A DNA stretch of 64,000 nt, taken from contig OW818666.1 of the NCBI GenBank assembly GCA_942493035.1, positions 3,028,702 through 3,092,701 on the forward strand, read 5' to 3'. Within the stretch, counting starts at the first letter, position 1. Each line of letters starts with the position of its first letter. A model generated the notes under the pieces. It saw nothing but the letters and a program-made list of their open reading frames with translations. It was not told the DNA's origin and searched no databases. The translations under genes and the position numbers were made by a program. This document shows, in pieces, positions 1 to 64,000 of the stretch. Source of the DNA: an uncultured Spirochaetota bacterium. Lineage in GTDB: Bacteria; Spirochaetota; UBA4802; UBA5550.

Positions 1-1926
1 ACCCGAAGTAACAGTCTCCCATAGTACTCTGTATTCATCCCCCTTTAAAAAATCTGATTTTAATATACGGGGATTATTCCCTAGAAGTTCATCTCTTGAA
101 TAACCGGTTGTCTTTTCCGCTGCAGGATTAACATACTGGATTGAACCTTTAGTATCAGTTAAAACAATAGATACAGGACTCTGCTCCACAACATATGATA
201 GAGAGCGGAGTTCAGCCTCAACCAGTTTCCGCTTTGTTATATTTTCATGTGCTACAACAATTCTTATCGCCCCGTTATATTCAAATCTGGTAACGAGCAT
301 ATTGAACCATCGTTTCTCTTCAGGAGAATGGCAGGGGTACTCCAATGAAAACTCCTCCTGCTCACCATTAATAATTGAACGTATCCCCCATGCAACAGTC
401 ATTGCCTCATCAGAATTTGAACCGCCAGATGTCTCACATACTTCAAGATAATTACTCCCCTCATAAGTTGAGGGAATATCCATGGAATTATTTAATGCAA
501 ACTCCCTCCAGGCCCGGTTAACAGCAATTATTACCCCCTCCTCATCAAGAATTGCAATATTGGTAGATAAAGCATCAAGTGTTGCACGCGCAAAGAGCTC
601 TGATTTTTTCAATTCATCTTCAACATGTTTACGTTCTGTAATATCGGTATAAAAATTCATCGTGGCAGGTTTACCATTCCATTCAGTAAGAACAGAATTG
701 ACCTCCACCCATTTGACAACTCCACCGAAGACAACGGCACGAAAGGGATATCTTGTCTCTGAATGTTCCCCGCTGATCCGCTTAATATAATTATTTGTTA
801 CTCTGGTACGGTCATCGGGGTGAATAAAATTTATGAAGGGCCGGCCGGTTATCTCCTCCGCAGTATAGCCGCCGAAGAGTTCAATGGTTTTACTGTTCAT
901 AAATTTAATCACACCATCCTGGGCTATAATAATAGCCTCATTGGCAGTATCGAATATAAGCCTGTAGTTTCTTTCTCTCTCTGCAAGAGCCTCTGCAGAT
1001 CTTTTCTTCCCGGCTATTTCCCATGCCACATCTGCAAAAAAAGAAACAATCTGAATATCGTTTTCTGTATAATATGAACTTTTATTCCCTACACCAAGAA
1101 TCGCGACAATCCTGTCATTGCGGAATATCGGCACCACCAGTTCGCGGATCAGCGGAGCATGTCCGACAGGGAGTCCCTTCCGGTTTGGAAGCGAAGCATA
1201 GTCATTATGGATAACAGATCTGCGCTCACGTACTGCATCACCCCATACTCCGGCATTCTCTATACCGTAATGACTCCCTTTACCTTCAGCATTGCAGTAC
1301 TCTTTCATTGTCCGGGTTGACCAGGCCTGCAGGTGCAGAGTCTTTTCGTCATCACCCACAAAGTGATAGAATCCGATGGGGCTTTCGGATATCTCTGTTA
1401 CTTCGTCGAGAGTTTTCTGAAGCACTTCATCAAGGGAGTGGTTTAACGAATACTCCACAAGCCTGAGCCTTGCCTCAATTATTTTTTCTGATTTTTTATA
1501 ATCTGTAACTTCACTCCTAATTTCACAACGCTTTCCATCTATTTCAAAAAGTTCAAAAGCCGTCTCAATAGCTGACAGCAGCAGCAGATCTCCTGTGTTT
1601 TTGATATAATATCCGTAACGGGTAATACCGCGAATTTTATCCATCGTTTGATTATCAATACCTGAAGCGATAAAAATAACAGGGAGAGTTTTAGAGGCAA
1701 GTATTATCCGTGCGGCTTCCGCACCGTCCATTCCGGAAGAGGAATCTGTATTCATCAATATCAGATTTATGTCATTATTTTCATTGGTGTATTTTACAGC
1801 ATCTTCCGGGTGGGAAACACTTTTTACATAATATCCGGCGTTTTTTAAAACTTCCGTAATTGCCGAATTAGAATCTTTGTTCTCCTCTACAAGAAGTATT
1901 GTTTTACTTAAAGAAGCCTTAGTCAT
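1..1926 (-). CDS. Hybrid signalling protein, N-terminal receiver domain plus multiple PAS domains. Partial: the C-terminus lies beyond the window start.
   Basis: ATG at 1926 on the minus strand. Translation MTKASLSKTILLVEENKD...LILMNTDSSSGMDGAEAA is a CheY-like receiver. Further downstream the DITERK-type PAS linker motifs recur. No stop codon before coordinate 1. Confidence 0.7.
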   Translation of the reverse strand, partial: MTKASLSKTILLVEENKDSNSAITEVLKNAGYYVKSVSHPEDAVKYTNENNDINLILMNTDSSSGMDGAEAARIILASKTLPVIFIASGIDNQTMDKIRGITRYGYYIKNTGDLLLLSAIETAFELFEIDGKRCEIRSEVTDYKKSEKIIEARLRLVEYSLNHSLDEVLQKTLDEVTEISESPIGFYHFVGDDEKTLHLQAWSTRTMKEYCNAEGKGSHYGIENAGVWGDAVRERRSVIHNDYASLPNRKGLPVGHAPLIRELVVPIFRNDRIVAILGVGNKSSYYTENDIQIVSFFADVAWEIAGKKRSAEALAERERNYRLIFDTANEAIIIAQDGVIKFMNSKTIELFGGYTAEEITGRPFINFIHPDDRTRVTNNYIKRISGEHSETRYPFRAVVFGGVVKWVEVNSVLTEWNGKPATMNFYTDITERKHVEDELKKSELFARATLDALSTNIAILDEEGVIIAVNRAWREFALNNSMDIPSTYEGSNYLEVCETSGGSNSDEAMTVAWGIRSIINGEQEEFSLEYPCHSPEEKRWFNMLVTRFEYNGAIRIVVAHENITKRKLVEAELRSLSYVVEQSPVSIVLTDTKGSIQYVNPAAEKTTGYSRDELLGNNPRILKSDFLKGDEYRVLWETVTSG

Positions 1927-2041
1927 AATTTATTCCATTTAATATAAACGGTAAGCTACTCTGAAAATGTCAGAAATAACAGCCTACCGATAGTATAACT
2001 CATACCGCAGAATAAATCAATAGCACGTTAGTGTTAAATTC

Positions 2042-2061
2042 TATAACACGAACGTGTTATA
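2042..2061. promoter_or_regulatory. Perfect 9+9 palindrome TATAACACGaaCGTGTTATA, operator-like. It sits ~115 bp upstream of the receiver-PAS gene start at 1926 and overlaps the stop codon of the upstream gene.
   Basis: Read directly from the sequence. The same ACACGAACGTGT core recurs twice at 31550-31592 upstream of another receiver-PAS kinase gene. Confidence 0.4.
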
Positions 2062-3298
2062 GGGAGGTAACCTTAAATACCATAGAACACTCAACTTTAA
2101 TCTTAGGACCGGATTTTATATCTGAATGATCTGTTATATTATTTATCCCGATACTGCCGCCATGTTTTGTTACTATTTTTTCAACAAGCGTAAGCCCTAG
2201 CCCGTAATCAAGAGTATGGTAGCCGTCATTTACCGTTTTTGTAAGTCTGTAAAAAGGTTCAAACACAAGGTTTTCATATCCAGTCGGAATCCCCTTAAGA
2301 CCTTTTTCTGTAGGAAGAATATCATTTATCACAGAGATGGTGAGGTTATCCTTCTGCGCCATAAATAATACTATAACATCTGAAGATTCAGGAGAATACT
2401 TCATCGAATTGAGAATAATCTCCTCCACTGCCTGCAGAAAATAATTGATATTGATGTCAGCATACAAATTATCGAAAAAATCTTTTTTGTCACTCAACAT
2501 CAGATGATGTTTTTTTACAGATGCAACTGAGGTCATTCCGGATATTCTTTCAGCAACTTTATCATGAATAGCGCCGAGCGGCATTTTTTCAGATATATGC
2601 TTCTCTGTAACAATCTTCATCATGTCGCTGAAAGTCTGCAGTGCTTTCTCCGCAGCTCTTACATTCCCGCGGATCATTTCAAAAAGTTCACCGCTGATTT
2701 TATAATCTTCCCCATCTTTCTTTGCGGTAGATTCCATTACAGCCATCAGAGTTACCAGAGCACCAAATCCCGCACCCTGATTAAAACTGGTCAGCAGACT
2801 CTCGAAAATATTTGCACCCATGGATTTATCATCACGGTTTTTCAGCCTCTCTTCAAATTTATACCATTCAAGATTATTCTCCAGCCGTATTACCTTCTCT
2901 TTCCGGGTTATATCAAGAGCATGTTTCATCTCACTGGTTTCAAAAGCACGGGACAGTTTCAAAAGAAGATCACTCATATCAACAGGTTTAAGGATATAAT
3001 CATATATACCCTTCTTCATTATATCGATAATGAGTTCAGGACTCCGTTCAATGGTGGTTACAAAAATTACCGGGGGATTCTCAAAAGAGCTCAGGTGTGA
3101 TATAAGTTCATTTCCGTTCATGACCGGCATATCTATATCGGTAATAACAACCTGTGCGGGATTGCTTTTATATTTTTTAAGCGCTTCACTTCCATTGACC
3201 GCTGTCTCAACAGCATAGCCGTTTGAGATGAGAAACTGCGCAAGAGTCTTCAGCATTATTATGTCGTCTTCAGCGATTAAAACTTTTTTTTCTGCCAT
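2057..3298 (-). CDS. Response-regulator receiver protein with a C-terminal GHKL/HATPase_c domain and no recognisable H-box. Resembles an RsbW/SpoIIAB-type serine kinase fused to a receiver.
   Basis: N-terminus MAEKKVLIAEDDIIML...VVITDIDMPVMNG is a receiver domain. C-terminus has the NSMKYSP...DNG-type N and G boxes (GLGLTLVEKIVTKHGGSIGI). Confidence 0.6.
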   Translation of the reverse strand: MAEKKVLIAEDDIIMLKTLAQFLISNGYAVETAVNGSEALKKYKSNPAQVVITDIDMPVMNGNELISHLSSFENPPVIFVTTIERSPELIIDIMKKGIYDYILKPVDMSDLLLKLSRAFETSEMKHALDITRKEKVIRLENNLEWYKFEERLKNRDDKSMGANIFESLLTSFNQGAGFGALVTLMAVMESTAKKDGEDYKISGELFEMIRGNVRAAEKALQTFSDMMKIVTEKHISEKMPLGAIHDKVAERISGMTSVASVKKHHLMLSDKKDFFDNLYADININYFLQAVEEIILNSMKYSPESSDVIVLFMAQKDNLTISVINDILPTEKGLKGIPTGYENLVFEPFYRLTKTVNDGYHTLDYGLGLTLVEKIVTKHGGSIGINNITDHSDIKSGPKIKVECSMVFKVTSL

Positions 3299-3333
3299 AT
3301 TATTATTCCTTTTTACGCGATCTTAAAATCATT

Positions 3334-3702
3334 TCAGATCTTCATATATTTTTTGACAACATTCTCAAGCTGTTCAGACTGGAACGGTTTTGAAATCCAG
3401 GCATTTGCTCCATTCAGTCTTGCGTCAGTTATAATGTCATCATCGGTTTCATCAGTTAAAATTATTATCGGGAGGTTACGGTATTCATTCTGTTCCCTTA
3501 TAATTTTGAGTAAAGTAATTCCATCAATCTCCGGCATATTTGTATCAGATAATAATAGATCTATACTGTCAGCTTTCAGAATAAGCAGCGCATCTGCTCC
3601 ATTTGAAGCTTCCTTTACTTCATATCCGGCAAAATTCAAAATAGAAATCAGATTGTCCCTGAAATCATCTGATTCAAATGCGATGAGAATTTTCTTCGCC
3701 AT
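3334..3702 (-). CDS. Single-domain CheY-like response regulator.
   Basis: 122 aa. KKILIAFESDD, LLLSDTNMPEIDG and a conserved Lys region. Sits immediately upstream in the same orientation as the 2057-3298 gene. Confidence 0.8.
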   Translation of the reverse strand: MAKKILIAFESDDFRDNLISILNFAGYEVKEASNGADALLILKADSIDLLLSDTNMPEIDGITLLKIIREQNEYRNLPIIILTDETDDDIITDARLNGANAWISKPFQSEQLENVVKKYMKI

Positions 3703-4016
3703 ATACCCTTCCCGCTAAGAAACCGGCAGTTATTGACTTTATATGATTATAATTTTCCCGTGTATTTATACAACAATTCTATGTATTAAGTTAATTATTA
3801 ATAGATATTATGACCACAATAATTTCCCGAAGTTAAAAATAAGATATTATTCATAATGGCTTATAAACCGGCGGCATTTTTCTCCACTCCTTACAGGTGC
3901 GGGAAAGACATATTTTAACTTCTATTATCATATAGTAATTGTTTTTTTGCTCTTTTAAAAATGTTATTGAAGGAAATCATATGTTTTAATAACAACATAA
4001 TTATTACAGGAAAAAG

Positions 4017-4571
4017 ATGAAACCTTCGTATAACATCCATATCGGCGAATACTACGCGAGCAAGACTCCGGCAATTATTACAACAATTCTCGGCCCATGC
4101 GTGGCAGTGTGCATCTATGATAAGACAAAAATGATCGGCGGGATGAACCACATCCTTATGCCTGGAGATGCCCCTGACAGAGAAAATATAATCGACTCAC
4201 GATATGGCATAAATGCCATGGAACTTCTGATTAACCAGATGATGAAACTCGGCGCCAACAGATATAAACTTACAGCAAAAGTTTTCGGAGGAGCAGCAAT
4301 ACTCTCCTCTATTTCCGGCGAATTCAACATGGGTATAAGAAATGTTGAATCGGTAATACAATTTCTTGAGATAGAAAAAATTCCTATTATCAATTATAAT
4401 TTCGGAGGATTTGATTCCAGAAGAATTTACTATCACTCCGACACCGGTGAGGTTCTGATAAAAAGAATCAAATCAAGAGAAGCACTTACTGAAGACTCAG
4501 TTGTCCGGGAAAGACGGCTTGAGGCTGAAAAAAGAATTAAGAAAACACCGTCAGTTATATTTTTCGACTGA
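4017..4571 (+). CDS. cheD: CheD-like chemoreceptor glutamine deamidase, paralog 1.
   Basis: The ILGPCVAVCIYD and GGMNHILMPGD motifs match the CheD catalytic Cys/His region. RBS-like AGGAAAAAG precedes the ATG. ~70% identical to the ORF at 32014-32568. Confidence 0.8.
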   Translation: MKPSYNIHIGEYYASKTPAIITTILGPCVAVCIYDKTKMIGGMNHILMPGDAPDRENIIDSRYGINAMELLINQMMKLGANRYKLTAKVFGGAAILSSISGEFNMGIRNVESVIQFLEIEKIPIINYNFGGFDSRRIYYHSDTGEVLIKRIKSREALTEDSVVRERRLEAEKRIKKTPSVIFFD

Positions 4572-4575
4572 TTTT

Positions 4576-4621
4576 GCAGAACCTCCCCATCGCCATGTGG
4601 AGAGGGGGCCGGGTGATGAGG
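4576..4621. terminator. GC-rich hairpin between convergent cheD-like gene and kinase gene. Candidate bidirectional terminator and member of the CTCCCC...GGAGAGGG repeat family.
   Basis: CCTCCCCATCGCCATGTGGAGAGGGGGCCGGGTGATGAGG lies between stop codons at 4571 and 4622. Similar modules occur at 8041-8075 and 27521-27560. Confidence 0.4.
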
Positions 4622-6682
4622 TCACACTTCAAACTCCAGAATAATTATCGTTCCCTCTCCCCGTTCAACTTTTACACTTCCTCCAACCTGATCAACAAGC
4701 ATATTTACAAGATCAAGTCCAAATCCCTTTGATTTTTCAGATTCTAATGATTCCGGAATTCCGACTCCGTTATCCCGTACCCGTATAGTAAAAATTTTAT
4801 CTTTTTTATAGGCAGTTACACTTATTACACCTTCATCCCTTCCTATGAATGCATGCTTCATAATATTTGTAAGTAATTCGTTTATAATTATCCCCAGAGG
4901 TGTAAGAATCTGAATATTTAGTATAAAATCTTCAATGTCTGTTTCAATCTGTATTCCGATTCTGCCGGGAAAGCTCCCCACGACCTCTGCGGTAAGCGGC
5001 TGAAGATAATCTTTAACAGATAACTCTCTATAATTATCTGTACAGTAGAGTCTGTCATAAAGCATTATCATGCTCTGCACGCGCCGTTCAGCATCGCGGA
5101 GTGATTCCTCAGCTGATTGATTCTCTTCAGCGGATATCTGCAGTGTAAGAAGACCCTTGATAGTGTTCATGTTGTTCTTAATACGGTGGTGTACTTCACT
5201 AAGAAGAAGTTCCTTCTCAGCAAGAAGAGTGCGGACTCTCTCTTCAGAAAGTCTGCTCTCGGTAATATCGCGGACAAAAATTGAAACACCGACTATTTCA
5301 TTATTGTTATAGATAGGATTATATAAAATCTCGTGGAACAAGCGGTTGATGTCGTTAGTCTCCCGGACAACAGTATATGATTCACCCGACATAGCGCGAT
5401 CAATATTCAGTTTGGCAATTTCCCTCTCATCCTCCGGAATTATGAAGTCCAGTGCGTTCTGCCCCGTGGCAATCTCTTTCCCGTATCTCCGCTTAATGTC
5501 GTCAGAATAAGTTTTATTAAAATAAAGATACCTGTAATTTTTATCAACAGACAGGATAATCAGACCTGCCGGGCTCTCCAGACTCGACTTCAATAGCATC
5601 TGCGCCTTTTCCAGTTCCTGATTGGTAGATGTAAGCTCCTCATTGGTTGCAACCTGCTCCTCGTATGTAGCATCTAGCTCTTCTACGGCAGCGATAAGAT
5701 CTTCATTTTTATTTCGTAAACGTGCTTCACTCTCACGCAGTGCCGCCTCACTTAATCTTAAATCATCCAGCGCATGTCTTAGAGTTAATGTTCTGATCAG
5801 TATCTTTTTTTTAAGCTGTTTATTCCACAAAAATACAAATCCCGAAACAGCAAATAACAGTATCATAAATGCAGCCGCAAATTTGAATTCGCGGCTCTCC
5901 ATAAAACTGACAGTATGAAGACTGATCCATTTGCGGTAAATTTTGTCCCGCTCAGACTGTGATATAGCCGCAAGCCCCTTAGTCAGAATGCTGTTCAGCT
6001 GCGGCCAGTCCTTTCGCGACCCGATAGCAAGCCGTATGGGGTAACCGGCATCACCGGATATCTGAATATTAGAAATACCCTCCTTCTCGGTTAGATAGGA
6101 TGCAGTTGCAAGATCTATAACAGCCGCATCGGAGATTCGATATGATACATTAAGAATTGCGTTAAGATCCGAAGATACAATGTCGCTTTTAATCTGAGGA
6201 TGATTCTTTTTTATAAATTCTGTTATAGCATATCCCTGAACAAGTGAAACTCTTTTTCCGGCAAGTTCGCTGAGAGATAAATTGCTCATTGAATCTTTCC
6301 GGACAAGAATAACATTTTTAATTTCCACTATAGGCTCAGTGAATAACAGATATTCACTCCGCTCGGGAGTTTTTGTCGCAGCGTTAACAATTGAAACTTT
6401 TCTATCTTTTGCAAGTGAAAGGATCTCATCAAAAGATGATGCCTTAACTATATTAAAACTGATTCCGAGTTTCTTCTCTATAAGTTTTATATAATCATGA
6501 GCCAGACCTCTGGTTGTTCCAGCTTTGTCATCGTAAAATTCAAAAGGTGCATAAAACGGATCCGGAGCAAAATAGATCTCATTCTTATGGTTATCGAGCC
6601 ACTCCTCCTCGGCAGGATCGAGAACTACCTGTTTTGCGTTATATGATTTATCACATGACATCAGCAGAAACGCCGATAACAT
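4622..6682 (-). CDS. Sensor histidine kinase: signal peptide, periplasmic SBP_bac_3-like solute-binding domain, TM helix, NEEL-heptad coiled coil, PAS, HisKA_2 and HATPase.
   Basis: N-terminal solute-binding-like region (KTPERSEYLLFTEP). TM segment FAAAFMILLFAVSGFVFLW. Coiled-coil heptads NEDLIAAVEELDATYEEQVATNEELTSTNQELE. H-box EVHHRIKNNMNTIKGLL. N-box NELLTNIMKHAF. G-box DNGVGIP...GFGLDLV. Confidence 0.85.
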   Translation of the reverse strand: MLSAFLLMSCDKSYNAKQVVLDPAEEEWLDNHKNEIYFAPDPFYAPFEFYDDKAGTTRGLAHDYIKLIEKKLGISFNIVKASSFDEILSLAKDRKVSIVNAATKTPERSEYLLFTEPIVEIKNVILVRKDSMSNLSLSELAGKRVSLVQGYAITEFIKKNHPQIKSDIVSSDLNAILNVSYRISDAAVIDLATASYLTEKEGISNIQISGDAGYPIRLAIGSRKDWPQLNSILTKGLAAISQSERDKIYRKWISLHTVSFMESREFKFAAAFMILLFAVSGFVFLWNKQLKKKILIRTLTLRHALDDLRLSEAALRESEARLRNKNEDLIAAVEELDATYEEQVATNEELTSTNQELEKAQMLLKSSLESPAGLIILSVDKNYRYLYFNKTYSDDIKRRYGKEIATGQNALDFIIPEDEREIAKLNIDRAMSGESYTVVRETNDINRLFHEILYNPIYNNNEIVGVSIFVRDITESRLSEERVRTLLAEKELLLSEVHHRIKNNMNTIKGLLTLQISAEENQSAEESLRDAERRVQSMIMLYDRLYCTDNYRELSVKDYLQPLTAEVVGSFPGRIGIQIETDIEDFILNIQILTPLGIIINELLTNIMKHAFIGRDEGVISVTAYKKDKIFTIRVRDNGVGIPESLESEKSKGFGLDLVNMLVDQVGGSVKVERGEGTIIILEFEV

Positions 6683-6782
6683 AAGTATTAAAAAATTATT
6701 TTTAAATTTTATAACAGCCCCCCTCCACTCTCTTGTGTGTATAAAGATTCATCGGATTTTAAAATTACAGAATGTGTTTCCT

Positions 6783-6853
6783 GTAGAGACGCAGCATTCT
6801 GCGTCTCTACTAAATCCTATAATCCCTTAATCTGCTTAATCCTAATTCAGACA
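6783..6853. repeat. Partial copy of the TGTCTGAAT foldback element family. A 28-bp perfect palindrome is followed by the conserved right arm AAATCCTATAATCCCTTAATCTGCTTAATCCTAATTCAGACA.
   Basis: GTAGAGACGCAGCATTCTGCGTCTCTAC palindrome at 6783-6810. The right-arm TIR supplies the V-stop (GTCTGA) of the kinase gene ending at 6847. Confidence 0.6.
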
Positions 6854-8007
6854 TCCTCAAATTCCAGCAAAAACTTTGTCCCTTCGCCCCGCTCAATCTT
6901 TATACTTCCGTTCAGCTGCTCCGTAAGCATACCTACAAGCTGCATTCCAAAACCGGTTGAGTTTTCAAATGTAATCCCTTCAGGGATCCCTGCACCATTA
7001 TCTGCAATTGTTATTAAAATTATATTTCCCGCTTTTGATGCGGTTACGCTTATAACACCATCGCTGCGGCCTGTAAAGGCATATTTCATTGCGTTGGTTA
7101 TAATTTCATTCACAAGTATTCCCAGTATTGAAAGAATCTTGGCCTCAAGAACAATGTCATCAATTCCGGTTTTGATTTTAACAGATTTTTTTAGAGGAAA
7201 AATTCCTACAATTTCATAAATAAGATCGGGGAAGTATTCTTTAAGAGATACAGACGCTGTATGTTCCGAACGGTACAATTTGTCATACAGTACGCTCATG
7301 CTCTGCACCCTCCCCGCAGCATCAAAGAGCACATTTTTTGCGGCTTCATCAGTCCGGGCGTTTGCCTGCATGTTCAGCAGAGCTCCGATGTTATACATAT
7401 TATTTTTAACACGATGATGGACCTCTTTCAGAATAAGCTCTTTCTCATTCAGCAGATTATACACAGTCTCCTCTGCGAGTTTCCGATCGGTTATATCTAC
7501 AGCATTTATGTAGCATTTTTTTTCATTTGAGGAGATCACACCTTCAATATGAATAAAAGATTTAATATCATTTTCAATTTTCAGTCTTACTTCGCAGATC
7601 TGTCTTAAACCGGTTTTAAAGATCTTGTCCATAAAGTCATCGAATTCAGGGAGAGTCTCCGGCGATACAAATGATCTGAACTTGCTGTTTACCAGATCAG
7701 AACGATCACTTCCAAGCATTCCTGCACCGCTACGGTTCATCTCGTAAATTGTACTGTCGGGATTAAGAGTGAAATATCCCATTGCCGCATATTCATAAAA
7801 CGCGTTGAACTTCTCTGCAGCAGCAGCTGCGATATCCCTTTCGGAGAGTACTTCCTCATTTATAAGTTCAAGCTCAATATTTTTCAACTCTAGCCCGGTT
7901 ATAATTTTTTCAATCTCTGGAGCGGTTAAAGAGGATATATTAACATGATCTTTCTTTTTATAAAGCTCTTCTGCTTTTTTAATGAATAATTTATCATCTG
8001 ATTTCAT
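6847..8007 (-). CDS. Cytoplasmic PAS - HisKA_2 - HATPase sensor histidine kinase.
   Basis: 386 aa. H-box EVHHRVKNNMYNI. N-box NEIITNAMKYAF. G-box DNGAGIP...GFGMQLV. No TM segment. Confidence 0.85.
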   Translation of the reverse strand: MKSDDKLFIKKAEELYKKKDHVNISSLTAPEIEKIITGLELKNIELELINEEVLSERDIAAAAAEKFNAFYEYAAMGYFTLNPDSTIYEMNRSGAGMLGSDRSDLVNSKFRSFVSPETLPEFDDFMDKIFKTGLRQICEVRLKIENDIKSFIHIEGVISSNEKKCYINAVDITDRKLAEETVYNLLNEKELILKEVHHRVKNNMYNIGALLNMQANARTDEAAKNVLFDAAGRVQSMSVLYDKLYRSEHTASVSLKEYFPDLIYEIVGIFPLKKSVKIKTGIDDIVLEAKILSILGILVNEIITNAMKYAFTGRSDGVISVTASKAGNIILITIADNGAGIPEGITFENSTGFGMQLVGMLTEQLNGSIKIERGEGTKFLLEFEDV

Positions 8008-8086
8008 ATCATTACCTTTTTGAATTTACTATTTGTCTTCCTTCTCCTCCCCATGTAGAGAAGGAATGAGGTCACGCATCCCATTT

Positions 8087-8215
8087 TGTCTGAATTAGGA
8101 TTTATAGGATTAGCGGATTAAAGGATTTCCATGAAACTGTAGGCTCGTAGCGCGCTACGAGCCTACAGTTTCTAAATCCTATAATCCTCTAATCTGCTTA
8201 ATCCTAATTCAGACA
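8087..8215. repeat. Complete foldback (MITE-like) element. Terminal inverted repeats TGTCTGAATTAGGATT / AATCCTAATTCAGACA with internal TAATCC-type subrepeats and a central 40-bp perfect palindrome (8133-8172).
   Basis: Left arm TGTCTGAATTAGGATTTATAGGATTAGCGGATTAAAGGATTT and right arm are near-reverse-complements. Centre GAAACTGTAGGCTCGTAGCGCGCTACGAGCCTACAGTTTC is perfectly palindromic. The right TIR supplies GTCTGA (Val-stop) of the 8209-11223 kinase. Confidence 0.7.
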
Positions 8216-11200
8216 GCTTCAAACTCCAGCACAAACCTCGTCCCTTCGCCACGTTCAATCCTTATACTCCCGCCGATCTGCCCGGTAAGCATACCTGCAA
8301 GCTGCATTCCGAAACCTGTTGAGTTTTCAAAAGTTACCGACGCGGGAAGACCCGCTCCGTTGTCTCCGTAAATCACTGTAACCACATTCTCTTTTCTTTT
8401 TGCAGATATGCTTATAATTCCACTCTCTTTATCATTGAAGGCATACTTTATAGAATTGGTTATAAACTCGTTTATAATAATCCCGACAGGAGAGAGCATC
8501 TTTGAATTTAATATAAAATCCTCAATGTCAACTTCCGCTTTTATAAAAGCGCGATAAGAAAATAACCCAAGCACTTCACTGATCAAGGGTTCAAGAAAAT
8601 CCTTAATACTCATTTCATTATAATTATCCGACCGGTAGAGTTTATCATAAAGTATCATCATCTTTTTTATACGAAGAGCTGAATCATGAAGTATAGCCTT
8701 ACACTCCTCATCCTTCATTGCATCGGACTGCAGTGTGAGCAGACCGTAGATTGTATTCATATTGTTTTTTACCCGGTGATGGGTCTCTTTGAGAAGTATC
8801 TCTTTTTCACGAAAAAGTAATTTTATTTCATCTTCCACCATTTTCCGTTCAGTAATATCTTCTGCAACACCTTCAAGCCAGTCCTTATCCTTAATATGTT
8901 TTGCCGAGAGACGTATCCATATTATAGATCCATCCTTTCTCCAGAAACGGGCTTCAAAATTAAAAATCTCCCTGTTTTGCTTAAGAAGCGAAATCATTCT
9001 TTTTCTCTCTTCTTTATCAACATACTGTTCAGCTATATTATAATTTACCGCAAGAATAGATTCTCTATTTTCATATCCGGCAAAGCGTGCGAGTGTATCG
9101 TTTGCGTCAAGCATCAGCCCCGATTCAACCTCGGATCTGAACAGCCCTATCTGTGAATTGAGGAAAAGATTTCTATATGTTTCCTCCGCAATTTTGAGAG
9201 CCTCTTCCGCACACTTCAGTTCCGTGATTTCACGAAAGCTTGCAATCCCCCCGACAAGCTGTCCGGAACTGTTGAAGAGAGGAGCTGCATTAACCGACAG
9301 CCATTTTCTTTCACCATCCTTTGCTGCAATCTGATGCTGAAGATCTACTACAATGCGCTGTTCTTTCAAAGCAACAGCAAGTGGAAGCTTGTCTTCAGGA
9401 TATGGATTCCCATATCCATCAATCTGCATCCACTCACGGCTCTGATAATATTTCCCAAGAATATCTTTGCCAATACCAAGAATTGTCTGGGCCGCCTGGT
9501 TTGAGTAAGTGATTTGACCGTTAAGATCAACAGTTACCATGCCATCGACCATTGTCTGCAGCATCGTCTCCAGTTTATTTTCAGATTTCAGAAGCGCATC
9601 CTCGGCCTGCTTCCGCTCGGTTATATCAAGAACAACACCAATCAGACCTGTAATATTTCCGGAGACATCTTTAATACTCCCTTTGTGAAAGACAACATCA
9701 CGGAGCTCCCCCCTGGCATTCTTCACCTGTGATTCGTATACCTGAATTCCCGCCTTTTCAAAAAGCACCGAATCCTGTTTATGATAAATTTCCGCAAGTT
9801 CAAGGGGATTAACATCAAAAACATTTTTACCTATGAGATCCTCTTTTTTCGCCCCGAAAAAAGCTTCAAATGCCTGATTAAATCCGGTATAACGCCCCTG
9901 AAGATCTTTATAAAAAACCGGCACCGGTAAAGACTGAAGTAAAAGACTTAGTGACAGTTCACTCCCCTTCAACGCATCTTCAGTCATCTTCCTTTCAGAA
10001 ATATCAATACCGACTCCAGTGAAATACGTTTTGCCGTCGATAGTAAGTTTTACACCATTAGAGCGAATAAGAAGTTTACCTCCACCCTTTATAAGCAGAT
10101 TTGCCTCTACCTCGCCATAACCGGTCCTGAATACTTCATCTACTGCTGCAGCCACTCTTACTGCATCTTCACCTTCAAACCAGTCCGACATATTCATATG
10201 AGATAACTCTTCCGCTGAATAGCCGGTCATAGTTTCATGTTTCTTATTCCATCGTATAAGGTTGCCATTTTCATCATAGACATAGAGATAACCGGGAATA
10301 CTTTCAAGAAGAGCTTCTATAAAAATCTTTTCACTAAGAATAGCTCTATCCTTTGCCAGAAGATCCTCATTAACTGCTATAAGCTCCTCATTCGCGGCCT
10401 CCATCTCCTCCATGGCGGCGTTCAGCTCTTCATTAGCTGCTTCAAACTCTTCAGTTTTATTTTTAATTTCCACCTCCGCGCGTTTACGTTCGGTGATGTC
10501 GCGAACTATAGCAAGAACCTCCTCATCATCAAGCTTTGCTATTCGAAGATCATATATATGCGGCTCATTATCAATATCCAGTGTATATATATAATTCTGG
10601 ATGTCCCCTGTCTCAATACACTTCCGGAAAAGAGCAAGAAGCTTCTGAACTTCATCGGCCGAAAACAGTACATTTATATTATTACCGATAATTACTTCAG
10701 AAGGTAATGCAAGAGAATCAGAATCTGAACTTCCGGAAAAATCTTTGAAAAATCCCTTACTATCCACAACAAACATCATGTCAGGAATCGTCCGTAGAAT
10801 TGTCTGACTTCGCAGAGATTCCTTTCTCGCCTCTTCGTGAGAGTTGTACAGATCAAACGCCATCTCCATAGACGATTGAAGAACAAAATCGCCGGAGCTC
10901 TTTACCACATAGCCGTAGCGGGTTATATTACGCACCTTCTCCACCATCTCGCGTTCAGAGTGTGATGTATGAAAGACTATAGGTATATTTTTTTCTGCAA
11001 GTATCTGACGGGCAGCCTCTGTGCCGTCAATGCCTTCTCCAAGGTTTATATCCATTAGAATAAGATCAATTTTTTCAACGCCTTCTGTAATCTCAACAGC
11101 CTTTTCACCTGAAGTCGCAGTAATAACTTTATAGCCGAATCTCTGCAGAGCTTTAGAAACTACAATCCCGATTATTGCTTCATCTTCAACGAGAAGTATC

Positions 11201-11223
11201 GTCTTTTGATTTTCATAATTCAT
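8209..11223 (-). CDS. Hybrid sensor kinase: N-terminal receiver, multiple PAS domains, NEEL coiled coil, HisKA_2 and HATPase.
   Basis: 1004 aa. N-terminus MNYENQKTILLVEDEAII...LILMDINLGEGIDGTEAA. Heptads EEFEAANEELNAAMEEMEAANEELIAVNEDL. Several DITERK PAS linkers. H-box ETHHRVKNNMNTIYGLL. G-box DNGAGLP...GFGMQLAG. Confidence 0.85.
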   Translation of the reverse strand: MNYENQKTILLVEDEAIIGIVVSKALQRFGYKVITATSGEKAVEITEGVEKIDLILMDINLGEGIDGTEAARQILAEKNIPIVFHTSHSEREMVEKVRNITRYGYVVKSSGDFVLQSSMEMAFDLYNSHEEARKESLRSQTILRTIPDMMFVVDSKGFFKDFSGSSDSDSLALPSEVIIGNNINVLFSADEVQKLLALFRKCIETGDIQNYIYTLDIDNEPHIYDLRIAKLDDEEVLAIVRDITERKRAEVEIKNKTEEFEAANEELNAAMEEMEAANEELIAVNEDLLAKDRAILSEKIFIEALLESIPGYLYVYDENGNLIRWNKKHETMTGYSAEELSHMNMSDWFEGEDAVRVAAAVDEVFRTGYGEVEANLLIKGGGKLLIRSNGVKLTIDGKTYFTGVGIDISERKMTEDALKGSELSLSLLLQSLPVPVFYKDLQGRYTGFNQAFEAFFGAKKEDLIGKNVFDVNPLELAEIYHKQDSVLFEKAGIQVYESQVKNARGELRDVVFHKGSIKDVSGNITGLIGVVLDITERKQAEDALLKSENKLETMLQTMVDGMVTVDLNGQITYSNQAAQTILGIGKDILGKYYQSREWMQIDGYGNPYPEDKLPLAVALKEQRIVVDLQHQIAAKDGERKWLSVNAAPLFNSSGQLVGGIASFREITELKCAEEALKIAEETYRNLFLNSQIGLFRSEVESGLMLDANDTLARFAGYENRESILAVNYNIAEQYVDKEERKRMISLLKQNREIFNFEARFWRKDGSIIWIRLSAKHIKDKDWLEGVAEDITERKMVEDEIKLLFREKEILLKETHHRVKNNMNTIYGLLTLQSDAMKDEECKAILHDSALRIKKMMILYDKLYRSDNYNEMSIKDFLEPLISEVLGLFSYRAFIKAEVDIEDFILNSKMLSPVGIIINEFITNSIKYAFNDKESGIISISAKRKENVVTVIYGDNGAGLPASVTFENSTGFGMQLAGMLTGQIGGSIRIERGEGTRFVLEFEAV

Positions 11224-11262
11224 AGTCTAACTTCCCTGTGCAGCTGATCTTTTAATCCTGAT

Positions 11263-12675
11263 TCAGGCATCATTAAACTCCAGTACAAACCGTGTTCCAT
11301 CGATACGGTCAATTCTTATTCTCCCGCTTAACTGCTGGACAAGCATACTTATTAATTCCAGTCCGAATCCTTTTGAGTTTTCAAAATTTACTGAATCAGG
11401 AATACCAACCCCATTGTCCTGTATCACAATATGAGTACGGTTATCATTTCTTGATGCTTCAACAGTTATAATACCGCTGTCTCTACCGACAAACGCGTAC
11501 TTCATAATATTTGTCAGAAGTTCATTTAAAATAATACCAAGAGGGAAAAGTGTCCCTGCGCTCAGTATAAAATCATCAATATTTTTTTCAATTTTCACAA
11601 TCTGTTTGTTCGGGAAATTACTTATAATTTCATCTACCAGCGATGGAAGGTATTCTTTTACAGAGAGTTCTCTGTAATCAGCAGAACGGTAAAGCTTGTC
11701 GTAGAGCACCATCATGCTATCGACACGGTTTTCCGCATCATGAAGAGCTGCAACAGCTGAAGGATCCTTAAGAGTTTCGGACTGAAGAAAAAGAAGACTT
11801 TTAATTGTATTCATATTATTTTTTATACGATGATGGACTTCTTTCAATATCAGTTCTTTTTCAGCAAGTAGTGATTTTATTTTTTCTTCGGCAATTTTAC
11901 GTTCAGTTATGTCCAGGAATGTAACAACTGCACCAACGACTTGACCTTCACGCAATTGCGGATAAGACCAGTATTCAGCAGGAAAAGATGTTCCGTCGGA
12001 ACGCCAGAGCACTTCGTCATCAACATGTGTACCTGAACCCTGTATAAACGCCTGGAATATACGGCAATCTTCAACCGGAAAAAATTTTCCGTCTGAATGC
12101 TTTCCATGTATCTGCCAATGCATATTTTTTCCAAGCAGTTCATCGGGATGTTTATACCGGAGCATTGTCACACATGAATTATTGCAGAATGTGCAGTTAC
12201 CATCCATGTCAATTCCGTATATAGCTTCAGCTGTGGAATTAAGCACGAGATGAATTTTTTCTTCATTCTTTCGCAACGACTCCTCTGCCTCTCTCCGCTT
12301 ATCCTCATTTTCTATCTCTTTATCAACTCTCCGTATAATCTCAGGAAGCAGATCCATAAAATTTTTATCTTTTACAATATAATCCCTGGCTCCGAGCTTC
12401 ATCATATCAACTGCTATCCTCTCATCACCCTGACCCGTAGAGATAATAAATGACGGCAGACTATGCCCGGCCTGCTTCAGTTCTGTAATAAATTCTTTCG
12501 CGTTCATATCCGGAAGTGTGTAATCGAGAAGCATTAAATGCGCGTTATTTACCGAAAGCCAGTCAACAGCCCCACTCCCTGAATTTACAATTGCAGATTC
12601 ATAACCGCACTCTTCTACTTTATCTCTGATCAATTCAGAGAGACCTTCATCATCATCAACAATAAGAATCATCAT
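11263..12675 (-). CDS. Receiver - PAS - HisKA_2 - HATPase hybrid kinase.
   Basis: 470 aa. Receiver MMILIVDDDEGLSELIRDKVEECGY is near-identical to the receiver of the next gene. The PAS domain carries a Cys cluster GNCTFCNNSC. H-box EVHHRIKNNMNTIKSLL. Confidence 0.85.
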   Translation of the reverse strand: MMILIVDDDEGLSELIRDKVEECGYESAIVNSGSGAVDWLSVNNAHLMLLDYTLPDMNAKEFITELKQAGHSLPSFIISTGQGDERIAVDMMKLGARDYIVKDKNFMDLLPEIIRRVDKEIENEDKRREAEESLRKNEEKIHLVLNSTAEAIYGIDMDGNCTFCNNSCVTMLRYKHPDELLGKNMHWQIHGKHSDGKFFPVEDCRIFQAFIQGSGTHVDDEVLWRSDGTSFPAEYWSYPQLREGQVVGAVVTFLDITERKIAEEKIKSLLAEKELILKEVHHRIKNNMNTIKSLLFLQSETLKDPSAVAALHDAENRVDSMMVLYDKLYRSADYRELSVKEYLPSLVDEIISNFPNKQIVKIEKNIDDFILSAGTLFPLGIILNELLTNIMKYAFVGRDSGIITVEASRNDNRTHIVIQDNGVGIPDSVNFENSKGFGLELISMLVQQLSGRIRIDRIDGTRFVLEFNDA

Positions 12676-12796
12676 CAGTATCTCTCCACTGCATTAAAAC
12701 TATAATCATCTGACTTTCTCAAAAAAAATATCCGTCAAAGCGGTTATGACCGGATTATTATAAATCGTTTTTAATATATTCATCAAAAATCCCGTT

Positions 12797-14074
12797 TCAA
12801 AAATTTATTACAATCATATCTCTTCCGGAATTTTTTGCTTTATAGAGTCTTTTATCTGCGGTCTCTATTAATGAGGCCACAGAAACATCTTCAAGTTCCG
12901 AACTTTCTGAAATACCGCAACTGAATGTAAAACTGATCTCTTTATCCTTATAAATAAACTTTTTATTTCTTACAATATCCAGAATACGCTCAATTTTCAA
13001 ACGCGTCTGATCTTTCCCTGAATTCATTGAAACAATTATAAACTCCTCTCCGCCATAACGGCCCGAAAGATCGTATGGCCGGAGACTGCCGCTGATAATG
13101 TCTGCGAATTCTTTAAGGACAAAATCACCGGCCTGATGACCATGTTTATCATTTACTTTTTTAAAATAATCAATATCTATGATTGAAACCGTAAAATTTT
13201 TCCTCTCCCGCAAAAATTCTGCCACAATCACTTCAAGTCTGTCAAAAATATACCTTCTGTTATATATATTGGTAAGTGGGTCGCGGATAGACATATCCTG
13301 TATCTTTTCATACATCTCTTTTTTTTCCGTGATGTCCATATAGATTCCGAACATTCGAAGAGGTTTATTATCCTTCTGCCATTCAATGACTTTCCCTTTA
13401 TTCAAAACCCATACCCAACGTCCATCTTTATGCTTCATACGGCTTTCAAATTCAAAGTAATCCAGTTCCCCGGCAAAGTGCAGTTTCAGTAATTCATAAG
13501 CGCTCTTTAAATCATCAGGGTGAACATTCTTAAGCCAGGTCTGATTCCGCACAGGCATTAATTCTTCAAGTGTGTATCCTATAATCTCCGCCGAACGTTC
13601 ATTCAAAATCACTTCACCGGTTTGAACATTCCATTCCCATGTGCCGAGCCTGGTACTCTGAATTACATTCTCAAGCCGTTCTTTATGTTCCTTTGCTTTC
13701 TTTTCATTTTCAATTTCCCTGACAACTCTTCTTATAACTTCAGGGAGCAGGTCCAGAAAGTTTTTATCTTTTATAATGTAATCCCTCGCTCCGAGTTTCA
13801 TCATATCAACTGCTATCCGCTCATCACCCTGACCTGTGGAAATAATAAATGATGGTATATATAATCCATTCCCCCGCAGTTCTGTTATAAATTCTTTTGC
13901 GTTCATATCGGGAAGAGTATAGTCAAGAAGCATAAAATATGGAGTATACATTAAAAGCCAGTTCATAGCCTCTGCCGCAGAGTTTACAATTGCAGTTTTA
14001 TATCCGCACTCCTCTACCTTCTCTTTAATCAGGTCAGCAAGACCCGTATCATCTTCAACGATAAGAATTATCAT
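12797..14074 (-). CDS. Response regulator with PAS and GGDEF diguanylate cyclase output (PleD/WspR-like).
   Basis: Receiver MIILIVEDDTGLADLIKEKVEECGY. GGEEF active-site motif, GHQAGDFVLKE and RYGGEEFIIV. Stop overlaps the upstream gene start (14071-14074). Confidence 0.85.
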   Translation of the reverse strand: MIILIVEDDTGLADLIKEKVEECGYKTAIVNSAAEAMNWLLMYTPYFMLLDYTLPDMNAKEFITELRGNGLYIPSFIISTGQGDERIAVDMMKLGARDYIIKDKNFLDLLPEVIRRVVREIENEKKAKEHKERLENVIQSTRLGTWEWNVQTGEVILNERSAEIIGYTLEELMPVRNQTWLKNVHPDDLKSAYELLKLHFAGELDYFEFESRMKHKDGRWVWVLNKGKVIEWQKDNKPLRMFGIYMDITEKKEMYEKIQDMSIRDPLTNIYNRRYIFDRLEVIVAEFLRERKNFTVSIIDIDYFKKVNDKHGHQAGDFVLKEFADIISGSLRPYDLSGRYGGEEFIIVSMNSGKDQTRLKIERILDIVRNKKFIYKDKEISFTFSCGISESSELEDVSVASLIETADKRLYKAKNSGRDMIVINF

Positions 14075-14499
14075 ATCTTCACTATCTGAATAAAAAGTCC
14101 CAGCCGTTTTAAAGTCTCTGTAAACTTTATAAAATCAACAGGCTTGGTGATATACATATTACATCCAAGTTTATAACATTCCTCCACTTCACGCGGATCA
14201 TCAGTAGTTGTCAGCATCATAACCGGGATCTCTTTCAATTCAGGGTTCACTTTCAGTCTTCTTAAAACTTCAAGACCATCCATTTTCGGCATATTAAGAT
14301 CAAGAAGTAAAAGATAACTCTTACTTTTGTCTCTTTCACTTTGTCCGGTTCCGGATAAAAAGCCCCAAACCTCTTCACCATTAGTGAAGCGGATAGTTTT
14401 ATTACAAACTCCTGCATCCGCAAGTCCGTCTTTAATCAACTCGGCATGTCCGTCATCATCTTCCGCGATTAGAATTATCATCTCTTTATAATCCGTCAT
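14071..14499 (-). CDS. Single-domain CheY-like response regulator.
   Basis: 142 aa. IILIAEDDDGHAELI, LLLLDLNMPKMDGLEVL and KPVD. Four-bp ATGA overlap with the downstream GGDEF gene. Confidence 0.8.
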   Translation of the reverse strand: MTDYKEMIILIAEDDDGHAELIKDGLADAGVCNKTIRFTNGEEVWGFLSGTGQSERDKSKSYLLLLDLNMPKMDGLEVLRRLKVNPELKEIPVMMLTTTDDPREVEECYKLGCNMYITKPVDFIKFTETLKRLGLFIQIVKI

Positions 14500-14620
14500 A
14501 TTTATGCCTCGATTTTAATATTAGTCTAAATTAAAATTTATTTCCGGAGTTGAGTACTGTGATTCACCTCACCATATGCAGCCGCCAAACTCATGACTTG
14601 TACCTGCCCGCATCTTAACA

Positions 14621-14738
14621 GCCCCCTAAATCCCCCGGAGGGGGACTTCGTAAAATATCGCAAAATTCATTCATTTTTGACATAATTTTTTCAAAACAAT
14701 GTCTTTTAAGTCCCCCTCCGGGGGGTTGGGGGGCTTAG
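14621..14738. repeat. IR-flanked element. CCCCCGGAGGGGGACTT and AAGTCCCCCTCCGGGGG arms flank a 57-bp AT-rich spacer that contains a TTGACA hexamer.
   Basis: Read directly from the sequence. Same architecture as 24837-24939: GC-rich IR arms of the CCCCCGGAGGGGG type flanking a ~56-bp AT-rich spacer. Confidence 0.5.
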
Positions 14739-14761
14739 TAGTGGGTTTTGAAACTCACCCA

Positions 14762-17680
14762 TTACTCCGTAAACTCAAATCTCTGCAGCTCTACAAAAAA
14801 AGTACTCCCCTTACCCGGTTCAGATTCAACGCGAACTCTTCCATTATGCTTTTCAGCAATCCTTTTAACAATACTTAATCCCAGACCATCCCCTGTATCA
14901 GGCTGACTGGAATCCACCTTATAGAATATATCCCATATTTTTTCAAGATGCCTCTGGTCAATACCGGAACCATTATCCCGCATAGAATATACCACCCTCC
15001 TGTATTCAATACCGGCAGTAATTTCAATTATTAATTGTCTGCTCTTGTCACGATACTTTATTGCATTACCGATTATGTTAGAAAAAAGCTGATTAAGAAG
15101 ATTTTCATCACCATAACAAGGCGGGAGGTCTGATATATTTACAATAGCATTCAATTCAGTTAGTTGAAAATTGTAATTACCTATAATAGTATGTAGCAGC
15201 TGACTGGTATCAATTTTTTTAATGCTCATCAATGTCCGTCCGGTCCGTGACAAATGGAGAAGTCCGGCAAGGAGTGTATCCATTTTCGTTACACTGGCGA
15301 AAATAAATTTAAGTGACTTAGGAATATCCTCATCTATGATATGATCTAAATCAGATTTAATCCCGGGAGATATTGATGAATCAGTAATTATAGTTTTAAT
15401 TGAATCCGCATGTTTTTGCAGACGCCTGCTGAATCCCTGAATATTTACAAGGGGTGATCTCAAGTCGTGAGATGCAATATACAGATAATTCTCAAGCTCT
15501 TCGTTCTTGGCAAAAATCTCATTCTGTATCTCTCTGATACCGGTTATATCCGTGGTAATTGTCGCGAAATTATTTTTTTTCGGGGACACTGCCGACACGG
15601 AAAAATATTTATCCAGCGGTTCAAAATATGTTGTATATTCATACGGAACACCTGTCGTGGCAACCCGTGCATACTCATCGATAAACGGTGCAGTCCCGGT
15701 CTGAAATACGTCAGTAGCAAGTTTTCCTGAAGCATCACTTTTTTCAATTCCGGTAATTGCGGTGAACGCATTATTACAATCGGTTATCCGGTAATTAACC
15801 GCTTCACCTTTCTCATCAAACACCAGTTCATGAAGCACTACCATCTCGGTCATTGAGCTGAAGAGAGTATTCAGTTTCTCTTCACTCTCACGAAGGGCTT
15901 CCTCTACATGTTTGCTCTCTGTGATATCTCTTGCAGTCCCTTCAAATCCTATGACAGTGCCGGATTCATTCCGCAATGGAACTGCACTTGAAGTATGCCA
16001 GCACCACGTCCCATCTAAGTGACATACCCGGTATTCCACACCCTCCTGCCGCTCACCGGTTTCAATCACCTTCTTAAGCCACTCAGCACATGCCGGGACA
16101 TCATCGGGATGAACAAAAGGCACAAAGGACTGACCAACAACCTGATTTAACGGGTGACCAAGGAGTGCTGTCCATGCAGGTGAAACAAAAGTAAATATTC
16201 CATCTGAAGTAAGGGTGTAAATAATATCGTGGCTGTTTTCGACAAGCTGGCGAAACTTCTCCTCACTATCATGCAGGGCTTTCTCTGCCTCCTTGCGTGC
16301 AGTAATGTCAGTAGCAGTAGTAAGATTCATTACTACAATTCCGTTTTCATCTTTGATAGGATTTGCCTTTGCGAGAAAATACATAATTCTGTCGGGCAAT
16401 GGAACTGTAACTTCCAGAGACCGGGCTTCCCCGGTTTCGAAAACCTGTCTGTTAGTTTCCTGCCTGTAATCAGCATGCTCTTTGGGATAAACATCCCAGA
16501 AAGTTTTCCCTATAAAATATTCAGGTTTCTGCCCGAAGGTAGAAGCAAAGACATTATTTGCAAATTGATACTCCCCTTTTTCATTTACGCAGAAGACCAC
16601 ATCACTTGTATTTTCAATAAGTGAACGGTACTTCAATTCACTCTCGCGCAAGGCAGTTTCGATCCTTTTTCGATCACTGATGTCGCGTGTCACACTCATT
16701 ATATGAGGCACACCCTGAATATTAATGATCTTGGCAGATATCAATCCGGTTACCGGAGTGCCGTCTTTACGCTGAAAAACAACCTCTAAGTTTTCGCATA
16801 TACCTCTTTCACGCAAAGCAGAAACTACTTTAAGCCGATCTTCCGGATATTTCCAGAGATTAATTTCAAGTGATGATTTACCTGTTACATCTTTTCGGGT
16901 ATAACCGGTCAGAGTAGAGAATCCTTCATTTACCCGGATAAAAAAACCGTCGTCAATCTGTGTGATCAAAACCGAATCGGGATTAGTGTTGAAAAAAAGT
17001 TCCAGGTTTTCCTTGTCCTCGCTGTTTTCAGAATTCAGCCGCTGATTGAGCATTATTATAAGACCAAATGTCACCAGAATCCCTGAGATAAATAGAAATA
17101 CAAATGAAATCGCCTGCATCATAGCTGGAGTAAATAAGCTTTCTACGGGATCAGCAGCAATTGTTATAATGGAACGAAAAGAAAAGAAACAGCCCTGAGT
17201 AAAAAAAAGTACCGTGTTGAAATTTGCAGAAGCTTCAACAGAAACAGTCTTGTAAAAAAATATACTCCATGCGATGAGAAATGAAACGGCTCCAACGATA
17301 CCATAAATAATTACTGTCCTGGATGTTATATAATCATTAAAGTATGTAAAATAAATAAATGATAAAAGATAAACAGAAAAAATTGAAATAATAAGTCCAC
17401 TATTCTCTTTCTTATCAAAAAACCGCATCACCCCAATATATAAAAAAACTGTTCCCGCCAGGATCAGTGCGTTTGCCAGAATGATTGAAATCATCTTTAC
17501 AGCAATAATACCGCGAAGAAAAAGAAAAATATACCCGGAAGACATTGAGGTAAAACCGAGCAGCCACCATCCAACACCCTTGTAGGCTTCATTAACCCTG
17601 TATTGCAGAAAGAGAGCAATAACCTGTAAAAAATTTGTGATGCTAAGTACAATTACCATGGTGAATATATCAATTTTCAT
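14762..17680 (-). CDS. Membrane sensor histidine kinase of the classic HisKA/HATPase_c type. N-terminal polytopic membrane domain followed by multiple PAS domains.
   Basis: 972 aa. Hydrophobic N-terminal ~200 aa with at least 6 predicted helices. PAS linkers (VTRDISDRKR, TARDITESKHVEEAL). H-box ASHDLRSPLVNIQGF. N-box NAIKY. G-boxes DNGSGI...GDGLGLSIV. Confidence 0.85.
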   Translation of the reverse strand: MKIDIFTMVIVLSITNFLQVIALFLQYRVNEAYKGVGWWLLGFTSMSSGYIFLFLRGIIAVKMISIILANALILAGTVFLYIGVMRFFDKKENSGLIISIFSVYLLSFIYFTYFNDYITSRTVIIYGIVGAVSFLIAWSIFFYKTVSVEASANFNTVLFFTQGCFFSFRSIITIAADPVESLFTPAMMQAISFVFLFISGILVTFGLIIMLNQRLNSENSEDKENLELFFNTNPDSVLITQIDDGFFIRVNEGFSTLTGYTRKDVTGKSSLEINLWKYPEDRLKVVSALRERGICENLEVVFQRKDGTPVTGLISAKIINIQGVPHIMSVTRDISDRKRIETALRESELKYRSLIENTSDVVFCVNEKGEYQFANNVFASTFGQKPEYFIGKTFWDVYPKEHADYRQETNRQVFETGEARSLEVTVPLPDRIMYFLAKANPIKDENGIVVMNLTTATDITARKEAEKALHDSEEKFRQLVENSHDIIYTLTSDGIFTFVSPAWTALLGHPLNQVVGQSFVPFVHPDDVPACAEWLKKVIETGERQEGVEYRVCHLDGTWCWHTSSAVPLRNESGTVIGFEGTARDITESKHVEEALRESEEKLNTLFSSMTEMVVLHELVFDEKGEAVNYRITDCNNAFTAITGIEKSDASGKLATDVFQTGTAPFIDEYARVATTGVPYEYTTYFEPLDKYFSVSAVSPKKNNFATITTDITGIREIQNEIFAKNEELENYLYIASHDLRSPLVNIQGFSRRLQKHADSIKTIITDSSISPGIKSDLDHIIDEDIPKSLKFIFASVTKMDTLLAGLLHLSRTGRTLMSIKKIDTSQLLHTIIGNYNFQLTELNAIVNISDLPPCYGDENLLNQLFSNIIGNAIKYRDKSRQLIIEITAGIEYRRVVYSMRDNGSGIDQRHLEKIWDIFYKVDSSQPDTGDGLGLSIVKRIAEKHNGRVRVESEPGKGSTFFVELQRFEFTE

Positions 17681-17689
17681 TTATTTCTC

Positions 17690-17886
17690 CGGTAGACATT
17701 ATCGATCATTCTGCGTCCCCGCCCCCTCTGGCCCCTGGCCATCTCCCCCTTGATGAGAAGGTGGAGAGAATATAAAATCTTTTCCGTACACCCCTTGCCC
17801 CATCTCATCATGGGCGACGAACAGGATGTTCTAGTGTCGGGTGCGGACAGGACGTCCAAAATGCACCCGACGAAAGGTGCCCGTAG
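17690..17886. repeat. Left part of a GC-rich REP-like composite repeat (family shared with 31596-31940, 32581-32760 and 49135-49215). Truncated by the IS insertion.
   Basis: Contains the CATCTCCCCCTTGATGAGAAGGTGGAGAG module and the 36-nt bulged hairpin 17836-17871, and ends ...CGACGAAAGGTGCCCG. The intact units elsewhere continue GCGGGCGGATAGGGGC, which here resumes at 19341. Confidence 0.6.
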
Positions 17887-17995
17887 GGTTTACTATGCTA
17901 GAACAGAGAGGTTAATTTATTTGAAAATCTAAAAAAGAAGGCTACCTTAGAAGTGCAAAAGAAGTAAAACAAAAATCAACAAAGGAGGTAGCCTT

Positions 17996-19069
17996 ATGAG
18001 TAATTTAATGAACTATATAGTTAAAAACAAGGAAATTTTTATTGGTCTTGAAGATTCTAAAAAGACTTGGAAAGTATGTGTACGAAGCGGAAAAGTAACA
18101 ATTCATGAGGCGAGTATGCCAGCTGAATATGAAGTACTTAAAAACTATTTTAACAACAAATTTGCGGATTGCCTCATACATGTAATGTATGAGGCCGGAT
18201 TTAGGGGATTTGGATTACACGATCAGTTGAAATCTGACGGATATGATTGTATTGTTACGCCTCCACATACTGTAACTCAAGAGAAAACACAACGGCAGAA
18301 AAATGACCGTATAGACTGCCGGAGGCTGGCAAAGAATCTAGAAAGTGGCGATTACCATATCTGCCACGTTCCAGATCGAAAGCGCCGTGAAGACCGCCAG
18401 ATATCACGTTTATATGAGCAATTACAACGCGATATAACAAGGGAATGTAACAGGATCCGAAGGGCATTGGAGTTTCACGGCTTAGACAATCAGTTTCAGG
18501 GAGGCAGTTGGTATCGAACACATTATAAAAAAGCATACGAACGTATTCCCGAGATGGATATTTCTTTATCACTGAAATTTGACTTCAGTATTATGTTCAA
18601 TGAATTGTTTCATCTCTGGGAACTTCAGAAACAGGTGCTGAAAGAAATTCATATATTGGCAAAGTCAGAAGCATACAAAGAAGATGTTGACTTGCTAAAA
18701 AGCGCACCTGGTATCGGTATTCTGACAGCAATCAGACTTGTTCTGGAGTGGGGAAGTCTTGACAGGTTTCACAATAAAGCTGAATTCTCAAGTTTTCTGG
18801 GATTGATCCCAAGTGAATATTCATCAGGTGAAACGGAACGGAAAGGTCATATTACAAAACAGGGAAATAAATTAGTACGGTCATGGCTTGTTGAGTGCGC
18901 ATGGCGAGCATTGAAATATGATCCGGTACTACTGCAAATATTTAATAATGTTGTTAACAGTTCGGGAAGCAGAAAGAAAGCGATTGTTGCAGTTGCAAGA
19001 AAACTGGCTATTCGTTTACGGACTCTGTTAATTCATAGAACACCATATACGGTTGGTTTAGTTCATTGA
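17996..19069 (+). CDS. IS110-family transposase: DEDD RuvC-like N-terminal domain plus Transposase_20 C-terminal domain.
   Basis: 357 aa. N-terminus FIGLEDSKKTWKVCV. C-terminal SFLGLIPSEYSSGETERKGHITKQGNKLVRSWLVECAW motif typical of the IS110/IS116/IS902 family. Strong SD AAAGGAGGT 7 nt upstream. Confidence 0.9.
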   Translation: MSNLMNYIVKNKEIFIGLEDSKKTWKVCVRSGKVTIHEASMPAEYEVLKNYFNNKFADCLIHVMYEAGFRGFGLHDQLKSDGYDCIVTPPHTVTQEKTQRQKNDRIDCRRLAKNLESGDYHICHVPDRKRREDRQISRLYEQLQRDITRECNRIRRALEFHGLDNQFQGGSWYRTHYKKAYERIPEMDISLSLKFDFSIMFNELFHLWELQKQVLKEIHILAKSEAYKEDVDLLKSAPGIGILTAIRLVLEWGSLDRFHNKAEFSSFLGLIPSEYSSGETERKGHITKQGNKLVRSWLVECAWRALKYDPVLLQIFNNVVNSSGSRKKAIVAVARKLAIRLRTLLIHRTPYTVGLVH

Positions 19070-19340
19070 TGTTTAAGGATATTATAACAAACAAGGAGCT
19101 GTACATTACAATGCTTTATTTAACAATTTGGTGCATGATGTCCTATCCGCTGTCCCTTCTGAGGACGTCACAGGGTTTATCAGCACCATTAAAAGCTAAA
19201 GAATAAATAAACTGTACACAAGTACGAATAGCGGCATATAAAGCGTTTTAATTGCAGGCTGCCTGGTTATTAAAAAAAAGGAGCACGCTAAAAGAAAAAA
19301 ATTTAAAAAAAGGTAGCACTTAAATTTGACTTTCTCATAG
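19070..19340 (+). ncRNA. Candidate IS1111-type bridge (guide) RNA region in the 3' non-coding end of the IS.
   Basis: 270-bp non-coding tail. Contains GGTGC-ATGATGT-CCTATCCGC (19130-19150), where CCTATCCGC is the exact reverse complement of the target right-flank GCGGATAGG. Also contains AGGACGTC (19165-19172), identical to the target hairpin loop region at 17849-17856. Inference only. Confidence 0.35.
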
Positions 19341-19368
19341 CGGCGGATAGGGGCGGCGGATAAGGGCG

Positions 19369-20964
19369 TCACACATCAAACTCCAGCACAAACGTTGTCC
19401 CTTCGCCACGTTCAATCCTTATAACTCCACCTATCTGTTCAGTCAGCATATTAACAAGCTCCAGTCCAAAACCTCTTGTATTCTGAAGACTCACAGCCTC
19501 CGGAATTCCAACACCGTCATCCTGTACTTTAATAACAACATGATTATCAATCATTGACACAGACATAATTATCGTGCCGTGATCTCTCCCTGTAAATGCA
19601 TACTTCATCATATTTGTAAGCAGTTCATTAACTATAATTCCCAGAGGTGTGAGCTTATTTATATTCAGTATAAAATCTTCAATATCAGTTTTAATCTCAA
19701 TTTTTGCTCTATCAATAAAACTACCGGTAATCTCTTCTGTCAAAGGCTGAAGATAATCCTTAACCGAAAGTTCACGAAAATTTTCCGTGCAGTACAATCT
19801 GTCATAAAGCATTATCATACTCTGAACGCGGCTCTCGGCATCACGGAGCGAGGCTGCGGCTGTCGGATTATCCTCAGCTGAGAGCTGCAGAGTGAGGAGT
19901 CCCTTTATTGTATTCATATTGTTTTTTATACGATGATGAACTTCTTTAAGAAGAAGCTCTTTTTCAAGCAGAAGATTCTGTATTTTCTCATCAGAAAATT
20001 TTCTCTCTGTAATATCACGGCCTATTCCAAGCACTCCTATCAGATGCCCTGTATTATCATACATCGGGGTTTTAATTGTATCAAGCATGGCCCGGTGTCC
20101 GTCATCGGCGAAGGTAATCCACTCTTCGTTACTGGTAGGTTTTCCAGCCACCATTGCCCTGCGGTCATTTTCCCGGAAGAAGTCAGCAAGCTCTTTATCT
20201 ACAAAATCATAATCCGTTTTCCCGATTATATCTTTAACCGCTGCACCAAAAAATCGCTCGAACATTGTGTTACATGCAAGATAAACACCATCTTTATCCT
20301 TAAGCCAGATAAGGTCCGGAATAGCCAGCAGCAGAGTGAGCAGATGACTTTCACTTTTATGAAGGGCTGACTCGCTGCTTTCCAGAGCATACATAAATCT
20401 GTTCCGTGACAGATTATCAGATATTATTTTCCCGATGAGAAGAGTCGCCAGCGGATATAAAATCATTACCGGCAGTGCAATTTTTTTCACAACAGTAACA
20501 GCAATATTCTGCGGTAGTGTAAACATCAGCAGAATCATTGAGACATGGACTAGAATACCTATACCGAGTAGATTCAATGCTGAAACTTCTTTATTCCTCA
20601 TAGTCGTTCTAAAATAAAAAAATAATCCTATGATGGTTGAAGATACAATAACCAGAATCCCGGTAAAGGCCCCTGCTCCGCCCTGAAGAACTCTTAAAGA
20701 TACAGTCATCACAAAAGCAACAGATGCAGATACTGGTCCGAAAAATAAACCGCACAAGCTTATTACCACAGACCTCCCGTCAAAGATCAGACCCGGCCCC
20801 ATGTTCAGCGGACGGAGCATACCAATCACAGCAATCCCTCCGAATAAAATACCCTGAAGGACAGAACCGGTCCGGCGATCCTTCCACCGCTCCCCGATAA
20901 AACCGGATATAACACTAAGCGCCGCAAGAAGCGCAAGATTATATATAAGATCAATGATTATCAT
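19369..20964 (-). CDS. Membrane sensor kinase: 5TM LytS-type N-terminal domain, PAS, HisKA_2 and HATPase.
   Basis: Start moved to the ATG at 20964 (AAGGAG SD 7 nt upstream). The upstream in-frame ATG at 21021 lies inside the foldback element TIR. Hydrophobic N-terminal ~190 aa. H-box EVHHRIKNNMNTIKGLL. G-box DDGVGIP...GFGLELV. Confidence 0.8.
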   Translation of the reverse strand: MIIIDLIYNLALLAALSVISGFIGERWKDRRTGSVLQGILFGGIAVIGMLRPLNMGPGLIFDGRSVVISLCGLFFGPVSASVAFVMTVSLRVLQGGAGAFTGILVIVSSTIIGLFFYFRTTMRNKEVSALNLLGIGILVHVSMILLMFTLPQNIAVTVVKKIALPVMILYPLATLLIGKIISDNLSRNRFMYALESSESALHKSESHLLTLLLAIPDLIWLKDKDGVYLACNTMFERFFGAAVKDIIGKTDYDFVDKELADFFRENDRRAMVAGKPTSNEEWITFADDGHRAMLDTIKTPMYDNTGHLIGVLGIGRDITERKFSDEKIQNLLLEKELLLKEVHHRIKNNMNTIKGLLTLQLSAEDNPTAAASLRDAESRVQSMIMLYDRLYCTENFRELSVKDYLQPLTEEITGSFIDRAKIEIKTDIEDFILNINKLTPLGIIVNELLTNMMKYAFTGRDHGTIIMSVSMIDNHVVIKVQDDGVGIPEAVSLQNTRGFGLELVNMLTEQIGGVIRIERGEGTTFVLEFDV

Positions 20965-21002
20965 GAAAAACTCCTTGTACCAAAAAATTCTCTCTATCCT
21001 TT

Positions 21003-21106
21003 TGTCTGAATCAGGATTCATAGGATTTAAAGATTAAAGGATGCGGTAAAATAAAACCCTCTCTAAATCCTATAATCCCTTAATATGCTTAATCCTGATT
21101 CAGACA
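21003..21106. repeat. Foldback element copy with both TIRs: TGTCTGAATCAGGATTCATAGGATTT ... AATCCTGATTCAGACA.
   Basis: The arms are reverse-complementary and flank ATGCGGTAAAATAAAACCCTCTC. The right TIR provides the stop codon (GTCTGA) of the 21100-24774 kinase. The left TIR creates a spurious upstream ATG for the 19369 gene. Confidence 0.65.
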
Positions 21107-24100
21107 ATATCAAACTCCAGCACAAACTTTGTCCCCTCGCCACGCTCTACTCTTATATGACCGCCGATCTGCTCTGTAAGTATACTTACAAGCTGCATAC
21201 CGAAACCCGCCGGTTTATTCTGATCAAAAGATTCAGGGAGTCCTTTACCATTATCCTGAATAACAATAGAAACCTTCCTTCCTGTAAGATTTGCAGATAT
21301 TGTAATCTTACAGCTGCTTCTTCCGCTGAACGCGTACTTCATAGTATTAGTCAGCAGTTCGTTAATAATTATACCTAAAGGCTGAAGAATCTTTACATCC
21401 AGAATAAAATCATCAATCTGCTTCTCAATCTTAACGGACATTTTATCGGGAAAATTTGCCAGAATTTCATCAATCAAAACAGGAAGATAATCTGAAACGG
21501 ACATCTTTTCAAAATCGGGGGAACGGTACAGCTTGTCATAGAGCACCATCATACTGAGAACCCGCCCCTCGGCATCAAACAGTACTTTCTTAATCTCCGG
21601 ATTATCCTGATCCTCACCCTGAATCCGGAGAAGATTTGAAATAGTACCCATGTTGTTCTTAATCCGGTGATGAACCTCTTTCAAAAGGAGTTCTTTTTCA
21701 GAGAGCAGATTTAAAACCTCATCCTCGACCTGTTTTCTCTGGACGATCTTCCACACCGCATCCATCATAAGATTAAGCTGACGGATATCAGATTCACTAT
21801 AATCGGTCTCTTTATTGGCTACACCAACAACTGATACAATATGCTCGTTACTGAATACCGGAATAGTAAGATATTTTTTCAGCGGATTATGCCCTTCCGG
21901 TAATCCTTTTTTATAAATATTCGATGCTTCAAAATCGTTTACCATAATCGGCTGTCTCTGCCGTACGGCTTCACCCCAAAGACCGGTTTTTGACAGCATA
22001 TAAATTGTCTGCTTTTCAACAACAGCACACTGTTTCATAACATCTTTTGACCATGTATTAAGAGAGAACTCCTCTCGATCTTCATCATAGAAATAAATAT
22101 ATCCGATTTTACTTCCGGTAAGTTTAATTGCCTCAGCAAGTGTATAATCGAGCAGATTCTGAATATTATCAGTTGAATGCTGATTAATACTCAGCAGACT
22201 CTCAAGCCGGGCTTCGTCGAGTTTAATCACCTCCTCAGCCTTTATACGGTCAGTAAGGTCAAGACCGCATGAATAATTTTTATCGCCGAGTGTTATATAG
22301 CCCCATGAAATATTTTTCTTCGAGCCGTCTTTACAGTTAACCACAACCTCCATCGGTTCAATCGATGTCTGAGTCTCTATTGCATGTATAACTCTTTCAT
22401 TCCATTCCTCTGAAATCTTTCGGCGATACTCTTCATCGGGATACGCAAGAGGCCACCACTCGGCAACAGAGGGGATATCCTCCATTGTATATCCGAACAA
22501 TTCAACCATTGTGGGATTAACATATTGTGTAACCTGTTCTATTCCGGTTGTGAGATGTATTGCAAGCGGGAGTGTATCGATAATTGCCTTGAATTTCTTT
22601 TCGCTCTCCCGAAGCGCCAGTTCTTTTGTCTGCAGATCTTCAGCAGTGGCAATAAGTTCTTCATTTGCAGCATCGAGCTCTTCCATGGCAGCGGTAAGCT
22701 CTTCGTTCGCCGCCTCCATCTCCTCCAGAGCAGTTTTCAGCTGATCATTTTTTGTCTTAATCTCATCTTCGGCAATTTTACGTTCTGTGATATCCTGAAT
22801 TATACCAACCATTCTCGGGCCATGAAGTGTATCTATGATTTCACCTTTTGCATTAACATATATGACCGTTCCGTCACGATGGATGACGCGATGCTGGACA
22901 TCGTACGGTATCCCTTCTTTTAATGCTCTTTCAATAAACGGGAAGATCAGACCTCCATCTTCCGGATGAACAGAATCTGCAAATGCCTCGAACAACGGTT
23001 TATCAGGATCAATATCGAACATACGGAAAAGTTCATCCGAACCCTCTACATGATTAGTAACAGGATCAAGACTGAAATGCCCGATTTTTCCAATACTTTG
23101 TGCCTTCTTCAGATAAAATTCATTCTGCCTGAGATTCTCACTTGATAACTTACGGTCTGTGATATCTATCTCTATACCATCCCATACCAGCGTATTATCG
23201 GCAAGACGACGCGGCGCCGATGTAATATAAACCCATATTATTTCGCCGGAAGGTTTTCTAATACGGGCCTCTTCAACGAACTGTGTCATATTTAAAATAG
23301 CAGTCTCTTCACGCTCAGCCAGCATTTTCTGATCCTCTTCAACGAACTGGCTATACAGCGCCATGGGGTTCTTCATCACTTCTGACGCAGTAACACCATG
23401 AAGCCGTTCAATTCCGGAACTTAGATAAGTGAATATCCGATCTTTACCATCTTTACCGGTATTAACCTGATATACAAATCCGCCGGGGAGATTATCACTC
23501 AATATTGACAGCTGATTCTGTCTTTCGATAAGAGTCTCTTCTGCCGATTTACGATCAGTTATATCCTCACCGGAACTTAATATTCCTTCAAAACTTCCAT
23601 CGGAATTATATAGAATGGTGTTATGCCAGGCGATTAACCGTTCCTCACCTTTTAATGTTAAAAGTTTATTCTCATAAAACTCTACAGAACGGATCTCACC
23701 AGTCATAATCATTTTAAAAACGTTCTTTATCTCTTCAACCATAGCTCCCGGAATAAAAGTATCAAACCAGTTCAGTCCAAGGATTTCCTCTCTTGAACCA
23801 CCCAGAATTTCACACCCTTTCCGGTTGATCATCTTAATCACTCCATTACAATCAAGAGCCATCATCATAACACCGGCAACTTCGAGATATTTTGCAGCAC
23901 GGTCACGTTCGGAGTTTAATATATTTTCAATCCTTTTAATTTCAGTTAAATCTCTAAACTCAACTGTACGTACCATTTTACCCTTATATGGCACATTTCT
24001 GGCTTCTAAACGAATAGGATATTCCTCTCCATTTTTGCGGACTCCAATCGCTTCATAAGGTTTTTCATAACCGGCTTTGATCTTTTCCAGCACCAGATCG

Positions 24101-24774
24101 CGTGTCTTTTCGGAGATCAGAAGTAAACCATTCATGCCGACTAATTCTTCAACAGAGTATCCGGACATATCTGACAATCCCTGATTGCACTCAAGAATAA
24201 TCCCCATATCATGAATTGCTATTCCGCCGAAAGAAGCATTATGAAGCGCCTTGAAACGGGCCTCACTTTCCATAATCTCGTTCCCTGTTCTGACGAGCTC
24301 TTCATTCAAAGCTTCCAGTTCCTCGTTCGATGCCTCCATCTCTTCATAGAGAGCTTCCATCTCCATTTTCTGAGATTGTATATTGTCATGAGCATAAAAA
24401 AGTTTAAAGGCCATCTTAATAGATGCATCAAGAACTGTTATTCCTGAATTTTTAACAACATAACCGAACGATGTAATATTTTCTGTTTTCCTTACGACTG
24501 CAGGTTCCGTGTGGCTTGATAAAAAAACAAGAGGTACAGCTCTGTAATTCAGAATAATTTCTGCAGTCTCAGTACCATCAATACCTTCACCCAGATCTAT
24601 ATCCATAAGGACTAAATCGATAGAACTGTTATCCTTAAAAACTTCAATTGCCTTTTCTCCGGTAACCGCAGTGATGATATTATAACCGTATTTCTCAAGA
24701 GTCATTTTCTGAGCAACAGCAATAATTGCTTCGTCCTCAACGAGTAATATAGTTTTTCTTTTATCTTCACTCAT
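21100..24774 (-). CDS. Large hybrid kinase: receiver, two NEEL coiled coils, multiple PAS, GAF, HisKA_2 and HATPase.
   Basis: 1224 aa. N-terminus MSEDKRKTILLVEDEAII...LVLMDIDLGEGIDGTE. Heptads EEMEASNEELEALNEEL and LEEMEAANEELTAAMEELDAANEELIATAEDL. GAF-like region near DYTLAEAIKLTGSKIGYIYFYDED. H-box EVHHRIKNNMGTISNLL. Confidence 0.85.
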   Translation of the reverse strand: MSEDKRKTILLVEDEAIIAVAQKMTLEKYGYNIITAVTGEKAIEVFKDNSSIDLVLMDIDLGEGIDGTETAEIILNYRAVPLVFLSSHTEPAVVRKTENITSFGYVVKNSGITVLDASIKMAFKLFYAHDNIQSQKMEMEALYEEMEASNEELEALNEELVRTGNEIMESEARFKALHNASFGGIAIHDMGIILECNQGLSDMSGYSVEELVGMNGLLLISEKTRDLVLEKIKAGYEKPYEAIGVRKNGEEYPIRLEARNVPYKGKMVRTVEFRDLTEIKRIENILNSERDRAAKYLEVAGVMMMALDCNGVIKMINRKGCEILGGSREEILGLNWFDTFIPGAMVEEIKNVFKMIMTGEIRSVEFYENKLLTLKGEERLIAWHNTILYNSDGSFEGILSSGEDITDRKSAEETLIERQNQLSILSDNLPGGFVYQVNTGKDGKDRIFTYLSSGIERLHGVTASEVMKNPMALYSQFVEEDQKMLAEREETAILNMTQFVEEARIRKPSGEIIWVYITSAPRRLADNTLVWDGIEIDITDRKLSSENLRQNEFYLKKAQSIGKIGHFSLDPVTNHVEGSDELFRMFDIDPDKPLFEAFADSVHPEDGGLIFPFIERALKEGIPYDVQHRVIHRDGTVIYVNAKGEIIDTLHGPRMVGIIQDITERKIAEDEIKTKNDQLKTALEEMEAANEELTAAMEELDAANEELIATAEDLQTKELALRESEKKFKAIIDTLPLAIHLTTGIEQVTQYVNPTMVELFGYTMEDIPSVAEWWPLAYPDEEYRRKISEEWNERVIHAIETQTSIEPMEVVVNCKDGSKKNISWGYITLGDKNYSCGLDLTDRIKAEEVIKLDEARLESLLSINQHSTDNIQNLLDYTLAEAIKLTGSKIGYIYFYDEDREEFSLNTWSKDVMKQCAVVEKQTIYMLSKTGLWGEAVRQRQPIMVNDFEASNIYKKGLPEGHNPLKKYLTIPVFSNEHIVSVVGVANKETDYSESDIRQLNLMMDAVWKIVQRKQVEDEVLNLLSEKELLLKEVHHRIKNNMGTISNLLRIQGEDQDNPEIKKVLFDAEGRVLSMMVLYDKLYRSPDFEKMSVSDYLPVLIDEILANFPDKMSVKIEKQIDDFILDVKILQPLGIIINELLTNTMKYAFSGRSSCKITISANLTGRKVSIVIQDNGKGLPESFDQNKPAGFGMQLVSILTEQIGGHIRVERGEGTKFVLEFDIV

Positions 24775-24836
24775 ATAATGTTACTCCGGTAATTAGACTT
24801 TCTCTTTTACTTAAGATCTGCCTCGATTTTCTTACA

Positions 24837-24939
24837 GCCCCCACACCCCCGGAGGGGGCAAAGCGGAATACTTTAAAAAAACTAATCCCTACTACAATAC
24901 CCATTTATCCATCTTTGCCCCCTCCGGGGGTGCGGGGGC
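24837..24939. repeat. IR-flanked element. 27-bp arms GCCCCCACACCCCCGGAGGGGGCAAAG / CTTTGCCCCCTCCGGGGGTGCGGGGGC (1 mismatch) around a 49-bp AT-rich spacer.
   Basis: Read directly. Same GC-rich IR-arm type and ~50-bp AT-rich-spacer layout as 14621-14738, but with an unrelated spacer sequence. Lies between two kinase genes (stop at 24971, start at 24774). Confidence 0.55.
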
Positions 24940-24970
24940 GTCAAGTGTAAGCGCTGGTTAAGATAACACT

Positions 24971-27364
24971 CTACACTTCAAACTCCAGCACAAACCTTGT
25001 CCCCTCTCGACGCTCAATCCTTATTCTTCCGCCGATCTGCTCCGCGAGCATATTCACAAGTTCAAGTCCAAAACCGGTTGAGTTTTTGAAATCAATTGTT
25101 TCCGGCATCCCGACTCCGTTATCCTGAACATAAACTACTGCAAGATTCCCTTTTACAGATGCTGATACTTTTATCACTCCGCTATCTCTCTCTGTAAACG
25201 CATACTTCATCATATTAGTAAGGAGTTCATTGACGATTATTCCAAGCGGCGAGAGCGTTTTAACATTCAATATAAAATCTTCAATATCTGTTTCAATCTT
25301 CACTTTCGAGGAATTCGGGAAACTCCCTACAATCTCCTCTGTCAGCGGCTGGAGATACTCTTTAACCGAGAGCTCGCGGAAATTTTCAGTACTGTAAAGT
25401 CTGTCATATAACATTATCATACTCTGAACACGACTCTCGGCGTCACGGAGAGATGCAGCTGCTGAGGGATTCTCCTCGGCAAGAAGCTGCAGTGTCAGTA
25501 AACCTTTTATCGTATTCATGTTGTTCTTTATACGATGGTGAACTTCATTCAGAAGGAGTTCTTTACTAACCAGAAGGGATTTTATTTTTTCTTCCGATTG
25601 TTTGCGTTCAGTAATATCTCGCGCAGTTACTACAAAACGATTTGCCCCCCCTATTACAGCAAAACGCATATTTATCTCAGTACTGAATAATTCTCCGTTT
25701 TTACGCTTTGCAAGCCACTCAAAAGTCTGCGGACCCGATTCTCTCGCTTTCCTTAGCCATCCCATCGCTTCACTCTGAGAAAAAGGCGGCTCACCCTGAC
25801 TGAGGTCACCAACCGGAGTGCGTAGAGCTTCAGAGTGAGTATATCCGTACAACTCACACATGCTCCGGTTAACATCAATTATTTCGCCTGTATCGGCATC
25901 ATCAACAAATACTGCATCACTAAGCGAATCCAACACCGCGTTCAGGTATTCCTCACTTTTACGTAATGCGTCCTCAGTTCTTTTAAGACTTGTAATATCT
26001 ATAAATGTACATACGACCTGCCTTACTGTTCCATCATCATTTAATTGAGGTTCGGCATCTACCAGCAGCCAGACCCTGTCGCCTGAAGCAGGACGATAAA
26101 CACCCATAATAACATCATGTACCGCATGCCGGGCAGCAATTGCCTCAGGAACAGGATGAGTGTTGCCCGGAAATGGAGATCCATCATCATGTATAACATT
26201 CCAGTCAGGATCAAAAGATGTTTTACCAAGCAGCTGATCTTCAGTAAGACCCAGAAGTTCAAGCGCCTTGGGATTGCTCATCAATATTTCAGCTTTCGGG
26301 CTTTGAAGAAGTACTCCAACCTGCATATCACTGACCAGATTCCGGAATCTCTCTTCACTGTCGCGGAGAGTGTCACTGGTGGATATAAGCTCCTCATTAG
26401 CAGCCTCCATCTCTTCCAGTGCTGAACTCAGTTCCTCATTGACCGCTTCCAGTTCTTCATTCTTCAGTTTAATCTCAGACTCACTTTGAATAATTTTAAA
26501 AGTGGCTCTCCTCACCTGGAGCTTTAATAAAACAATAAAAAACAGAGCAGATACACCCAATCCGGTAATTATCCATAAATGCATTCTTTTCTGTGCGGCA
26601 TAATAATCCGGAGAATGAGTTGAAAAGTTTTTTATATAGATAATCTCATACTCACCCGAGGCCTTAATCTCTTTCAGACGTTTATTAATGAACTCCACCA
26701 GCTCCGGCCTGTTTTTAGATATTCCATATGAAGCGCCCTGAGGGAACAAACCATCATGCTGCAGTACCACCTGACCGACCAGATTATTTTTTGATATATA
26801 ATACTTAACTACCTCTGTAATCTCAATGAAGGCATCAATACGGTTTTCCTTCAACGCCATTATCATCTGTAAAAAAGTTTCAAAAACTTCATAATTTGGT
26901 GACTTGAACTGATCGCGTACAATGACTTCACTGTAGTATCCCCTCACTGCTCCCAATCTATATTTCCCCGCATTTTTAATGTCCATCTTACCGGCATTCA
27001 CATTCGTGAAAACTCCGTAATACCGGATATATGCATCGTCAGTGAAATAAACCTGATTCTCTCTTTCCGGAGTTTTAACAAGCGGACCGCAAAAATCCAG
27101 CCGGTTATTTATTGTATGTTCATAGATTTCATTCCATGTGTGACCATATTTAAATTCCAGTTTATAGTCACCTTTTTCGAATATCAGTTTAATCAGATCC
27201 AGCTCATACCCCTGGGGTGTATTGTTTTCAATAAATGAAAACGGAGGATAGTCCGTATCAACACCAAAAGTTACAACACTTTCTGATGCATTTAATGTTG
27301 TGCTGAAGAACATCAAACACAATAAGATAAAAAACATCGCACACCGGATCTTAATACTGTTCAT
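24971..27364 (-). CDS. Sensor histidine kinase: signal peptide, periplasmic SBP_bac_3-like domain, TM, NEEL coiled coil, 2x PAS, HisKA_2 and HATPase.
   Basis: Start placed at ATG 27364 (MNSIKIRCAMFFILLCLMFFSTTLNAS signal peptide). The longer ORF reaches 27418. Periplasmic domain includes KTPERENQVYFTDD. TM helix LWIITGLGVSALFFIVLL. Heptads NEELEAVNEELSSALEEMEAANEELISTSD. H-box EVHHRIKNNMNTIKGLL. Confidence 0.8.
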   Translation of the reverse strand: MNSIKIRCAMFFILLCLMFFSTTLNASESVVTFGVDTDYPPFSFIENNTPQGYELDLIKLIFEKGDYKLEFKYGHTWNEIYEHTINNRLDFCGPLVKTPERENQVYFTDDAYIRYYGVFTNVNAGKMDIKNAGKYRLGAVRGYYSEVIVRDQFKSPNYEVFETFLQMIMALKENRIDAFIEITEVVKYYISKNNLVGQVVLQHDGLFPQGASYGISKNRPELVEFINKRLKEIKASGEYEIIYIKNFSTHSPDYYAAQKRMHLWIITGLGVSALFFIVLLKLQVRRATFKIIQSESEIKLKNEELEAVNEELSSALEEMEAANEELISTSDTLRDSEERFRNLVSDMQVGVLLQSPKAEILMSNPKALELLGLTEDQLLGKTSFDPDWNVIHDDGSPFPGNTHPVPEAIAARHAVHDVIMGVYRPASGDRVWLLVDAEPQLNDDGTVRQVVCTFIDITSLKRTEDALRKSEEYLNAVLDSLSDAVFVDDADTGEIIDVNRSMCELYGYTHSEALRTPVGDLSQGEPPFSQSEAMGWLRKARESGPQTFEWLAKRKNGELFSTEINMRFAVIGGANRFVVTARDITERKQSEEKIKSLLVSKELLLNEVHHRIKNNMNTIKGLLTLQLLAEENPSAAASLRDAESRVQSMIMLYDRLYSTENFRELSVKEYLQPLTEEIVGSFPNSSKVKIETDIEDFILNVKTLSPLGIIVNELLTNMMKYAFTERDSGVIKVSASVKGNLAVVYVQDNGVGMPETIDFKNSTGFGLELVNMLAEQIGGRIRIERREGTRFVLEFEV

Positions 27365-27520
27365 AATGACGTGCTCCCGTATAACTAAACATATAGACCT
27401 CACCCGCTTGCTGCGCACCCTCTCCTCAATGAGAGGTTTTCCGTATTCTAAACTTTCCGCTGCATTAACAAAATAAACCTGTAAAAAATATTTCTTCCAA
27501 ACACAACAGCCCTGTTACAA

Positions 27521-27560
27521 CCTCCCCCTCTCTTTGAGGAGAGGGGGCCGGGGAGAGAGG
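27521..27560. repeat. GC-rich hairpin module CCTCCCCCTCTC-tttgag-GAGAGGGGGCCGGGGAGAGAGG downstream of a kinase stop. Candidate terminator.
   Basis: 8-bp stem CCCCTCTC/GAGAGGGG. Same family as 4576-4621 and 8041-8075. Confidence 0.45.
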
Positions 27561-30500
27561 TCAAACTTCGAACTCCAGCACAAACCGGGTCCCGTTACCT
27601 CGCTCAATCCTTATGTTCCCGTCTATCTGTTCAGTAAGCATACCTACAAGCTGCATACCAAATCCGGATGAATTTTCAAATTTTACTGTTTCCGGGATTC
27701 CAACTCCATCATCCTCAATTATCATTACGGCTTTACAGCCCTTAAGAACTGCGGATACGTTTATAGATCCGCCATCTCTGCCGATAAATGCATATTTCAT
27801 CATATTCGTTATAAGTTCATTTACTATAATCCCTACGGGAACCAGTGTTTGAACATGAAGATCAAAGTCATCAATTTGACTCTCTATTTTTACATTTTTA
27901 TTTTTAGGAAAATTATCTGCAATCTCGGAAACAAGCCCCGGAAGGTATTCGCGGAGAGATACTTCATTAATATTTTCAGTACGGTATAGTTTATCGTAGA
28001 GAACCATCATACTCTGAACACGGCTTTGTGCATCTTTTAAAGCATCAACAGCAACAGCATCAGTCAAAGACTCCGACTGCAGAGCAAGAAGCCCATTAAT
28101 GGTACTCATGTTATTCTTTATACGGTGATGAACCTCTTTCAAAAGAATATCCTTTTCCAGAAGAAGACTTCTTATTTTCTCTTCGGCATCTCTCCTTTCA
28201 AGCTCGCCAGCCGCGCGTATTGCCACCATTTTTAAAATAGATTCGGCAAGACGGGGATTCTCCATCTTATCCCGCCCGATAACAGCTATGAGCCCAATCG
28301 GTTCACCATTGGATCCCCAGAGTGTAACTCCGGCATAGCTCTCGGCTTTCATCTCCTGAAGTACAATATCCTTTGGAAAAAGCACTCTCACATTTGTTTC
28401 AAATGTACAGATGGTCTTACCGGCAACTACACCACAAGGTGTGTCATTAAGTGTATACTCAATGTTATCCTCAAACTCGCCGTCAAAATAAACAGCAACC
28501 GTCCGTGCCGAAAGCCCGCCCCCCACAAGTTTGTCAATACACACAAAATCCATCTTTAAAGTTTCAGCAAGATACCTGGCCAGAGACTGAAAGAAATCAT
28601 CCCCTCCTGATGAACCCGAACTTCCCATTATTAAAAACATCTGAGTCTTTTCTATCTGCCTGGACTCGGTTATATCATGGGAAAAGACCACCATTCTCTG
28701 ACGTCCATCATCGTATTGATAAACACTGCTTCGGCATTCGAAAGTATGATAACTCCCTTTTTTATGACGAAAGCGCCACTCATCTACAGAAATTCCGTTT
28801 TCTGATTTTAGTTCTAAAAATTTTAGTCTGGCAGACTCAATATCATCGGGATACATCTGTTCAATAGTGTTCCTTCCGAGTAATTCGTCGGGACTGTAAC
28901 CAAGCACATCTTTATAACGTTCACTGACAAAAGTATATCTTCCGTTTTCATCTATTTCACATATTAGTTCACTGCTGTTTTCAATAATCCGATTTAAATT
29001 TTTCCGGCTCTCCCGAAGCTCAAACTCTGCTTTTTTACGGAGAGTAACATCACTGAGAGTCCCGACCATTCTTAACGCTTTACCTTCCGAATCGGTTTCA
29101 ACTGCTTTGCCGCGGATGCAGACCCAGAGCCACTCCCCTGATTTCATTTTCATTCTTAAATCTATATTGAATTTGAGTCCGCTATCAGTACTCTTTTTAA
29201 GATCGGTCTCTACGCGATCTATATCTTCAGGGTGAACGAGCACTCTCCAGGAATTATAATTTGCGGGAAATTCATTATCAGTGTACCCGAGAGTTTTGTA
29301 GTACTGCTCACTAAAATATGCCTTGCCATCCGGGACATGCCAGTCCCAGATTCCATCGTCAACAGCAGCAAGTGCCGAGGAGAATCGATCTTCACTTATT
29401 TTAGTTTTCTCCTCTGCGCGTTTAAGATCCGAGATGTCTCTTGATACACCTAATACTCTATCAACCTGACCATCCCCTGCGAAAATCGGAGTTACACGCC
29501 AGTCGAGAGTAACCTTACCATCGGCTCCCTCCCACTCAAAGACTTCCATTTGTGCTTTGCCTGTATCAAAAACCTTCTGAATTTTTTCCTCCCACAATTC
29601 GCACTGTGCCGGATCATATCCCAGTTCCCTGTGAGTTCTGCCAATAAACTCATCCCATGTTGTGTTGCTGACTTTTAATGTAGCATTGTTTGCATATATA
29701 TGTCTTTTTTCTTTATCATAAACCATAATATAGTCTGTACTGCTTTCAGCAAGGCTCCGGAACTGCTCCATGCTTTCACTAAGTTTTCTATCCATTCCAC
29801 TCCTGTCTGTAATATCATGGATAATGGAAAAAAGAAGTTTATTTTCATTAATGGTTACCGGAGATGAGTAGACCTCCACGGTTCTGATTTCAGAATTTGC
29901 AAGTCTGTGAGGAAAAACAAAATGAGTTCTCTTATCATCTTTAGCGCGCTGCATCTCCTCTGCAATTTCATCAGAAGATAAAACATTAATATCCTGTATC
30001 TTCATCCTGCGGAAATGATCCGGTTCATAGCCATAAAATAATTCAGCAGAGTGATTGGCATCGATAATATATCCGCTCACGGGATCTATAAGAAGCATAA
30101 CTGCATGGTGCTGGAAAAACATTCCTCGAAATTTCTCCTCGCTCTTTTCAACTTCTCTTTCACTTACGATCAGTCTTTCATTCGTTGAAATTAATTCCTC
30201 ATTGGTCGCCTCCATCTCCTCCATGGCCGCAGTCAGTTCCTCGTTTGTCGCCTCCATCTCTTCTATTGTCGCGTTTAACTCTTCATTAAGCGTTTCCAGC
30301 TCTTCATTCTTTGATTTAATCTCCTCTTCTGAACGCTTCCTTTCTGTTATATCTTCAAAAATAACACAAAACCGGTCTTTACCTTCGCCAGGTCGATAAA
30401 CATTGCAATGATATATTTTATTTGTCGAAATATTAAACATCTCAAATGAACTAGCCTCGCCTGTAATAACAACGTCACGGCATTTGCTTATCCAACTATC

Positions 30501-31472
30501 TTCTATGTCAGGGAAAATCTCATGAACTGTCTTACCTTGAACTTCATCATTTTTTAACCCGGTTATCCTCTCATAGGCTTCATTGATATAGATATAACGG
30601 AAACTGATAAACTCACCGGTTTCATTAAAAACAGATTCATATGAAACAAATGCATTTATCATTCTTTTAATAATCAGCTCTAAATTTTTCTGACTTACAG
30701 CAAGGGCATCTTCGGCAAACTTCCGCTCGGTATTATCAGAGAGAATACAGTGCGTCTGCTTAAAGCTTCCATCCTCCTGGTATCCAACTCTCCCCTCGAA
30801 AGCAATATATCTTCTGCTGCCATTTTTATGCATCATCTGAAATTCAGAGTGTATCTTTCCCTGTGCTTTAAATATAGGAAACCTTTCACGGAATGCTTCA
30901 ACGTATTCCGATGCGAGAAAATCTCCAAACCATCTCCCCGCAACCTCCTCTCTGCTGTATCCTAGAGTCTCAAGCCATTTCTGATTAACCTCAAGAAAAC
31001 AGCCATTCTCATCAAGAGACTGATAACCCAGGGGTGCCCTGTCAAACATGGAATAAAAATGCTCCTCACTCGCCTTAATTTTCTTATTTGCTTCAACAAG
31101 CTCAAAAGCCATCTCAATGGAAGATTGCAGAACGAAATCTCCGGAACTCTTTATGACATAACCGTAACGCGTAATACCGCGGACACGATCCACCATCTCC
31201 CGCTCGGAATGAGAAGTATGAAAGACTATGGGAATATCACGTCTGGCAAGAATCTGTTTTGCAGCCTCTGTCCCGTCTATTCCATTCCCCAGATCTATAT
31301 CCATAAGAATAAGATTTATATTCCCGTTTAAAGTGGAGAGCTCCACAGCTTTTTCACCTGAACCAGCAGTTAAAACATTGTAGCCAAACCTCTTTAAAGT
31401 CTTGGTAATAACAATGGAAATTATAGCCTCATCCTCAACAAGGAGAATGGTTTTATTTGTGTCATTATTCAT
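27561..31472 (-). CDS. Large hybrid kinase: receiver, multiple PAS, long NEEL coiled coil, GAF, HisKA_2 and HATPase.
   Basis: Start placed at ATG 31472 (MNNDTNKTILLVEDEAII; AAGGA SD 9 nt upstream). The longer ORF reaches 31523. Heptads NEELETLNEELNATIEEMEATNEELTAAMEEMEATNEELISTNERL. GAF-like region LIGLIAVIGRDK. H-box EVHHRIKNNMSTINGLL. Confidence 0.85.
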   Translation of the reverse strand: MNNDTNKTILLVEDEAIISIVITKTLKRFGYNVLTAGSGEKAVELSTLNGNINLILMDIDLGNGIDGTEAAKQILARRDIPIVFHTSHSEREMVDRVRGITRYGYVIKSSGDFVLQSSIEMAFELVEANKKIKASEEHFYSMFDRAPLGYQSLDENGCFLEVNQKWLETLGYSREEVAGRWFGDFLASEYVEAFRERFPIFKAQGKIHSEFQMMHKNGSRRYIAFEGRVGYQEDGSFKQTHCILSDNTERKFAEDALAVSQKNLELIIKRMINAFVSYESVFNETGEFISFRYIYINEAYERITGLKNDEVQGKTVHEIFPDIEDSWISKCRDVVITGEASSFEMFNISTNKIYHCNVYRPGEGKDRFCVIFEDITERKRSEEEIKSKNEELETLNEELNATIEEMEATNEELTAAMEEMEATNEELISTNERLIVSEREVEKSEEKFRGMFFQHHAVMLLIDPVSGYIIDANHSAELFYGYEPDHFRRMKIQDINVLSSDEIAEEMQRAKDDKRTHFVFPHRLANSEIRTVEVYSSPVTINENKLLFSIIHDITDRSGMDRKLSESMEQFRSLAESSTDYIMVYDKEKRHIYANNATLKVSNTTWDEFIGRTHRELGYDPAQCELWEEKIQKVFDTGKAQMEVFEWEGADGKVTLDWRVTPIFAGDGQVDRVLGVSRDISDLKRAEEKTKISEDRFSSALAAVDDGIWDWHVPDGKAYFSEQYYKTLGYTDNEFPANYNSWRVLVHPEDIDRVETDLKKSTDSGLKFNIDLRMKMKSGEWLWVCIRGKAVETDSEGKALRMVGTLSDVTLRKKAEFELRESRKNLNRIIENSSELICEIDENGRYTFVSERYKDVLGYSPDELLGRNTIEQMYPDDIESARLKFLELKSENGISVDEWRFRHKKGSYHTFECRSSVYQYDDGRQRMVVFSHDITESRQIEKTQMFLIMGSSGSSGGDDFFQSLARYLAETLKMDFVCIDKLVGGGLSARTVAVYFDGEFEDNIEYTLNDTPCGVVAGKTICTFETNVRVLFPKDIVLQEMKAESYAGVTLWGSNGEPIGLIAVIGRDKMENPRLAESILKMVAIRAAGELERRDAEEKIRSLLLEKDILLKEVHHRIKNNMSTINGLLALQSESLTDAVAVDALKDAQSRVQSMMVLYDKLYRTENINEVSLREYLPGLVSEIADNFPKNKNVKIESQIDDFDLHVQTLVPVGIIVNELITNMMKYAFIGRDGGSINVSAVLKGCKAVMIIEDDGVGIPETVKFENSSGFGMQLVGMLTEQIDGNIRIERGNGTRFVLEFEV

Positions 31473-31549
31473 TATTGAAGGTCCTTTTCGATATAAAAGA
31501 ATATATTTTTCAATATAACACATTTATCATAAATAAACAACTCAATTCA

Positions 31550-31592
31550 ATCACACGAACGTGTGATTTTTCTATCACACGTTCGTGTGATG
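31550..31592. promoter_or_regulatory. Two tandem 18-bp palindromes, ATCACACGAACGTGTGAT and ATCACACGTTCGTGTGAT, ~80-120 bp upstream of the hybrid kinase start. Operator-like.
   Basis: Read directly. Core ACACG-AA/TT-CGTGT is shared with the palindrome at 2042-2061 upstream of another receiver-PAS gene. Centres are 25 bp apart. Confidence 0.45.
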
Positions 31593-31595
31593 CGG

Positions 31596-31940
31596 GAAAT
31601 CTGCCACCCCGCCCCCACTGTCGCTCCCCCTCTGGCCTCTGGCCATCTCCCCCCTGGTGAAAGGGTGGAGAAAAACGCGGAATGTTTCGTATATTTGTTG
31701 AGACGCAGCATGCTGCGTATCTACAAATATACGTACACCTTTCACCATCTTACCATGGGGAAAGGTGCCTGGCGGGCGGATAGGGGCAGGGCGCCGAAAA
31801 AACACAAAACATTCCGAACTACCCTTTCACCATCTCACCATGGGCGACGAACAGGATGTTCTAGTGTCGAGTGCGTGCAGGACGCACAAATTGCACTCGA
31901 CGAAAGGTGCCCGGCGGGCGGATAGGGGCGAGGCGGGCCA
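31596..31940. repeat. Composite GC-rich REP-like repeat cluster in the divergent intergenic region between the kinase and cheD paralog 2.
   Basis: Contains CATCTCCCCCCTGGTGAAAGGGTGGAG, the ACGCAGCATGCTGCGT palindrome and three CACCATGGGG-GAAAGGTGCC units. Ends GGTGCCCGGCGGGCGGATAGGGGCGAGGCGGG. One unit carries the 36-nt bulged hairpin at 31865-31900. Confidence 0.65.
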
Positions 31941-32013
31941 CAAAAATTCTTATTGCATTAATCGCTGATTTTATCTATATTATAACTGCTACATAAAACT
32001 ATCAGAGAATAAG

Positions 32014-32568
32014 ATGAAACCCACAGTAAATATACATATTGGCGATTACTACTCCAGCAGAACACCCGTTGTTATAACTACAGTCCTGGGGCCATGCGCA
32101 GCAGTCTGCCTTTATGACGCGGATAATAAAATAGGAGGGATGAATCATATACTTCTTCCGGGAGATTGCCCCGCCGAAATGGGTGATGGTGATTCCAGAT
32201 ATGGTATAAATGCCATGGAACTTCTGATAAATCAGATGATGAAACTCGGAGCTAACCGCTACAAACTCACTGCAAAAATATTCGGAGGGGCGTCCATTCT
32301 CTCCACAGTATCTTCCGAGTTCTGCATGGGGATGAGAAATATCGAATTTGTAGTGGATTTTCTGTTAACAGAAAAAATACCAATACTCAACTACAATTTC
32401 GGAGGAGTAGACTCCCGGAGAATATTCTACCACACCGACACAAGCGACGTGCTTCTAAAAAGAATAAAATCAAGAGAAGCAATCAACGAATTTGCCCATG
32501 TCCAGCAGAGACGGCTCGACTTAGAGAAGAGGATAAAGAAGTCATCGAAAATTGTTTACTTTGACTGA
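32014..32568 (+). CDS. cheD: CheD-like chemoreceptor glutamine deamidase, paralog 2.
   Basis: VLGPCAAVCLYD and GGMNHILLPGD motifs. ~70% identical to the 4017-4571 product, with the same C-terminal extension KRIKSREA...RRL.LEKRIKK. Confidence 0.8.
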   Translation: MKPTVNIHIGDYYSSRTPVVITTVLGPCAAVCLYDADNKIGGMNHILLPGDCPAEMGDGDSRYGINAMELLINQMMKLGANRYKLTAKIFGGASILSTVSSEFCMGMRNIEFVVDFLLTEKIPILNYNFGGVDSRRIFYHTDTSDVLLKRIKSREAINEFAHVQQRRLDLEKRIKKSSKIVYFD

Positions 32569-32580
32569 GGAAGATAGAGA

Positions 32581-32760
32581 CGCCACACACCATGGCCGCA
32601 CCCGCCCCCTCTGTCGCGATGCGACATCTCCCCCCTGGTGAAAGGGTGAAGAAAAATGCGGAATATTTCGTATTACCCTTTCACCATCTCACCATGGGGA
32701 AAGGTGCCCGGCGGGCGGATAGGGGCGGGGCGTGGCGGAACCGTGCGAGCCAATGCAACT
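32581..32760. repeat. GC-rich REP-like repeat unit, same family as 31596-31940. Sits between the convergent cheD-like and giant kinase genes; likely terminator function.
   Basis: CGACATCTCCCCCCTGGTGAAAGGGTGAAG...TACCCTTTCACCATCTCACCATGGGGAAAGGTGCCCGGCGGGCGGATAGGGGCGGGGCG. 11-bp stem GGTGAAAGGGT/ACCCTTTCACC. Confidence 0.6.
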
Positions 32761-32764
32761 AGAT

Positions 32765-35700
32765 TCACACCCCCACAGAAAAAACAATCTCCACTCTGGT
32801 ACCACTCTTTTTAGAAATACTAACAGTCCCGCCAATCTGCTCCGCAAGTGCAGAAACCAGATTAAGTCCAAAACCTCCGGACCCTGATGCTATTACTTCA
32901 TCGGAGACACCGGCACCATCATCACTGATACATAAAGTTACATTATCATTCTCTTTCTTAATAGAGACTTTTATAATACCCTCTCTTCCATCTGGAAATG
33001 CATACTTAAACGCATTGGTAATAAGTTCATTTATGGCAATACCAACCGGGAAAATCGTCTTTGTATCCAGTATAAAATCATCAATCTCTTTTATAATGGT
33101 AATCTGTCGGGCATTTTCAAAAATAAGAAATATCTCATCTATAAACTTTTCAAAATATTCTTTAATATGCATCTTGCGGTAATCTTCAGATCTGTAAAGT
33201 TTATCATACATAAGCATCATGCTCTGAACACGGCTCCGTGCATCGTTAAGAGCAGTTATCGCAGCAGCATCACTCATAGAAGCTGCCTGGAGCATCAGCA
33301 GACCTGAAATTGTATTCATATTATTTTTAATCCGGTGATGTACTTCACTAAGAAGAAGCTCCTTCTCTTTAAGAAGAGAGTTTATCGTTTCAAAAGATTT
33401 TCTGCTTTCAGAAACATCCCTGCTGAAGACTGCAATACTTACAACTTCACCGGCACTGTTTTTAATAGGGTAAATATGACTATCGAGAGATAAGCCCCCC
33501 CTTTCATCCGAAATAACAAGCGGCTGACCTGCGCTGATAACCTCTTTTATTTTTTCAAGTCTCGAAGCTGCAAGCCCGGGTGAAAAATAACTGAACATAT
33601 TCGATCCGATCATCTGATCGACACTTACCCCAAACCTGTCAGAAAGAGTTTGGTTCGCCTCAAGAACAATACCATCAGGTGTCATAAGAAAAACACCGTC
33701 AGTAGTCGAGTTCATAAGCGCTTTAAGTTTTGATTCTGATTCACGGAGCTTCTCTTCAATCATCCTTTTCTGGATTACAGCCTGAATATTTGACATGAAT
33801 ATTTTAAGATTAATCCTCTCATTATCACTGTAACCATTTTTAGAGTTTGCAACAGCAGCAACGGACTTTATCCGGCCGTTAACAAAAACAGGGATGACCA
33901 TCAGGTTCTCCACTTTAACATGCCCAGAAGGCAGGCCCTTTTTTGCCGGATTATCCGCGCTGTAATCATTTATAATTATATCTTCACGTAACCTCACAGC
34001 TTCAGCCCAGATACCGCATTCACTTATTTGATACTGCTGCGGCTTCTGATCCATCATGCAATCTTTCATAGCCTCGCCCGACCATGAGTATATAGTCATA
34101 GCTTTTTCATCGTCATTTATAAAACCGTAAAAACCATACCTGCTGTCTGTTATACGGACAATTGTAGCAAGAATATTATCACAAATAGTTTTAATATCAT
34201 CATCTGCATGTTTTGCCACATTCCAAAGATCATCAAGCCTGGCAAGCGCGGTTTCAGTCTCCATACGGTCGATCTTCTGTTCAGTAATATCCCTGTTGCT
34301 CCCTCTCCGGCCTGCAAAATTTCCGGCATTATCATAAACAGCACGGCAGGTGTGCCCTATCCATTTTACAGATCCGTCTCTGGTGGTAATTCTGAATTCA
34401 GTTTCATTCTCTTCGGGGAACTGATGGACTTCATTATTTTTAAAACACGGACTATTACAATCATCAGGGAAAACTAAACTGCGGAATAATAATTGATCGT
34501 TTACAAACTCATCCTTTGTGTATCCTGTAATTCTTTCACATGACGGCGAGCAGTAGATCATACGTCCGTCAGTCCCGATCCAGAACTCCCAGTCATATGG
34601 AAAATCCGCTATCGTTCTATATTTTTCATAATCGGCAGCAATCCTTTTTTCAAGTTTTCTTTTTTCAGTAATATCCTTTCCCATCACAAGCACAGCCGGA
34701 CCATCAGGAAGAGTTATCGGGAAAGAAGCCGATTCCGTCAGGCAGCCTGTTCCATCAGGTCTCACAAAAGTTAACTCAATGGGAGGATTAGCATCACCTG
34801 TCATTGCCCGCTTTTCTCTTTTTTTTATTTCAAGCATATCCTTTTGTGATAATGTATCTGCTACATCTTTTCCAATAACATCTCCCGGCATTTTAAATCC
34901 CAGTATTTCTGCTCCTGCAATGTTCGCAAAAATATACTTCCCATTCCTTAAAAGCAGTAATAAATCCGGATTTTTATCCACGATAAGACGGTATCTCGTT
35001 TCGCTCTCTTCAAGTTCCTTCATCATCAGCTTTTCTGATAATGCGATTGCAATATTATTTCCAAAATGTTCAAACAGGTTTATAAGTTTTTCAGTGAACA
35101 TCCCTTTCCGTTTATCATTAAGCTGAATTGTACCGAATGTTTTACCGCCCGTCCGGAGAGGGATCAGAGCCACAGATTCGTAACCCATCCCATTACACCT
35201 GTTCCTTGTTCTGGCCTGTCTGTCTTCATCGGTTGTGGACTTGAGAAGATCCGTTGTACAATTTGACCAGAAACTCCCCTGTCCGGTAAAAAACGGCTTC
35301 GATGGATCAAACCTGCCTCTTATAATATTGCCGCACATGCACTCAATAACAGGATTACCAATGTCATCCCGCAGAAGCTGACCATTAATATCATAAGCAC
35401 AGAGTGAATTTTCCAGTTTAACAAACTCCCGGGAAAAACCATCTGTTTCAAAATAGGGATAATCATCCCCCTCTTTAAGACGTATACCTACGGCCTCACA
35501 GCCTGACCAGTTTTTCAAAAATATGATAACCGACTTCATAAAATCATGAAGATCACTATCGGCATTAATAATACTCAAAAGATCAATAATAGCTCTTCTC
35601 TCATCATCGACCACTCTTCTTTCAGTCATATCCCTGCTTATTCCAAGCAATGATGTAATTTCGCCGTTTTTATAAAGTGGAGTCTTAACCGTATCAAAAT

Positions 35701-38185
35701 AATGAACCATACCGTTTATAACAGCGGATTCATTCTCTACAATTACCTTTTCACCAGCCAGAGCTCGAAGATCATCCTGCTCCCATCCCCTAATTCCTTT
35801 CTGAATATTACCCTTAACATTATCTTCGCCCCATCCGGCTTCAATATCACTCAATCCTATGAGCTCCCGTGGTTTCTTATTCATTGCCAATGCATATGTT
35901 TTGTTACAGAGAATGAGCTTGAGATCAGTGCCCTTAACGAAGATATAGTCAGGTGAGGAGTTGATTATATTCAGCAGCATCTCTTCGCTATCCTTCAATG
36001 CAGTCTCGGCAACTTTTCGTTCTGTAATATCCGCTATTACGCTGTCATATTCTATAAGATTTTTATCATCGTCATAATGAGGAACCGGTGTGTTCCTTAC
36101 CCATGCCATTGAACCGTCACGGCAGATAATACGATGCTCAATAGGAGAGAATACACCTCTATTCATAATATCAGAAGCAAAGAGTACCACTCTCCCTCTG
36201 TCATCGGGATAGATCATCTTATACCACAGCTCCGGATCTGCAGCAAAGTCTTCAGGAGTGTAACCGGTAACAGCTTCACACCCCGGACCATGTACAGTCC
36301 TTACAGGAGATTTATTTTCGATAAAAACCGTGTAAATATATCCGACTACCGATTCAAAGAGCCGTTTATACCTGACATCTCTCTCGATTAAAAGTTCTTC
36401 AGCTTTTTTCCGTCCTGTTATATCTTCAAATATTGTAGCAAAATAGCCTCTCTCGGGGGAGTATGCGGTAACCTTAAACCACTTGTTCAGCTGACGTGAA
36501 AAATTTTCAATAGTAAGACGTACTCCGGTAAAGGCCACCTGACCATAAGTTGCAATCCAGTAAGGTTCAATATCCGGAATAAGCTCGGTAACTCTTTTAC
36601 CGATTATCACTTCCGGATCAAGTCCTGTATAGCTTTCAAAAGCCGGGTTCACTTCAAGAAAAACATAATCAACGGGATTACCCCAGTCATCGACAATAAT
36701 CTCATGAAGAGCAAAACCATCGATCATACTCTCAAATAGTTCTCTATACTGTTTGTTTTTCTTATTCAGTTTTTTCTCGGCAATCTTCTTCTCAGTAATA
36801 TCCCTCGCGCCTAAAACCGCACCGGTAACAACACCATTCTCACCGGAAATATTGCGCCCTGTAACCTCAAACCACCTGTAACTCCCGTCTTTATGCCTCT
36901 GTTTTAACTCAACAGAACCCTCACCCTTAATGCACATACCGGTTATATTTTTTACATCCAGCTCTCTATTCTCCGGATGAATTATATCACCAGCCCATGT
37001 ACCTAAAAGCTCCTCCTGCCTGTATCCTAAAACTCTCTCAAATGAAGGTGAAACATACTTGTAGAAACCATCAGTATCAAGACGCGCCACAAGATCGGCC
37101 ATATATTCAGTAACATCACTAAGCCTCTCCTCGCTCTCTTTGTGGAGATTGGAATAGCGGTCACGTTCCGACAATGTTTTAGCGAGTTTAATATTGCTGT
37201 AGCTGAGTTTTGAAATTATATTCAGAAGTTTAATATAAAAAGTCATAGCAGTAAAAATTTCATCTCTGCCATACCGCGGAACAGACTCCATGGAATTAAT
37301 AAATTCCGCTTCATCAAATCCGAACCGGCTTGCTTGAGAACGGGAAAAATCATAATCAATAACGTCATCGTCAAACATAAACTGACCCAGAAAAAGATTA
37401 CCGGCTGTCTTTCCGCCAATCTCAATAGGGGTAGCCATCTCCCACATGTTATTCCTGCATTTAACAAGCTTATAAGAACCGGGAATAATTCCCTCAACAT
37501 CTTCAGTGTTGCTCTCAATGCAATTTCTGCATGATTCAGGATTCGCCCTGAAAAATTTCCTGCATATACCATTATAACCTGTTGAAGCAATAACTTCACC
37601 ATTATTGTCAACTATACCAACACTGACACCGGTCATTATGTTAAAATCCTCAAGAATCGATTGAAGCATACTGGTATCAATAATATCTGTAAACTCCAGA
37701 ATACCAATATCCCCTTCAGGCGAGAGAATACTGTCCAGTTTCAGCCTCACCCTCTCCTCGCTGATGCGGAGTGACTGAGCAGAAATCTTCAGCCGTTCAT
37801 GGGAATCAAAAAGTTCAAATGCCATCTCAATGGAAGAGAGAAGAACAAAATCACCGGAGTTTTTTATAACATAACCGTAACGGGTAATCTCTTTAACAGT
37901 TTCAACAACACTCTGCTCGGAGTGAGAGGTGAGAAAAACGATTGGAATATTATTATTCAACAGAATCTGCCGCGCCGCTTCAGGGCCGTTAATACCGGAA
38001 CCTAAATCAATATCCATAAGAATAAGATCAATCGAAGAGTCTTTCCCGGCTGTTTCTACCGCTTTTTTGCCATTATTAACAGTAATAACTTCATATCCGC
38101 GGCCTTTCAGCATTTTAGCTGTTACCATTGAAATAATGGCTTCATCCTCAACAAGGAGAAGTTTTTTACCCCTTACCCTATCCAT
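32765..38185 (-). CDS. Giant hybrid kinase (1806 aa): receiver, a Cys-containing PocR-like sensory domain, many PAS and at least 2 GAF domains, HisKA_2 and HATPase.
   Basis: N-terminus MDRVRGKKLLLVEDEAII...LILMDIDLGSGINGPEAA. Cys motif GICRKFFRANPESCRNCIES. Repeated DITE(K/R)K PAS linkers. GAF-like segments (KSVAAVANSKNGYSDNE). H-box EVHHRIKNNMNTISGLL. G-box DDGAGVS...GFGLNLV. Confidence 0.85.
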   Translation of the reverse strand: MDRVRGKKLLLVEDEAIISMVTAKMLKGRGYEVITVNNGKKAVETAGKDSSIDLILMDIDLGSGINGPEAARQILLNNNIPIVFLTSHSEQSVVETVKEITRYGYVIKNSGDFVLLSSIEMAFELFDSHERLKISAQSLRISEERVRLKLDSILSPEGDIGILEFTDIIDTSMLQSILEDFNIMTGVSVGIVDNNGEVIASTGYNGICRKFFRANPESCRNCIESNTEDVEGIIPGSYKLVKCRNNMWEMATPIEIGGKTAGNLFLGQFMFDDDVIDYDFSRSQASRFGFDEAEFINSMESVPRYGRDEIFTAMTFYIKLLNIISKLSYSNIKLAKTLSERDRYSNLHKESEERLSDVTEYMADLVARLDTDGFYKYVSPSFERVLGYRQEELLGTWAGDIIHPENRELDVKNITGMCIKGEGSVELKQRHKDGSYRWFEVTGRNISGENGVVTGAVLGARDITEKKIAEKKLNKKNKQYRELFESMIDGFALHEIIVDDWGNPVDYVFLEVNPAFESYTGLDPEVIIGKRVTELIPDIEPYWIATYGQVAFTGVRLTIENFSRQLNKWFKVTAYSPERGYFATIFEDITGRKKAEELLIERDVRYKRLFESVVGYIYTVFIENKSPVRTVHGPGCEAVTGYTPEDFAADPELWYKMIYPDDRGRVVLFASDIMNRGVFSPIEHRIICRDGSMAWVRNTPVPHYDDDKNLIEYDSVIADITERKVAETALKDSEEMLLNIINSSPDYIFVKGTDLKLILCNKTYALAMNKKPRELIGLSDIEAGWGEDNVKGNIQKGIRGWEQDDLRALAGEKVIVENESAVINGMVHYFDTVKTPLYKNGEITSLLGISRDMTERRVVDDERRAIIDLLSIINADSDLHDFMKSVIIFLKNWSGCEAVGIRLKEGDDYPYFETDGFSREFVKLENSLCAYDINGQLLRDDIGNPVIECMCGNIIRGRFDPSKPFFTGQGSFWSNCTTDLLKSTTDEDRQARTRNRCNGMGYESVALIPLRTGGKTFGTIQLNDKRKGMFTEKLINLFEHFGNNIAIALSEKLMMKELEESETRYRLIVDKNPDLLLLLRNGKYIFANIAGAEILGFKMPGDVIGKDVADTLSQKDMLEIKKREKRAMTGDANPPIELTFVRPDGTGCLTESASFPITLPDGPAVLVMGKDITEKRKLEKRIAADYEKYRTIADFPYDWEFWIGTDGRMIYCSPSCERITGYTKDEFVNDQLLFRSLVFPDDCNSPCFKNNEVHQFPEENETEFRITTRDGSVKWIGHTCRAVYDNAGNFAGRRGSNRDITEQKIDRMETETALARLDDLWNVAKHADDDIKTICDNILATIVRITDSRYGFYGFINDDEKAMTIYSWSGEAMKDCMMDQKPQQYQISECGIWAEAVRLREDIIINDYSADNPAKKGLPSGHVKVENLMVIPVFVNGRIKSVAAVANSKNGYSDNERINLKIFMSNIQAVIQKRMIEEKLRESESKLKALMNSTTDGVFLMTPDGIVLEANQTLSDRFGVSVDQMIGSNMFSYFSPGLAASRLEKIKEVISAGQPLVISDERGGLSLDSHIYPIKNSAGEVVSIAVFSRDVSESRKSFETINSLLKEKELLLSEVHHRIKNNMNTISGLLMLQAASMSDAAAITALNDARSRVQSMMLMYDKLYRSEDYRKMHIKEYFEKFIDEIFLIFENARQITIIKEIDDFILDTKTIFPVGIAINELITNAFKYAFPDGREGIIKVSIKKENDNVTLCISDDGAGVSDEVIASGSGGFGLNLVSALAEQIGGTVSISKKSGTRVEIVFSVGV

Positions 38186-38295
38186 TCATCACTGCCCCGG
38201 GATTAAATAGTAGAAAAACGAACCTACAATGAGCAAGTTAATCTAAATTGAACAATTAGTCAAACTTAATCAAAAAAAGATGAATATATGAAGAT

Positions 38296-38420
38296 TGAGG
38301 GGTCAGAGCCTCAAACGAAATGTCTGAACCGCAGATTAAGCAGATTTAAGTGATTATGGTGATTTTCATATACGGAATCATAGCTCATCACTAAAATCAC
38401 CGTAAATCTGCGGTTCAGAC
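38296..38420. repeat. Long imperfect palindrome in the divergent promoter region. 16-bp perfect arms GTCTGAACCGCAGATT / AATCTGCGGTTCAGAC with nested GGTGATTTT/AAAATCACC and AGTGAT/ATCACT pairs, plus an upstream TGAGG-GCCTCA hairpin.
   Basis: Read directly. Lies between the start of the 1806-aa kinase (38185, minus) and the outer-membrane candidate (38606, plus). Confidence 0.55.
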
Positions 38421-38605
38421 AGCTGCACACAATGCTCCTTCATAACGTAAAAAATGAAAGTCGCTCTCCGATACCAGGATATACATCAAAACCATTCTAT
38501 AATAGAACAAGTCTATTCCCGCAGTCTTAACAAATCATTAAAAATTTGACTAAACTGAATAATTATATTAAAATAAAATCATCAAAACTAATTAGAGAGG
38601 AATAT

Positions 38606-39730
38606 ATGAAAAAACAGATCTGCATAATAAGTGTTATGCTTTTTTTTATGGCGGGAGTGAATTTATCTGCAAAGATAAGAATTGATATTGAACCGCCCAC
38701 AGTTACAGGTACAGGCGACGATCCAACAGTTAATGCTCAACTCGCTGCTCTTGCCAATACTTTTGCCGCAGACCTTGAGCAAAACTCTGATCTTAAAACA
38801 TTGGGGAATCAGGAAAAACTTGCAACCGGTTTCGGAAACGCAGTAGGATATGCGGCCCGTTCAGCATCACTCGACGGATACCAGGGCTATGACCTATTCG
38901 CGTTTATGTATGGAAACTCTGTAGGTATACAGCTTCCTGCACTCTCTGCATCGGGCATCGACCAGATCGGTGACGATATAGAGAAGGATAAGGATGCCGA
39001 TGTCGGTGTTGGTATATCTAATGCATTCAATCTTGGATTAAATATAACCCTACTGAAAAACATGATCGGTTTGGATGCTCTGCTCCCCAACAGATTGTAT
39101 ATGAATATTAAATATTTCAGCTACTCTGTTGATATGGGAGATTATTCATTTGAAACAAAAACTTTCGGTCTTGGCATTAACTATCAGCTGATAGATAATG
39201 GCGGCGACAGATTCAGTCTGTTTAAATGGTCAGGCCTCTCTTTAGGAACCGGATTACTCTACAACAAAAATAATATTGAAATGACCTATGATATGGGTGA
39301 CTATGAATCAGAATCAATCACCCCTGTTGCAGGAGAGACTTTTTATCTTGGATTTACACCTGAAACTACATTTGGTTTAGACATCTCAAGCTATGTAATC
39401 CCTGTAGATATTTCAACATCTGCAAGACTATTATGGATATTCAACTTTACAGTCGGTGCAGGTCTTGATTTTACATTCGGAACATCCGAAATAATCGCCG
39501 AAGCAAATTCTGATATTGATCTTTACCAGAACGGTACAAAAATTAATCCAACTGGTGCAGGCAGCGCAACTATTGACGCAGGTACAACAGGTGAACCGAC
39601 ACTCGCCAATTTCAGACTCACAGGCGGACTCGGTATATGCTTTGGACCTCTCCCTGTCGATGTAAGTCTAACATGGTATCCGGTTACTAATGGAGCCGCA
39701 TTGAATATCTCAACAGGAATTGTCTGGTAA
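38606..39730 (+). CDS. Secreted protein, putative outer-membrane beta-barrel.
   Basis: Start at ATG 38606 with AGAGAGG SD. Signal peptide MKKQICIISVMLFFMAGVNLSA. Gly/Ser/Thr-rich with alternating hydrophobic patterns. C-terminal ...NISTGIVW ends in an aromatic residue, as in OMP beta-signals. Confidence 0.45.
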   Translation: MKKQICIISVMLFFMAGVNLSAKIRIDIEPPTVTGTGDDPTVNAQLAALANTFAADLEQNSDLKTLGNQEKLATGFGNAVGYAARSASLDGYQGYDLFAFMYGNSVGIQLPALSASGIDQIGDDIEKDKDADVGVGISNAFNLGLNITLLKNMIGLDALLPNRLYMNIKYFSYSVDMGDYSFETKTFGLGINYQLIDNGGDRFSLFKWSGLSLGTGLLYNKNNIEMTYDMGDYESESITPVAGETFYLGFTPETTFGLDISSYVIPVDISTSARLLWIFNFTVGAGLDFTFGTSEIIAEANSDIDLYQNGTKINPTGAGSATIDAGTTGEPTLANFRLTGGLGICFGPLPVDVSLTWYPVTNGAALNISTGIVW

Positions 39731-39847
39731 ACAGAGATAATTTCAATAAAAAAATTGTATTAAAATTTTAAATAGAAATGGAACATCATCTCTTCCGTTT
39801 CTATTTAAAATAAAAAAACTAACTATTACTTAATTTATAAATATGCG

Positions 39848-41002
39848 TCATTCTAATATTGCATCTAAAGCTTCATTCCATAAAGTATCTACAGCAAAGG
39901 ATGTATAATCATAATCTGGTGCAACATCCGAAAGCGAAGCAGGAAAATAAACAGAAAGCATCGGTTCATAATTAGTCAAAATAAATGAACTGAACGGAAT
40001 ATTTTTTCCCGGCATTAAATTTTCACAGTAATCAACTATATCAATATGATCACTTACTCCACTCACAGAATATCTGGTAGATGTATTCCGTGCTGTCATT
40101 GCACCAGCTGCATCAGAAATAGAGGCTGAAGATATTTCATCAATATATGAATTACCTAAAAATGAATAATTTATAAACTCTGAAAAACTATCCATCGAGT
40201 ATACCATCATTGTAATATCGTCATTAACCCTCTTCCATGATGAAGCGAATACCATTCCTAAATCCGCAGGTGTTAAATCAGAATCAAGATGAGAAACTAA
40301 ATCAGTATAATCAAAACCTGAAAGCGGAAGAGGATTTGGAGAAGCAGCGATATACCCGGCACAACCGGTTAGTTCATAGAGAGTTTCGAGATTTCCCATA
40401 TTACAGGCATCAAAAACTATAAGATCAGGCGGATTAACTTTTAATGCAACTGCAAGATTGGCTATACTTGTAGACGTATTGTAAGAAGTCGAGTCATAGC
40501 CGATAGATTTTAATATGGAGGAAGATGGAGATTTCCACCCATCACCATGACTACCTATTATCAGTGCATATCTGTCAGATGGAAAATTTAATTTGCAGAA
40601 ATCGAGTAATTTTGTAATCACAGAAGCATCTGACATATTCAGTTCTTCAGCTGCGGCGATTGTCAGAGCGAGTTCTTCTGATGCAATCTCTTCCGAAGAT
40701 AAAGTATTAACGTCATTCCCGTGGACAACACGGAAAAGTTTTGTATCAGACCATCCGCCGAATTTGTCAGATGGGACAGATGGACGGTCAACAAGCGCAA
40801 TTATAGTAATCTGTTCAGGCAAAGATGAGAGTTCCATTTCTTTTAGATCTGAAAGGATATTATTTTCAAGATTATTATCTCCATTACCATAAAACATGAT
40901 CGTCCAGGATATATTTCCCGGACGATCTGCTTCAATTGTACAGGATAAAAAAAACAATCCGGATAATAAAATCGTTAAATGAAATAAAACGAGGGAATGC
41001 AT
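39848..41002 (-). CDS. Clostripain-like (peptidase C11 family) cysteine peptidase, lipoprotein.
   Basis: Start moved to the internal ATG at 41002 (MHSLVLFHLTILLSGLFFLSC lipobox-like) to avoid overlap with the upstream lipoprotein gene. The catalytic-dyad-type motifs IGSHGDGW and VFDACNMG are shared with the 41471-43186 paralog. Confidence 0.55.
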   Translation of the reverse strand: MHSLVLFHLTILLSGLFFLSCTIEADRPGNISWTIMFYGNGDNNLENNILSDLKEMELSSLPEQITIIALVDRPSVPSDKFGGWSDTKLFRVVHGNDVNTLSSEEIASEELALTIAAAEELNMSDASVITKLLDFCKLNFPSDRYALIIGSHGDGWKSPSSSILKSIGYDSTSYNTSTSIANLAVALKVNPPDLIVFDACNMGNLETLYELTGCAGYIAASPNPLPLSGFDYTDLVSHLDSDLTPADLGMVFASSWKRVNDDITMMVYSMDSFSEFINYSFLGNSYIDEISSASISDAAGAMTARNTSTRYSVSGVSDHIDIVDYCENLMPGKNIPFSSFILTNYEPMLSVYFPASLSDVAPDYDYTSFAVDTLWNEALDAILE

Positions 41003-41036
41003 TCTAATGAAAATCCCCCTGCTCATCATAATCCTC

Positions 41037-41450
41037 TTATTTACGCGGTTTAAAATTTTTAAAATTGGCAGTTTTCTCTTTTTTCGAATCGGGAGTTTTA
41101 TCAATTGAGTTTATGTTTTTAACTTCTATAGTCCCGCTCCATGTCTGCTTTTGAGTAAGAATACCGCTGGCAGAGGCATACTTTCCTACATTTTTTGCAA
41201 GTTCAGACTTCTTTGTACCGGTAACTGTGTAGGTAACCATTGATTTTGAAGTCCAGTTTGTCACAATATACACATTACCTGAATCTTCTTTTATCAAGCC
41301 ATAGATGCTTATTTTTTCTTCAGTGATATCGGCTGTAGTTTTAACTACAGCCGGTTTTATATCACTGTTACCCCTAACACTGCTCTGAGTTGAAGAACAG
41401 CATATATTAAACATCATAAATACAATAAGAACTATTTTTATCATTTTCAT
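41037..41450 (-). CDS. Small lipoprotein of unknown function between the two C11 peptidase genes.
   Basis: 137 aa. Signal peptide MKMIKIVLIVFMMFNICCSS (lipobox). Lys-rich tail. Confidence 0.5.
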   Translation of the reverse strand: MKMIKIVLIVFMMFNICCSSTQSSVRGNSDIKPAVVKTTADITEEKISIYGLIKEDSGNVYIVTNWTSKSMVTYTVTGTKKSELAKNVGKYASASGILTQKQTWSGTIEVKNINSIDKTPDSKKEKTANFKNFKPRK

Positions 41451-41470
41451 AACTGATTCAATCCCTATAT

Positions 41471-43186
41471 TTAAATGTTTGTCATAGTAAGCGTATAAGG
41501 AGTCGTTACACTGACTGAACCACTTACAATTAAATAAATGGTGTGGGTTGTCGGATTATATGATGGTATATCCGCAAAATATCCAGAATCCAGTGTGCCA
41601 ACATACGATTCATCTTGTGTAGTATTATTTACCAGGAATACATCTACCTCAGCAGCTACACCACCGGTTACACTTAACCTGAATGTACCATCAGAACTAA
41701 CCTCATAAATATCCTGATCTCCAGTGTAAAAAATGTATCCGGTTTCTATTGAAGTTGATGTTGTGTAAATACCACCGCCAGCAGCAATCTCCTTAATTTC
41801 ATTGTCATCTGTTGCATCGGGATTTGTTATAGTTGTAAGATATGTTCTCCACAAGGGAGCTGCACCCGAATCAGCAAACTGAATATTAGTTGCAGTATAA
41901 TCTGCCTGCTCACCAAGTCCGGTCCATTTTACTGGCATAAATATTGAAAGCCCGTTAGCATTCGGATGATCATTACCTATATAATTCGCAACTACAGCAT
42001 CACCAAGTGCCGCAATAACGGCAGTACGTTCAGTAGTACATAAGCTTTCTTTTGTACTATAATCTTCTATGTCAATATAATCAGCATTCGCAAAAAATTC
42101 TGAAAGAATTCTTGCATCCATATTCGGATTGCTTCCGTTTGCTACATCAAGCGCAGCACCAAGATCATTTATTTTAGCGGCAAGTGTACTTATTTTGGAA
42201 AGATCAATCAATGATAGAGTAATGGATTCATCGGTCTCCCCAATGTTTTCTACGTTATTACCGAATACATATGCAGTCTGATATTCATCAAGAATTTTTG
42301 TGCCGAATGAAATAGAATCATATGTACTCAAATCGGAAGGGAGAGCCTCTAATATCTGAGTATACGGAAATCCATAACCGGGAATAGTTTCCTGTGAAGC
42401 TACCATATAATATGATAAATCTTTAAGTTCATAGGCAACTTCAACCATCGCCATAAGACAGGCGTCAAAAGCAATTATATCAAGTTTAGTTGTACCCATC
42501 GCTGATGCTACTGCTGCGCTTAATTCAGACGTATATAGAGTTGCATTACCGTCAGTTTCATCCCAGCAGACAGCCTTTGTAACTCCAATACTTTCAAGTC
42601 TGATTTTCTTTGCAGCAGGATTATCTCTCCATCCGCCGCCATGATTAGTAAAAAGAAGCATTCTCTTATTTGCAGGGTAGTTCTCTATACAGAATTCTAT
42701 AAATTTTGTTAAAGTATCTCCATCCCCCATATTGACTTCTGCACCTGAAGTATTGTTTGATATTCCAAGCGATTCAACAGCTATTCTCTTTGACACAATG
42801 GATTTATTGATATAACCAGACGAATCAAATTCAACTTCATATACACGTGAATCACTCCAGTTATCAGACCCGGTATAGTAACTTGCATTTCTATCAACTA
42901 ACGCAACTATTTTGATTTTCTTCCCTGATAGATCAACAGACTCCATCTCGTTAAGGTCATTCATGATGAATTCTTCAAGATCGTTATCTGCATCACAATA
43001 ATACATTATCAGCCAATCCTGTGCTTCAGTAAGAGGTAATCCGGAATTAGAATAATTTGGAGTACCATCATCACCTCCATCATCACTGTTTCCATCGTCG
43101 CCACAAGCAGTAAATGCAAAAAGTGACAGAATTATACATGAAATAAATAGCTCATTGAATCTTTTTTTAACATTTTTGAATCTCAT
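41471..43186 (-). CDS. Clostripain-like (peptidase C11 family) cysteine peptidase lipoprotein, paralog of 39848-41002, with an acidic Gly/Asp-rich linker.
   Basis: 571 aa. LSLFAFTACGDDGNSDDGGDDG lipobox and linker. Motifs WLIMYYCDADNDLE, VALVDR, LFTNHGGGW and IAFDACLMAM parallel those of the paralog. Confidence 0.6.
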   Translation of the reverse strand: MRFKNVKKRFNELFISCIILSLFAFTACGDDGNSDDGGDDGTPNYSNSGLPLTEAQDWLIMYYCDADNDLEEFIMNDLNEMESVDLSGKKIKIVALVDRNASYYTGSDNWSDSRVYEVEFDSSGYINKSIVSKRIAVESLGISNNTSGAEVNMGDGDTLTKFIEFCIENYPANKRMLLFTNHGGGWRDNPAAKKIRLESIGVTKAVCWDETDGNATLYTSELSAAVASAMGTTKLDIIAFDACLMAMVEVAYELKDLSYYMVASQETIPGYGFPYTQILEALPSDLSTYDSISFGTKILDEYQTAYVFGNNVENIGETDESITLSLIDLSKISTLAAKINDLGAALDVANGSNPNMDARILSEFFANADYIDIEDYSTKESLCTTERTAVIAALGDAVVANYIGNDHPNANGLSIFMPVKWTGLGEQADYTATNIQFADSGAAPLWRTYLTTITNPDATDDNEIKEIAAGGGIYTTSTSIETGYIFYTGDQDIYEVSSDGTFRLSVTGGVAAEVDVFLVNNTTQDESYVGTLDSGYFADIPSYNPTTHTIYLIVSGSVSVTTPYTLTMTNI

Positions 43187-43412
43187 TACGTAACTCCTGA
43201 TTTTTTATCTTAAGAATATCATACCCATCTAATTTTTATATGTTTTATTAAAAAACTTATTATATGATTATATCAATGTGACACTGTCAATCTGTATTTG
43301 AACAAAGTGACTAATAATACCCGATTAATTAGCTCCAGTGCCGATTTTGAAAAATCAATTATATTTTTTCAACATGCATCTTTATATGTCTAATAAAATA
43401 ATGGTGAATTTA

Positions 43413-43949
43413 TCAGTTTTTAAGTATTTCGTATAATTCTTTGTGGGATTTTAACTGGGCATAATCAGCAGCAGTAAAGCCGGAATGGTTTTTTATTTTT
43501 AAATCAGCCCCATGGCTAAGAAGAAGCATTACAGCCTCTTTATGGCCATTTTCTGAAGCAAACATAAGCGCTGTTATTCCATATGTATTTACAGCATTGA
43601 CATCCGCGCCATGAGAGATAAGAATTCCGATTATCTTTATCAAATTGTCATCTGAAGCGTACATAAGAGGGGTAAGTCCCATATTATCTTTTTTATTTAT
43701 ATCCGCGGCATTTTTAAGCAGAAATTCTACTACAGCAGGATTGTTACTCAAAACCGCATACATCAGCGGAGTCATCCCTTTATCATCCCTGTAATTTATA
43801 TCTGCACCATTGAGCAGAAGCTTTTCAATTGCTGGAATATCACCCTTCGATGATTCACGTATAATATCATTATTTTCTGCTGCACTGAGAGAAAAAGATA
43901 TCATTAAGACAGATAGAACCGTCAGCAGAACTGCTATTTTTTTCATCAA
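43413..43949 (-). CDS. Secreted ankyrin-repeat protein.
   Basis: 178 aa. Signal peptide MMKKIAVLLTVLSVLMISFSLSAA. At least 4 ANK repeats (GMTPLMYAVLSNNPAVVEFLLKNAADIN, GLTPLMYAS..., GITALMFASENGHKEAVMLLLSHGADL). Confidence 0.75.
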   Translation of the reverse strand: MMKKIAVLLTVLSVLMISFSLSAAENNDIIRESSKGDIPAIEKLLLNGADINYRDDKGMTPLMYAVLSNNPAVVEFLLKNAADINKKDNMGLTPLMYASDDNLIKIIGILISHGADVNAVNTYGITALMFASENGHKEAVMLLLSHGADLKIKNHSGFTAADYAQLKSHKELYEILKN

Positions 43950-44068
43950 ATACTCACCGGTAAATTTAATTATTCTTTTATAATGTAGTCTTCAACGAAC
44001 ACAAGCTCTTTTTTTAGGCATATGCCTATTTTCACAGGAAACAACTCTTAATTGGCATCTTATATAAA

Positions 44069-44112
44069 GATCAGACACTTAAGATATAGTGTCTGATCTT
44101 TATATAACAGGT
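44069..44112. repeat. Perfect 18-bp inverted repeat ATATAAAGATCAGACACT-taagatat-AGTGTCTGATCTTTATAT, followed by a T-rich run.
   Basis: Read directly. AT-rich stem-loop upstream of the ankyrin gene start; could be an operator or a weak terminator. Confidence 0.4.
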
Positions 44113-44231
44113 GAATTTTTTTATTTTTTTATAAGAGTTATCCAAAAAAATTCATACCAGGCCCGGAGCTGAGAGGTTTGATTATTATATTATAAGCGAG
44201 AAATTGTCATACAATGTAACCGGTAAAAAAA

Positions 44232-44321
44232 TGTAACTGCTCATAAACCGGTGGAATTTTATCTCCGCCGCGCCACGGTTGTGCAGAGAGCAATTTTACT
44301 ACCAGTTTATGAGCAGTTACA
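44232..44321. repeat. Palindromic element. 21-bp outer IR TGTAACTGCTCATAAACCGGT / ACCAGTTTATGAGCAGTTACA around a CTCCGCCGCGCCAC core. Same family as 46899-46963, in opposite orientation.
   Basis: The reverse complement GTGGCGCGGCGGAGATAAAATTCCACCGGTTT matches GGCGCGGCGGAGATAAAATACCCCCGGTTTT at 46927-46963. Confidence 0.55.
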
Positions 44322-44414
44322 AAAAAAATCAAAAAAAATCTTCATAAAAAACTTGACAGATTACATGTTAATACGTTTTTTCAAAATAATATTAAAAGGA
44401 ATAATCAATAATAA

Positions 44415-44507
44415 ATGAAACCCGTTCAGAGCACATCACCAATTTTACAAAACCTCATCCTCGTGGTCGTGGTGGTCAGCTCATGCATATACCGGTTTAT
44501 ACCGTAG
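44415..44507 (+). CDS. Branched-chain amino acid attenuation leader peptide (30 aa, MKPVQSTSPILQNLILVVVVVSSCIYRFIP).
   Basis: Short ORF with an ILV-rich run (LILVVVVV; Val codons GTG GTC GTG GTG GTC). An intrinsic terminator follows 30 nt downstream, and the acetolactate synthase gene lies further downstream on the same strand. Confidence 0.5.
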   Translation: MKPVQSTSPILQNLILVVVVVSSCIYRFIP

Positions 44508-44537
44508 GGTAAGTTATTATATAATAAACAATAAAAG

Positions 44538-44575
44538 CCCCCGCCGGTGTAAACCGGCGGGGGCTTTTTTAGTTT
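44538..44575 (+). terminator. Intrinsic terminator/attenuator: AAAAGCCCCCGCCGG-tgtaaa-CCGGCGGGGGCTTTTTT.
   Basis: 11-bp GC stem followed by a 6-T run, preceded by an A run (potentially bidirectional). Confidence 0.7.
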
Positions 44576-44682
44576 ATGGTTGTTTAAATGTGCTGAGTAT
44601 CCGCACATACAGATTCCGGATTATTGAAAAGTGATTCAGTAATATTTTTTAAACATGCATTTTACCGTAAAAAAAATATTAC

Positions 44683-44713
44683 ATATCCCCACCCCCTTCG
44701 GCGGCGGGGATAT
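44683..44713. repeat. GC hairpin ATATCCCCACCCCC-ttcg-GCGGCGGGGATAT followed by a T run. Same motif family as 51156-51195.
   Basis: Read directly. Could be a second attenuator/terminator within the ilvB leader. Confidence 0.4.
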
Positions 44714-44739
44714 CAGAGTCTTTTTAAATTATAGGGGAG

Positions 44740-44908
44740 TTCTGAAAACTCAATATTTAATGGGGTAAAGGCCAGCCTTTTTTCGACATCCTACCGGTGC
44801 TGGCAGGCGAACATCGTGTTCGCTCGGGCGGTAGCCCCTTTCTAAGCCCCGCAGGGCTTCCTGCGGTCCCGGAAACGGAGTTTTTGGAACCGCCCTATAA
44901 TAAGTTAA
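44740..44908 (+). ncRNA. Unclassified structured leader-RNA candidate upstream of the acetolactate synthase gene. A closed multi-stem domain.
   Basis: Closing stem TTATAGGG...CCCTATAA. Internal stems GAGTT-ctgaa-AACTC, GCCAGC...GCTGGC, GGCGAACA-tcgt-GTTCGC (a 7-bp stem), GGGCGGT...ACCGCCC and CCGCAGG-gcttc-CTGCGG. GC content is well above the local background. Confidence 0.3.
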
Positions 44909-44958
44909 GGAATAAATACTTAAAGTAATTACTTTATTTCAAATTAAAGGAGCCCATT

Positions 44959-46668
44959 ATGAAAATGTCAGGTGCGGAAATCATCATCAAATCTCTTGAA
45001 AAACATGGTATAGAAACTGTCTCAGGGATTCCGGGAGGAGCAGCTCTTCCTCTTTATAACGCGCTCTACTCCAGCAGCATAAAACATGTACTTGCCCGGC
45101 ACGAACAGGGTGCGGGTTTTATTGCACAGGGGATGGCGCGCTCTACGGGGAAACCGGCTGTATGCATAGCAACATCAGGACCTGGAGCTACAAATCTCAT
45201 CACAGCAATAGCCGATGCCAAACTCGACTCAATCCCGCTTGTTGCAATTACATGCCAGGTTCCACTCTCGCTCATAGGAACAGATGCCTTTCAGGAGGTT
45301 GACATGTACGGATTAACTCTATCCATCAGCAAGCACTCACTCCTTGCAAAAAGTACAGAGGAACTCCCCATGATTATAAACGATGCATTCCGTATTGCAC
45401 AGAGCGGCAGACCGGGACCCGTTGTAGTTGATGTTCCAAAAGATATATTAAGCCGCATAATAGAAATCGATGGACTTCCGGAACCTGCGGAGATCTGTAA
45501 CTATTCAAAACACTCGAAGCTTCCATCAGGGATCTGCCGTGCAATCGCAGAAAAAATTAATTCATCAAAACGTCCGGTACTATACGCAGGCGGCGGCATT
45601 ATCGCATCATCCGCATTTGAAGAGCTTAAAGCTCTGGCAGAAAAAAATTCAATCCCCACAGCAGTAACACTAATGGGACTGGGATCTTTCCCCTGTGACA
45701 GCGAACTATACCTGGGAATGGTTGGCATGCACGGGAACCACAGCACAAATATAATATTTGATAATGCCGATCTGATCATCTGTATCGGAAGCCGTTTCAA
45801 TGACAGAACCACGGGAACTGCAGCCCACTTCGGCAAAAAAGCAGATATAATACATATAGACATAGATCCATCGGAGATAAACAAAATCAAAAAGACATCT
45901 ATATCGCTGGCATCTGACGCGAAGAGCGCCATTGAATTTATTATGCCTCTAATTGAACAAGACAGCAGAGAAGAGTGGCTCGAAACATGTAAAACAAAGC
46001 GCGCCCGTTATGACAAAAAACATCACGGTATAGAAGCTCACCCCGAATCGATAATCAAAGCGGTAAGCGCTGCAGCCGATAAAGACGCAATAATCACTAC
46101 AGATGTTGGCCAGCACCAGATGTGGGTAGCAAGAAATTATCCGTTCAAAACAGGGAGAAATTTTCTTACATCTGGAGGTCTTGGAACAATGGGATTCGGC
46201 CTTCCCGCAGCAATAGGTGCGGCTCTTGCTAATCCCGATAAACAGGTAATCTGTTTCAGCGGAGACGGTTCAATTCTGATGAACATACAGGAGCTTGCAA
46301 CTCTTGCCGATCTTAAACTTAATGTAAAAATAATACTGCTGAACAACGGCCAGCTTGGACTTGTGCGCCAGCAGCAGGAGCTGTTTTATAATAAAAATTT
46401 TATTGCCACAACATTCATCACAGCTCCTGACTTTCCGGAGATTGCAAAAGCTTTCAATATAACCGGTTTCGGCATAGATTCAACAGCACCGAATTCAATG
46501 ACCATCGAACAGTGTATGAAAGTACCCGGACCGGTTCTTATAAATGTTCCGGTTCAGGAGGAATACAATGTATACCCCATGGTTCCGCCGGGCGAATCAA
46601 ATATTGTAATGATGAAAGGTGAAGAGATAGAAATGAGTGAGCCGTTGAAAAAAGCTGTGTCTGAATAA
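44959..46668 (+). CDS. ilvB: Acetolactate synthase large (catalytic) subunit, ThDP-dependent.
   Basis: 569 aa. GIPGGAALPLYNAL, HVLARHEQGAGFIAQGMARSTGKPAVCIATSGPGATNLITAIADA, the GSRFNDR region and C-terminal ThDP-binding GDGS...NNG. SD AAAGGAG. No ilvN-like small-subunit ORF follows. Confidence 0.9.
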   Translation: MKMSGAEIIIKSLEKHGIETVSGIPGGAALPLYNALYSSSIKHVLARHEQGAGFIAQGMARSTGKPAVCIATSGPGATNLITAIADAKLDSIPLVAITCQVPLSLIGTDAFQEVDMYGLTLSISKHSLLAKSTEELPMIINDAFRIAQSGRPGPVVVDVPKDILSRIIEIDGLPEPAEICNYSKHSKLPSGICRAIAEKINSSKRPVLYAGGGIIASSAFEELKALAEKNSIPTAVTLMGLGSFPCDSELYLGMVGMHGNHSTNIIFDNADLIICIGSRFNDRTTGTAAHFGKKADIIHIDIDPSEINKIKKTSISLASDAKSAIEFIMPLIEQDSREEWLETCKTKRARYDKKHHGIEAHPESIIKAVSAAADKDAIITTDVGQHQMWVARNYPFKTGRNFLTSGGLGTMGFGLPAAIGAALANPDKQVICFSGDGSILMNIQELATLADLKLNVKIILLNNGQLGLVRQQQELFYNKNFIATTFITAPDFPEIAKAFNITGFGIDSTAPNSMTIEQCMKVPGPVLINVPVQEEYNVYPMVPPGESNIVMMKGEEIEMSEPLKKAVSE

Positions 46669-46710
46669 TTTTATTTTTAAAAAACCGGAAGTGTTTTCAA
46701 ACTAACAAAT

Positions 46711-46750
46711 CTCCCGGCCTGCGGCCACCCTCTTTAGTAAAAAGGGTTTT
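46711..46750 (+). terminator. Terminator hairpins after ilvB: GGCC-tgc-GGCC and ACCCTCTT-tagtaaaa-AGGGTTTT.
   Basis: The loop sequence TAGTAAAA is shared with the terminator-like hairpin at 52484-52505. Confidence 0.5.
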
Positions 46751-46898
46751 GTCTATACAGATATTCATAACCCACTTTATTAAAGTGATGTAGAGCAGAG
46801 CGAAACCGGGGGATTTAAAGTTTCAACCGCGCAAGTGCCAGGAAGAGAACAATAGATCCACCGTTATTTGTGCTTTCATCTTTATTGTATCTTCTCCT

Positions 46899-46963
46899 AA
46901 ACCAGTGGGATATTGCTCTCCGCCGCGCCACCGGCGCGGCGGAGATAAAATACCCCCGGTTTT
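46899..46963. repeat. Palindromic element with a perfect 27-bp core CTCCGCCGCGCC-accg-GCGCGGCGGAG and outer IR AAACCAGTGG / CCCCCGGTTT.
   Basis: Read directly. Homologous to 44232-44321. Confidence 0.55.
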
Positions 46964-47052
46964 AAGCAGTTCCCCTTTATTTCATTTCAATTACTCAATA
47001 ATTACTTGCAATTATTCAAATATAATTTATCATTATAATATATCATACTTAA

Positions 47053-49128
47053 ATGGAAAACATTAAAATGCGGTACGAAAGAAACAGTGTAATTAAAAAT
47101 ATAATAATTGCAGAAGAACTGAGAAAGAACATTGTCACAATCTCCGACATGATGTTCCCGATAATCTACTCTGAAAATATTGAAAAAACTATCGATTCTA
47201 TTTTACTGGAAACAGAGAGCAGCACACTTCTTACAGTTCTTATAATACCTGTTGATCAATATAAAAATATATACAAACATCTGAATTTAATCGATTATTC
47301 CAGAATATTTTACCAGATGCTTCTTATAGGATCGGAAGAGGCTCTTGACGATCAGAATCTGGACAGGTTGTATCATATCAGTGATTTTCTTCCCGAGACT
47401 GCCACCGAGAAAAAACTGAAATTTGTAATAAACAAATCTCTATCCATAATAGAAAAACACTTTCAGAACGAACAGAAAAAAAACTGGTATTTCAGCAGAT
47501 TAACAGACGCGCAGAGAGACCAGGAGGATCTGATCAACATCGGGAAGTCGCTCTCCGGTGAAAAAGATATGGAGAAGCTCCTGCGGCTTATACTTTATCT
47601 CAGCAAAAAAATTACAGGCGCCGATGCGGGAAGTATCTACCTTGTGGAAGAGGATGAAAACGAGAAGAAGCGTCTCAGATTTAAATATTCACATACATTT
47701 TCAAGAGAGATCCCCCTTGAAGAATTTGTAATGGATATGAACAAGAAATCTATCTCCGGTTATGTAGCTGTAACCGGTGAAGTTCTCAACCTCCCCGATG
47801 CCTATAAAATTCAGGAGCTTGCACCATATTCATTTAATCCTTTTTTTGACAGACAGCACAGCTATATCAGCCGATCAATGCTTGTTGTCCCGATGAAAAA
47901 TCATATGGACCAGATAATCGGAGTTATACAGCTCATTAACAGCAAAGAGGATCATTCCGGACTAAAAAAATATGAGAATGAAGCCTTCGAAATTAAACTT
48001 GAAAATCTTGCAGATTTCGATCAATACGTTGTTACCTTTGATGAAAGATACAACAGTCTGCTCGAAGCAATCGCAGGTCAGGCTGCTATCTCCATTGAAA
48101 ATAACAGACTTATCAACCAGATACAGAAACAGTTCGAAGAATTTGTCAAAGCATCAGTAACCGCCATAGAGTCACGGGACCCTGCAACTTCCGGTCACTC
48201 GTTCAGAGTTGCCCAGATATGCAAGGAGATGGCGGCAGCTGTAAACGAAATGCATTCAGGTTATCTTAAAGATTTCAATTTCAATGAAAATGATATTAAG
48301 GAGCTGGAGTTTGCCGCTCTCCTCCACGACTTCGGAAAAGTATATATAGATCTGAACATTTTTAAAAAAGCAAAAAAACTCTATCCTAAAGATCTTGAAA
48401 ACTTGAAGCTCCGTCTCGATTACCTTTACCGGTACCTCGAACTTGCGTACTTCGCGAAAGAGATGGAGATACTGCGTGAAGGGCTAAACTTTAATAAACC
48501 ATATGAGGAAGAACTGAGCAGAATACGGTCAGAGAAAACAGCAAAACTTACCCGCATAATTGAGATAAAGGATGACCTGGTAAGTCTTAACGAACCGACT
48601 GTTACAGACCGTGATCCCGATAAGGTTCTGGAAGGGATTCTGCATGAAATTGAAAATATCGAATGTATAGATATTACCGGACATCATGTAGATATACTCA
48701 CCGACAACGATAAAGTAAACCTTCTGATAAAACGAGGGAGCCTCAACAATGAAGAGCGTCTGGAAATTGAAAGTCATGTTATTGAAACATACAAATTCGT
48801 AAGCAAAATTCCATGGCCGCCGGAATATAAACGGATACCCGAAATTGCAATGCGCCACCACGAGAAACTCGACGGTACAGGTTATCCCGATGGACTGAAA
48901 GGAAAAGAGTCCATATCTCTTCAGTCAAGAATGATGGCGATAGCTGATATATATGACGCACTCACAGCACAGGACAGACCGTACAAAAAATCCGTACCGA
49001 TCGATAAAGTAGTGAAAATACTCAAAGAGGAAGCGGACAACAACAAACTCGACTCGGACCTCGTAGACCTTTTCATAGATGCAAAAATCTATGAAAAAGT
49101 ATCACCAACAGCAACATCCGAAAATTAA
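47053..49128 (+). CDS. GAF-domain HD-GYP phosphodiesterase (c-di-GMP-specific PDE family) with an N-terminal domain of unknown function.
   Basis: 691 aa. GAF-like region (GADAGSIYLVEEDE...VIQLINSKEDH). HD motif AALLHDFGKV. GYP motif HHEKLDGTGYPDGLKG. Confidence 0.8.
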   Translation: MENIKMRYERNSVIKNIIIAEELRKNIVTISDMMFPIIYSENIEKTIDSILLETESSTLLTVLIIPVDQYKNIYKHLNLIDYSRIFYQMLLIGSEEALDDQNLDRLYHISDFLPETATEKKLKFVINKSLSIIEKHFQNEQKKNWYFSRLTDAQRDQEDLINIGKSLSGEKDMEKLLRLILYLSKKITGADAGSIYLVEEDENEKKRLRFKYSHTFSREIPLEEFVMDMNKKSISGYVAVTGEVLNLPDAYKIQELAPYSFNPFFDRQHSYISRSMLVVPMKNHMDQIIGVIQLINSKEDHSGLKKYENEAFEIKLENLADFDQYVVTFDERYNSLLEAIAGQAAISIENNRLINQIQKQFEEFVKASVTAIESRDPATSGHSFRVAQICKEMAAAVNEMHSGYLKDFNFNENDIKELEFAALLHDFGKVYIDLNIFKKAKKLYPKDLENLKLRLDYLYRYLELAYFAKEMEILREGLNFNKPYEEELSRIRSEKTAKLTRIIEIKDDLVSLNEPTVTDRDPDKVLEGILHEIENIECIDITGHHVDILTDNDKVNLLIKRGSLNNEERLEIESHVIETYKFVSKIPWPPEYKRIPEIAMRHHEKLDGTGYPDGLKGKESISLQSRMMAIADIYDALTAQDRPYKKSVPIDKVVKILKEEADNNKLDSDLVDLFIDAKIYEKVSPTATSEN

Positions 49129-49134
49129 TTTTAA

Positions 49135-49215
49135 TCACTCCCTTCCCCTTCTCACCAAGGGGAAGGTGCCCAAAGGGCGGATGGGGAGGCGGATGGGGCG
49201 GTTCGGATGGGGGAC
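49135..49215. repeat. GC-rich REP-like repeat unit downstream of the HD-GYP gene. Same family as 31596-31940.
   Basis: TTCCCCTT-ctcacca-AGGGGAAGGTGCCCAAAGGGCGGATGGGGAGGCGGATGGGGCGG, compare CTCACCATGGGGAAAGGTGCCCGGCGGGCGGATAGGGGCGGGGCG. Confidence 0.55.
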
Positions 49216-49452
49216 AAACCACATCTATTCTCATTATTTAACACAATCTTTACACAACTGCACTTAATACCGGTTTGACAAAATTGTATCATTTTTATCT
49301 CATGATAACATCTGATATCGTATCCTCAAAACTCCGTTTCGAGGAAGGAGAGAGCCCTGCGGGACTTCTAAATGGGCTTCCACCACTTAAACCCTATTAA
49401 GATCAGGTTATCAGGACTGTCTTTAAAATAATAACATCCGGAGTAAACATAA

Positions 49453-50673
49453 ATGAAAGATAACACAATTACATATGATAATGGAATACTTGTAGTTCCG
49501 GATAAACCGGTACTCTTATACATCGAGGGGGACGGAATTGGCCCTGACATCTGGAGAGGCGCGCGCGAGGTGATGGATAAAGCCGTTCAGGTTGCTTACA
49601 ACGGAGAAAAAGAAGTTATCTGGAAAGAGATTCTCGCCGGTGAAAAAGCCCACAAAGCCACAGGCGAATGGCTCCCGGAAGAATCAATCGCTCAGATTGA
49701 AAAATATAAAATTGCAATAAAAGGCCCACTTACGACACCTGTCGGCGGAGGCATGAGAAGTATCAACGTAGCTCTCAGGCAGAGATTCAAACTTCATTCC
49801 TGTATAAGACCTGTGCGTTACTTTAAAGGTGTACCAAGCCCTGTTAAATGGCCCGAACATGTAGACATGGTAATATTCCGTGAAAACATGGAGGACCTCT
49901 ATTCAGGGATCGAATGGAAAGCTGGAAGTGCGGAAGCAGAAAAAGTTCTAGCATTTCTTAATGGCGAGATGGGTCAATCTATCGCTGATGATTCCGGTAT
50001 TGGAATAAAACCTATCAGTGTCCGCAACACAAAAAACCTCATGAGAAACGCTGTACGTTACGCCATTAATCATAACCGGAAATCTGTCACAATAATGCAT
50101 AAAGGGAACATTATGAAATTCACCGAAGGGGCTTTCCGTGACTGGTGCTACGAAGTTGCGAAAGATGAATTTCCTGATAATACTATAACAGAGAAAGAAC
50201 TTAAAGCGAAGTACAATTGGAAACAACCTGAAGGGAAAGTAGTTATAAAAGACCGAATAGCCGACGCGCTTTTTCAGGAGATAATAATACGCCCGCTTAA
50301 TTATGATGTAATAGCAGCACCGAATCTTAATGGCGACTATATATCCGATGCGCTTGCAGCTCTTGTGGGCGGTCTTGGAATTGCTCCGGGTGCAAATATC
50401 GGAAACAATCACGCAATATTCGAAGCTACGCACGGAACAGCTCCGGACATTGCCGGAGAAGATATAGCTAATCCGGGTTCACTTATTCTTTCGGGTGAGA
50501 TGATGCTGCGCTACATCGGATGGGATGAAGCCGCGGACCTTATAATAAACGCATTCGAAAGAACAATTTCTGAAGGAAAAGTAACAATAGATCTTTCAAG
50601 TCAGATGGATGGAGTATCTTCATTAAAATCTTCTGAGTTCGGTCATGCTGTTGCGGAGAATATTAAAGCTTAA
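49453..50673 (+). CDS. icd: NADP-dependent isocitrate dehydrogenase (prokaryotic type).
   Basis: 406 aa. [32 protein letters not shown], and the characteristic IDH/IMDH-family C-terminal region [13 protein letters not shown]...[12 protein letters not shown]. Confidence 0.9.
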
Positions 50674-51068
50674 CTGGTATACTCATCCTTGATAATTCTA
50701 TCTGTTAGTATTAAAACTGCGGCAATTTCGATAAATGCTGTGATAAACCGGAAAACTGTTACTACGGTATCAACCGTAGTAACATCATTTCCTGAAAACA
50801 TCCTGTTATAAACATAGGCCAGCGAATAAGCAAAGTGAATATCCATAAAATAAAGCTGAATTTTACGGTTTATATCTTTCTTATTAAAAAGTCTGAAAAC
50901 ATGAAATGTAAGAAAAAAAGATAAAAGAATACCTGCAGTAACGGCATAGAATTTTCCATACAGAAAATTTAAAAAAATCATAAGATAAATGATCTCTATA
51001 TAGTAAAAAGTAGCCAGATAGGGAACAAATGAGTTCACTTTTTCTTTGATATCGATTTTTTTAAGCAT
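50670..51068 (-). CDS. Hypothetical small integral membrane protein.
   Basis: 132 aa with 3-4 hydrophobic segments. Overlaps the icd stop by 4 bp in convergent orientation. No recognisable motif. Confidence 0.35.
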
Positions 51069-51155
51069 TAAATTAATCCCGGCAACATGAATAAAGTATT
51101 ATATAAAAATTGTGACTACTTAGTTATATAAAAGATGCAGAAAATAAGTGAAAAA

Positions 51156-51195
51156 ATATATCTCTCCCCCCGCCTTCGGCGGGGGGAGAGATATA
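51156..51195. repeat. Perfect hairpin ATATATCTCTCCCCCCGCC-ttcg-GGCGGGGGGAGAGATATAT.
   Basis: Read directly. Lies in the divergent intergenic region, so it is not positioned as a terminator. Confidence 0.5.
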
Positions 51196-51347
51196 TTTCC
51201 GTTGATTTTCAAACATAATTTGAAATATAGCTAAGTAGTTACTGAAAATTTAAGATATAATATCTTACTATTTGATACAATAAAATTATTGTCAACAAAT
51301 GTATATTATATAGAATGACTGAAATAGCGTCAGCGATTTATTTTTGA

Positions 51348-51440
51348 GGGCACAGCGCTTCGCGCTGTGCCTGAGATGGGGGATTTCGGGGGCAAAGCCA
51401 TCGGAATCCCCCATCTCCTGCGCGTGCGAAGCACGCGCCT
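51348..51440. repeat. Cluster of three consecutive GC hairpins with UUCG/GAAG-type loops (a BIME-like REP cluster) upstream of rluD.
   Basis: GGCACAGCGC-ttcg-GCGCTGTGCC, then GAGATGGGGGATT-tcgggggcaaagccatcgg-AATCCCCCATCTC, then GCGCGTGC-gaag-CACGCGC. Confidence 0.5.
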
Positions 51441-51481
51441 CCTAAAAAAATAAATTACCGGCTGAAATAAAGGGGAACCAA

Positions 51482-52426
51482 TTGGAAGAAAAATATACAA
51501 TAACTGTGCCTGAAGAATTTCATCTTGATAGAATTGATCTTGTAATACCTGCATCTCTTGAGGCGGATTTTACACGAAGTCAGATACAGAGGCTTATAAA
51601 AAACGGACAGATAACCGTAAACGGATTACCTACAAGACCAAACTACAAAGCAAAAACCGATGATGAGATAGAGATAACTATAACAGAAGAGGAATATGTA
51701 GAACCGGTAGCGGAAAATATCCCGCTGAACATACTCTATCAGGACGATGATATTGCAGTAATAAACAAACAGCCCGGTCTTGTAGTACACCCGGGACCGG
51801 GAAACTACAGAAGCACACTGGTCAGCGCACTGATGTATCATATAAAAAAATTGTCTACCGCAGGTGATCCTCACAGACCCGGAATTGTCCACAGGCTAGA
51901 TAGAGATACATCAGGCTTAATGGTAATCGCAAAAACAGATGAAGCTTACGAAGGGATGGTCAAACAGTTTCAGGCCAGAACAATCGAAAAACGATACACT
52001 GCAATCATAATCGGAAAACCGGTAAAAGAACACGCTGTAGTAAACAGACCTATTGCTCGTCATAGAAAATACCGTCAGAAAATGACTATAGATGAAGATG
52101 GTCGTGAAGCCATTACGGAATATAAAATATCTAAAATCTGGCATACACAGGTGAGTACATTCACAATGCTCGACGTAAGAATACACACCGGACGGACTCA
52201 CCAGATAAGAGTACACCTCTCGTCAATCGGAAATCCTGTCATCGGTGATCAGATCTATTCAAAGAAGTGGGAGAAATACAAAGTACCTTACCTTCTCCTC
52301 GCATCAACATTTCTTAAATTTAAACATCCAGTAACAGGTGAGGAGTTATCATTTACAGCGGAGCTCCCTGAACACATGAAGGACTATATTGTTAAGCTGG
52401 ATACTATGCTTGAACAGTATCAGTAA
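51482..52426 (+). CDS. rluD: 23S rRNA pseudouridine synthase, RluD/RluA family.
   Basis: 314 aa with a TTG start (AAAGGGGA SD). S4 domain QRLIKNGQITVNG. Catalytic HRLDRDTSGLMVIAKT. Also GRTHQIRVH. Confidence 0.85.
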   Translation: MEEKYTITVPEEFHLDRIDLVIPASLEADFTRSQIQRLIKNGQITVNGLPTRPNYKAKTDDEIEITITEEEYVEPVAENIPLNILYQDDDIAVINKQPGLVVHPGPGNYRSTLVSALMYHIKKLSTAGDPHRPGIVHRLDRDTSGLMVIAKTDEAYEGMVKQFQARTIEKRYTAIIIGKPVKEHAVVNRPIARHRKYRQKMTIDEDGREAITEYKISKIWHTQVSTFTMLDVRIHTGRTHQIRVHLSSIGNPVIGDQIYSKKWEKYKVPYLLLASTFLKFKHPVTGEELSFTAELPEHMKDYIVKLDTMLEQYQ

Positions 52427-52479
52427 TTGAGCGAAGAGTAACCGGATCCACAGCTTAATAACTCAATCCTGAAAATCCC

Positions 52480-52512
52480 CTCTCCCCCCCCTTAGTAAAA
52501 GGGGGTTATTTA
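52480..52512 (+). terminator. Terminator hairpin CCCCCCCCTTAG-taaaa-GGGGG after rluD.
   Basis: Shares the loop sequence TAGTAAAA with the ilvB terminator at 46726-46749. Confidence 0.5.
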
Positions 52513-52923
52513 AAACAAAACACTCTCCACTTTCTTATAGATACTTTTTGCAAATTCATAAAAAATTTTAGCGTCTTCAATATCCGGTTTCCCGTTTGGC
52601 ATCAAACCCAAATCTCCCGGGTATCTGGATTCGATGTAGAGCCTGTTCAAACTATCAAGAATATCATCTTCAATAATTTCCAAAAGATCCAATACCTGAC
52701 TTTTCAATAATATTAAGTCATGTTTTTTCGGTATTTTGCGGTTGTTATATTCAAGCATTGCTTTTAGTGATTTTTCTACTGCCTGTTGAGCATGAAAAGC
52801 GACCATATGTGTAAAATAATCATTATGAATTATCTCTTCAATTAACTTCAGATCATCAGACGCAGATTTTAGCCATTCAATTGCCATAGTTTTATTCATA
52901 ATAAAGATATTCCATTTTGACAT
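52510..52923 (-). CDS. hepT: HEPN-domain toxin (HepT-like) of a HEPN/MNT toxin-antitoxin pair.
   Basis: 137 aa. R-x5-H motif (NRKIPKKHD) and ESRYPGD. Overlaps the upstream nucleotidyltransferase gene. Confidence 0.7.
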   Translation of the reverse strand: MSKWNIFIMNKTMAIEWLKSASDDLKLIEEIIHNDYFTHMVAFHAQQAVEKSLKAMLEYNNRKIPKKHDLILLKSQVLDLLEIIEDDILDSLNRLYIESRYPGDLGLMPNGKPDIEDAKIFYEFAKSIYKKVESVLF

Positions 52924-53255
52924 ATCTCTCTGGAAAAAGAACTATCCAATTCTACGAACTTCTGATTCATCTGTTTTGTATGAACAATCAAATCAATAGG
53001 GACTTTACTTCTGATTCTTCTAATCTGCCTTGAAATTTTCAGGTATATTTCGTTTTTTTCACGCCAGTTGTTTGGCATAAAATCATCTTTTGTCACTACA
53101 TATAAATCAATGTCACTGTCGCTATCCGGATTGCCCCATGCATAGCTACCGAAAAGAATAACTTTTTCAGGGTCCATATTTTTCAGTGCTTCGATGATCT
53201 CAGTCCTGATATTGTCAGGTAATTTCATTATTATACCCTTTTTGATTCTTATCAT
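52896..53255 (-). CDS. mntA: Minimal nucleotidyltransferase antitoxin (MntA-like).
   Basis: LFGSYAWGNPDSDSDIDLYVV, the GS-x9-DxD nucleotidyltransferase motif. The start may instead be the internal ATG at 53228. Confidence 0.7.
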   Translation of the reverse strand: MIRIKKGIIMKLPDNIRTEIIEALKNMDPEKVILFGSYAWGNPDSDSDIDLYVVTKDDFMPNNWREKNEIYLKISRQIRRIRSKVPIDLIVHTKQMNQKFVELDSSFSREICQNGISLL

Positions 53256-53442
53256 ATGGTTATATAATTTGTATCATATAATCAACAATTATAATTAAAT
53301 CAATCCGGAAGAAGAATGTCAAGCCGGATAAACAATTAACAGATCGAGAAGAAAAAATGCAGAAAACTATTCCTGGAAAAACCACCCTTCCATTTGTGAT
53401 AAAAATAAACTTCTTCAGGAAAGAAACCGAATCACTTTTATT

Positions 53443-54411
53443 TCAGTAATTAATACCCACTGCATCTTTAACTCTCTTCAGTGTAACTGCTGCAACATTT
53501 CGAGTTTTGTCTGCACCTTTCTTCAGTATATTATAAACCTCAGCCTGATCATCTTCAAATCTTTTACGGTTTTCGCGGTATGGCCTGAAGTACTCGGTTA
53601 AAATCTCAAGCAGATCCTTTTTAACCTGTCCATAACCTGTTCCCCCTTTAAGATACAGCTCCTTCATATCATTCAGCTGGCTCTCTGAAGCAAACAGTTT
53701 GTATAAAGCAAAGACATTACATGTGTCGGGATTTTTCGGATCTTCAACCGCTGCAGAATCTGTAACAATCTTCATAACTTTTTTCTTCAGAGACTTCTCG
53801 TCCTCGAAAATATCCAGCGTGTTGCCGTAACTCTTCGACATCTTCTGACCGTCAATCCCGGGAATGGTTGCAACATCATCCTCAATTTTACCTTCAGGAA
53901 TTACAAATATATCACCGTAGGTATTATTAAAACTCCCTGCAATATCCCTTGTTATCTCAATGTGCTGCTTCTGATCTTTACCGACCGGAACTATATTCGC
54001 ATCGTAAAGCAGAATATCCGCAGCCATAAGTATCGGATAAGTATACAATCCGACATTCGGCACAAGTCCCCGTGCAACTTTATCTTTAAAGCTGTGACTC
54101 CGCTCAAGAAGTCCCATAGATGTATGACATGACAGAATCCACGAAAGCTCCATCACTTCAGGGACATCTGACTGTACCCAGAAACAGCATTTTTCCGGAT
54201 CAAGACCAAGTGCCAGAAAATCGATCGCGGCATTTATAGTATTTTTTTTAAGTTCAGCTCCGTCATGAAGAGAGGTCATCGCGTGATAATTAACTATAAA
54301 ACAGAACAGTTCACTGCTGTTCTGAAGCTCAATCATCGGCTTCATCATCGCAAAATAATTACCGATATGAAGTGAACCGGAAGGTTGAATACCTGATAAA
54401 ACTCTCGCCAT
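53443..54411 (-). CDS. trpS: Tryptophan--tRNA ligase.
   Basis: 322 aa. VLSGIQPSGSLHIGNY (HIGH-class motif), KMSKS. Class I aaRS. Confidence 0.9.
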   Translation of the reverse strand: MARVLSGIQPSGSLHIGNYFAMMKPMIELQNSSELFCFIVNYHAMTSLHDGAELKKNTINAAIDFLALGLDPEKCCFWVQSDVPEVMELSWILSCHTSMGLLERSHSFKDKVARGLVPNVGLYTYPILMAADILLYDANIVPVGKDQKQHIEITRDIAGSFNNTYGDIFVIPEGKIEDDVATIPGIDGQKMSKSYGNTLDIFEDEKSLKKKVMKIVTDSAAVEDPKNPDTCNVFALYKLFASESQLNDMKELYLKGGTGYGQVKKDLLEILTEYFRPYRENRKRFEDDQAEVYNILKKGADKTRNVAAVTLKRVKDAVGINY

Positions 54412-54555
54412 AAAATCCTCTCTTTTTTACTCAATTATTTATAAAAAATAGGAGTAATTTTTGGTGTCAATAATAAAATTTTTCTTTACTATTCATTCTG
54501 ACTTTGCATATTTCACCTATAGCCGTTAATGATTTATTAATTCCGGAGGAATTCA

Positions 54556-54786
54556 ATGCAGAAGAATATGGGAAGCGCTGACAGTTTTATAAGAACAATG
54601 CTCGGTATATCATTTTTAGTAAACATCATAATCCTTGAGCCGGGTATAGTCGGAACAATTATACTCCTCGTTCTCGGAGCTCTTAACCTTGGAACAGCAT
54701 GGATAGGATTCTGCCCTGCGTACAAACCCTTTGGTATCTGCACATGCGATGACAAGTGCTGTACAAAAACAGAAAAAAGCGCATAA
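54556..54786 (+). CDS. Small inner-membrane protein, DUF2892/YgaP-like.
   Basis: 76 aa with two TM segments. The Gly- and Cys-containing second helix GALNLGTAWIGFCPAYKPFGICTC fits the DUF2892 pattern. Confidence 0.5.
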   Translation: MQKNMGSADSFIRTMLGISFLVNIIILEPGIVGTIILLVLGALNLGTAWIGFCPAYKPFGICTCDDKCCTKTEKSA

Positions 54787-54834
54787 TCTTTTGCCGGTTC
54801 AGAGCTTATCTTATAGCTCTGAACCTTACAAAAT

Positions 54835-55779
54835 CTAATGAGCGCAGCAATCTCCGCTGTGACTTCCGCAGAAATCACTTAGTTCCGCCTGAATTGCAGT
54901 ATGTTCAATATCAAACTTCTCATTCAGCATTGAATTTATCTTCATTATAATCTTGTCGGATAGACCTGCAGAATCACCAGCCAGACAAACATGGCATGAT
55001 AAAAAAACCTCTTTAGAATTGATCGACCAGATATGAAGACCATGAAGACTCTCCACGCCTTCAATTCCCAGTATAAAATTATAAACCTCAACAGAGTCAA
55101 TATGCCCCGGAACACCCTGGAGGAAAATCCTCAGAGATTCGCGCAATATCCCCAATGAGCTCCATATAATCATCACCGCAATAAAAAAACTGATAACAAT
55201 ATCTATCCAGTAATTCGATGTAAAATAAATTGCAACTGCAGCAGCAATAACAGCCACTGATGAGAGAGCGTCAAAAAAGAGATGAAGAAACGCTGCTCTT
55301 ATATTTAAACTTTTATCTCCGCCGCCATGGCCAAGAAAAAACATGGAGATAAGATTACCCGCAAGACCAACACACGCAACAGGCAGCATTATTGAAAAAT
55401 CCACCTCAACAGGATTTTTAAAACGCTCTATCGCCTCATAAAAAATATATAATCCGATCAGCACCAGTGTAAACGCATTAATAAAAGCTATTAGTACTTC
55501 AAAGCGCTTCAGCCCGAATGTATATGAATCTGTTCTTTTTTTCTCCGAAACTTTTTCACCGGTATACCCGAGTACAAGCGATAATACGTCCGACAGATTA
55601 TGCCCCGCATCTGATATAAGCGCAAGACTCCCGGAGACTATCCCTCCGATATATTCCGCAACAGTGATAATAACATTAAGAGCTATAACCACCGCAAATT
55701 TAAAACCATCCCCTGTATTATGCGAATGGTGTGAATGATGATCGTGATTGTGACCTTCTGCTTCATGATGACTGTGCAT
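54835..55779 (-). CDS. czcD: Cation diffusion facilitator (CzcD/ZitB-like) metal efflux transporter.
   Basis: 314 aa. His-rich N-terminus MHSHHEAEGHNHDHHSHHSH. CDF signature SLALISDAGHNLSDV. Six TM segments. Confidence 0.85.
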   Translation of the reverse strand: MHSHHEAEGHNHDHHSHHSHNTGDGFKFAVVIALNVIITVAEYIGGIVSGSLALISDAGHNLSDVLSLVLGYTGEKVSEKKRTDSYTFGLKRFEVLIAFINAFTLVLIGLYIFYEAIERFKNPVEVDFSIMLPVACVGLAGNLISMFFLGHGGGDKSLNIRAAFLHLFFDALSSVAVIAAAVAIYFTSNYWIDIVISFFIAVMIIWSSLGILRESLRIFLQGVPGHIDSVEVYNFILGIEGVESLHGLHIWSINSKEVFLSCHVCLAGDSAGLSDKIIMKINSMLNEKFDIEHTAIQAELSDFCGSHSGDCCAH

Positions 55780-55849
55780 TTATCTTCTCCCTTACTTGAA
55801 TAAACATTTTAAATTGTTATTATTTTTCCGCTTTCAGCAGGACCCGGCG

Positions 55850-56155
55850 TTATACCTCAAGTATATGCTCTATCCCCAGTTTTAAAATTAAATATATATG
55901 TTCATCATCAAACGAATAATATGAGTTTTTACCGTCTCTCCTGACTTTAGCAAGTCTCGCCTGCTTCAGAGTCCTGAGCTGGTGTGATACAGCTGACTGA
56001 TTCATGTTAACTCTATTCGAAAGTTCAGTAACACTGACCTCACCCTCTTTTAATGCTAAAAGAATTTTCAGTCTTGTGGGATCACCGAATATTTTATAGA
56101 ACTCCGCCAGATCTGTAAATTTTGATTCGTCAAACTCAGGATTTTTTGTTTTCAT
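55850..56155 (-). CDS. ArsR/SmtB-family metalloregulator.
   Basis: 101 aa. FGDPTRLKILLAL...VSVTELSNRVNMNQSAVSHQLRTLKQARLA winged HTH. Sits directly upstream of the CDF gene. Confidence 0.85.
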   Translation of the reverse strand: MKTKNPEFDESKFTDLAEFYKIFGDPTRLKILLALKEGEVSVTELSNRVNMNQSAVSHQLRTLKQARLAKVRRDGKNSYYSFDDEHIYLILKLGIEHILEV

Positions 56156-56269
56156 ATTTTACCCTTGATCACGTGAACATATGAGCCATTAATCATATGA
56201 TATATTATTAATCAACTTTTTTTTATTGACTCAACAGGTAAAAATGAAATTATTCCCCTGGAGTAATAA

Positions 56270-57448
56270 ATGACCTTAAAAAAAATAACAACCATATCCC
56301 GTCTGACCGCAATTATGATATTGTTTATAAGTATTACAGCCGGGCTCTCTGCCGCAAATCGGATTGCAGTAGTAAAAAGCCGGTTTGACAATATTGAACT
56401 GGTACTGGATACTTATCATATTAAATATAACCTCATCGAGTTTAAAGATCTGGGCAGAAGTGATATATATAACAATTACGATTCGATATTCTTCCCTTCC
56501 GGAATTCTTTCCGAATACGAAGACAATCTTGATGTTGAGTGGCAGGGAAAAGAATTTACATCGGTAAAATTATCAAAAGATTTCTTTGAACTGGACGAAA
56601 AAGCATTTAAAAGCAATTTTAGAAGCTTCACAAAAAATGGTGGCTCATCATATTTTTCAGGATATGCATTCAAACAGCTCGCGCTAGCCTATGATGATTT
56701 TAACTTTTTTGATGATTTCGCTTTCATGGGTATACCCGGCCGGATTGAAGCTGATATCAAGGGTGACCTTGCACGTTTCAGCCTTAAAAGAAAAACAGCT
56801 CTCTACATGGAATACCCCGGCTGGGTCGCTTTAAAAAGTGTTGATGGAGCAGAGGTACTTGCAGAAGCTGATTTCTCCACTCCCCGTGGTAATAAATCCG
56901 GACCTATTAGCGTACTGATACACGATACAGGTGAAATTCTATATACAAGCTATTACAGTACTGTTTACAGTGAATTTAAACGTTTTAATATTTATCGTAT
57001 CGCAGGGAGTCACTTACGCAAGGAAGCGGTCAACCGTGTAAAAGACCGATCGCAGGAACCTACCGGAGTAATTGTTGATTCTTTTCTGGGTGGAGAGTCA
57101 CATAGAACATATTATTTCAACCTTAAAGAGGGGAATAATACGATCCATTTTCTTTCAGAGAATGCCACATATATGTTCGAAATATACGACAGAAATATGT
57201 CATTAATTGTATCGAAAGATTTTCAGGAAACTGCTCAAAGCTACAACATAATTTCCCTGAAAGAAGATTACTGTTTTGTTAAAGTATATCCATCAGGAAA
57301 AGATAGATTTATAATGCATTCAGTTGTTTCAGCATACGGTGCTGTAATTCCTCCCGGAGTAACCTATGCTGTTAAAATTTTACTGGGCATTTTAGGATCT
57401 GTATTCATTTTAGCATTTCTTAAAGTAACAATTTCCAGATTAAAATAA
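56270..57448 (+). CDS. Hypothetical protein with N- and C-terminal TM anchors.
   Basis: 392 aa. N-terminal TM ITTISRLTAIMILFISITAGLSA. C-terminal TM ILLGILGSVFILAFL. No recognisable motif. Confidence 0.5.
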   Translation: MTLKKITTISRLTAIMILFISITAGLSAANRIAVVKSRFDNIELVLDTYHIKYNLIEFKDLGRSDIYNNYDSIFFPSGILSEYEDNLDVEWQGKEFTSVKLSKDFFELDEKAFKSNFRSFTKNGGSSYFSGYAFKQLALAYDDFNFFDDFAFMGIPGRIEADIKGDLARFSLKRKTALYMEYPGWVALKSVDGAEVLAEADFSTPRGNKSGPISVLIHDTGEILYTSYYSTVYSEFKRFNIYRIAGSHLRKEAVNRVKDRSQEPTGVIVDSFLGGESHRTYYFNLKEGNNTIHFLSENATYMFEIYDRNMSLIVSKDFQETAQSYNIISLKEDYCFVKVYPSGKDRFIMHSVVSAYGAVIPPGVTYAVKILLGILGSVFILAFLKVTISRLK

Positions 57449-57523
57449 CAATTATTCCATATTTTTTTATTTACATAATAGACAATAGTTTTCATCTAAT
57501 GAATGTTGTATTTGTTCATCGTT

Positions 57524-57547
57524 AAAAGCCCCTGCGGGGGGCTTTTG
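57524..57547 (+). terminator. Intrinsic terminator AAAAGCCCC-tgcg-GGGGGCTTTTG.
   Basis: Perfect 8-bp GC stem plus a T run, 75 bp after the stop at 57448. Confidence 0.65.
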
Positions 57548-57839
57548 AGGGGTTTCACTCCTTAAATCCCGTAAAAAAAGTATATCTGCATCGAGCAGAA
57601 ATTTAATCTGCACATGCATCATCAGTATTCTACTGAAGGTGCATCAAAGTTTCTAAAATTATATGCTGTTTTTAATAATTCGAAGATATTTAAAATATTA
57701 TATTTTAACGTAAAAAGATCGTAATTGGCCGTAAACCGTCGACATTCTATCGCCGCCGTGCCTTTGGCGCAGCGGGAGCAGTTTTACAAACGGTCTATGA
57801 ACACTTACAATAAATCCTGCATTAAAAGGAGTATTCCAG

Positions 57840-58601
57840 ATGGGGAGAATAATTTCTGTTTCCAATCAGAAAGGTGGTGTTGCAAAAACTACCACAACAG
57901 TAAATGTGGCTGCTTTCCTGGCCGACAAGGGGAAAAAAGTTCTAATTATAGATATAGATCCACAGGGTAATGCCGGTTATGGTATCGGTATAAATGCCGA
58001 GGAGATGCAGACAACTATATACGAAGTTATGATAGGAGAGATTCCTATTGAAGAAGCTATCTTCAAGTCTGACATTGAGGGACTATCGATAATCCCGGCT
58101 AACATACATCTATCCGGTGCACAGGTCGACCTGCTTGACACTGACGAGAAAGAATTTATACTCAAAAAAATTCTGGCTCCTGTAAAGAAGCATTACGACT
58201 ATATATTCATAGATTGTCCCCCTTCCCTGGGAGTACTGACTCTGAACGCCCTGGTCGCGGCTGATACAGTTTTAATTCCGCTTCAGTGCGAGTATTACGC
58301 TCTGGAGGGGATAAGTCAGCTTCTTCGAATTATTGTAATGGTTCAGGAACGGCTCAACAAGTCTCTTAAAATTGAAGGTGTTGTACTTACCATGTATGAT
58401 CCAAGAACAAATCTTGCACAGCAGGTTGTTAATGACGTAAGAGAGTATTTCAAGGAAAAAGTTTTCAAGACAGTAATCCCGCGTAATGTAAAACTATCCG
58501 AAGCTCCATCTTTCGGGAAACCAATTGGACATTATGACAAAACATGTCCCGGAAGTATAGCTTACGAAAAACTCGCTGAAGAGGTAATAAACAATGACTA
58601 A
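57840..58601 (+). CDS. parA: Chromosome-partitioning ATPase ParA/Soj.
   Basis: 253 aa. Deviant Walker A NQKGGVAKTTT. DIDPQGN. Start overlaps parB (58594). Confidence 0.9.
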   Translation: MGRIISVSNQKGGVAKTTTTVNVAAFLADKGKKVLIIDIDPQGNAGYGIGINAEEMQTTIYEVMIGEIPIEEAIFKSDIEGLSIIPANIHLSGAQVDLLDTDEKEFILKKILAPVKKHYDYIFIDCPPSLGVLTLNALVAADTVLIPLQCEYYALEGISQLLRIIVMVQERLNKSLKIEGVVLTMYDPRTNLAQQVVNDVREYFKEKVFKTVIPRNVKLSEAPSFGKPIGHYDKTCPGSIAYEKLAEEVINND

Positions 58602-59478
58602 AAAAGCATTAGGCAAAGGACTCGGAGCTATTATCTCCATGTCCCCCGCATCCGTAGAAGAGATTGAAAACAACGTTGTAAACAATAAAGACAGAATCAG
58701 GGATCTGGATATGTCCAAAATTATCCCTAATCCTGATCAGCCGAGAACATTCTTCGATGAAAATGAAATCACCGGCCTTGCCGAATCTATAAACGCAGTC
58801 GGCATAATCCAGCCTATTATTGTCAGAGAAAAAGACGGGCTCTTCATCATTATAGCAGGTGAAAGAAGATTCAGAGCATGCAAACTCAACGAGATGAAAA
58901 AAATCAAGGGTATTGTAATAGAGGCTGACGAAGAACAGAACTTCTCCATGGCTCTGATAGAAAATATCCAGAGAGAAAATCTTAATGCAATTGAAGAAGC
59001 TAAAGCCTATAAATTGATGATCAACAGATTTAAAATGAAGCAGCAGGATGTGGCAAAGAAAGTAGGTAAAGACAGAACTACTGTAACCAACACCCTCCGC
59101 CTTCTCAACCTTCCGGAAGAGGTGCAGGAGGGGATCATCGATAAAAGAATCAGCGCGGGACACGCAAAGGTTCTTCTCTCTCTTGAAGATCCTGAAAAGC
59201 AGCTTCGTCTATTCAATGATATAGTTGAAAAAGGTCTTTCAGTAAGATCACTTGAACAGATAATTTCACCCGAAAAAAATGAAAACGGCAGTAACGGGAA
59301 AGGCACAGAGCAGAAAGCAGTACAGGCAAAAAGCCCGCAGATAAAAAAGATGGAAGAGGACCTTATAACAAAGCTGGGAACAAAAGTAGAAATCAGACAT
59401 TCAGGAAGCAAAGGAAGAATTGAAATAAGCTACTATTCACTCGATGATTTTGAAAGAATTATGGAGAAGATAAAATAA
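58594..59478 (+). CDS. parB: Chromosome-partitioning protein ParB/Spo0J.
   Basis: 294 aa. IIQPIIVRE...IIAGERRFRA ParB box. HTH region QQDVAKKVGKDRTTVTN. Confidence 0.9.
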   Translation: MTKKALGKGLGAIISMSPASVEEIENNVVNNKDRIRDLDMSKIIPNPDQPRTFFDENEITGLAESINAVGIIQPIIVREKDGLFIIIAGERRFRACKLNEMKKIKGIVIEADEEQNFSMALIENIQRENLNAIEEAKAYKLMINRFKMKQQDVAKKVGKDRTTVTNTLRLLNLPEEVQEGIIDKRISAGHAKVLLSLEDPEKQLRLFNDIVEKGLSVRSLEQIISPEKNENGSNGKGTEQKAVQAKSPQIKKMEEDLITKLGTKVEIRHSGSKGRIEISYYSLDDFERIMEKIK

Positions 59479-59491
59479 TTATGACTTTCGC

Positions 59492-59604
59492 CCGCAGGCT
59501 CTTGTCTTCTGTAGGCTCGTAGCGCGCTACGAGCCTACAGAAGACAAGAGCCTGCGGTTTTAAAATCTTATAATTTCATAATCATGCAAATCTTAATTCA
59601 GACA
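59492..59604. repeat. 66-bp perfect palindrome (59492-59557) followed by a foldback-family right arm AAAATCTTATAATTTCATAATCATGCAAATCTTAATTCAGACA.
   Basis: CCGCAGGCTCTTGTCTTCTGTAGGCTCGTAGCGCGCTACGAGCCTACAGAAGACAAGAGCCTGCGG. The core CTGTAGGCTCGTAGCGCGCTACGAGCCTACAG is identical to the 8133-8172 palindrome. Lies between convergent parB and phosphoesterase genes. Confidence 0.7.
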
Positions 59605-59607
59605 AAT

Positions 59608-60102
59608 CTAAATCTCTTCCAGATCTATCTTCTCCACCCTGCCGGTTTCAATATCCAGAATTGCAATTGAAGATTCATCGTGACCGTAAACTGCACCGGG
59701 ATTAATAATCCTGCATTCATTTGAAACATAATTCTCGAAATGATGTGTATGCCCTTTTATAATATAATCATACTTTCCCGAAGCCACTGCATCTCGATAC
59801 ATCGGGACATCATGTCCATGAAAAACCATAAACTTCTTTCCCGACAATTCAAACTCGGATTTCAAATCCACAGACTTCATTCCGAGTTCATTGGCCTTCA
59901 CATCAATCTCTTCACTGTCAATCAGGTCACCATTCCCAAGAACCAGATAACATTCGAAGTCTTTCAGATAATGAAGCATTCTGGGAGATGTAATATCTCC
60001 AGCATGGATTACAGTTTTAATACCCCTGCTCTGAAAAATGGCAATAGCCTTTTTCGTAGCATCAATATCGTTATGTGTATCAGACATTATACCAATCTGC
60101 AT
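59608..60102 (-). CDS. Metallophosphoesterase, YfcE/MJ0936 family.
   Basis: 164 aa. GIMSDTHND, HAGDI, VLGNGD, GHTH calcineurin-like motifs. Confidence 0.8.
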   Translation of the reverse strand: MQIGIMSDTHNDIDATKKAIAIFQSRGIKTVIHAGDITSPRMLHYLKDFECYLVLGNGDLIDSEEIDVKANELGMKSVDLKSEFELSGKKFMVFHGHDVPMYRDAVASGKYDYIIKGHTHHFENYVSNECRIINPGAVYGHDESSIAILDIETGRVEKIDLEEI

Positions 60103-60108
60103 AATCTA

Positions 60109-62019
60109 TCAACCGAGCCTTGCGCCCACAGGGATACTCTCATCTGCAAAAATTACCTGAGGTTTATCCTTACTGCTTTTTTTAGCTGCAAGAAGCATAC
60201 CGCGCGATTCCTTGCCGAAAATTACTGCGGGCTTTAAATTTGAAACCAGGAGAATTTTTTTCCCCTTTATATCCTCAGGCGCATAGGCCTGTGCAATCCC
60301 TGCCACAATCTGCCGTGTATCAGAACCTGAATCAACTGTAAGATAAAGAAGTTTATCAGAACCTTCAACTTTTTCCGCGTCAACAACCAGAGCAACCCGG
60401 ATATCTACCTTTCCAAAATCACTTATATCTATTAATCCTTCACTTTCATTTTTCTTCTCTTTTACAGGTTCAACCTTAACTTCAGTTTTAACTTTTTCAA
60501 TCTTAGGGAATAGTATTCCTAAATCTTTAAGAATTTCCCCGGTTTTAAGATTATTCAAACCATTCAAAGAATCAATATCCGTTGCAGCATTCTCTCCATT
60601 AAGCGACGCGATAATTTCAGGAGAAACCGTAATGAGAACAGGCGACAGCAGAACTGCAACGCTGTAGATAGATTCAAGAAGATTGCGGATTACAGAGGAG
60701 AGCTTATCCATATTATTCTCTTTCGCAAGCTGCCACGGTTTTGTTTCATCAACATACTTATTGAGAGAGCGGATAAACTCCCACAGCTTTTCAAGCCCTA
60801 TACTTGTCTGAAACTTACAGCAATACTCAACATAGCTGTCAGATGCTTTTTTAAATCCTGCAAGGAGTTCATCTCTTCCCGCTTTATCTTCCCCGACGTC
60901 AGAAATTTTACCTTCAAAATATTTACCGGCCATATTAAATGTACGGTTAATAAGATTACCAAGATCGTTTGCCAAATCGTAATTGATTCTGTCGATAATC
61001 AGATCTTCGTTAAACCGTGCATCAAGCCCGAATGTCATTTCTTTTAAGAAAAAATATCTTATCTGATCATTTCCGTATTTACTGACAAGATCGTGAGGAG
61101 TAACAACATTTCCAAGACTCTTCGACATCTTGGCTTCATCCATGTTCCAGTAACCGTGAACATTCAGATTCATATATGGATCGATATCAGCGGCCTTGAG
61201 CATTGTCGGCCAGAAAATACCGTGAGGTTTTAAAATATCCTTAGCAATTATATGCTGAACTGCAGGCCAGTATTTTTTATATTTCGCATCATCAGGATAA
61301 CCTATGGCGCTGACATAATTTATCAAAGCATCGAACCATACGTATGTCACAAAATTTTCATCAAAGGGAAGAGGTATCCCCCAGGTAAGTCGCGAAACCG
61401 GACGGGATATACAGAGATCTTCCAGAGCGTCACCTTTCAGCATTGAAAGGACTTCATTTTTGTAACGTTCCGGTCTGATGAAATCCGGATTTTTATTTAT
61501 ATGATCCAGAAGCCAGTCCTGATATTTACTCATCTTGAAAAAATAGTTTTTCTCTTCTATAAATTGCGGTGCTTTGTTATGCTCCGGGCATTTACCGTCA
61601 ATGATCTCTTTATCAGTAAGAAACCTCTCGCAGCCAACACAGTAGTTACCCCCATAGCTTCCGAAGTAGATGTCACCTTTGTCGTAAACCTTCTGAAGTA
61701 TATCCTGTACAACTTTTTTGTGACGCGGCTCAGTTGTGCGGATAAAGTCTGAATATTTAATATTGATGTCATCCCATGCAGTCTTGAATTTACCGCTGAT
61801 CTTATCGGCATAATCCTGAGGGGTCATACTCCCTGCTTCGGCTGCAGTGGCAATCTTATCTCCATGCTCATCGGTTCCAGTTAGAAAATATGAATCATAT
61901 CCAAGTGTCAGATGAAGTCTGTGAACAAAATCTGCAAGAATTGTTGTATATGCATGTCCAATATGAGGCTCAGCGTTTACATAATAAATTGGTGTTGTAA
62001 CATAAAAAACTTTTTCCAT
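60109..62019 (-). CDS. metG: Methionine--tRNA ligase with a C-terminal tRNA-binding (EMAP/Trbp111-like) domain.
   Basis: Start placed at ATG 62019 (GAGGCGGG SD); the track ORF starts at a TTG at 62031. PIYYVNAEPHIGHAYT (HIGH motif). Zn knuckle CVGCERF...CPEH. KMSKSLGN. C-terminal VDIRVALVVDAEKVEGSDKL. Confidence 0.9.
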   Translation of the reverse strand: MEKVFYVTTPIYYVNAEPHIGHAYTTILADFVHRLHLTLGYDSYFLTGTDEHGDKIATAAEAGSMTPQDYADKISGKFKTAWDDINIKYSDFIRTTEPRHKKVVQDILQKVYDKGDIYFGSYGGNYCVGCERFLTDKEIIDGKCPEHNKAPQFIEEKNYFFKMSKYQDWLLDHINKNPDFIRPERYKNEVLSMLKGDALEDLCISRPVSRLTWGIPLPFDENFVTYVWFDALINYVSAIGYPDDAKYKKYWPAVQHIIAKDILKPHGIFWPTMLKAADIDPYMNLNVHGYWNMDEAKMSKSLGNVVTPHDLVSKYGNDQIRYFFLKEMTFGLDARFNEDLIIDRINYDLANDLGNLINRTFNMAGKYFEGKISDVGEDKAGRDELLAGFKKASDSYVEYCCKFQTSIGLEKLWEFIRSLNKYVDETKPWQLAKENNMDKLSSVIRNLLESIYSVAVLLSPVLITVSPEIIASLNGENAATDIDSLNGLNNLKTGEILKDLGILFPKIEKVKTEVKVEPVKEKKNESEGLIDISDFGKVDIRVALVVDAEKVEGSDKLLYLTVDSGSDTRQIVAGIAQAYAPEDIKGKKILLVSNLKPAVIFGKESRGMLLAAKKSSKDKPQVIFADESIPVGARLG

Positions 62020-62037
62020 TTCCCGCCTCAAATATAT

Positions 62038-62895
62038 CTATTTATCCAGATCTTCATCAATTTTAAAGAGTTCCTCAATAAGTTCCTCTTTGATTCTATG
62101 TTTCCCGTCTTTCAAGTCCATGTCTTTTGTTTTGATATTGAGGAACCTGTCCCCTTCTTTAATCATTACTGTTTCTTTAAGAGTATTAACAGAAACAACT
62201 CTGAAACTTTTATCCTTCGCTACAACAACGGAATCTATCTCCGGCATTGTTTCGTTAATCTCCCTGTAGGTGTTATACTCAAAACCGAGACAGCATAACA
62301 GCCTTCCGCACATCCCGGAAATTTTCATTGAGTTGAGATTGAGGTTCTGTTCTTTCGCCATTTTAATTGATACAGGCTCAAACTCCTCCCGCTGATACAG
62401 ACAGCACATCGGTTTTCCGCACGGGCCATATCCGCCGACAATTCGAGCTTCATCTCTGACACCAATCTGTCTCATCTCAATTCTTGTACGGAACACTGCA
62501 GCAAGTTCCCGTACAAGTTCCCTGAAATCAATTCTGTTCTCGGCAACAAAGTAAAATATAATCTTTGTCTTATCGAAAAGACACTTCACCGAAACCAGTT
62601 TCATATCAAGTTTTTTAGCCTTTGACTTTTCCCGACATACAGTAAAAGCTTTCTCTTCTATCGACTCAAGCTCGGGTATCTTGCTTAAATCTTCAGGAGT
62701 AGCCTTTCTCATAATTTTACCGGTCACAGCAATCGACGGATTATTCTGATAACCGCGGATCTTAACCACACGCCCCACATCTATGCCATGCTCAATCTCC
62801 ACAACACACTGCGAGTTCTGTCTTAGAAAAAAATCATTTGTATCTACAAAATATATCTGATAGCTATTTCTTAATTTTACAGCTGAAACTTCCAT
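62038..62895 (-). CDS. PSP1 C-terminal domain protein (YaaT/RicT-like).
   Basis: 285 aa. Conserved Cys clusters GPCGKPMCCLYQ and GMCGRLLCCL. Sits directly downstream of holB, as in the B. subtilis holB-yaaT arrangement. Confidence 0.7.
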   Translation of the reverse strand: MEVSAVKLRNSYQIYFVDTNDFFLRQNSQCVVEIEHGIDVGRVVKIRGYQNNPSIAVTGKIMRKATPEDLSKIPELESIEEKAFTVCREKSKAKKLDMKLVSVKCLFDKTKIIFYFVAENRIDFRELVRELAAVFRTRIEMRQIGVRDEARIVGGYGPCGKPMCCLYQREEFEPVSIKMAKEQNLNLNSMKISGMCGRLLCCLGFEYNTYREINETMPEIDSVVVAKDKSFRVVSVNTLKETVMIKEGDRFLNIKTKDMDLKDGKHRIKEELIEELFKIDEDLDK

Positions 62896-63003
62896 ATAAT
62901 CCTCAACTTTTTTATATCGTAAAGCAGCCTTCGGCTGCCATTAAACGCCGGCGCCCCCTGCATCACTCTCTCCCGTGCCGCACAGCTGCATGGGAAAAAT
63001 TTG

Positions 63004-64000
63004 CTACAACCACGAAAAATCTGCCTCCGGAAATCCGGAAGAGTCTATTTCACTGAAAGAGTACATAAATCCCTTCAGTATATTCTTAACATTCAGATTG
63101 TGACCAAGCCCTTTCTTTAAAGCAAGCAGTATTCTTACAATTTTAACAGCATCCCCCTGAGAAACCGCAATCTCTTCAGGTATATAACCTGTTTTACCGT
63201 CAAATCCATACCTTACAGTATAACTGTAAATATTTATTAGTACAGTCAATAAAAATTCGCTGTCCGGTACAACCTTTATATCAGTAAATTTAAACATCTC
63301 ATTGTTACCGTTCTTAACAAATCCCGAGATAGTATTGCAGATATTTTTTATTTCATTAAAAAGACTCTCCTCATGAAGTTTAAGGGCAATCTCGGCAGAT
63401 CCCCCGGAAACTGCAGTAAAAAGTTCACTATCGGAGGTTCTTCTCCCCTGTATATCTATAATTTTAAGTATATTCTCGTCATTCAAAGGCTGAAAAGGAA
63501 TCTCTATGCATCTTGAGATGATTGTAGGGAGTATTCCGGTACGGCTCTCGGCAATCAAAAAAATATTCGATTTTGAATACGGTTCCTCAATAGTTTTCAG
63601 GAGGGCATTCTGTCCGGCATCAGAAATCGTATCGACTCCATCAATGATTACCGAGTAGTTACCTGTTGAAGATGCTCTGCAGAGCCTGTCAATGAGCCAC
63701 CTTACCGAGCCCGGCATAAGTTTATCCTTATTACCTACAGGTATTTTCCCCTTCTCATCCCTATCGAGAATTATAAGATCAGGAAAAGTTTTAGCAGAGA
63801 TCTGCCTGCATATATTACACTCACCACATGGAGAGTTAACGGCATTGCACAAAAATGAGCTTAAAAATCTTTCGGCAATCAGTCTTTTACCTATGCCTCT
63901 CTGGCCTGTGAACAAAATTGAATGAGGCATCCCCTCACCGCTCTTCAGCGATGAAAGATATTTCAGCTCCCGTTCATGTCCGATTATTCCATTTAGATTC
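63004..64000 (-). CDS. holB: DNA polymerase III delta-prime subunit. The 5' end is possibly beyond the window: the in-frame reading continues to the window edge.
   Basis: ILFTGQRGIGKRLIAERF (AAA+ Walker A), the CGECNICRQI zinc module and IIDGVD. There is no upstream stop before coordinate 64000, so the true start may be MPHS at 63930 or further upstream. Confidence 0.75.
   Translation of the reverse strand, partial: NLNGIIGHERELKYLSSLKSGEGMPHSILFTGQRGIGKRLIAERFLSSFLCNAVNSPCGECNICRQISAKTFPDLIILDRDEKGKIPVGNKDKLMPGSVRWLIDRLCRASSTGNYSVIIDGVDTISDAGQNALLKTIEEPYSKSNIFLIAESRTGILPTIISRCIEIPFQPLNDENILKIIDIQGRRTSDSELFTAVSGGSAEIALKLHEESLFNEIKNICNTISGFVKNGNNEMFKFTDIKVVPDSEFLLTVLINIYSYTVRYGFDGKTGYIPEEIAVSQGDAVKIVRILLALKKGLGHNLNVKNILKGFMYSFSEIDSSGFPEADFSWL

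Follow-up and report, generated by a model that had tools for sequence, protein, structure and literature searches.

The question raised by this locus is what kind of element keeps a hairpin paired while the letters of both its arms change. Two intergenic copies of a short repeat in a 64,000-nucleotide stretch of a Spirochaetota genome (hereafter the window) carry such a hairpin. An earlier note on this DNA had described them as an 85-bp REP-like unit, identical in both places except inside the hairpin and shaped by selection on a folded nucleic acid. The copies were therefore examined for their structure, their relatives in other genomes, the repeat that carries them and the role they might have.

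Two copies of a double-hairpin module

The two copies align without gaps over 17783-17883 and 31813-31913, the similarity ending at 17883 because an element of the IS110 family begins there. The 85-bp interval does not correspond to a natural unit, the conserved core being a module of 57 nt. Its two copies are listed below with their scores on R1, a covariance model built only from spirochaete copies.

17815-17871 (+): module copy 1, 57 nt, read from the sequence and its fold; CGAC, small hairpin at 17819-17831 (GAACA-GGA-TGTTC), linker TAGT and bulged hairpin at 17836-17871 (outer stem of 9 bp, inner stem GGAC/GTCC, loop AGGAC, 3' bulge AAAAT); R1 88.5 bits
31845-31901 (+): module copy 2, with inner stem GTGC/GCAC, an A:T pair in the outer stem and bulge AAATT; R1 89.6 bits

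A 5-nt asymmetric bulge separates the 9-bp from the 4-bp stem. The + strand presents the loops A-GGA-U and AGGAC, which read AUCCU and GUCCU on the - strand, and both of its GGA motifs (17824-17826 and 17850-17852 in copy 1) lie within predicted loops. Folding of either copy as RNA returned this structure with more stability than shuffled sequences (-24.1 and -21.8 kcal/mol; z -3.7 and -3.1), and folding as DNA gave the same result (z -4.3 and -4.0). The 25-mer CGACGAACAGGATGTTCTAGTGTCG is present at two places in the window, zero being expected.

Within the 85-bp interval the copies differ at eight positions, six of which are in the stems. As the earlier note had stated, every substitution in one arm is matched by a complementary one in the other, the six forming three fully compensated pairs (17840/17867, G:C to A:T; 17846/17856, G:C to T:A; 17847/17855, A:T to G:C). 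By a simple estimate, the chance that six stem substitutions would fall in exactly three pairs and restore Watson-Crick pairing is about 5e-5. The remaining two differences are an A/T change in the bulge (17861) and a T/C change at 17808; the latter falls outside the hairpin, so that the description of the copies as identical elsewhere is nearly, but not strictly, correct.

The small open reading frames noticed across the units (17750-17932 and 31765-31968) do exist. A protein search with the longer one, 31765-31968, returned just two database relatives, both of them translations of other repeat copies, and protein coding was rejected on this basis. A repeat pair of a diversity-generating retroelement was likewise rejected, the differences between the copies not being adenine-specific. 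Inspection by eye excluded self-cleaving ribozymes (hammerhead, twister) and an integron attC site, whose CUGAUGA...GAAA and RYYYAAC/GTTRRRY cores, respectively, are absent; neither had an Rfam match.

Further copies and covariation

Ten more copies, in two metagenome-assembled genomes (MAGs) labelled Spirochaetae or Spirochaetota, were recovered by scanning a genome collection with anchors placed outside the hairpins; three chance hits of the same scan (L003, L009 and L011) were left out. A metagenome scan contributed L015, and a look-up with the pseudo-ORF protein yielded L026 as its sole new locus, which brings the set to 12 extra copies and 14 of the spirochaete type in total.

Four inner-stem variants occur among these 14 copies (GGAC/GTCC, GTGC/GCAC, GGGC/GCCC and CGGC/GCCG), all of them complementary, and the outer stem exchanges G:C and A:T pairs. 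Loops, linker and CGAC flanks are nearly invariant while the stems change by compensation; on the - strand, the RUCCU loop is found in the large hairpin of 11 of the 14 and in the small hairpin of all 14. The covariation test suggested in the earlier note, performed over 13 copies, found 98.5% of the cells paired, in comparison with 26-44% in slid controls. Four pairs showed changes on both sides, and none of 500 shuffles reached the covariation score. Uncompensated stem changes were confined to two loci, L007, a visibly decaying copy with a mutated loop, and L026, with a single A.C mismatch. The observation named beforehand as fatal to a structural reading, uncompensated changes as common as compensated ones, was therefore not made. 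Selection on a folded nucleic acid and not on a protein is thus backed by independent copies with four complementary inner stems, and the module is almost certainly a structured element under selection.

Selection might act on stability alone. A generic REP-like stem-loop in a 3' untranslated region could shield mRNA from exonucleases or pause transcription, and the strongly conserved stems would fit this, as would the intergenic sites, many of which are at the 3' ends of genes or between convergent ones. Such a function leaves unaccounted for the near-invariant loops, linker, bulge position and CGAC flanks, which are kept with wholly different stems in unrelated genomes, and the hairpins lack a following U-run. 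We regard it as improbable. Scans around the window copies placed promoter and terminator signals at background level, with no U-run after the hairpins. The copies lie in both orientations relative to neighboring genes, four of them between convergent genes, and therefore one cis-regulatory role cannot fit all of them.

Conservation at the cheD locus

Copy 2 lies upstream of cheD, 113 nt from its start codon (32014). A syntenic locus, L005, has its module end at the same distance of 113 nt before the cheD start codon. The CheD proteins of the two loci are 94% identical and their fourfold-degenerate sites agree at 38 of 73 positions (52%), whereas the module agrees at 50 of 57 (P about 1e-8); four of the seven module differences at L005 make up two compensated pairs. 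Conservation of the module amid 52% fourfold identity points to strong purifying selection or to continuing homogenization among copies, either of which may have kept it at this locus.

The host repeat

The module is carried by a larger repeat, an imperfect palindrome of roughly 150-250 bp that is dispersed, intergenic and mosaic and is shared by a small set of Spirochaetota genomes. Its C-rich A arm is followed by a spacer of about 25 nt and then by a B arm that ends in GAAAGGTGCCCG..GGGCGGATAGGGGCGG; uninterrupted B-arm tails read GAAAGGTGCCCG(N2-4)GGGCGGATAGGGGCGG. Five B-arm units were counted in the 64-kb window, where the host repeats are arranged as follows.

17717-17814 (+): host repeat enclosing copy 1, from comparison with full elements; short-form A arm without the module at about 17717-17768 (ccccgccccctctggcc..ccatctccccc..ggtggag), then the spacer, then the 5' part of the B arm at 17790-17814 (..ccatctcatcatggg)
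17872-17886 (+): tail of the B arm, GAAAGGTGCCCG plus TAG, forming the left target flank of the IS110 insertion
19341-19368 (+): remainder of the interrupted B-arm tail (CGGCGGATAGGGGCGGCGGATAAGGGCG), compared with other tails
31607-31935 (+): composite host repeat around copy 2, from repeat comparison; short A arm (31607-31672), spacer with an extra palindrome (31688-31733), module-less short-form B unit (31736-31792) and long-form B arm with the module (31821-31935)
32597-32738 (+): complete short-form host repeat, both arms lacking the module, folding as one long hairpin (-73.8 kcal/mol, z -4.4)
49140-49215 (+): degenerate short-form B arm with tandem GGCGGATGGGG tail units

The short-form B units (31736-31792, 32675-32735 and the degenerate 49140-49215) have CCATGGG followed directly by GAAAGGTGCC. 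The long form differs by a 57-nt block between GGG and GAAAGG, CGAC-GAACAGGATGTTC-TAGT-(bulged hairpin), with no flanking duplication. At L005, the site orthologous to 32597-32738 holds a long-form element. The A arms of L008 and L010 contain a diverged 57-nt module, inverted and in mirror position (R1 47-48 bits); the module can therefore be present or absent in either arm, and it is an optional cassette in each. As is typical of REP sequences and REPINs, the dispersed intergenic palindromes include inverted pairs (L008, L010), the full-form element of L008 folding as one long hairpin (-125 kcal/mol, z -9.3). The same tail follows a different repeat type in L002, so that the repeats, like BIMEs, are built as mosaics of modules. 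The name 'REP-like' given to the unit was thus loosely right, but the hairpin is part of a 57-nt cassette with the architecture of Bacillaceae-1 (see below), set in a larger palindromic mosaic repeat. A search of viral contigs and PLSDB found no true matches, and a phage or plasmid origin was rejected.

The IS110-family insertion

The B-arm tail of copy 1 is interrupted by an insertion sequence with the following parts.

17887-19340 (+): IS110-family insertion sequence, about 1454 bp, TAG at both junctions, each boundary ambiguous by 3 nt
17996-19069 (+): IS110-family transposase ORF (Pfam DEDD_Tnp_IS110 and Transposase_20)
19125-19190 (+): 3' non-coding stem-loop of the IS, carrying CCTATCCGC (19142-19150) and AGGGTTTA (19172-19179)

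The junctions (CCCG-TAG/../TAG-CGGCGGATAGG) were placed with the help of uninterrupted tails such as GGTGCCCGTAGGGCGGATAGGGG in L010, which puts the insertion point at the TAG of CCCG-TAG-GGCGG (also written CCCG-TAG-GGCGGATAGG), in the G-rich tail of the repeat. The 3' non-coding part of the IS folds better than shuffles (z -2.7). Of its two short segments, CCTATCCGC is a 9-nt complement of the right target flank GCGGATAGG (19343-19351) and AGGGTTTA is identical to the IS left end (17885-17892); we infer that they are candidate target and donor guides of a bridge RNA. An exact database look-up of the transposase returned no record, and the window and collected loci contain no second copy of this IS.

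The earlier note had raised the possibility that the hairpin itself is the recognition or target site of the neighboring IS110 recombinase. An IS110 element does adjoin copy 1, and a second, different one adjoins the copy at L015, but neither the insertion nor the guide complementarity falls within the hairpin. The window IS sits about 13 nt 3' of it, its stem-loop complements the tail and not the hairpin, the L015 element is inserted in the palindrome of the other (A) arm, and there is no IS near copy 2 or near 12 other copies. This proposal did not hold up, and we consider it highly improbable. With one insertion in a B-arm tail and the other in an A arm, the IS elements therefore target the repeat rather than the hairpin, and the repeat serves as a landing pad for the IS110 family. 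The window offers a clean example of such a landing, with candidate guide segments in the IS.

Relation to Bacillaceae-1

Bacillaceae-1 (RF01690) was described as two hairpins with RUCCU loops, hinting at the binding of a homodimeric protein (Weinberg et al., 2010; PMC2864571). Its discoverers were themselves unsure of the strand. B. subtilis has eight copies, and in the published alignment the B. licheniformis and B. subtilis copies lie inside a unit of roughly 190 nt with inverted-repeat ends, UCAGCGUG..ACCC and GGGU..CACGCUGA (PMC2864571, Bacillaceae-1.sto part 1). It would seem, therefore, that the Rfam motif forms the core of a larger dispersed repeat; a double hairpin set within such a palindromic, dispersed unit is a layout that Bacillus shares with the spirochaete copies. 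This Bacillus unit is presumably the 190-bp repeat of the 1997 B. subtilis genome paper.

The metagenome scan, which used the internal 21-mer GAACAGGATGTTCTARTKTCG, showed that this architecture also occurs in unrelated contexts. At L012 and L016, the GC content is 38%. In class B (L014, L017 and L022), the module forms the exact 5' edge of a conserved unit, and in class C (L013, L018-L021, L023 and L024) it lies within a conserved non-coding region of roughly 330 nt with other covarying hairpins. L012 and L016 reach 40.8 bits on RF01690 on the opposite strand (gathering threshold 35), and R1 scores them at 52 bits (E 4e-11), all metagenomic relatives falling between 34 and 52 bits. Over 28 family members, eight pairs and 58 cells have double changes, and distant relatives have entirely different stems that are still complementary.

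The window has no match to RF01690 at the gathering threshold; at E<=10, searches of 17600-19400, 31790-31930 and L006 100-450 gave only noise, and the window copies are therefore classed as a new variant rather than as members. Both terminal loops read RUCCU, and the asymmetric bulge and covarying stems are present. The described range of the family is Bacillaceae/Bacillales, whereas the copies from the genome collection reside in MAGs labelled Spirochaetae or Spirochaetota. Overall, the module is quite probably related to Bacillaceae-1. The best description is a Bacillaceae-1-like cassette of two hairpins, carried by a mosaic, palindromic repeat of Spirochaetota, with an IS110 element beside copy 1.

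The class C region, which has no Rfam match, occurs in differing gene contexts at L013 4377-4636, L018 1028-1287, L019 367-626, L020 5737-5996, L023 5417-5676 and L024 120-379. It includes a long perfect covarying hairpin, a module with AGGGAU loops and a third site, CCAGGACAC. In L024, the loop of the large hairpin has an insertion of about 55 nt.

This distribution bears on whether the module acts at the level of DNA. Its hairpins, in single-stranded or cruciform form, might be recognized by a mobilizing or copying enzyme encoded elsewhere (HUH/RAYT-type or another recombinase) or by a replication or repair factor, in which case the compensatory changes would keep the repeat transposable and would not serve the host. 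In each of four separate lineages, and in Bacillus as well, the module always sits inside dispersed multi-copy elements whose arms are inverted repeats; it is present or absent as an exact 57-nt block in both arms with no target duplication, and it coincides with the 5' edge of the class B unit. Moreover, an identical 21-mer in very different genomes suggests horizontal spread, the wobble pairs favor neither strand, and the hairpins are stable as DNA too. On the enzyme side, no Y1/HUH transposase was seen in the window or the loci, a weak negative: Pfam identified no RAYT/IS200-like gene among the 37 window ORFs, and a tblastn search of the window and collected loci, with an approximate IS200 TnpA query, gave no match, so that a RAYT or IS200 partner was not found. 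The loops here are conserved across phyla, unlike REP/RAYT pairs, which as a rule vary from one species to the next. At cheD, the upstream copy was kept through near-saturating synonymous divergence, which is unexpected of a purely selfish repeat unless gene conversion is frequent. A DNA-level element is accordingly held to be possible but rather doubtful.

Possible roles of the module

The most likely role, proposed tentatively from the modelled fold, is that of a docking site for a dimeric protein, with the module acting as RNA. The transcript of a neighboring gene would read through the repeat and the module would fold by itself, presenting two identical loop motifs about 23 nt apart to a dimeric RNA-binding protein. 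The occurrence of two identical loop motifs on adjacent hairpins fits recognition by a dimer.

If the GGA strand is the one transcribed, the leading candidate for this protein would be CsrA, an assignment that we rate as possible but rather doubtful. Should the + strand be active, the loops would be GGA hairpins of the CsrA-binding kind. The copy 113 nt upstream of cheD would then make this mRNA a target of CsrA, with the many remaining copies serving as decoys. The SELEX consensus of CsrA is ACARGGAUGU, and a spacing of about 23 nt is in the range where one CsrA dimer bridges two sites. Two GGA motifs in hairpin loops, as predicted by folding, stand at such a bridgeable spacing in the module. 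The class C loops ACAGGGAUGU fit the consensus, with the third GGA site in CCAGGACAC. The reverse complement of Bacillaceae-1 has also been matched to the CsrA-binding motif (Gardner and Eldai, 2015).

Other observations count against CsrA or weigh on the strand. The loop variant with CGA in place of GGA (ACACGATGT) recurs in intact copies, namely the spirochaete A-arm modules of L008 and L010, L012 333-389 and a possible distant relative in the window:

44771-44826 (-): GAACA-CGA-TGTTC and a second hairpin with a UAGGAU-containing interior; weak (R1 22 bits, E 0.002; DNA fold not significant)

Such a loop change would be expected to prevent binding by CsrA. Folding of full-length elements also predicts that the small GGA hairpin pairs with its inverted partner and does not stay free. 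No csrA gene was seen in the roughly 200 kb examined, a small part of any genome. Strand signals are mixed. On the GGA strand, G.U pairs are found in class C, in intact copies, and in L021, L023 and L012b; A.C mismatches, which are G.U on the other strand, are found in L007, L022 and L026.

These signals bear on a second RNA-level explanation, in which the other strand, in the Rfam orientation, would be the active RNA. As a trans-acting small RNA, it would use its RUCCU loops as mimics of the anti-Shine-Dalgarno sequence to base-pair with ribosome-binding sites, or would bind another dimeric protein. The orientation is that of the RF01690 model, and L012 and L016 carry, about 45 nt downstream of the module on the RUCCU strand, a good intrinsic terminator of canonical form (CTTGGC-GCAA-GCCAAG-UUUUGUUUU). 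The only one-sided stem changes of the spirochaete copies (L007, L026) are G.U there; yet the G.U pairs of class C, L021, L023 and L012b become A.C. The strand doubt of the discoverers and the background-level promoter and terminator signals of the spirochaete copies speak against it as well, and we judge this explanation unlikely.

Returning to a dimeric protein docking on the module, a broader view can be put forward only speculatively. The Bacillaceae-1 double hairpin would be the core of cross-phylum, non-autonomous dispersed elements that move a protein-docking or recombinase-recognition structure, and not a small RNA of Bacillaceae; here it would be a portable cassette placing transcripts such as that of cheD under a global RNA-binding regulator like CsrA. 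We consider this doubtful.

Other features of the window

A motif of roughly 60 nt (AAAACTCCGTTTC..GCCCTGCGGG.CTT..AAA.GGGCT) is present in two copies, neither with an Rfam match. One (49328-49392, +) closely precedes an isocitrate/isopropylmalate dehydrogenase-family gene (49453). The other (44840-44905, -) is beside a gene for a TPP enzyme, acetolactate-synthase-like (44959), on the opposite strand, and the possible module relative at 44771-44826 (-) is directly downstream of it. The motif may be a leader or a small RNA. A scan of the whole window against Rfam gave no match at the gathering thresholds.

Mosaic repeats are unusually common in this genome. Other intergenic palindromic repeats of the window fall into at least two families (14620-14735 and 24836-24940; 6812-6853, 8085-8215, 21002-21107 and 59563-59606; 8137-8168 and 59492-59557). 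One has CCCCCGGAGGGGG arms, and another has AAATCCTATAATCC..TTAATCCTAATTCAGACA arms flanking perfect palindromes CTGTAGGCTCGTAGCG/CGCTACGAGCCTACAG.

Among the genes, at least nine paralogous PAS/HisKA_2 sensor and hybrid kinases are densely arrayed over 4622-38185 and share blocks of 60-80% nucleotide identity. There are two CheD paralogs (4017-4571 and 32014-32568). Adjacent HEPN-domain and nucleotidyltransferase genes at 52510-53255 (-) have the usual layout of a HEPN/MNT toxin-antitoxin pair.

Comparison with known systems

With the REP, BIME and REPIN sequences of proteobacteria, the host repeat shares short, dispersed, intergenic imperfect palindromes, inverted pairs that form a long hairpin (L008, L010) and mosaic modules. 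REP sequences are preferred insertion sites of IS110-family elements such as IS621, a preference paralleled by the IS110 insertions described here. In contrast to REPs, which are species-specific, the module is conserved across phyla and no RAYT was found; moreover, its conserved parts are the loops and linker and not a 5' GTAG, and it is an optional cassette.

Miniature inverted-repeat elements (MITEs) with cargo, such as the Correia elements of Neisseria, are similar in being non-coding, multi-copy and intergenic, in having inverted-repeat arms, which are present here, and in occurring in either orientation; they too may add RNA structure to neighboring transcripts. The difference is that the arms here are degenerate and made of interchangeable modules, with ends too degenerate for calling a target-site duplication, none having been identified, and with no parent transposon seen.

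CsrA/RsmA-binding RNAs (CsrB, RsmY/Z and the predicted TwoAYGGAY, RF01731) resemble the module in having GGA in the loops of short hairpins and sites about 23 nt apart. As opposed to these RNAs, the module has just two sites, and its small hairpin has a 3-nt GGA loop, one base less than the SELEX consensus; CGA loop variants also exist.

Bacillaceae-1 itself has the same plan of two adjacent hairpins, the first with an asymmetric bulge, joined by a 3-4-nt linker, with covarying stems and with loops GUCCU and AUCCU on one strand, AGGAC and AGGAU on the other. Both are multi-copy in many gene contexts, the Bacillus inverted-repeat unit of about 190 nt is comparable to the palindromic carrier described here, and sequences with the exact 21-mer core of the window pass the RF01690 threshold. 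The module differs in an outer stem of 9 instead of 7 bp and an inner stem of 4 instead of 5 bp, in the lack of a second small bulge, and in another bulge sequence, carrier repeat and host (Spirochaetota).

The finding extends a known but uncharacterized family and is no new kind of system. Few bacterial RNA motifs that lack an assigned function are as abundant as Bacillaceae-1, whose very strand is in doubt. The same architecture, with an identical core of 21-25 nt, in Spirochaetota and at least two other uncultured lineages makes the family wider than Bacillaceae. Taken with the constant position of the module within dispersed palindromic repeats and its strong constraint at an orthologous locus, this suggests a link between a conserved RNA or DNA structure and repeat mobility, and the copies collected here are comparative material for deciding the strand and the partner of Bacillaceae-1.

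Follow-up and report, generated by a model that had tools for sequence, protein, structure and literature searches.

In enterobacteria, the biosynthetic acetohydroxyacid synthase operons ilvBN and ilvGMEDA are preceded by the ivbL and ilvL leaders, respectively, which are classical ribosome-mediated attenuators in which a short ORF with a Val or ILV run is followed by an intrinsic terminator, and the ivbL peptides also end in Pro-stop. The same logic is described for the ilvB-II motif of Corynebacterium and for other actinobacterial ilvB leaders, where a uORF with branched-chain amino acid (BCAA) codons lies upstream of ilvB together with terminator and antiterminator stems (PMC10272879, PMC1262725, PMC11857589). 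Our search for literature combining leader peptide, attenuator and Spirochaetes found none, and the only spirochaete precedent that we found is the weakly characterised 'ilvB motif' (WRC-14-1), which comprises 7 representatives, all from Leptospira, and entered the literature among the weak riboswitch candidates (PMC8632094). A subsequent study read it instead as a BCAA-rich uORF in which three or more Val codons follow one another (PMC10272879); the published sequences carry this uORF and no terminator U-run (File S3 of PMC10272879).

Here we analyse a stretch of 64,000 nucleotides (henceforth the window) from an uncultured Spirochaetota bacterium, in which a gene for acetolactate synthase (ALS) is preceded by a short ORF and a hairpin. 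An earlier note on this DNA had proposed that the two form an ILV leader-peptide attenuator and had tied this proposal to the existence of an alternative antiterminator pairing; such a pairing, mutually exclusive with the terminator, is present, and the analysis below supports the proposal. At the gathering threshold no Rfam family matched anywhere in the window. The best match below threshold was that of His_leader, with 36.1 bits at 44433-44572 versus a gathering threshold of 49. The His_leader, Thr_leader, Leu_leader and Phe_leader families have the same architecture as our locus, but the His_leader match lies mostly on the terminator and this family has other regulatory codons. When the cutoff was relaxed to E<=10 over 43900-45100, no T-box, ppGpp or ilvB-type family appeared.

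The leader ORF, its terminator and their conservation

The closest ALS proteins (92-62% identity) belong to uncultured Spirochaetota and Leptospirales MAGs and metagenomes, and a search of species-representative genomes with the ALS protein found no relative closer than 54% identity. For comparison, we used DNA fetched around ten ALS homologues together with one locus (L088) from a metagenome scan, the full set being 12 non-redundant relatives and the window. That scan was run with the 18-nt antiterminator strand described below (region 2) and returned 13 loci; all but L088 were chance matches in unrelated sequence. In each of the 12 relatives, the region upstream of ALS shows a TTGAC(A/T) with an A-tract, mostly an SD-like site, an ORF, a spacer and a terminator. 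Thus, with ORF, terminator and spacing conserved at 12 independent loci, the arrangement is not due to chance. ALS genes of this type often have an ILV leader in front of them, as the distant homologues (54% identity or less) show.

The 30-codon ORF with Leu-Ile-Leu before five Val residues had been read by the earlier note, and our translation is identical to that one. The run corresponds to peptide positions L14-I15-L16-V17 to V21, with the Val codons at 44463-44477 (Table 1). At the 12 other loci, the homologous ORFs have 28-31 codons, examples of their peptides being MKPVLSPSTILLLNLVLVVVSSYTYRFIP (L083), MKKLLQTSLVVLVLVNIVVVVVCADTYRFAP and MNQILGISLYFLNLLLVVVCSCTYRFMP. Each of the 13 leaders contains three to seven consecutive Val, with L, I or V as the usual neighbours (N in the L100 clade), and each terminates in YR(F/L)xP-UAG, while many other peptide positions vary. 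Start codon, frame, Val run and stop are kept at every one of the 13 loci despite varying codons.

GTG and GTC make up 68 of the 82 Val codons across the 13 leaders; in the genes of the window, no other Val codons are rarer (14% and 11%, respectively). This preference would be compatible with a tuned stalling site, and RNA pairing could also account for it. In a hairpin predicted within the ORF, the Val codons are paired to codons 7-9. This hairpin is 84.6% paired in the 13 sequences and shows two-sided changes at 2 pairs, all in one clade, so that we tentatively list it as a weak candidate for a pause or 'region 1' hairpin.

The leader ORF is followed by the strong GC stem and 6-T run that the earlier note had pointed out, and a terminator scan found the same element, with the stem at 44533-44568, beginning 26 nt past the leader stop codon. 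The terminator helix has a predicted energy of -34.3 kcal/mol in the window, and the segment comprising leader and terminator folds with z = -7.3 relative to shuffled sequence. In the alignment of the 13 sequences (A1), pairing in the terminator reaches 96.6% and 3 of its pairs are compensatory; every one of the 13 loci keeps a GC-rich stem of 16 bp followed by T5-T7.

The signals for transcription and translation around this unit are conserved to differing degrees. TTGAC(A/T) after an A-tract occurs at all 13 loci at a similar distance from the leader ATG; 17 nt downstream of it the relatives have TTnATT and the window has TTTTTT, a poor -10, and a simple promoter scan of the window did not call the TTGACA site at 44353-44358. 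Ahead of the leader, AAGGAAT is found at 8 of the 13 loci (window, L081-L083, L098, L102, L103 and L105) and GGAAA in L100 and L101. Ahead of the ALS ATG, AAAGGAG is present at 9 of the 13 loci, with one-base variants in L100 (CAAGGAG) and L105 (GAAGGAG). A palindromic mini-hairpin considered within the spacer between leader and terminator (44510-44532) was discarded, its pairing being no better than that of shuffles. Upstream of the leader, an ankyrin-repeat gene and two clostripain-like peptidase genes lie on the opposite strand.

Between the T-run and the ALS ATG, 9 of the 13 loci have 23-28 nt, which is essentially the ribosome-binding site (RBS) alone; three relatives have 103, 130 and 146 nt, and the window has 388 nt. 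Spacers of 23-28 nt leave no room for a promoter, and at these nine loci transcription of ALS therefore requires read-through of the terminator.

Table 1. Positions in the window of the leader elements, the ALS gene and the features around them
Feature	Position	Strand	Details
-35-like TTGACA after A-tract	44353-44358	+	Tentative candidate for the promoter of the leader transcript
Leader Shine-Dalgarno-like AAGGAA	44396-44401	+	Presumed site of ribosome binding
Leader ORF, 30 codons and UAG	44415-44507	+	Translation MKPVQSTSPILQNLILVVVVVSSCIYRFIP, then stop; homologues at 12 other loci
Hairpin within the ORF (tentative)	44429-44482	+	44429-32/44479-82 and 44435-41/44470-76; in MFE fold
Codon run Leu-Ile-Leu-Val x5	44454-44477	+	CTC ATC CTC GTG GTC GTG GTG GTC
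Region 2, antiterminator 5' strand	44492-44509	+	CCGGTTTATACCGTAGGG; last four sense codons and UAG at 44505-07
A/T-rich spacer	44510-44532	+	Starts GTAAGTTATTATATAATAAAC; TATAAT-like core; several invariant alignment columns
Intrinsic terminator	44533-44570	+	16-bp stem 44533-48/44553-68 with 11 G-C pairs, GTAA loop, T6 at 44565-70
Antiterminator 3' strand	44540-44557	+	Inner half of terminator 5' arm, loop and first 5 nt of 3' arm
Post-terminator spacer	44571-44636	+	Includes small hairpin TGTGC..GCACA; spacer shared with closest relative L081 alone
Lineage-specific 5' UTR insertion, ~290 nt	44637-44926 (approximate)	+	Lacking in L081 and all compact relatives
AT hairpin of the insertion	44639-82		
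GC hairpin of the insertion	44683-713		
170-nt domain of the insertion			Closed by inverted repeats (see text)
ALS ribosome-binding site AAAGGAG	44946-44952	+	Conserved before ALS ATG
Acetolactate synthase large subunit, 569 aa	44959-46668	+	Pfam TPP_enzyme_N, _M, _C
GAF/HD-GYP gene	47053-49128		Follows ALS; NADP-isocitrate dehydrogenase (IDH) gene comes next

Antiterminator and ribosome position

An attenuator needs an alternative fold, and the earlier note had expected an antiterminator overlapping the Val codons. A strong alternative pairing does exist, but it overlaps the last codons and the stop of the leader and not its Val codons. An inverted-repeat search identified 44492-44509 as complementary to 44540-44557 over 18 nt; in the window 16 of 16 pairs form, giving a helix of -24.9 kcal/mol. 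The antiterminator strand that we call region 2 coincides with the end of the ORF, and in this geometry its availability would depend on the position of the ribosome.

In A1, the antiterminator is 96.6% paired over the 13 sequences, versus 36-55% in controls with the partner slid by 1-3 columns. Two-sided changes occur at 4 pairs, and the covariation score was reached by 0 of 500 shuffles, a statistic that overstates independence because the 13 sequences are mutually related. The changes are readily seen in single loci: TTTATA/TATAAA has become TTAATA/TATTAA in L105 and TTTGCG/TGCAAA in L100, L101 and L104, and CCGG/CCGG has become CAGG/CCTG in L100. Three of the four compensatory pairs (columns 87/142, 88/141 and 89/140) join region 2 to bases of the terminator loop. 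Since these loop bases are unconstrained by the terminator, the match of region 2 is no by-product of terminator conservation.

The helix that would serve as a classical region 1:2 anti-antiterminator (AAACC/GGTTT) finds no support in the alignment: it is 92% paired in the 13 sequences and shows no covariation. The design may therefore have three elements only, with the terminating ribosome acting as anti-antiterminator.

To model the ribosome, 30 nt were masked as its footprint in folds of all 13 leaders. When the mask sits on the last Val codon of an RNA that extends up to the 3' end of the antiterminator, the MFE fold is the antiterminator in 13 of 13 leaders. When it sits on the stop codon, it hides region 2, and the only structure to form is the top of the terminator, again in all 13. 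For the full transcript at equilibrium, the terminator is favoured throughout (13/13), even with the ribosome masked on the Val codons. Read-through must consequently rest on co-transcriptional kinetics, which is likewise how the classical trp, his and ilv attenuators decide.

These elements suggest the following course of events. The transcript would begin upstream of 44415, and the leader ORF would be translated behind the advancing RNA polymerase. When valine is plentiful, the ribosome would reach the UAG and cover region 2, the terminator with its U-run would form, and transcription would stop before ALS. When valine is scarce, the ribosome would stall on the GTG/GTC run, with the end of its footprint at about 44490, leaving region 2 free; once the antiterminator 3' strand has been transcribed, region 2 would pair with it and sequester the inner 5' arm and the loop of the terminator, and ALS would be read through. 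The response in vivo would depend on the kinetic coupling of ribosome and polymerase. On the strength of codon run, covariation and modelled folds, we conclude that a ribosome-mediated attenuator very probably sets the expression of this monocistronic biosynthetic ALS gene by the supply of charged tRNA-Val, and charged tRNA-Leu and tRNA-Ile are probably sensed too.

The near-invariant YR(F/L)xP-UAG ending might have a role beyond RNA pairing. Pro-stop is a slow-termination context, and it is conceivable, although we consider it rather unlikely, that it holds the terminating ribosome on region 2 until the terminator has formed. Among the unrelated ILV leaders that precede the nearest ALS homologues, Pro-stop endings are found again (GNAP-stop, AIAP-stop, ACAP-stop and FTP-stop), and this recurrence, while the antiterminator sequences differ, hints at selection at the peptide level. 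If true, programmed slow release inside the attenuator would be the main valine control of an ALS that seemingly has no valine-sensing small subunit.

The ALS gene, its neighbours and the 388-nt gap

Whether the enzyme is biosynthetic or catabolic had been left as a question by the earlier note. The ALS protein scores 669.7 bits with TIGR00118, the NCBIfam biosynthetic-type model, versus a cutoff of 538.35, and 322-345 bits with the catabolic AlsS models versus cutoffs of 510-551; having passed the former and failed the latter, it is of the biosynthetic type. An ilvN-like partner, whose absence the earlier note had also remarked on, is indeed lacking after ALS in the window and in the fetched flanks of the relatives: tblastn found no ilvN-like small subunit in the window or in the L081-L105 flanks (3-4 kb on each side). 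The queries were 8 ORFs directly downstream of distant ALS genes, at least 6 of which have the small-subunit motif by eye. An adjacent small subunit is thus absent across the clade, as far as the window and the flanks of the relatives extend. Pfam annotation of the larger ORFs across the 64-kb window revealed neither alsD nor another ilv gene.

The HD-GYP gene that had been noticed after ALS is present and its order is conserved: the gene downstream of ALS could be read in 12 relatives and is a GAF/HD-GYP gene in 11 of them (the exception is L098). The IDH gene comes after HD-GYP in the window and in five relatives, L088 being left out of this count. Before the HD-GYP gene there is a promoter-like TTGCAA-N16-TATCAT (47006-47033 in the window), and six relatives have conserved it too. 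With this promoter-like site of its own, the HD-GYP gene is unlikely to be co-regulated by the attenuator, and for the same reason we treat ALS as a single-gene unit.

The long gap before the structural gene is specific to the lineage of the window. The earlier note had placed the gene some 380 nt downstream, and the ALS start is indeed 388 nt past the T-run. It had further described extra hairpins and a domain of about 170 nt in this gap. Both are present and strongly structured (folding z = -5.7 for the gap and -4.3 for the 170-nt domain alone), but they lie outside the conserved device, since 9 of the 13 loci do without them. The bounds of the insertion that holds them were drawn by comparison with the closest relative, L081 (ALS identity 92%).

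Inverted repeats of 24 nt (44728-51 with 44878-901) close the 170-nt domain, which had no match in Rfam at E<=10 over 43900-45100. Partial copies of it are found at 49328-49384 on the minus strand, between the HD-GYP and IDH genes, and in the ALS/HD-GYP spacer of L102. A second family of palindromic repeats (about 95 nt) is represented at 44232-44321, 46874-46971 and 57710-57814, as well as in L082. Evidently, to judge from these sequences, the genomes scatter GC-rich palindromic elements between genes, and the attenuator 5' UTR has received one composite insert. The 388-nt stretch is mostly a later palindromic insertion that lies outside the switch. A promoter scan of the 388-nt spacer called no sigma-70-like site on the plus strand; in this genome, ALS could nevertheless be partly independent of the attenuator through a promoter or processing site in the insert.

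Relation to described leaders and alternative explanations

To place the element among known leaders, we used a covariance model of A1. It finds one copy in the window and a full-length 41-bit match upstream of the ALS gene of Leptospira sarikeiensis (L010). Weaker matches lie upstream of ALS in Enterobacteriaceae, Xenorhabdus, Rheinheimera, Gilliamella and one deltaproteobacterium, with 22-29 bits at the Enterobacter, Trabulsiella, Kluyvera and Xenorhabdus loci. The ORFs at the sites of these matches are ILV leaders, among them some of the ivbL type (..AAVVVVRVVVVVGNAP) and of the ilvL type (..VVVIIIPPCGAALGRRKA). Despite the shared plan, homology to ivbL and ilvL is undetectable in sequence past the codon run and a generic terminator. 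The spirochaete leaders differ from them, moreover, in that the 5' strand of the antiterminator contains the stop codon and pairs with the terminator apex including its loop, and in that the regulated unit consists of one gene only, with no small subunit, and its region 1:2 helix is unsupported. The Corynebacterium and actinobacterial ilvB leaders, which we compare through their published descriptions, differ in sequence, phylum and operon (ilvBNC), so that only the logic is shared.

The L010 locus of Leptospira has the same terminator-type design: its region 2 (GGCTTTACGCC) immediately precedes the stop codon and is complementary to the terminator apex (GGCGTAAAGCC) at every position. The published ilvB motif shares with our locus the phylum, the gene association and a uORF with at least three consecutive Val codons, and its uORF peptide MPVLGLSSYVLSTLVLVVVVVSSYIT (followed by a stop; translated by hand from File S3) resembles the L083 peptide given above, which likewise runs to its stop. 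It differs in having no U-run terminator and another downstream structure. A covariance model of the 7 published ilvB-motif sequences, built on an RNAalifold structure and not on that of the authors, gave no match in the window at E<=10 and 10-12 bits in L083 and L088. The element in the window is therefore outside the Leptospira ilvB motif as defined, and is probably a relative of the ilvB-motif uORF with a different, canonical expression platform. The ilvB-OMG sequences (File S2) were set aside as looking unrelated by inspection.

Other explanations of the locus have to be weighed against attenuation by a leader peptide. The ORF might be an independent gene for a small hydrophobic peptide, membrane-bound or toxin-like, with its own terminator, and ALS might be transcribed separately; the peptide is hydrophobic and conserved, and in the window 388 nt lie between terminator and ALS. 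However, the spacing of 23-28 nt at 9 of the 13 loci, with the RBS only, rules out an independent small gene with a terminator of its own. In addition, the nucleotides at the 3' end of the ORF are conserved, third codon positions included, and covary with the terminator loop, the Val run varies in length from 3 to 7, and the unit is always linked to ALS, the A1 model finding no second copy in the 64-kb window. All this renders an independent peptide gene extremely improbable. No less improbable is a ligand- or protein-responsive leader RNA (riboswitch, T-box, ppGpp sensor or target of an RNA-binding protein) in which the ORF is incidental. Such a switch is suggested by the ppGpp riboswitches at ilvB genes of other taxa (PMC10272879) and by the first classification of the Leptospira motif (PMC8632094), but Rfam yields no family at gathering score in the window and, below threshold, leader-peptide families and terminator look-alikes only. 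It would also leave unaccounted for the preservation of start, frame, Val run and stop in 13 of 13 loci though codons vary, and the coincidence of the antiterminator strand with the leader stop codon.

Control by the uORF might, on the other hand, bypass intrinsic termination and act through Rho or translational coupling; the Leptospira ilvB motif, with its similar uORF and no U-run, may work in this way. The conservation of a 16-bp GC-rich stem and its T5-T7 run, with compensatory changes, at 13 of 13 loci makes this very improbable for the clade studied here. Finally, the structured gap (44576-44958), chiefly its 170-nt domain, could be a second RNA dedicated to the regulation of ALS, as its strong predicted structure (z = -5.7 and -4.3) and the location of the domain inside the 5' UTR might suggest. 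The domain is, however, lacking in the closest relative L081 and in all compact relatives, partial copies sit in unrelated intergenic regions (49328-49384; the L102 ALS/HD-GYP spacer), its 24-nt inverted-repeat bounds resemble those of a small mobile element, and Rfam has no match for it. We consider a second regulatory RNA highly unlikely and rejected the 170-nt domain as an ALS-specific regulator, as it is unconserved in the relatives and its partial copies are dispersed.

Leader-peptide attenuation thus remains the reading that we retain, and the locus is a real and conserved, but ordinary, example of a well-known mechanism that leaves the understanding of attenuation unchanged. What it adds is a clade of uncultured Spirochaetota to the taxa in which leader-peptide attenuation of ilvB-type genes is clearly backed by covariation. 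The explicit terminator and antiterminator in this clade support the reinterpretation of the Leptospira ilvB motif as a uORF. For annotation, the leaders offer a compact signature, a Val run and then a YRFxP-UAG ending whose RNA pairs with the terminator apex. The window also illustrates that palindromic insertions can enlarge a 5' UTR and leave the switch within it untouched.

A promoter-like site between the ALS and GAF/HD-GYP genes

The GAF/HD-GYP gene next downstream of the acetolactate synthase (ALS) gene is preceded by a promoter-like site, ACTTGCAATTATTCAAATATAATTTATCAT (window 47006-47033), and this site is conserved in the ALS/HD-GYP spacers of L081, L082, L083, L102, L103 and L105, loci of uncultured Spirochaetota relatives. 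Because a conserved promoter-like site lies in front of the gene, these data suggest that GAF/HD-GYP is transcribed separately from ALS, although the gene order is conserved.

Repeats, a mobile-like element and other genes in the window

The ALS 5' UTR holds a highly structured 170-nt element (44728-44901) whose ends are 24-nt inverted repeats. It had no match in Rfam, its insertion is confined to the lineage of the window, and partial copies lie at window 49328-49384 (minus strand) and at approximately 5010-5110 of L102. We note that it resembles a small non-autonomous mobile element.

The window has other repeats as well. One family of dispersed palindromic repeats, each of about 95 nt, follows the pattern GTAACTGCTCATAAACCGG...GCGCC..GGCGC...CCGGTTTATGAGCAGTTAC. 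An AT-rich inverted repeat (44050-44117) with 30-nt arms that are 87% complementary occupies the divergent intergenic region 5' of the ankyrin gene, and the surrounding 180 nt or so are 76% identical to L081 549-731. Immediately 3' of the HD-GYP stop codon (49128-49230), GC-rich repeated motifs comprise units of GGATGGGG together with a hairpin, CCCTTCCCCTTCTC/GGGGAAGG; similar CCCCC/GGGGG palindromes are strewn through the intergenic regions of L081, L082 and L102.

Elsewhere in the window, signalling genes are densely arrayed, chiefly on the minus strand (2057-38185). Nine or more of its genes encode paralogous PAS/GAF/REC sensor kinases that carry HisKA_2 domains; others encode stand-alone receivers and one REC-PAS-GGDEF protein. 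A pair of CheD genes, at 4017-4571 and 32014-32568, shares 76% identity across 300 nt.

Positions of repeats, other genes and Pro-stop leader endings
Feature	Position	Strand	Remark
Palindromic repeat, copy 1	44232-44321		about 30 nt 5' of the attenuator's -35-like site
Palindromic repeat, copy 2	46874-46971	-	ALS/HD-GYP intergenic
Palindromic repeat, copy 3	57710-57814
Palindromic repeat, copy in relative	L082 6150-6239
IS110-family transposase	17996-19069	+	DEDD_Tnp_IS110 and Transposase_20; within kinase array
Stand-alone HEPN-domain gene	52510-52923
ParA/ParB partition gene pair	57840-59478
Pro-stop leader endings	44502-44507; L001, L002, L003, L007, L010, L040		FIP, FAP, FTP, GNAP, AIAP, ACAP, each before the stop

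Leader endings, the spacer and a Leptospira leader

The leader of the window and its family end in Pro-stop. Among the nearest ALS homologues, several unrelated ILV leaders do so too; this ending could be a slow-termination feature. The spacer from the leader stop to the terminator (44510-44532; columns 99-120 of A1, the alignment of the window and 12 relatives) is A/T-rich and unusually conserved, with a -10-like core, AATTATAtAAT. It is possibly a pause site, or possibly plays a part in ribosome release. Pair counts gave no support for the evident palindromic hairpin in this spacer.

An ILV leader, MKNIGLQSNLTLWVVLWMVVVVTLPWSGFTP followed by a stop codon, also lies 5' of the ALS gene of Leptospira sarikeiensis (L010 4757-4915). 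This leader is of the terminator type, unlike the published Leptospira ilvB motif, and Leptospira may therefore have two kinds of ilvB leader.

Follow-up and report, generated by a model that had tools for sequence, protein, structure and literature searches.

Two perfect palindromes of 40 and 66 bp in a Spirochaetota genome are fresh copies of one GC-rich hairpin module of an intergenic foldback repeat family

The window, a 64-kb stretch of genomic DNA, comes from an uncultured member of the Spirochaetota, and its ParB protein has homologues of 59-96% identity in metagenome-assembled Spirochaetota. It carries a perfect palindrome at each of two intergenic sites. Site 1 is flanked by two PAS/HisKA_2 kinase genes on the minus strand, which belong to a cluster that counts at least ten of these paralogues. 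Here, the palindrome occupies the centre of a 129-bp foldback unit (TGTCTGAATTAGGATT...AATCCTAATTCAGACA) with 86% complementary arms, and the kinase that ends within the terminal TTCAGACA of this unit is the upstream one. Site 2 is a 129-bp spacer between the convergent genes for ParB (58594-59478, plus strand) and a metallophosphoesterase (59608-60102, minus strand), with parA and metG adjoining. The palindrome starts 13 nt past the parB stop codon and is followed by TTTT.

In the longer palindrome, two arms of 33 nt (59492-59524 and 59525-59557) are 100% complementary with a spacer of 0 nt, and the same holds for the 20-nt arms of the shorter one (8133-8152 and 8153-8172). No other zero-spacer palindrome longer than 18 bp is present in the window. 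Both are built on an identical 32-bp core, here called H (Table 1), which occurs exactly twice in the window. Allowing up to three mismatches adds no further copy, neither of H nor of its 14-nt half-arm, and none of 100 dinucleotide-preserving shuffles of the window contains a match to the core. The recurrence of the core thus far exceeds chance. The initial annotation had described perfect palindromes of 40 and 66 bp on one 32-bp core, with outer arms that differ and copies that are each self-complementary end to end, and the arm complementarity and the 32-mer matches confirm this description. The independent symmetry that it read from the two copies holds for their extensions, 4 bp (GAAA/TTTC) at site 1 and 17 bp at site 2, but not for the core: since this is common to both copies, the central symmetry counts as one observation, not two. 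H is intergenic at both sites and has 59% GC, against about 40% for the genome and the window. Predicted folding energies of the palindromes and of the unit at site 1 range from -66 to -80 kcal/mol, with z values between roughly -13 and -15. An assembly artefact was ruled out as the source of H, because an independent short-read metagenome contig (L088) has the same core with one mismatch.

Table 1. Palindromes, foldback arms and sister hairpins in the window, with the corresponding sites in related loci (L numbers)
Feature	Position	Strand	Sequence or remark
Perfect palindrome, 66 bp	59492-59557	.	compound: outer H-like stem, foldback tip and core H; fold -66 kcal/mol, z = -13
Perfect palindrome, 40 bp	8133-8172	.	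core H plus derived 4-bp extension GAAA/TTTC
Core H, 32 bp	59509-59540; same as 8137-8168	.	CTGTAGGCTCGTAGCGCGCTACGAGCCTACAG
Left outer arm, site 2	59492-59508	+	CCGCAGGCTCTTGTCTT = CCGCAGGCTC + TTGTCTT
Right outer arm, site 2	59541-59557	+	AAGACAAGAGCCTGCGG; exact reverse complement of left outer arm
Right arm of foldback unit, site 2	59561-59604	+	TAAAATCTTATAAT...AATTCAGACA; separated from palindrome by TTT
Left arm of foldback unit with H at dyad, site 1	8087-8128	+	whole unit folds at -77 to -80 kcal/mol
Right arm of foldback unit with H at dyad, site 1	8174-8215	+	terminal TTCAGACA contains kinase stop codon (8209-8211, minus strand)
Foldback unit without H	21002-21107	.	usual non-palindromic centre
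Sister hairpin hp2	6783-6810	.	GTAGAGACGCAG-CATT-CTGCGTCTCTAC; one central mismatch; same position, before right arm 6811-6853
Sister hairpin hp2	31688-31733	.	core (31697) with 2 arm mismatches; perfect 9-bp private outer extension CGTATATTT/AAATATACG
Sister hairpin hp2	L092 2067		one mismatch
Sister hairpin hp2	L084 11216; L088 19		degenerate
Site 1, window			left flank CCATGAAA, core CTGTAGGCTCGTAGCGCGCTACGAGCCTACAG, right flank TTTC
Site 1 orthologue	L088 2044-2075		left flank CCATGATT, core CTGTAGGCTCGTAGCGCGCTACGAGCCTATAG, right flank TTTT
Site 1 orthologue	L084 9903-9934		left flank CCATGATT, core CTGCAGGCTCGTAGTGCATTACGAGCCTGCAG, right flank TCTC
parB spacer	L076/L077		93 bp with CCCC..GGGG repeat
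parB spacer	L078; L079		38 and 46 bp, without repeat
parB spacer	L081		full foldback, 145-bp centre
parB spacer	L083		short full foldback, another centre than H
parB spacer	L082		other repeats

The surroundings of both palindromes belong to a family of foldback repeats with the general form TGTCTGAATT(AGGATTnnn)x4 ... AATTCAGACA, in which H sits at the dyad of some units. As the initial annotation had seen, one copy is central to such arms and the other lies beside them: the core at site 1 stands between the two arms, and the palindrome at site 2 precedes a homologue of the right arm, for which no matching left arm is found at that site. The usual centre of a unit is non-palindromic, G(T/C)AG(T/C)AAAAGTAAACCCTCTC, and GC-rich hairpins make up a minority of centres. 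Aligned without gaps, the arms of the family are 42-82% complementary, and each subfamily has matching tips on the left and the right (ATTA, ACCT, ATCA, ACCG). We gathered the syntenic loci of relatives by means of ParB and kinase homologues; genes were listed for about 175 kb of related loci, and repeat searches covered 240 kb of clade DNA. The relatives belong to other species, with ParB proteins 95-99% identical and parB DNA 83-87% identical. Dozens of foldback units populate their kinase clusters, partly as tandem arrays with periods of 67 and 83 bp. The family is concentrated between HisKA_2/PAS kinase paralogues, where its terminal TGTCTGA supplies the kinase stop codon; its sites include 6811-6853, 8087-8215, 11252-11269, 21002-21107 and 38321-38421 in the window, 134-521 and 9161-9832 in L084, and further sites in L089, L092 and L088. 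The units combine TGTCTGAA with four GGATT motifs on each arm, 8-10 bp apart, a helical spacing that suggests a protein-binding array or curved DNA.

H is present at four loci in the 240 kb of clade DNA, and the copies examined in the source genome are the two in the window. A sister hairpin family, hp2, has the consensus GTAGAGACGCAGCA/TGCTGCGTCTCTAC, and all five copies found (5/5) are imperfect. For the copy with a private outer extension at 31688, neither an orthologue nor an empty site was recovered, the region giving paralogous repeat matches only. The imperfection of hp2, together with that of the foldback arms, implies that no general process keeps palindromes perfect in this clade.

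In wider collections, an 18-mer arm of H gave four single-strand chance matches in 185,579 species genomes, none of them from the clade or with an adjacent second arm. A 16-mer gave 71 single-strand matches in a metagenome collection, none from the clade or paired, a weak negative given that this collection evidently does not include L088, which has the exact 16-mer. No copy of H was found in viral contigs and plasmids. One match, in L062 (67% GC), places the same 19 nt in an unrelated long hairpin and was judged a chance 16-mer match in the repeat of another organism. Its sequence (1385-1475, minus strand) reads CTGTAGGCTCGTAGCGCGC...GCGCGCTACGAGCC-ACAG within an intergenic hairpin of about 90 nt, and its flank ACGTCCCTGTAGGCTCGTAGCG recurs in L048, a contig of 71% GC, at about 790-810. 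This likeness is probably due to chance, and less probably to convergence or transfer. Other repeats share the intergenic spacers. Further hairpin families, of the forms CCCC..CCGGAGGGGG.. and CCCTCTCC..GGAGAGGG, lie at 14623-14733, 24837-24939, 27415-27548 and 8038-8066 in the window, at 10938-10975 in L076 and at 629-660 in L092, and in L076 the parB spacer is taken up by one of them in place of the 66-bp palindrome of the window. Upstream of response-regulator/CheD genes, the window (31550-31591, 2041-2062) and relatives (L084, 12914-12952) share conserved palindromes that resemble operators, (A)TCACACGAACGTGTGAT, and are in some cases doubled.

At site 1, orthologues of H are found at the same place in the foldback unit of L088 (31/32 identical to the window core) and L084 (27/32), whereas L089-L091 have an ordinary centre instead. 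The flanking kinase genes share 78-81% DNA identity with those of the relatives. The site-1 copy is thus an old resident, and because its orthologues differ by one and five bases while the two window copies are 32/32 identical, the second copy must be recent. Each of the two orthologues has one G:T mismatch, on the same strand, and flanks without complementarity. Since the other copies of H are imperfect, perfect symmetry belongs to two very recent copies and not to the family. The initial annotation had proposed that mismatched arms in most other copies would speak against a process of arm regeneration, and outside the window this is largely what is seen, with H mismatched and its flanks unextended in L088 and L084.

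The site-1 orthologues also give a direction to the shorter extension. Next to H, the window reads CCATGAAA (GAAA), where L088, L084 and the family consensus have CCATGATT (GATT). The GAAA of the window is consequently derived, and the adjacent change of TT to AA has made the left flank complementary to TTTC on the right. It is a clustered change that raises complementarity over the ancestral state, as expected for a template switch, and it bears the classical signature of templated quasipalindrome correction (PMC8794818, PMC7202029). Of the five core substitutions that separate L084 from the window, four combine into two compensated pairs (T:A to C:G and C:G to T:A). The probability of at least two such pairs among five substitutions is 0.002 for random changes and 0.017 if only transitions are considered. 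One of these pairs (alignment columns 23/26) falls inside the 4-nt loop of the predicted hairpin, so that stem stability cannot account for it. This pair is suggestive of symmetry at the level of DNA, but it could also result from two C-to-T changes at a GCGC hot spot. Between species whose kinase DNA is 78-81% identical, identities of 31/32 and 27/32 place H well beyond the neutral expectation for intergenic DNA. A conservation of 97% next to coding DNA with 78% identity suggests either constraint or active spread, and a passive model leaves it unexplained.

At site 2, the outer arms are made of parts of the family and not of arbitrary sequence, which makes the 66-bp copy a compound palindrome. 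The CCGCAGGCTC of the left outer arm is identical to the H stem of L084, CTGCAGGCTC, in 9/10 positions, and the TTGTCT that follows equals the tip seen in the terminal repeat of foldback units. The partner of this repeat, AATTCAGACAA, is found at the end of the right arm (59594-59605). On the other side, GAGCCTGCGG-TTT-TAAAATC at the junction corresponds to GAGCCTACAG-TTTC-TAAATCC, the canonical arrangement at site 1. No other copy of the 17-nt outer arm occurs in the 240 kb of clade sequence. The spacer between parB and the metallophosphoesterase gene differs in every relative examined (Table 1); it is hypervariable, and the 66-bp palindrome is specific to the lineage. The 17-bp mirror is exact. 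Neither an ancestor nor an empty site of the 66-bp copy was found among the relatives, which have diverged by 13-17% in parB DNA, so that the direction of the event is inferred. Homology of the flanks in the window and L081 (CGCCCG[C/T]AG, then TTGTCT) had indicated an ancestral left arm; this was down-weighted, as the parB DNA is only 87% identical. Upstream, a HEPN/nucleotidyltransferase pair resembling a toxin-antitoxin system (52510-53255) is inserted in the otherwise syntenic housekeeping region, and it is absent from this place in L076, L078 and L079.

The position of both copies downstream of stop codons raises the possibility that they are selected RNA hairpins, either terminators or stabilisers of mRNA 3' ends, whose pairing is kept by purifying and compensatory selection without any copying process. 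Their extreme stability, the compensated pairs and the G:T nature of both single mismatches in relatives, on one strand, fit this explanation, as does the position of the 66-bp stem 13 nt behind parB in a convergent spacer and ahead of TTTT. Yet a terminator scan calls neither site: there is only TTTT on the plus strand at site 2 and no tract at site 1, while the clear terminators of the window (44533-44568, 51154-51198, 57524-57546) have A- and T-tracts on both sides. In addition, H is missing from most foldback units and from most parB spacers of the relatives, RNA pairing is impossible for one compensated pair and for the GCGC palindrome at the centre, which are part of the loop, and a stem of 33 bp is far longer than termination requires. 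Rfam and tRNA scans gave no match. As a full account of the symmetry, selection on an RNA hairpin is therefore improbable, albeit the least so among the readings that compete with the one we prefer. A role in ending transcripts at site 2, with UUUU after the stem, is plausible from the sequence. If transcribed, the module would form a very stable hairpin able to stop or stabilise transcripts, a role that is likely a by-product.

Symmetry that is exact through the dyad, including the loop positions (columns 23/26 and 24/25), would also be expected of a double-stranded site for a dimeric protein, be it an operator, a partition-related site, a restriction/modification site or a target of the telomere-resolvase type. 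The 66-bp copy adjoins parAB, and some resolvase targets have centres like the alternating GCGCGC of H. The evidence from the loci makes such a protein-imposed symmetry very improbable: a search for parS gave no credible match, the palindrome is absent from the parB spacer of every relative examined so that partition does not need it, the other copy sits within a repeat unit between kinase genes, and no resolvase-like or regulator gene is associated with the palindrome. Indeed, no resolvase gene is present in the window or among the listed genes of the related loci. Telomere-resolvase and integron attC sites were both rejected for want of an associated gene or a defining motif.

We propose instead that H is a small GC-rich, REP-like palindromic module, which some units of an abundant, non-coding foldback family of MITE/BIME type carry at their dyad. 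This is the best explanation overall, and we regard it as reasonably probable. The core at 59509-59540 would be a very recent copy of H from site 1 or of a common master copy, and the symmetry of both copies would reflect their recency combined with a one-step, mirror-generating event at a perfect palindrome. Two routes to the 66-bp palindrome can be envisaged. In the first, short-range intrastrand template switching during replication, the nascent strand would have copied ...CCGCAGGCTC-TTGTCTT-H, folded back on H and then copied its own 5' flank for 17 nt (AAGACAA GAGCCTGCGG). It would have returned to the template by re-annealing through the homeology of GAGCCTGCGG with GAGCCTACAG, the right end of H (8/10 positions), to continue with TTT-TAAAATC. 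The same kind of event, over 2 nt, would have turned GATT into GAAA at site 1. Template switching is known to create and extend perfect stems (PMC8794818), and quasipalindrome mutations of this origin are well documented (PMC8794818, PMC7202029, PMC13100816). This route reproduces the sequence exactly, explains why the palindrome ends at the limit of the H-like stem, and fits the perfect outer and imperfect inner arms of the hp2 copy at 31688; it requires an ancestor in which CCGCAGGCTC already stood 7 nt upstream of H.

In the second route, H with 7-nt foldback tips would have entered an older H-like hairpin precisely at its dyad. REPs nested in long 'target palindromes' are known (PMC3733652, section 7), and since the outer arms consist of an H-like stem and a foldback tip, such an insertion into an existing palindrome accounts for the symmetry and needs no regeneration. 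The 34-bp H-like palindrome that this needs, CCGCAGGCTCTTGTCTTAAGACAAGAGCCTGCGG, is seen nowhere. We tentatively favour template switching, with nested insertion as the somewhat less likely of the two. Simple decay of an ancestral repeat, which the initial annotation had held unable to give such symmetry, indeed fails for the exactly mirrored 17-bp outer arms. Its proposal of a process that regenerates one arm from the other finds support in this mirror, in the derived 4-bp extension and in the two compensated pairs, but no pervasive process is visible.

The same annotation had pointed to a hairpin-processing enzyme of the IS200/IS605 or TnpA(Y1)/RAYT type. Accordingly, a Y1 HUH transposase encoded elsewhere might cut H at GTAG and re-insert it in hairpin loops, as in REP/RAYT or IS200/IS605 systems, and insertion at hairpin apices would give nesting as well as symmetry. 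H and hp2 both start with GTAG and end with CTAC, are GC-rich, 28-32 bp long and extragenic, and the largest REP superfamily is tagged by GTAG, where RAYT cuts (PMC3733652, PMC3479197). Both window copies are central in palindromic flanks (GAAA^TTTC and GTCTT^AAGAC), and between species H has diverged far less than the genes next to it, as expected of a sequence recognised by an enzyme. On the other hand, the tag of canonical GTAG REPs is unpaired and at one end only (PMC3733652), while that of H is paired and mirrored, and with two copies in 64 kb and four loci in 240 kb of clade DNA H is very rare. A gene search of the 47 ORFs scanned in the window found no Y1_Tnp domain, nor did the listed genes of the roughly 175 kb of related loci contain one. 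The window has neither tnpA(Y1) nor tnpB, and the structure is fully symmetric in place of the asymmetric, subterminal imperfect hairpins of IS200/IS605. Propagation by such a transposase is thus unlikely. Slightly less likely again is an undescribed, still active palindrome-propagating system of this clade, in which recognition would act on DNA, on a loop-less palindrome with a GTAG tag at either end. H would be inserted at the dyads of other palindromes, or grow outwards from them, to give nested perfect palindromes, driven by an enzyme, RAYT-like or otherwise able to process hairpins, whose gene would lie outside the window. Recognition at the level of DNA would explain the 97% conservation of H next to 78% in genes. 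The sole transposase of the window is of the IS110 family (DEDD_Tnp_IS110 and Transposase_20; ORF 17996-19069, element 17870-19356). This element is inserted in another intergenic repeat, between GAAAGGTGCCCG and GCGGCGGATAGGGGCGG, of which an intact version lies at about 31905-31935, and its ends are unrelated to those of the foldback unit.

The preferred reading, a REP-like module within a MITE/BIME-like family, relates the palindromes to several known systems. GTAG REPs within 'target palindromes' (Di Nocera, De Gregorio and Rocco, 2013; PMC3733652) are likewise short GC-rich extragenic palindromes with a GTAG head that lie between unidirectional and convergent genes, fall into subfamilies whose stems show complementary changes as well as G:T pairs, and are sometimes central in longer AT-rich palindromic repeats. 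With 32 bp and 59% GC, H falls among GC-rich extragenic palindromes of 20-40 bp. In contrast, its GTAG (8139, 59511) is paired with CTAC inside the stem and so is no unpaired tag, and its stem of 14-16 bp lacks an asymmetric loop, where 6-9 bp and a loop are usual. The low apparent copy number of H and the lack of a RAYT in the window also set it apart. The copy number of REPs is usually above 100 per genome. The survey of GTAG REPs holds no reports from Spirochaetes (PMC3733652). The flanks of site 1, TATAGGATT...CATGAAA[H]TTTCTAAATCCTATA (8105-8185), resemble a long target palindrome of Anabaena variabilis, TATAGGA...TGAAA--TTTCA...TCCTATA, which holds GTAG-15 REP dimers (PMC3733652); this may be a coincidence in AT-rich DNA.

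With BIMEs, Neisseria intergenic mosaic elements and REPINs, the foldback family shares mosaic intergenic arrays of a few short modules in alternating orientation, long hairpins, strain variation and occasional tandem reiteration. It differs in that its modules are unrelated in sequence, its arms carry GGATT every 8-10 bp and its arrays concentrate between HisKA_2 kinase paralogues. As in MITEs such as Correia elements, the units are non-coding foldbacks that measure about 105-130 bp and carry inverted repeats at their termini (TGTCTGAA...TTCAGACA), have subfamilies with matching left and right tips, and overlap gene ends. Terminal repeats of the MITE kind (TGTCTGAATTAGGATT/AATCCTAATTCAGACA; 20 full units listed) belong to the foldback unit and not to H itself. 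Unlike MITEs, the family forms tandem arrays of half units and shows no cognate transposase, and no direct repeat that could be a target-site duplication flanks 8087-8215, 21002-21107 or the units of relatives. Quasipalindrome template-switch mutations of the Ripley model (PMC7202029, PMC8794818, PMC13100816), finally, share with the present case a change of several nucleotides by which an inverted repeat becomes perfect (TT to AA) and a stem extended outwards by a reverse-complement copy of the flank. They have usually been documented in reporter genes or rRNA stems, whereas here the mutation would concern a mobile-looking repeat module and is not polarised by a close ancestor.

In summary, the two palindromes are a local example of known mosaic repeats of the REP/MITE type, with a symmetry of the kind that template switching gives; they are no evidence of a new system for regenerating arms. 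The locus offers a clean natural example of one-step palindrome lengthening, from 32 to 40 and to 66 bp, and for one of the two events outgroup sequences give the direction. Bacteria do not normally maintain long loop-less palindromes stably. Should many copies with private extensions exist in the source genome, it would lend itself well to studies of how palindromes grow and are tolerated in bacteria. The present evidence adds to known classes of repeats without revealing a new mechanism, and a REP/BIME-like mosaic repeat system is now documented in a poorly studied spirochaete lineage.
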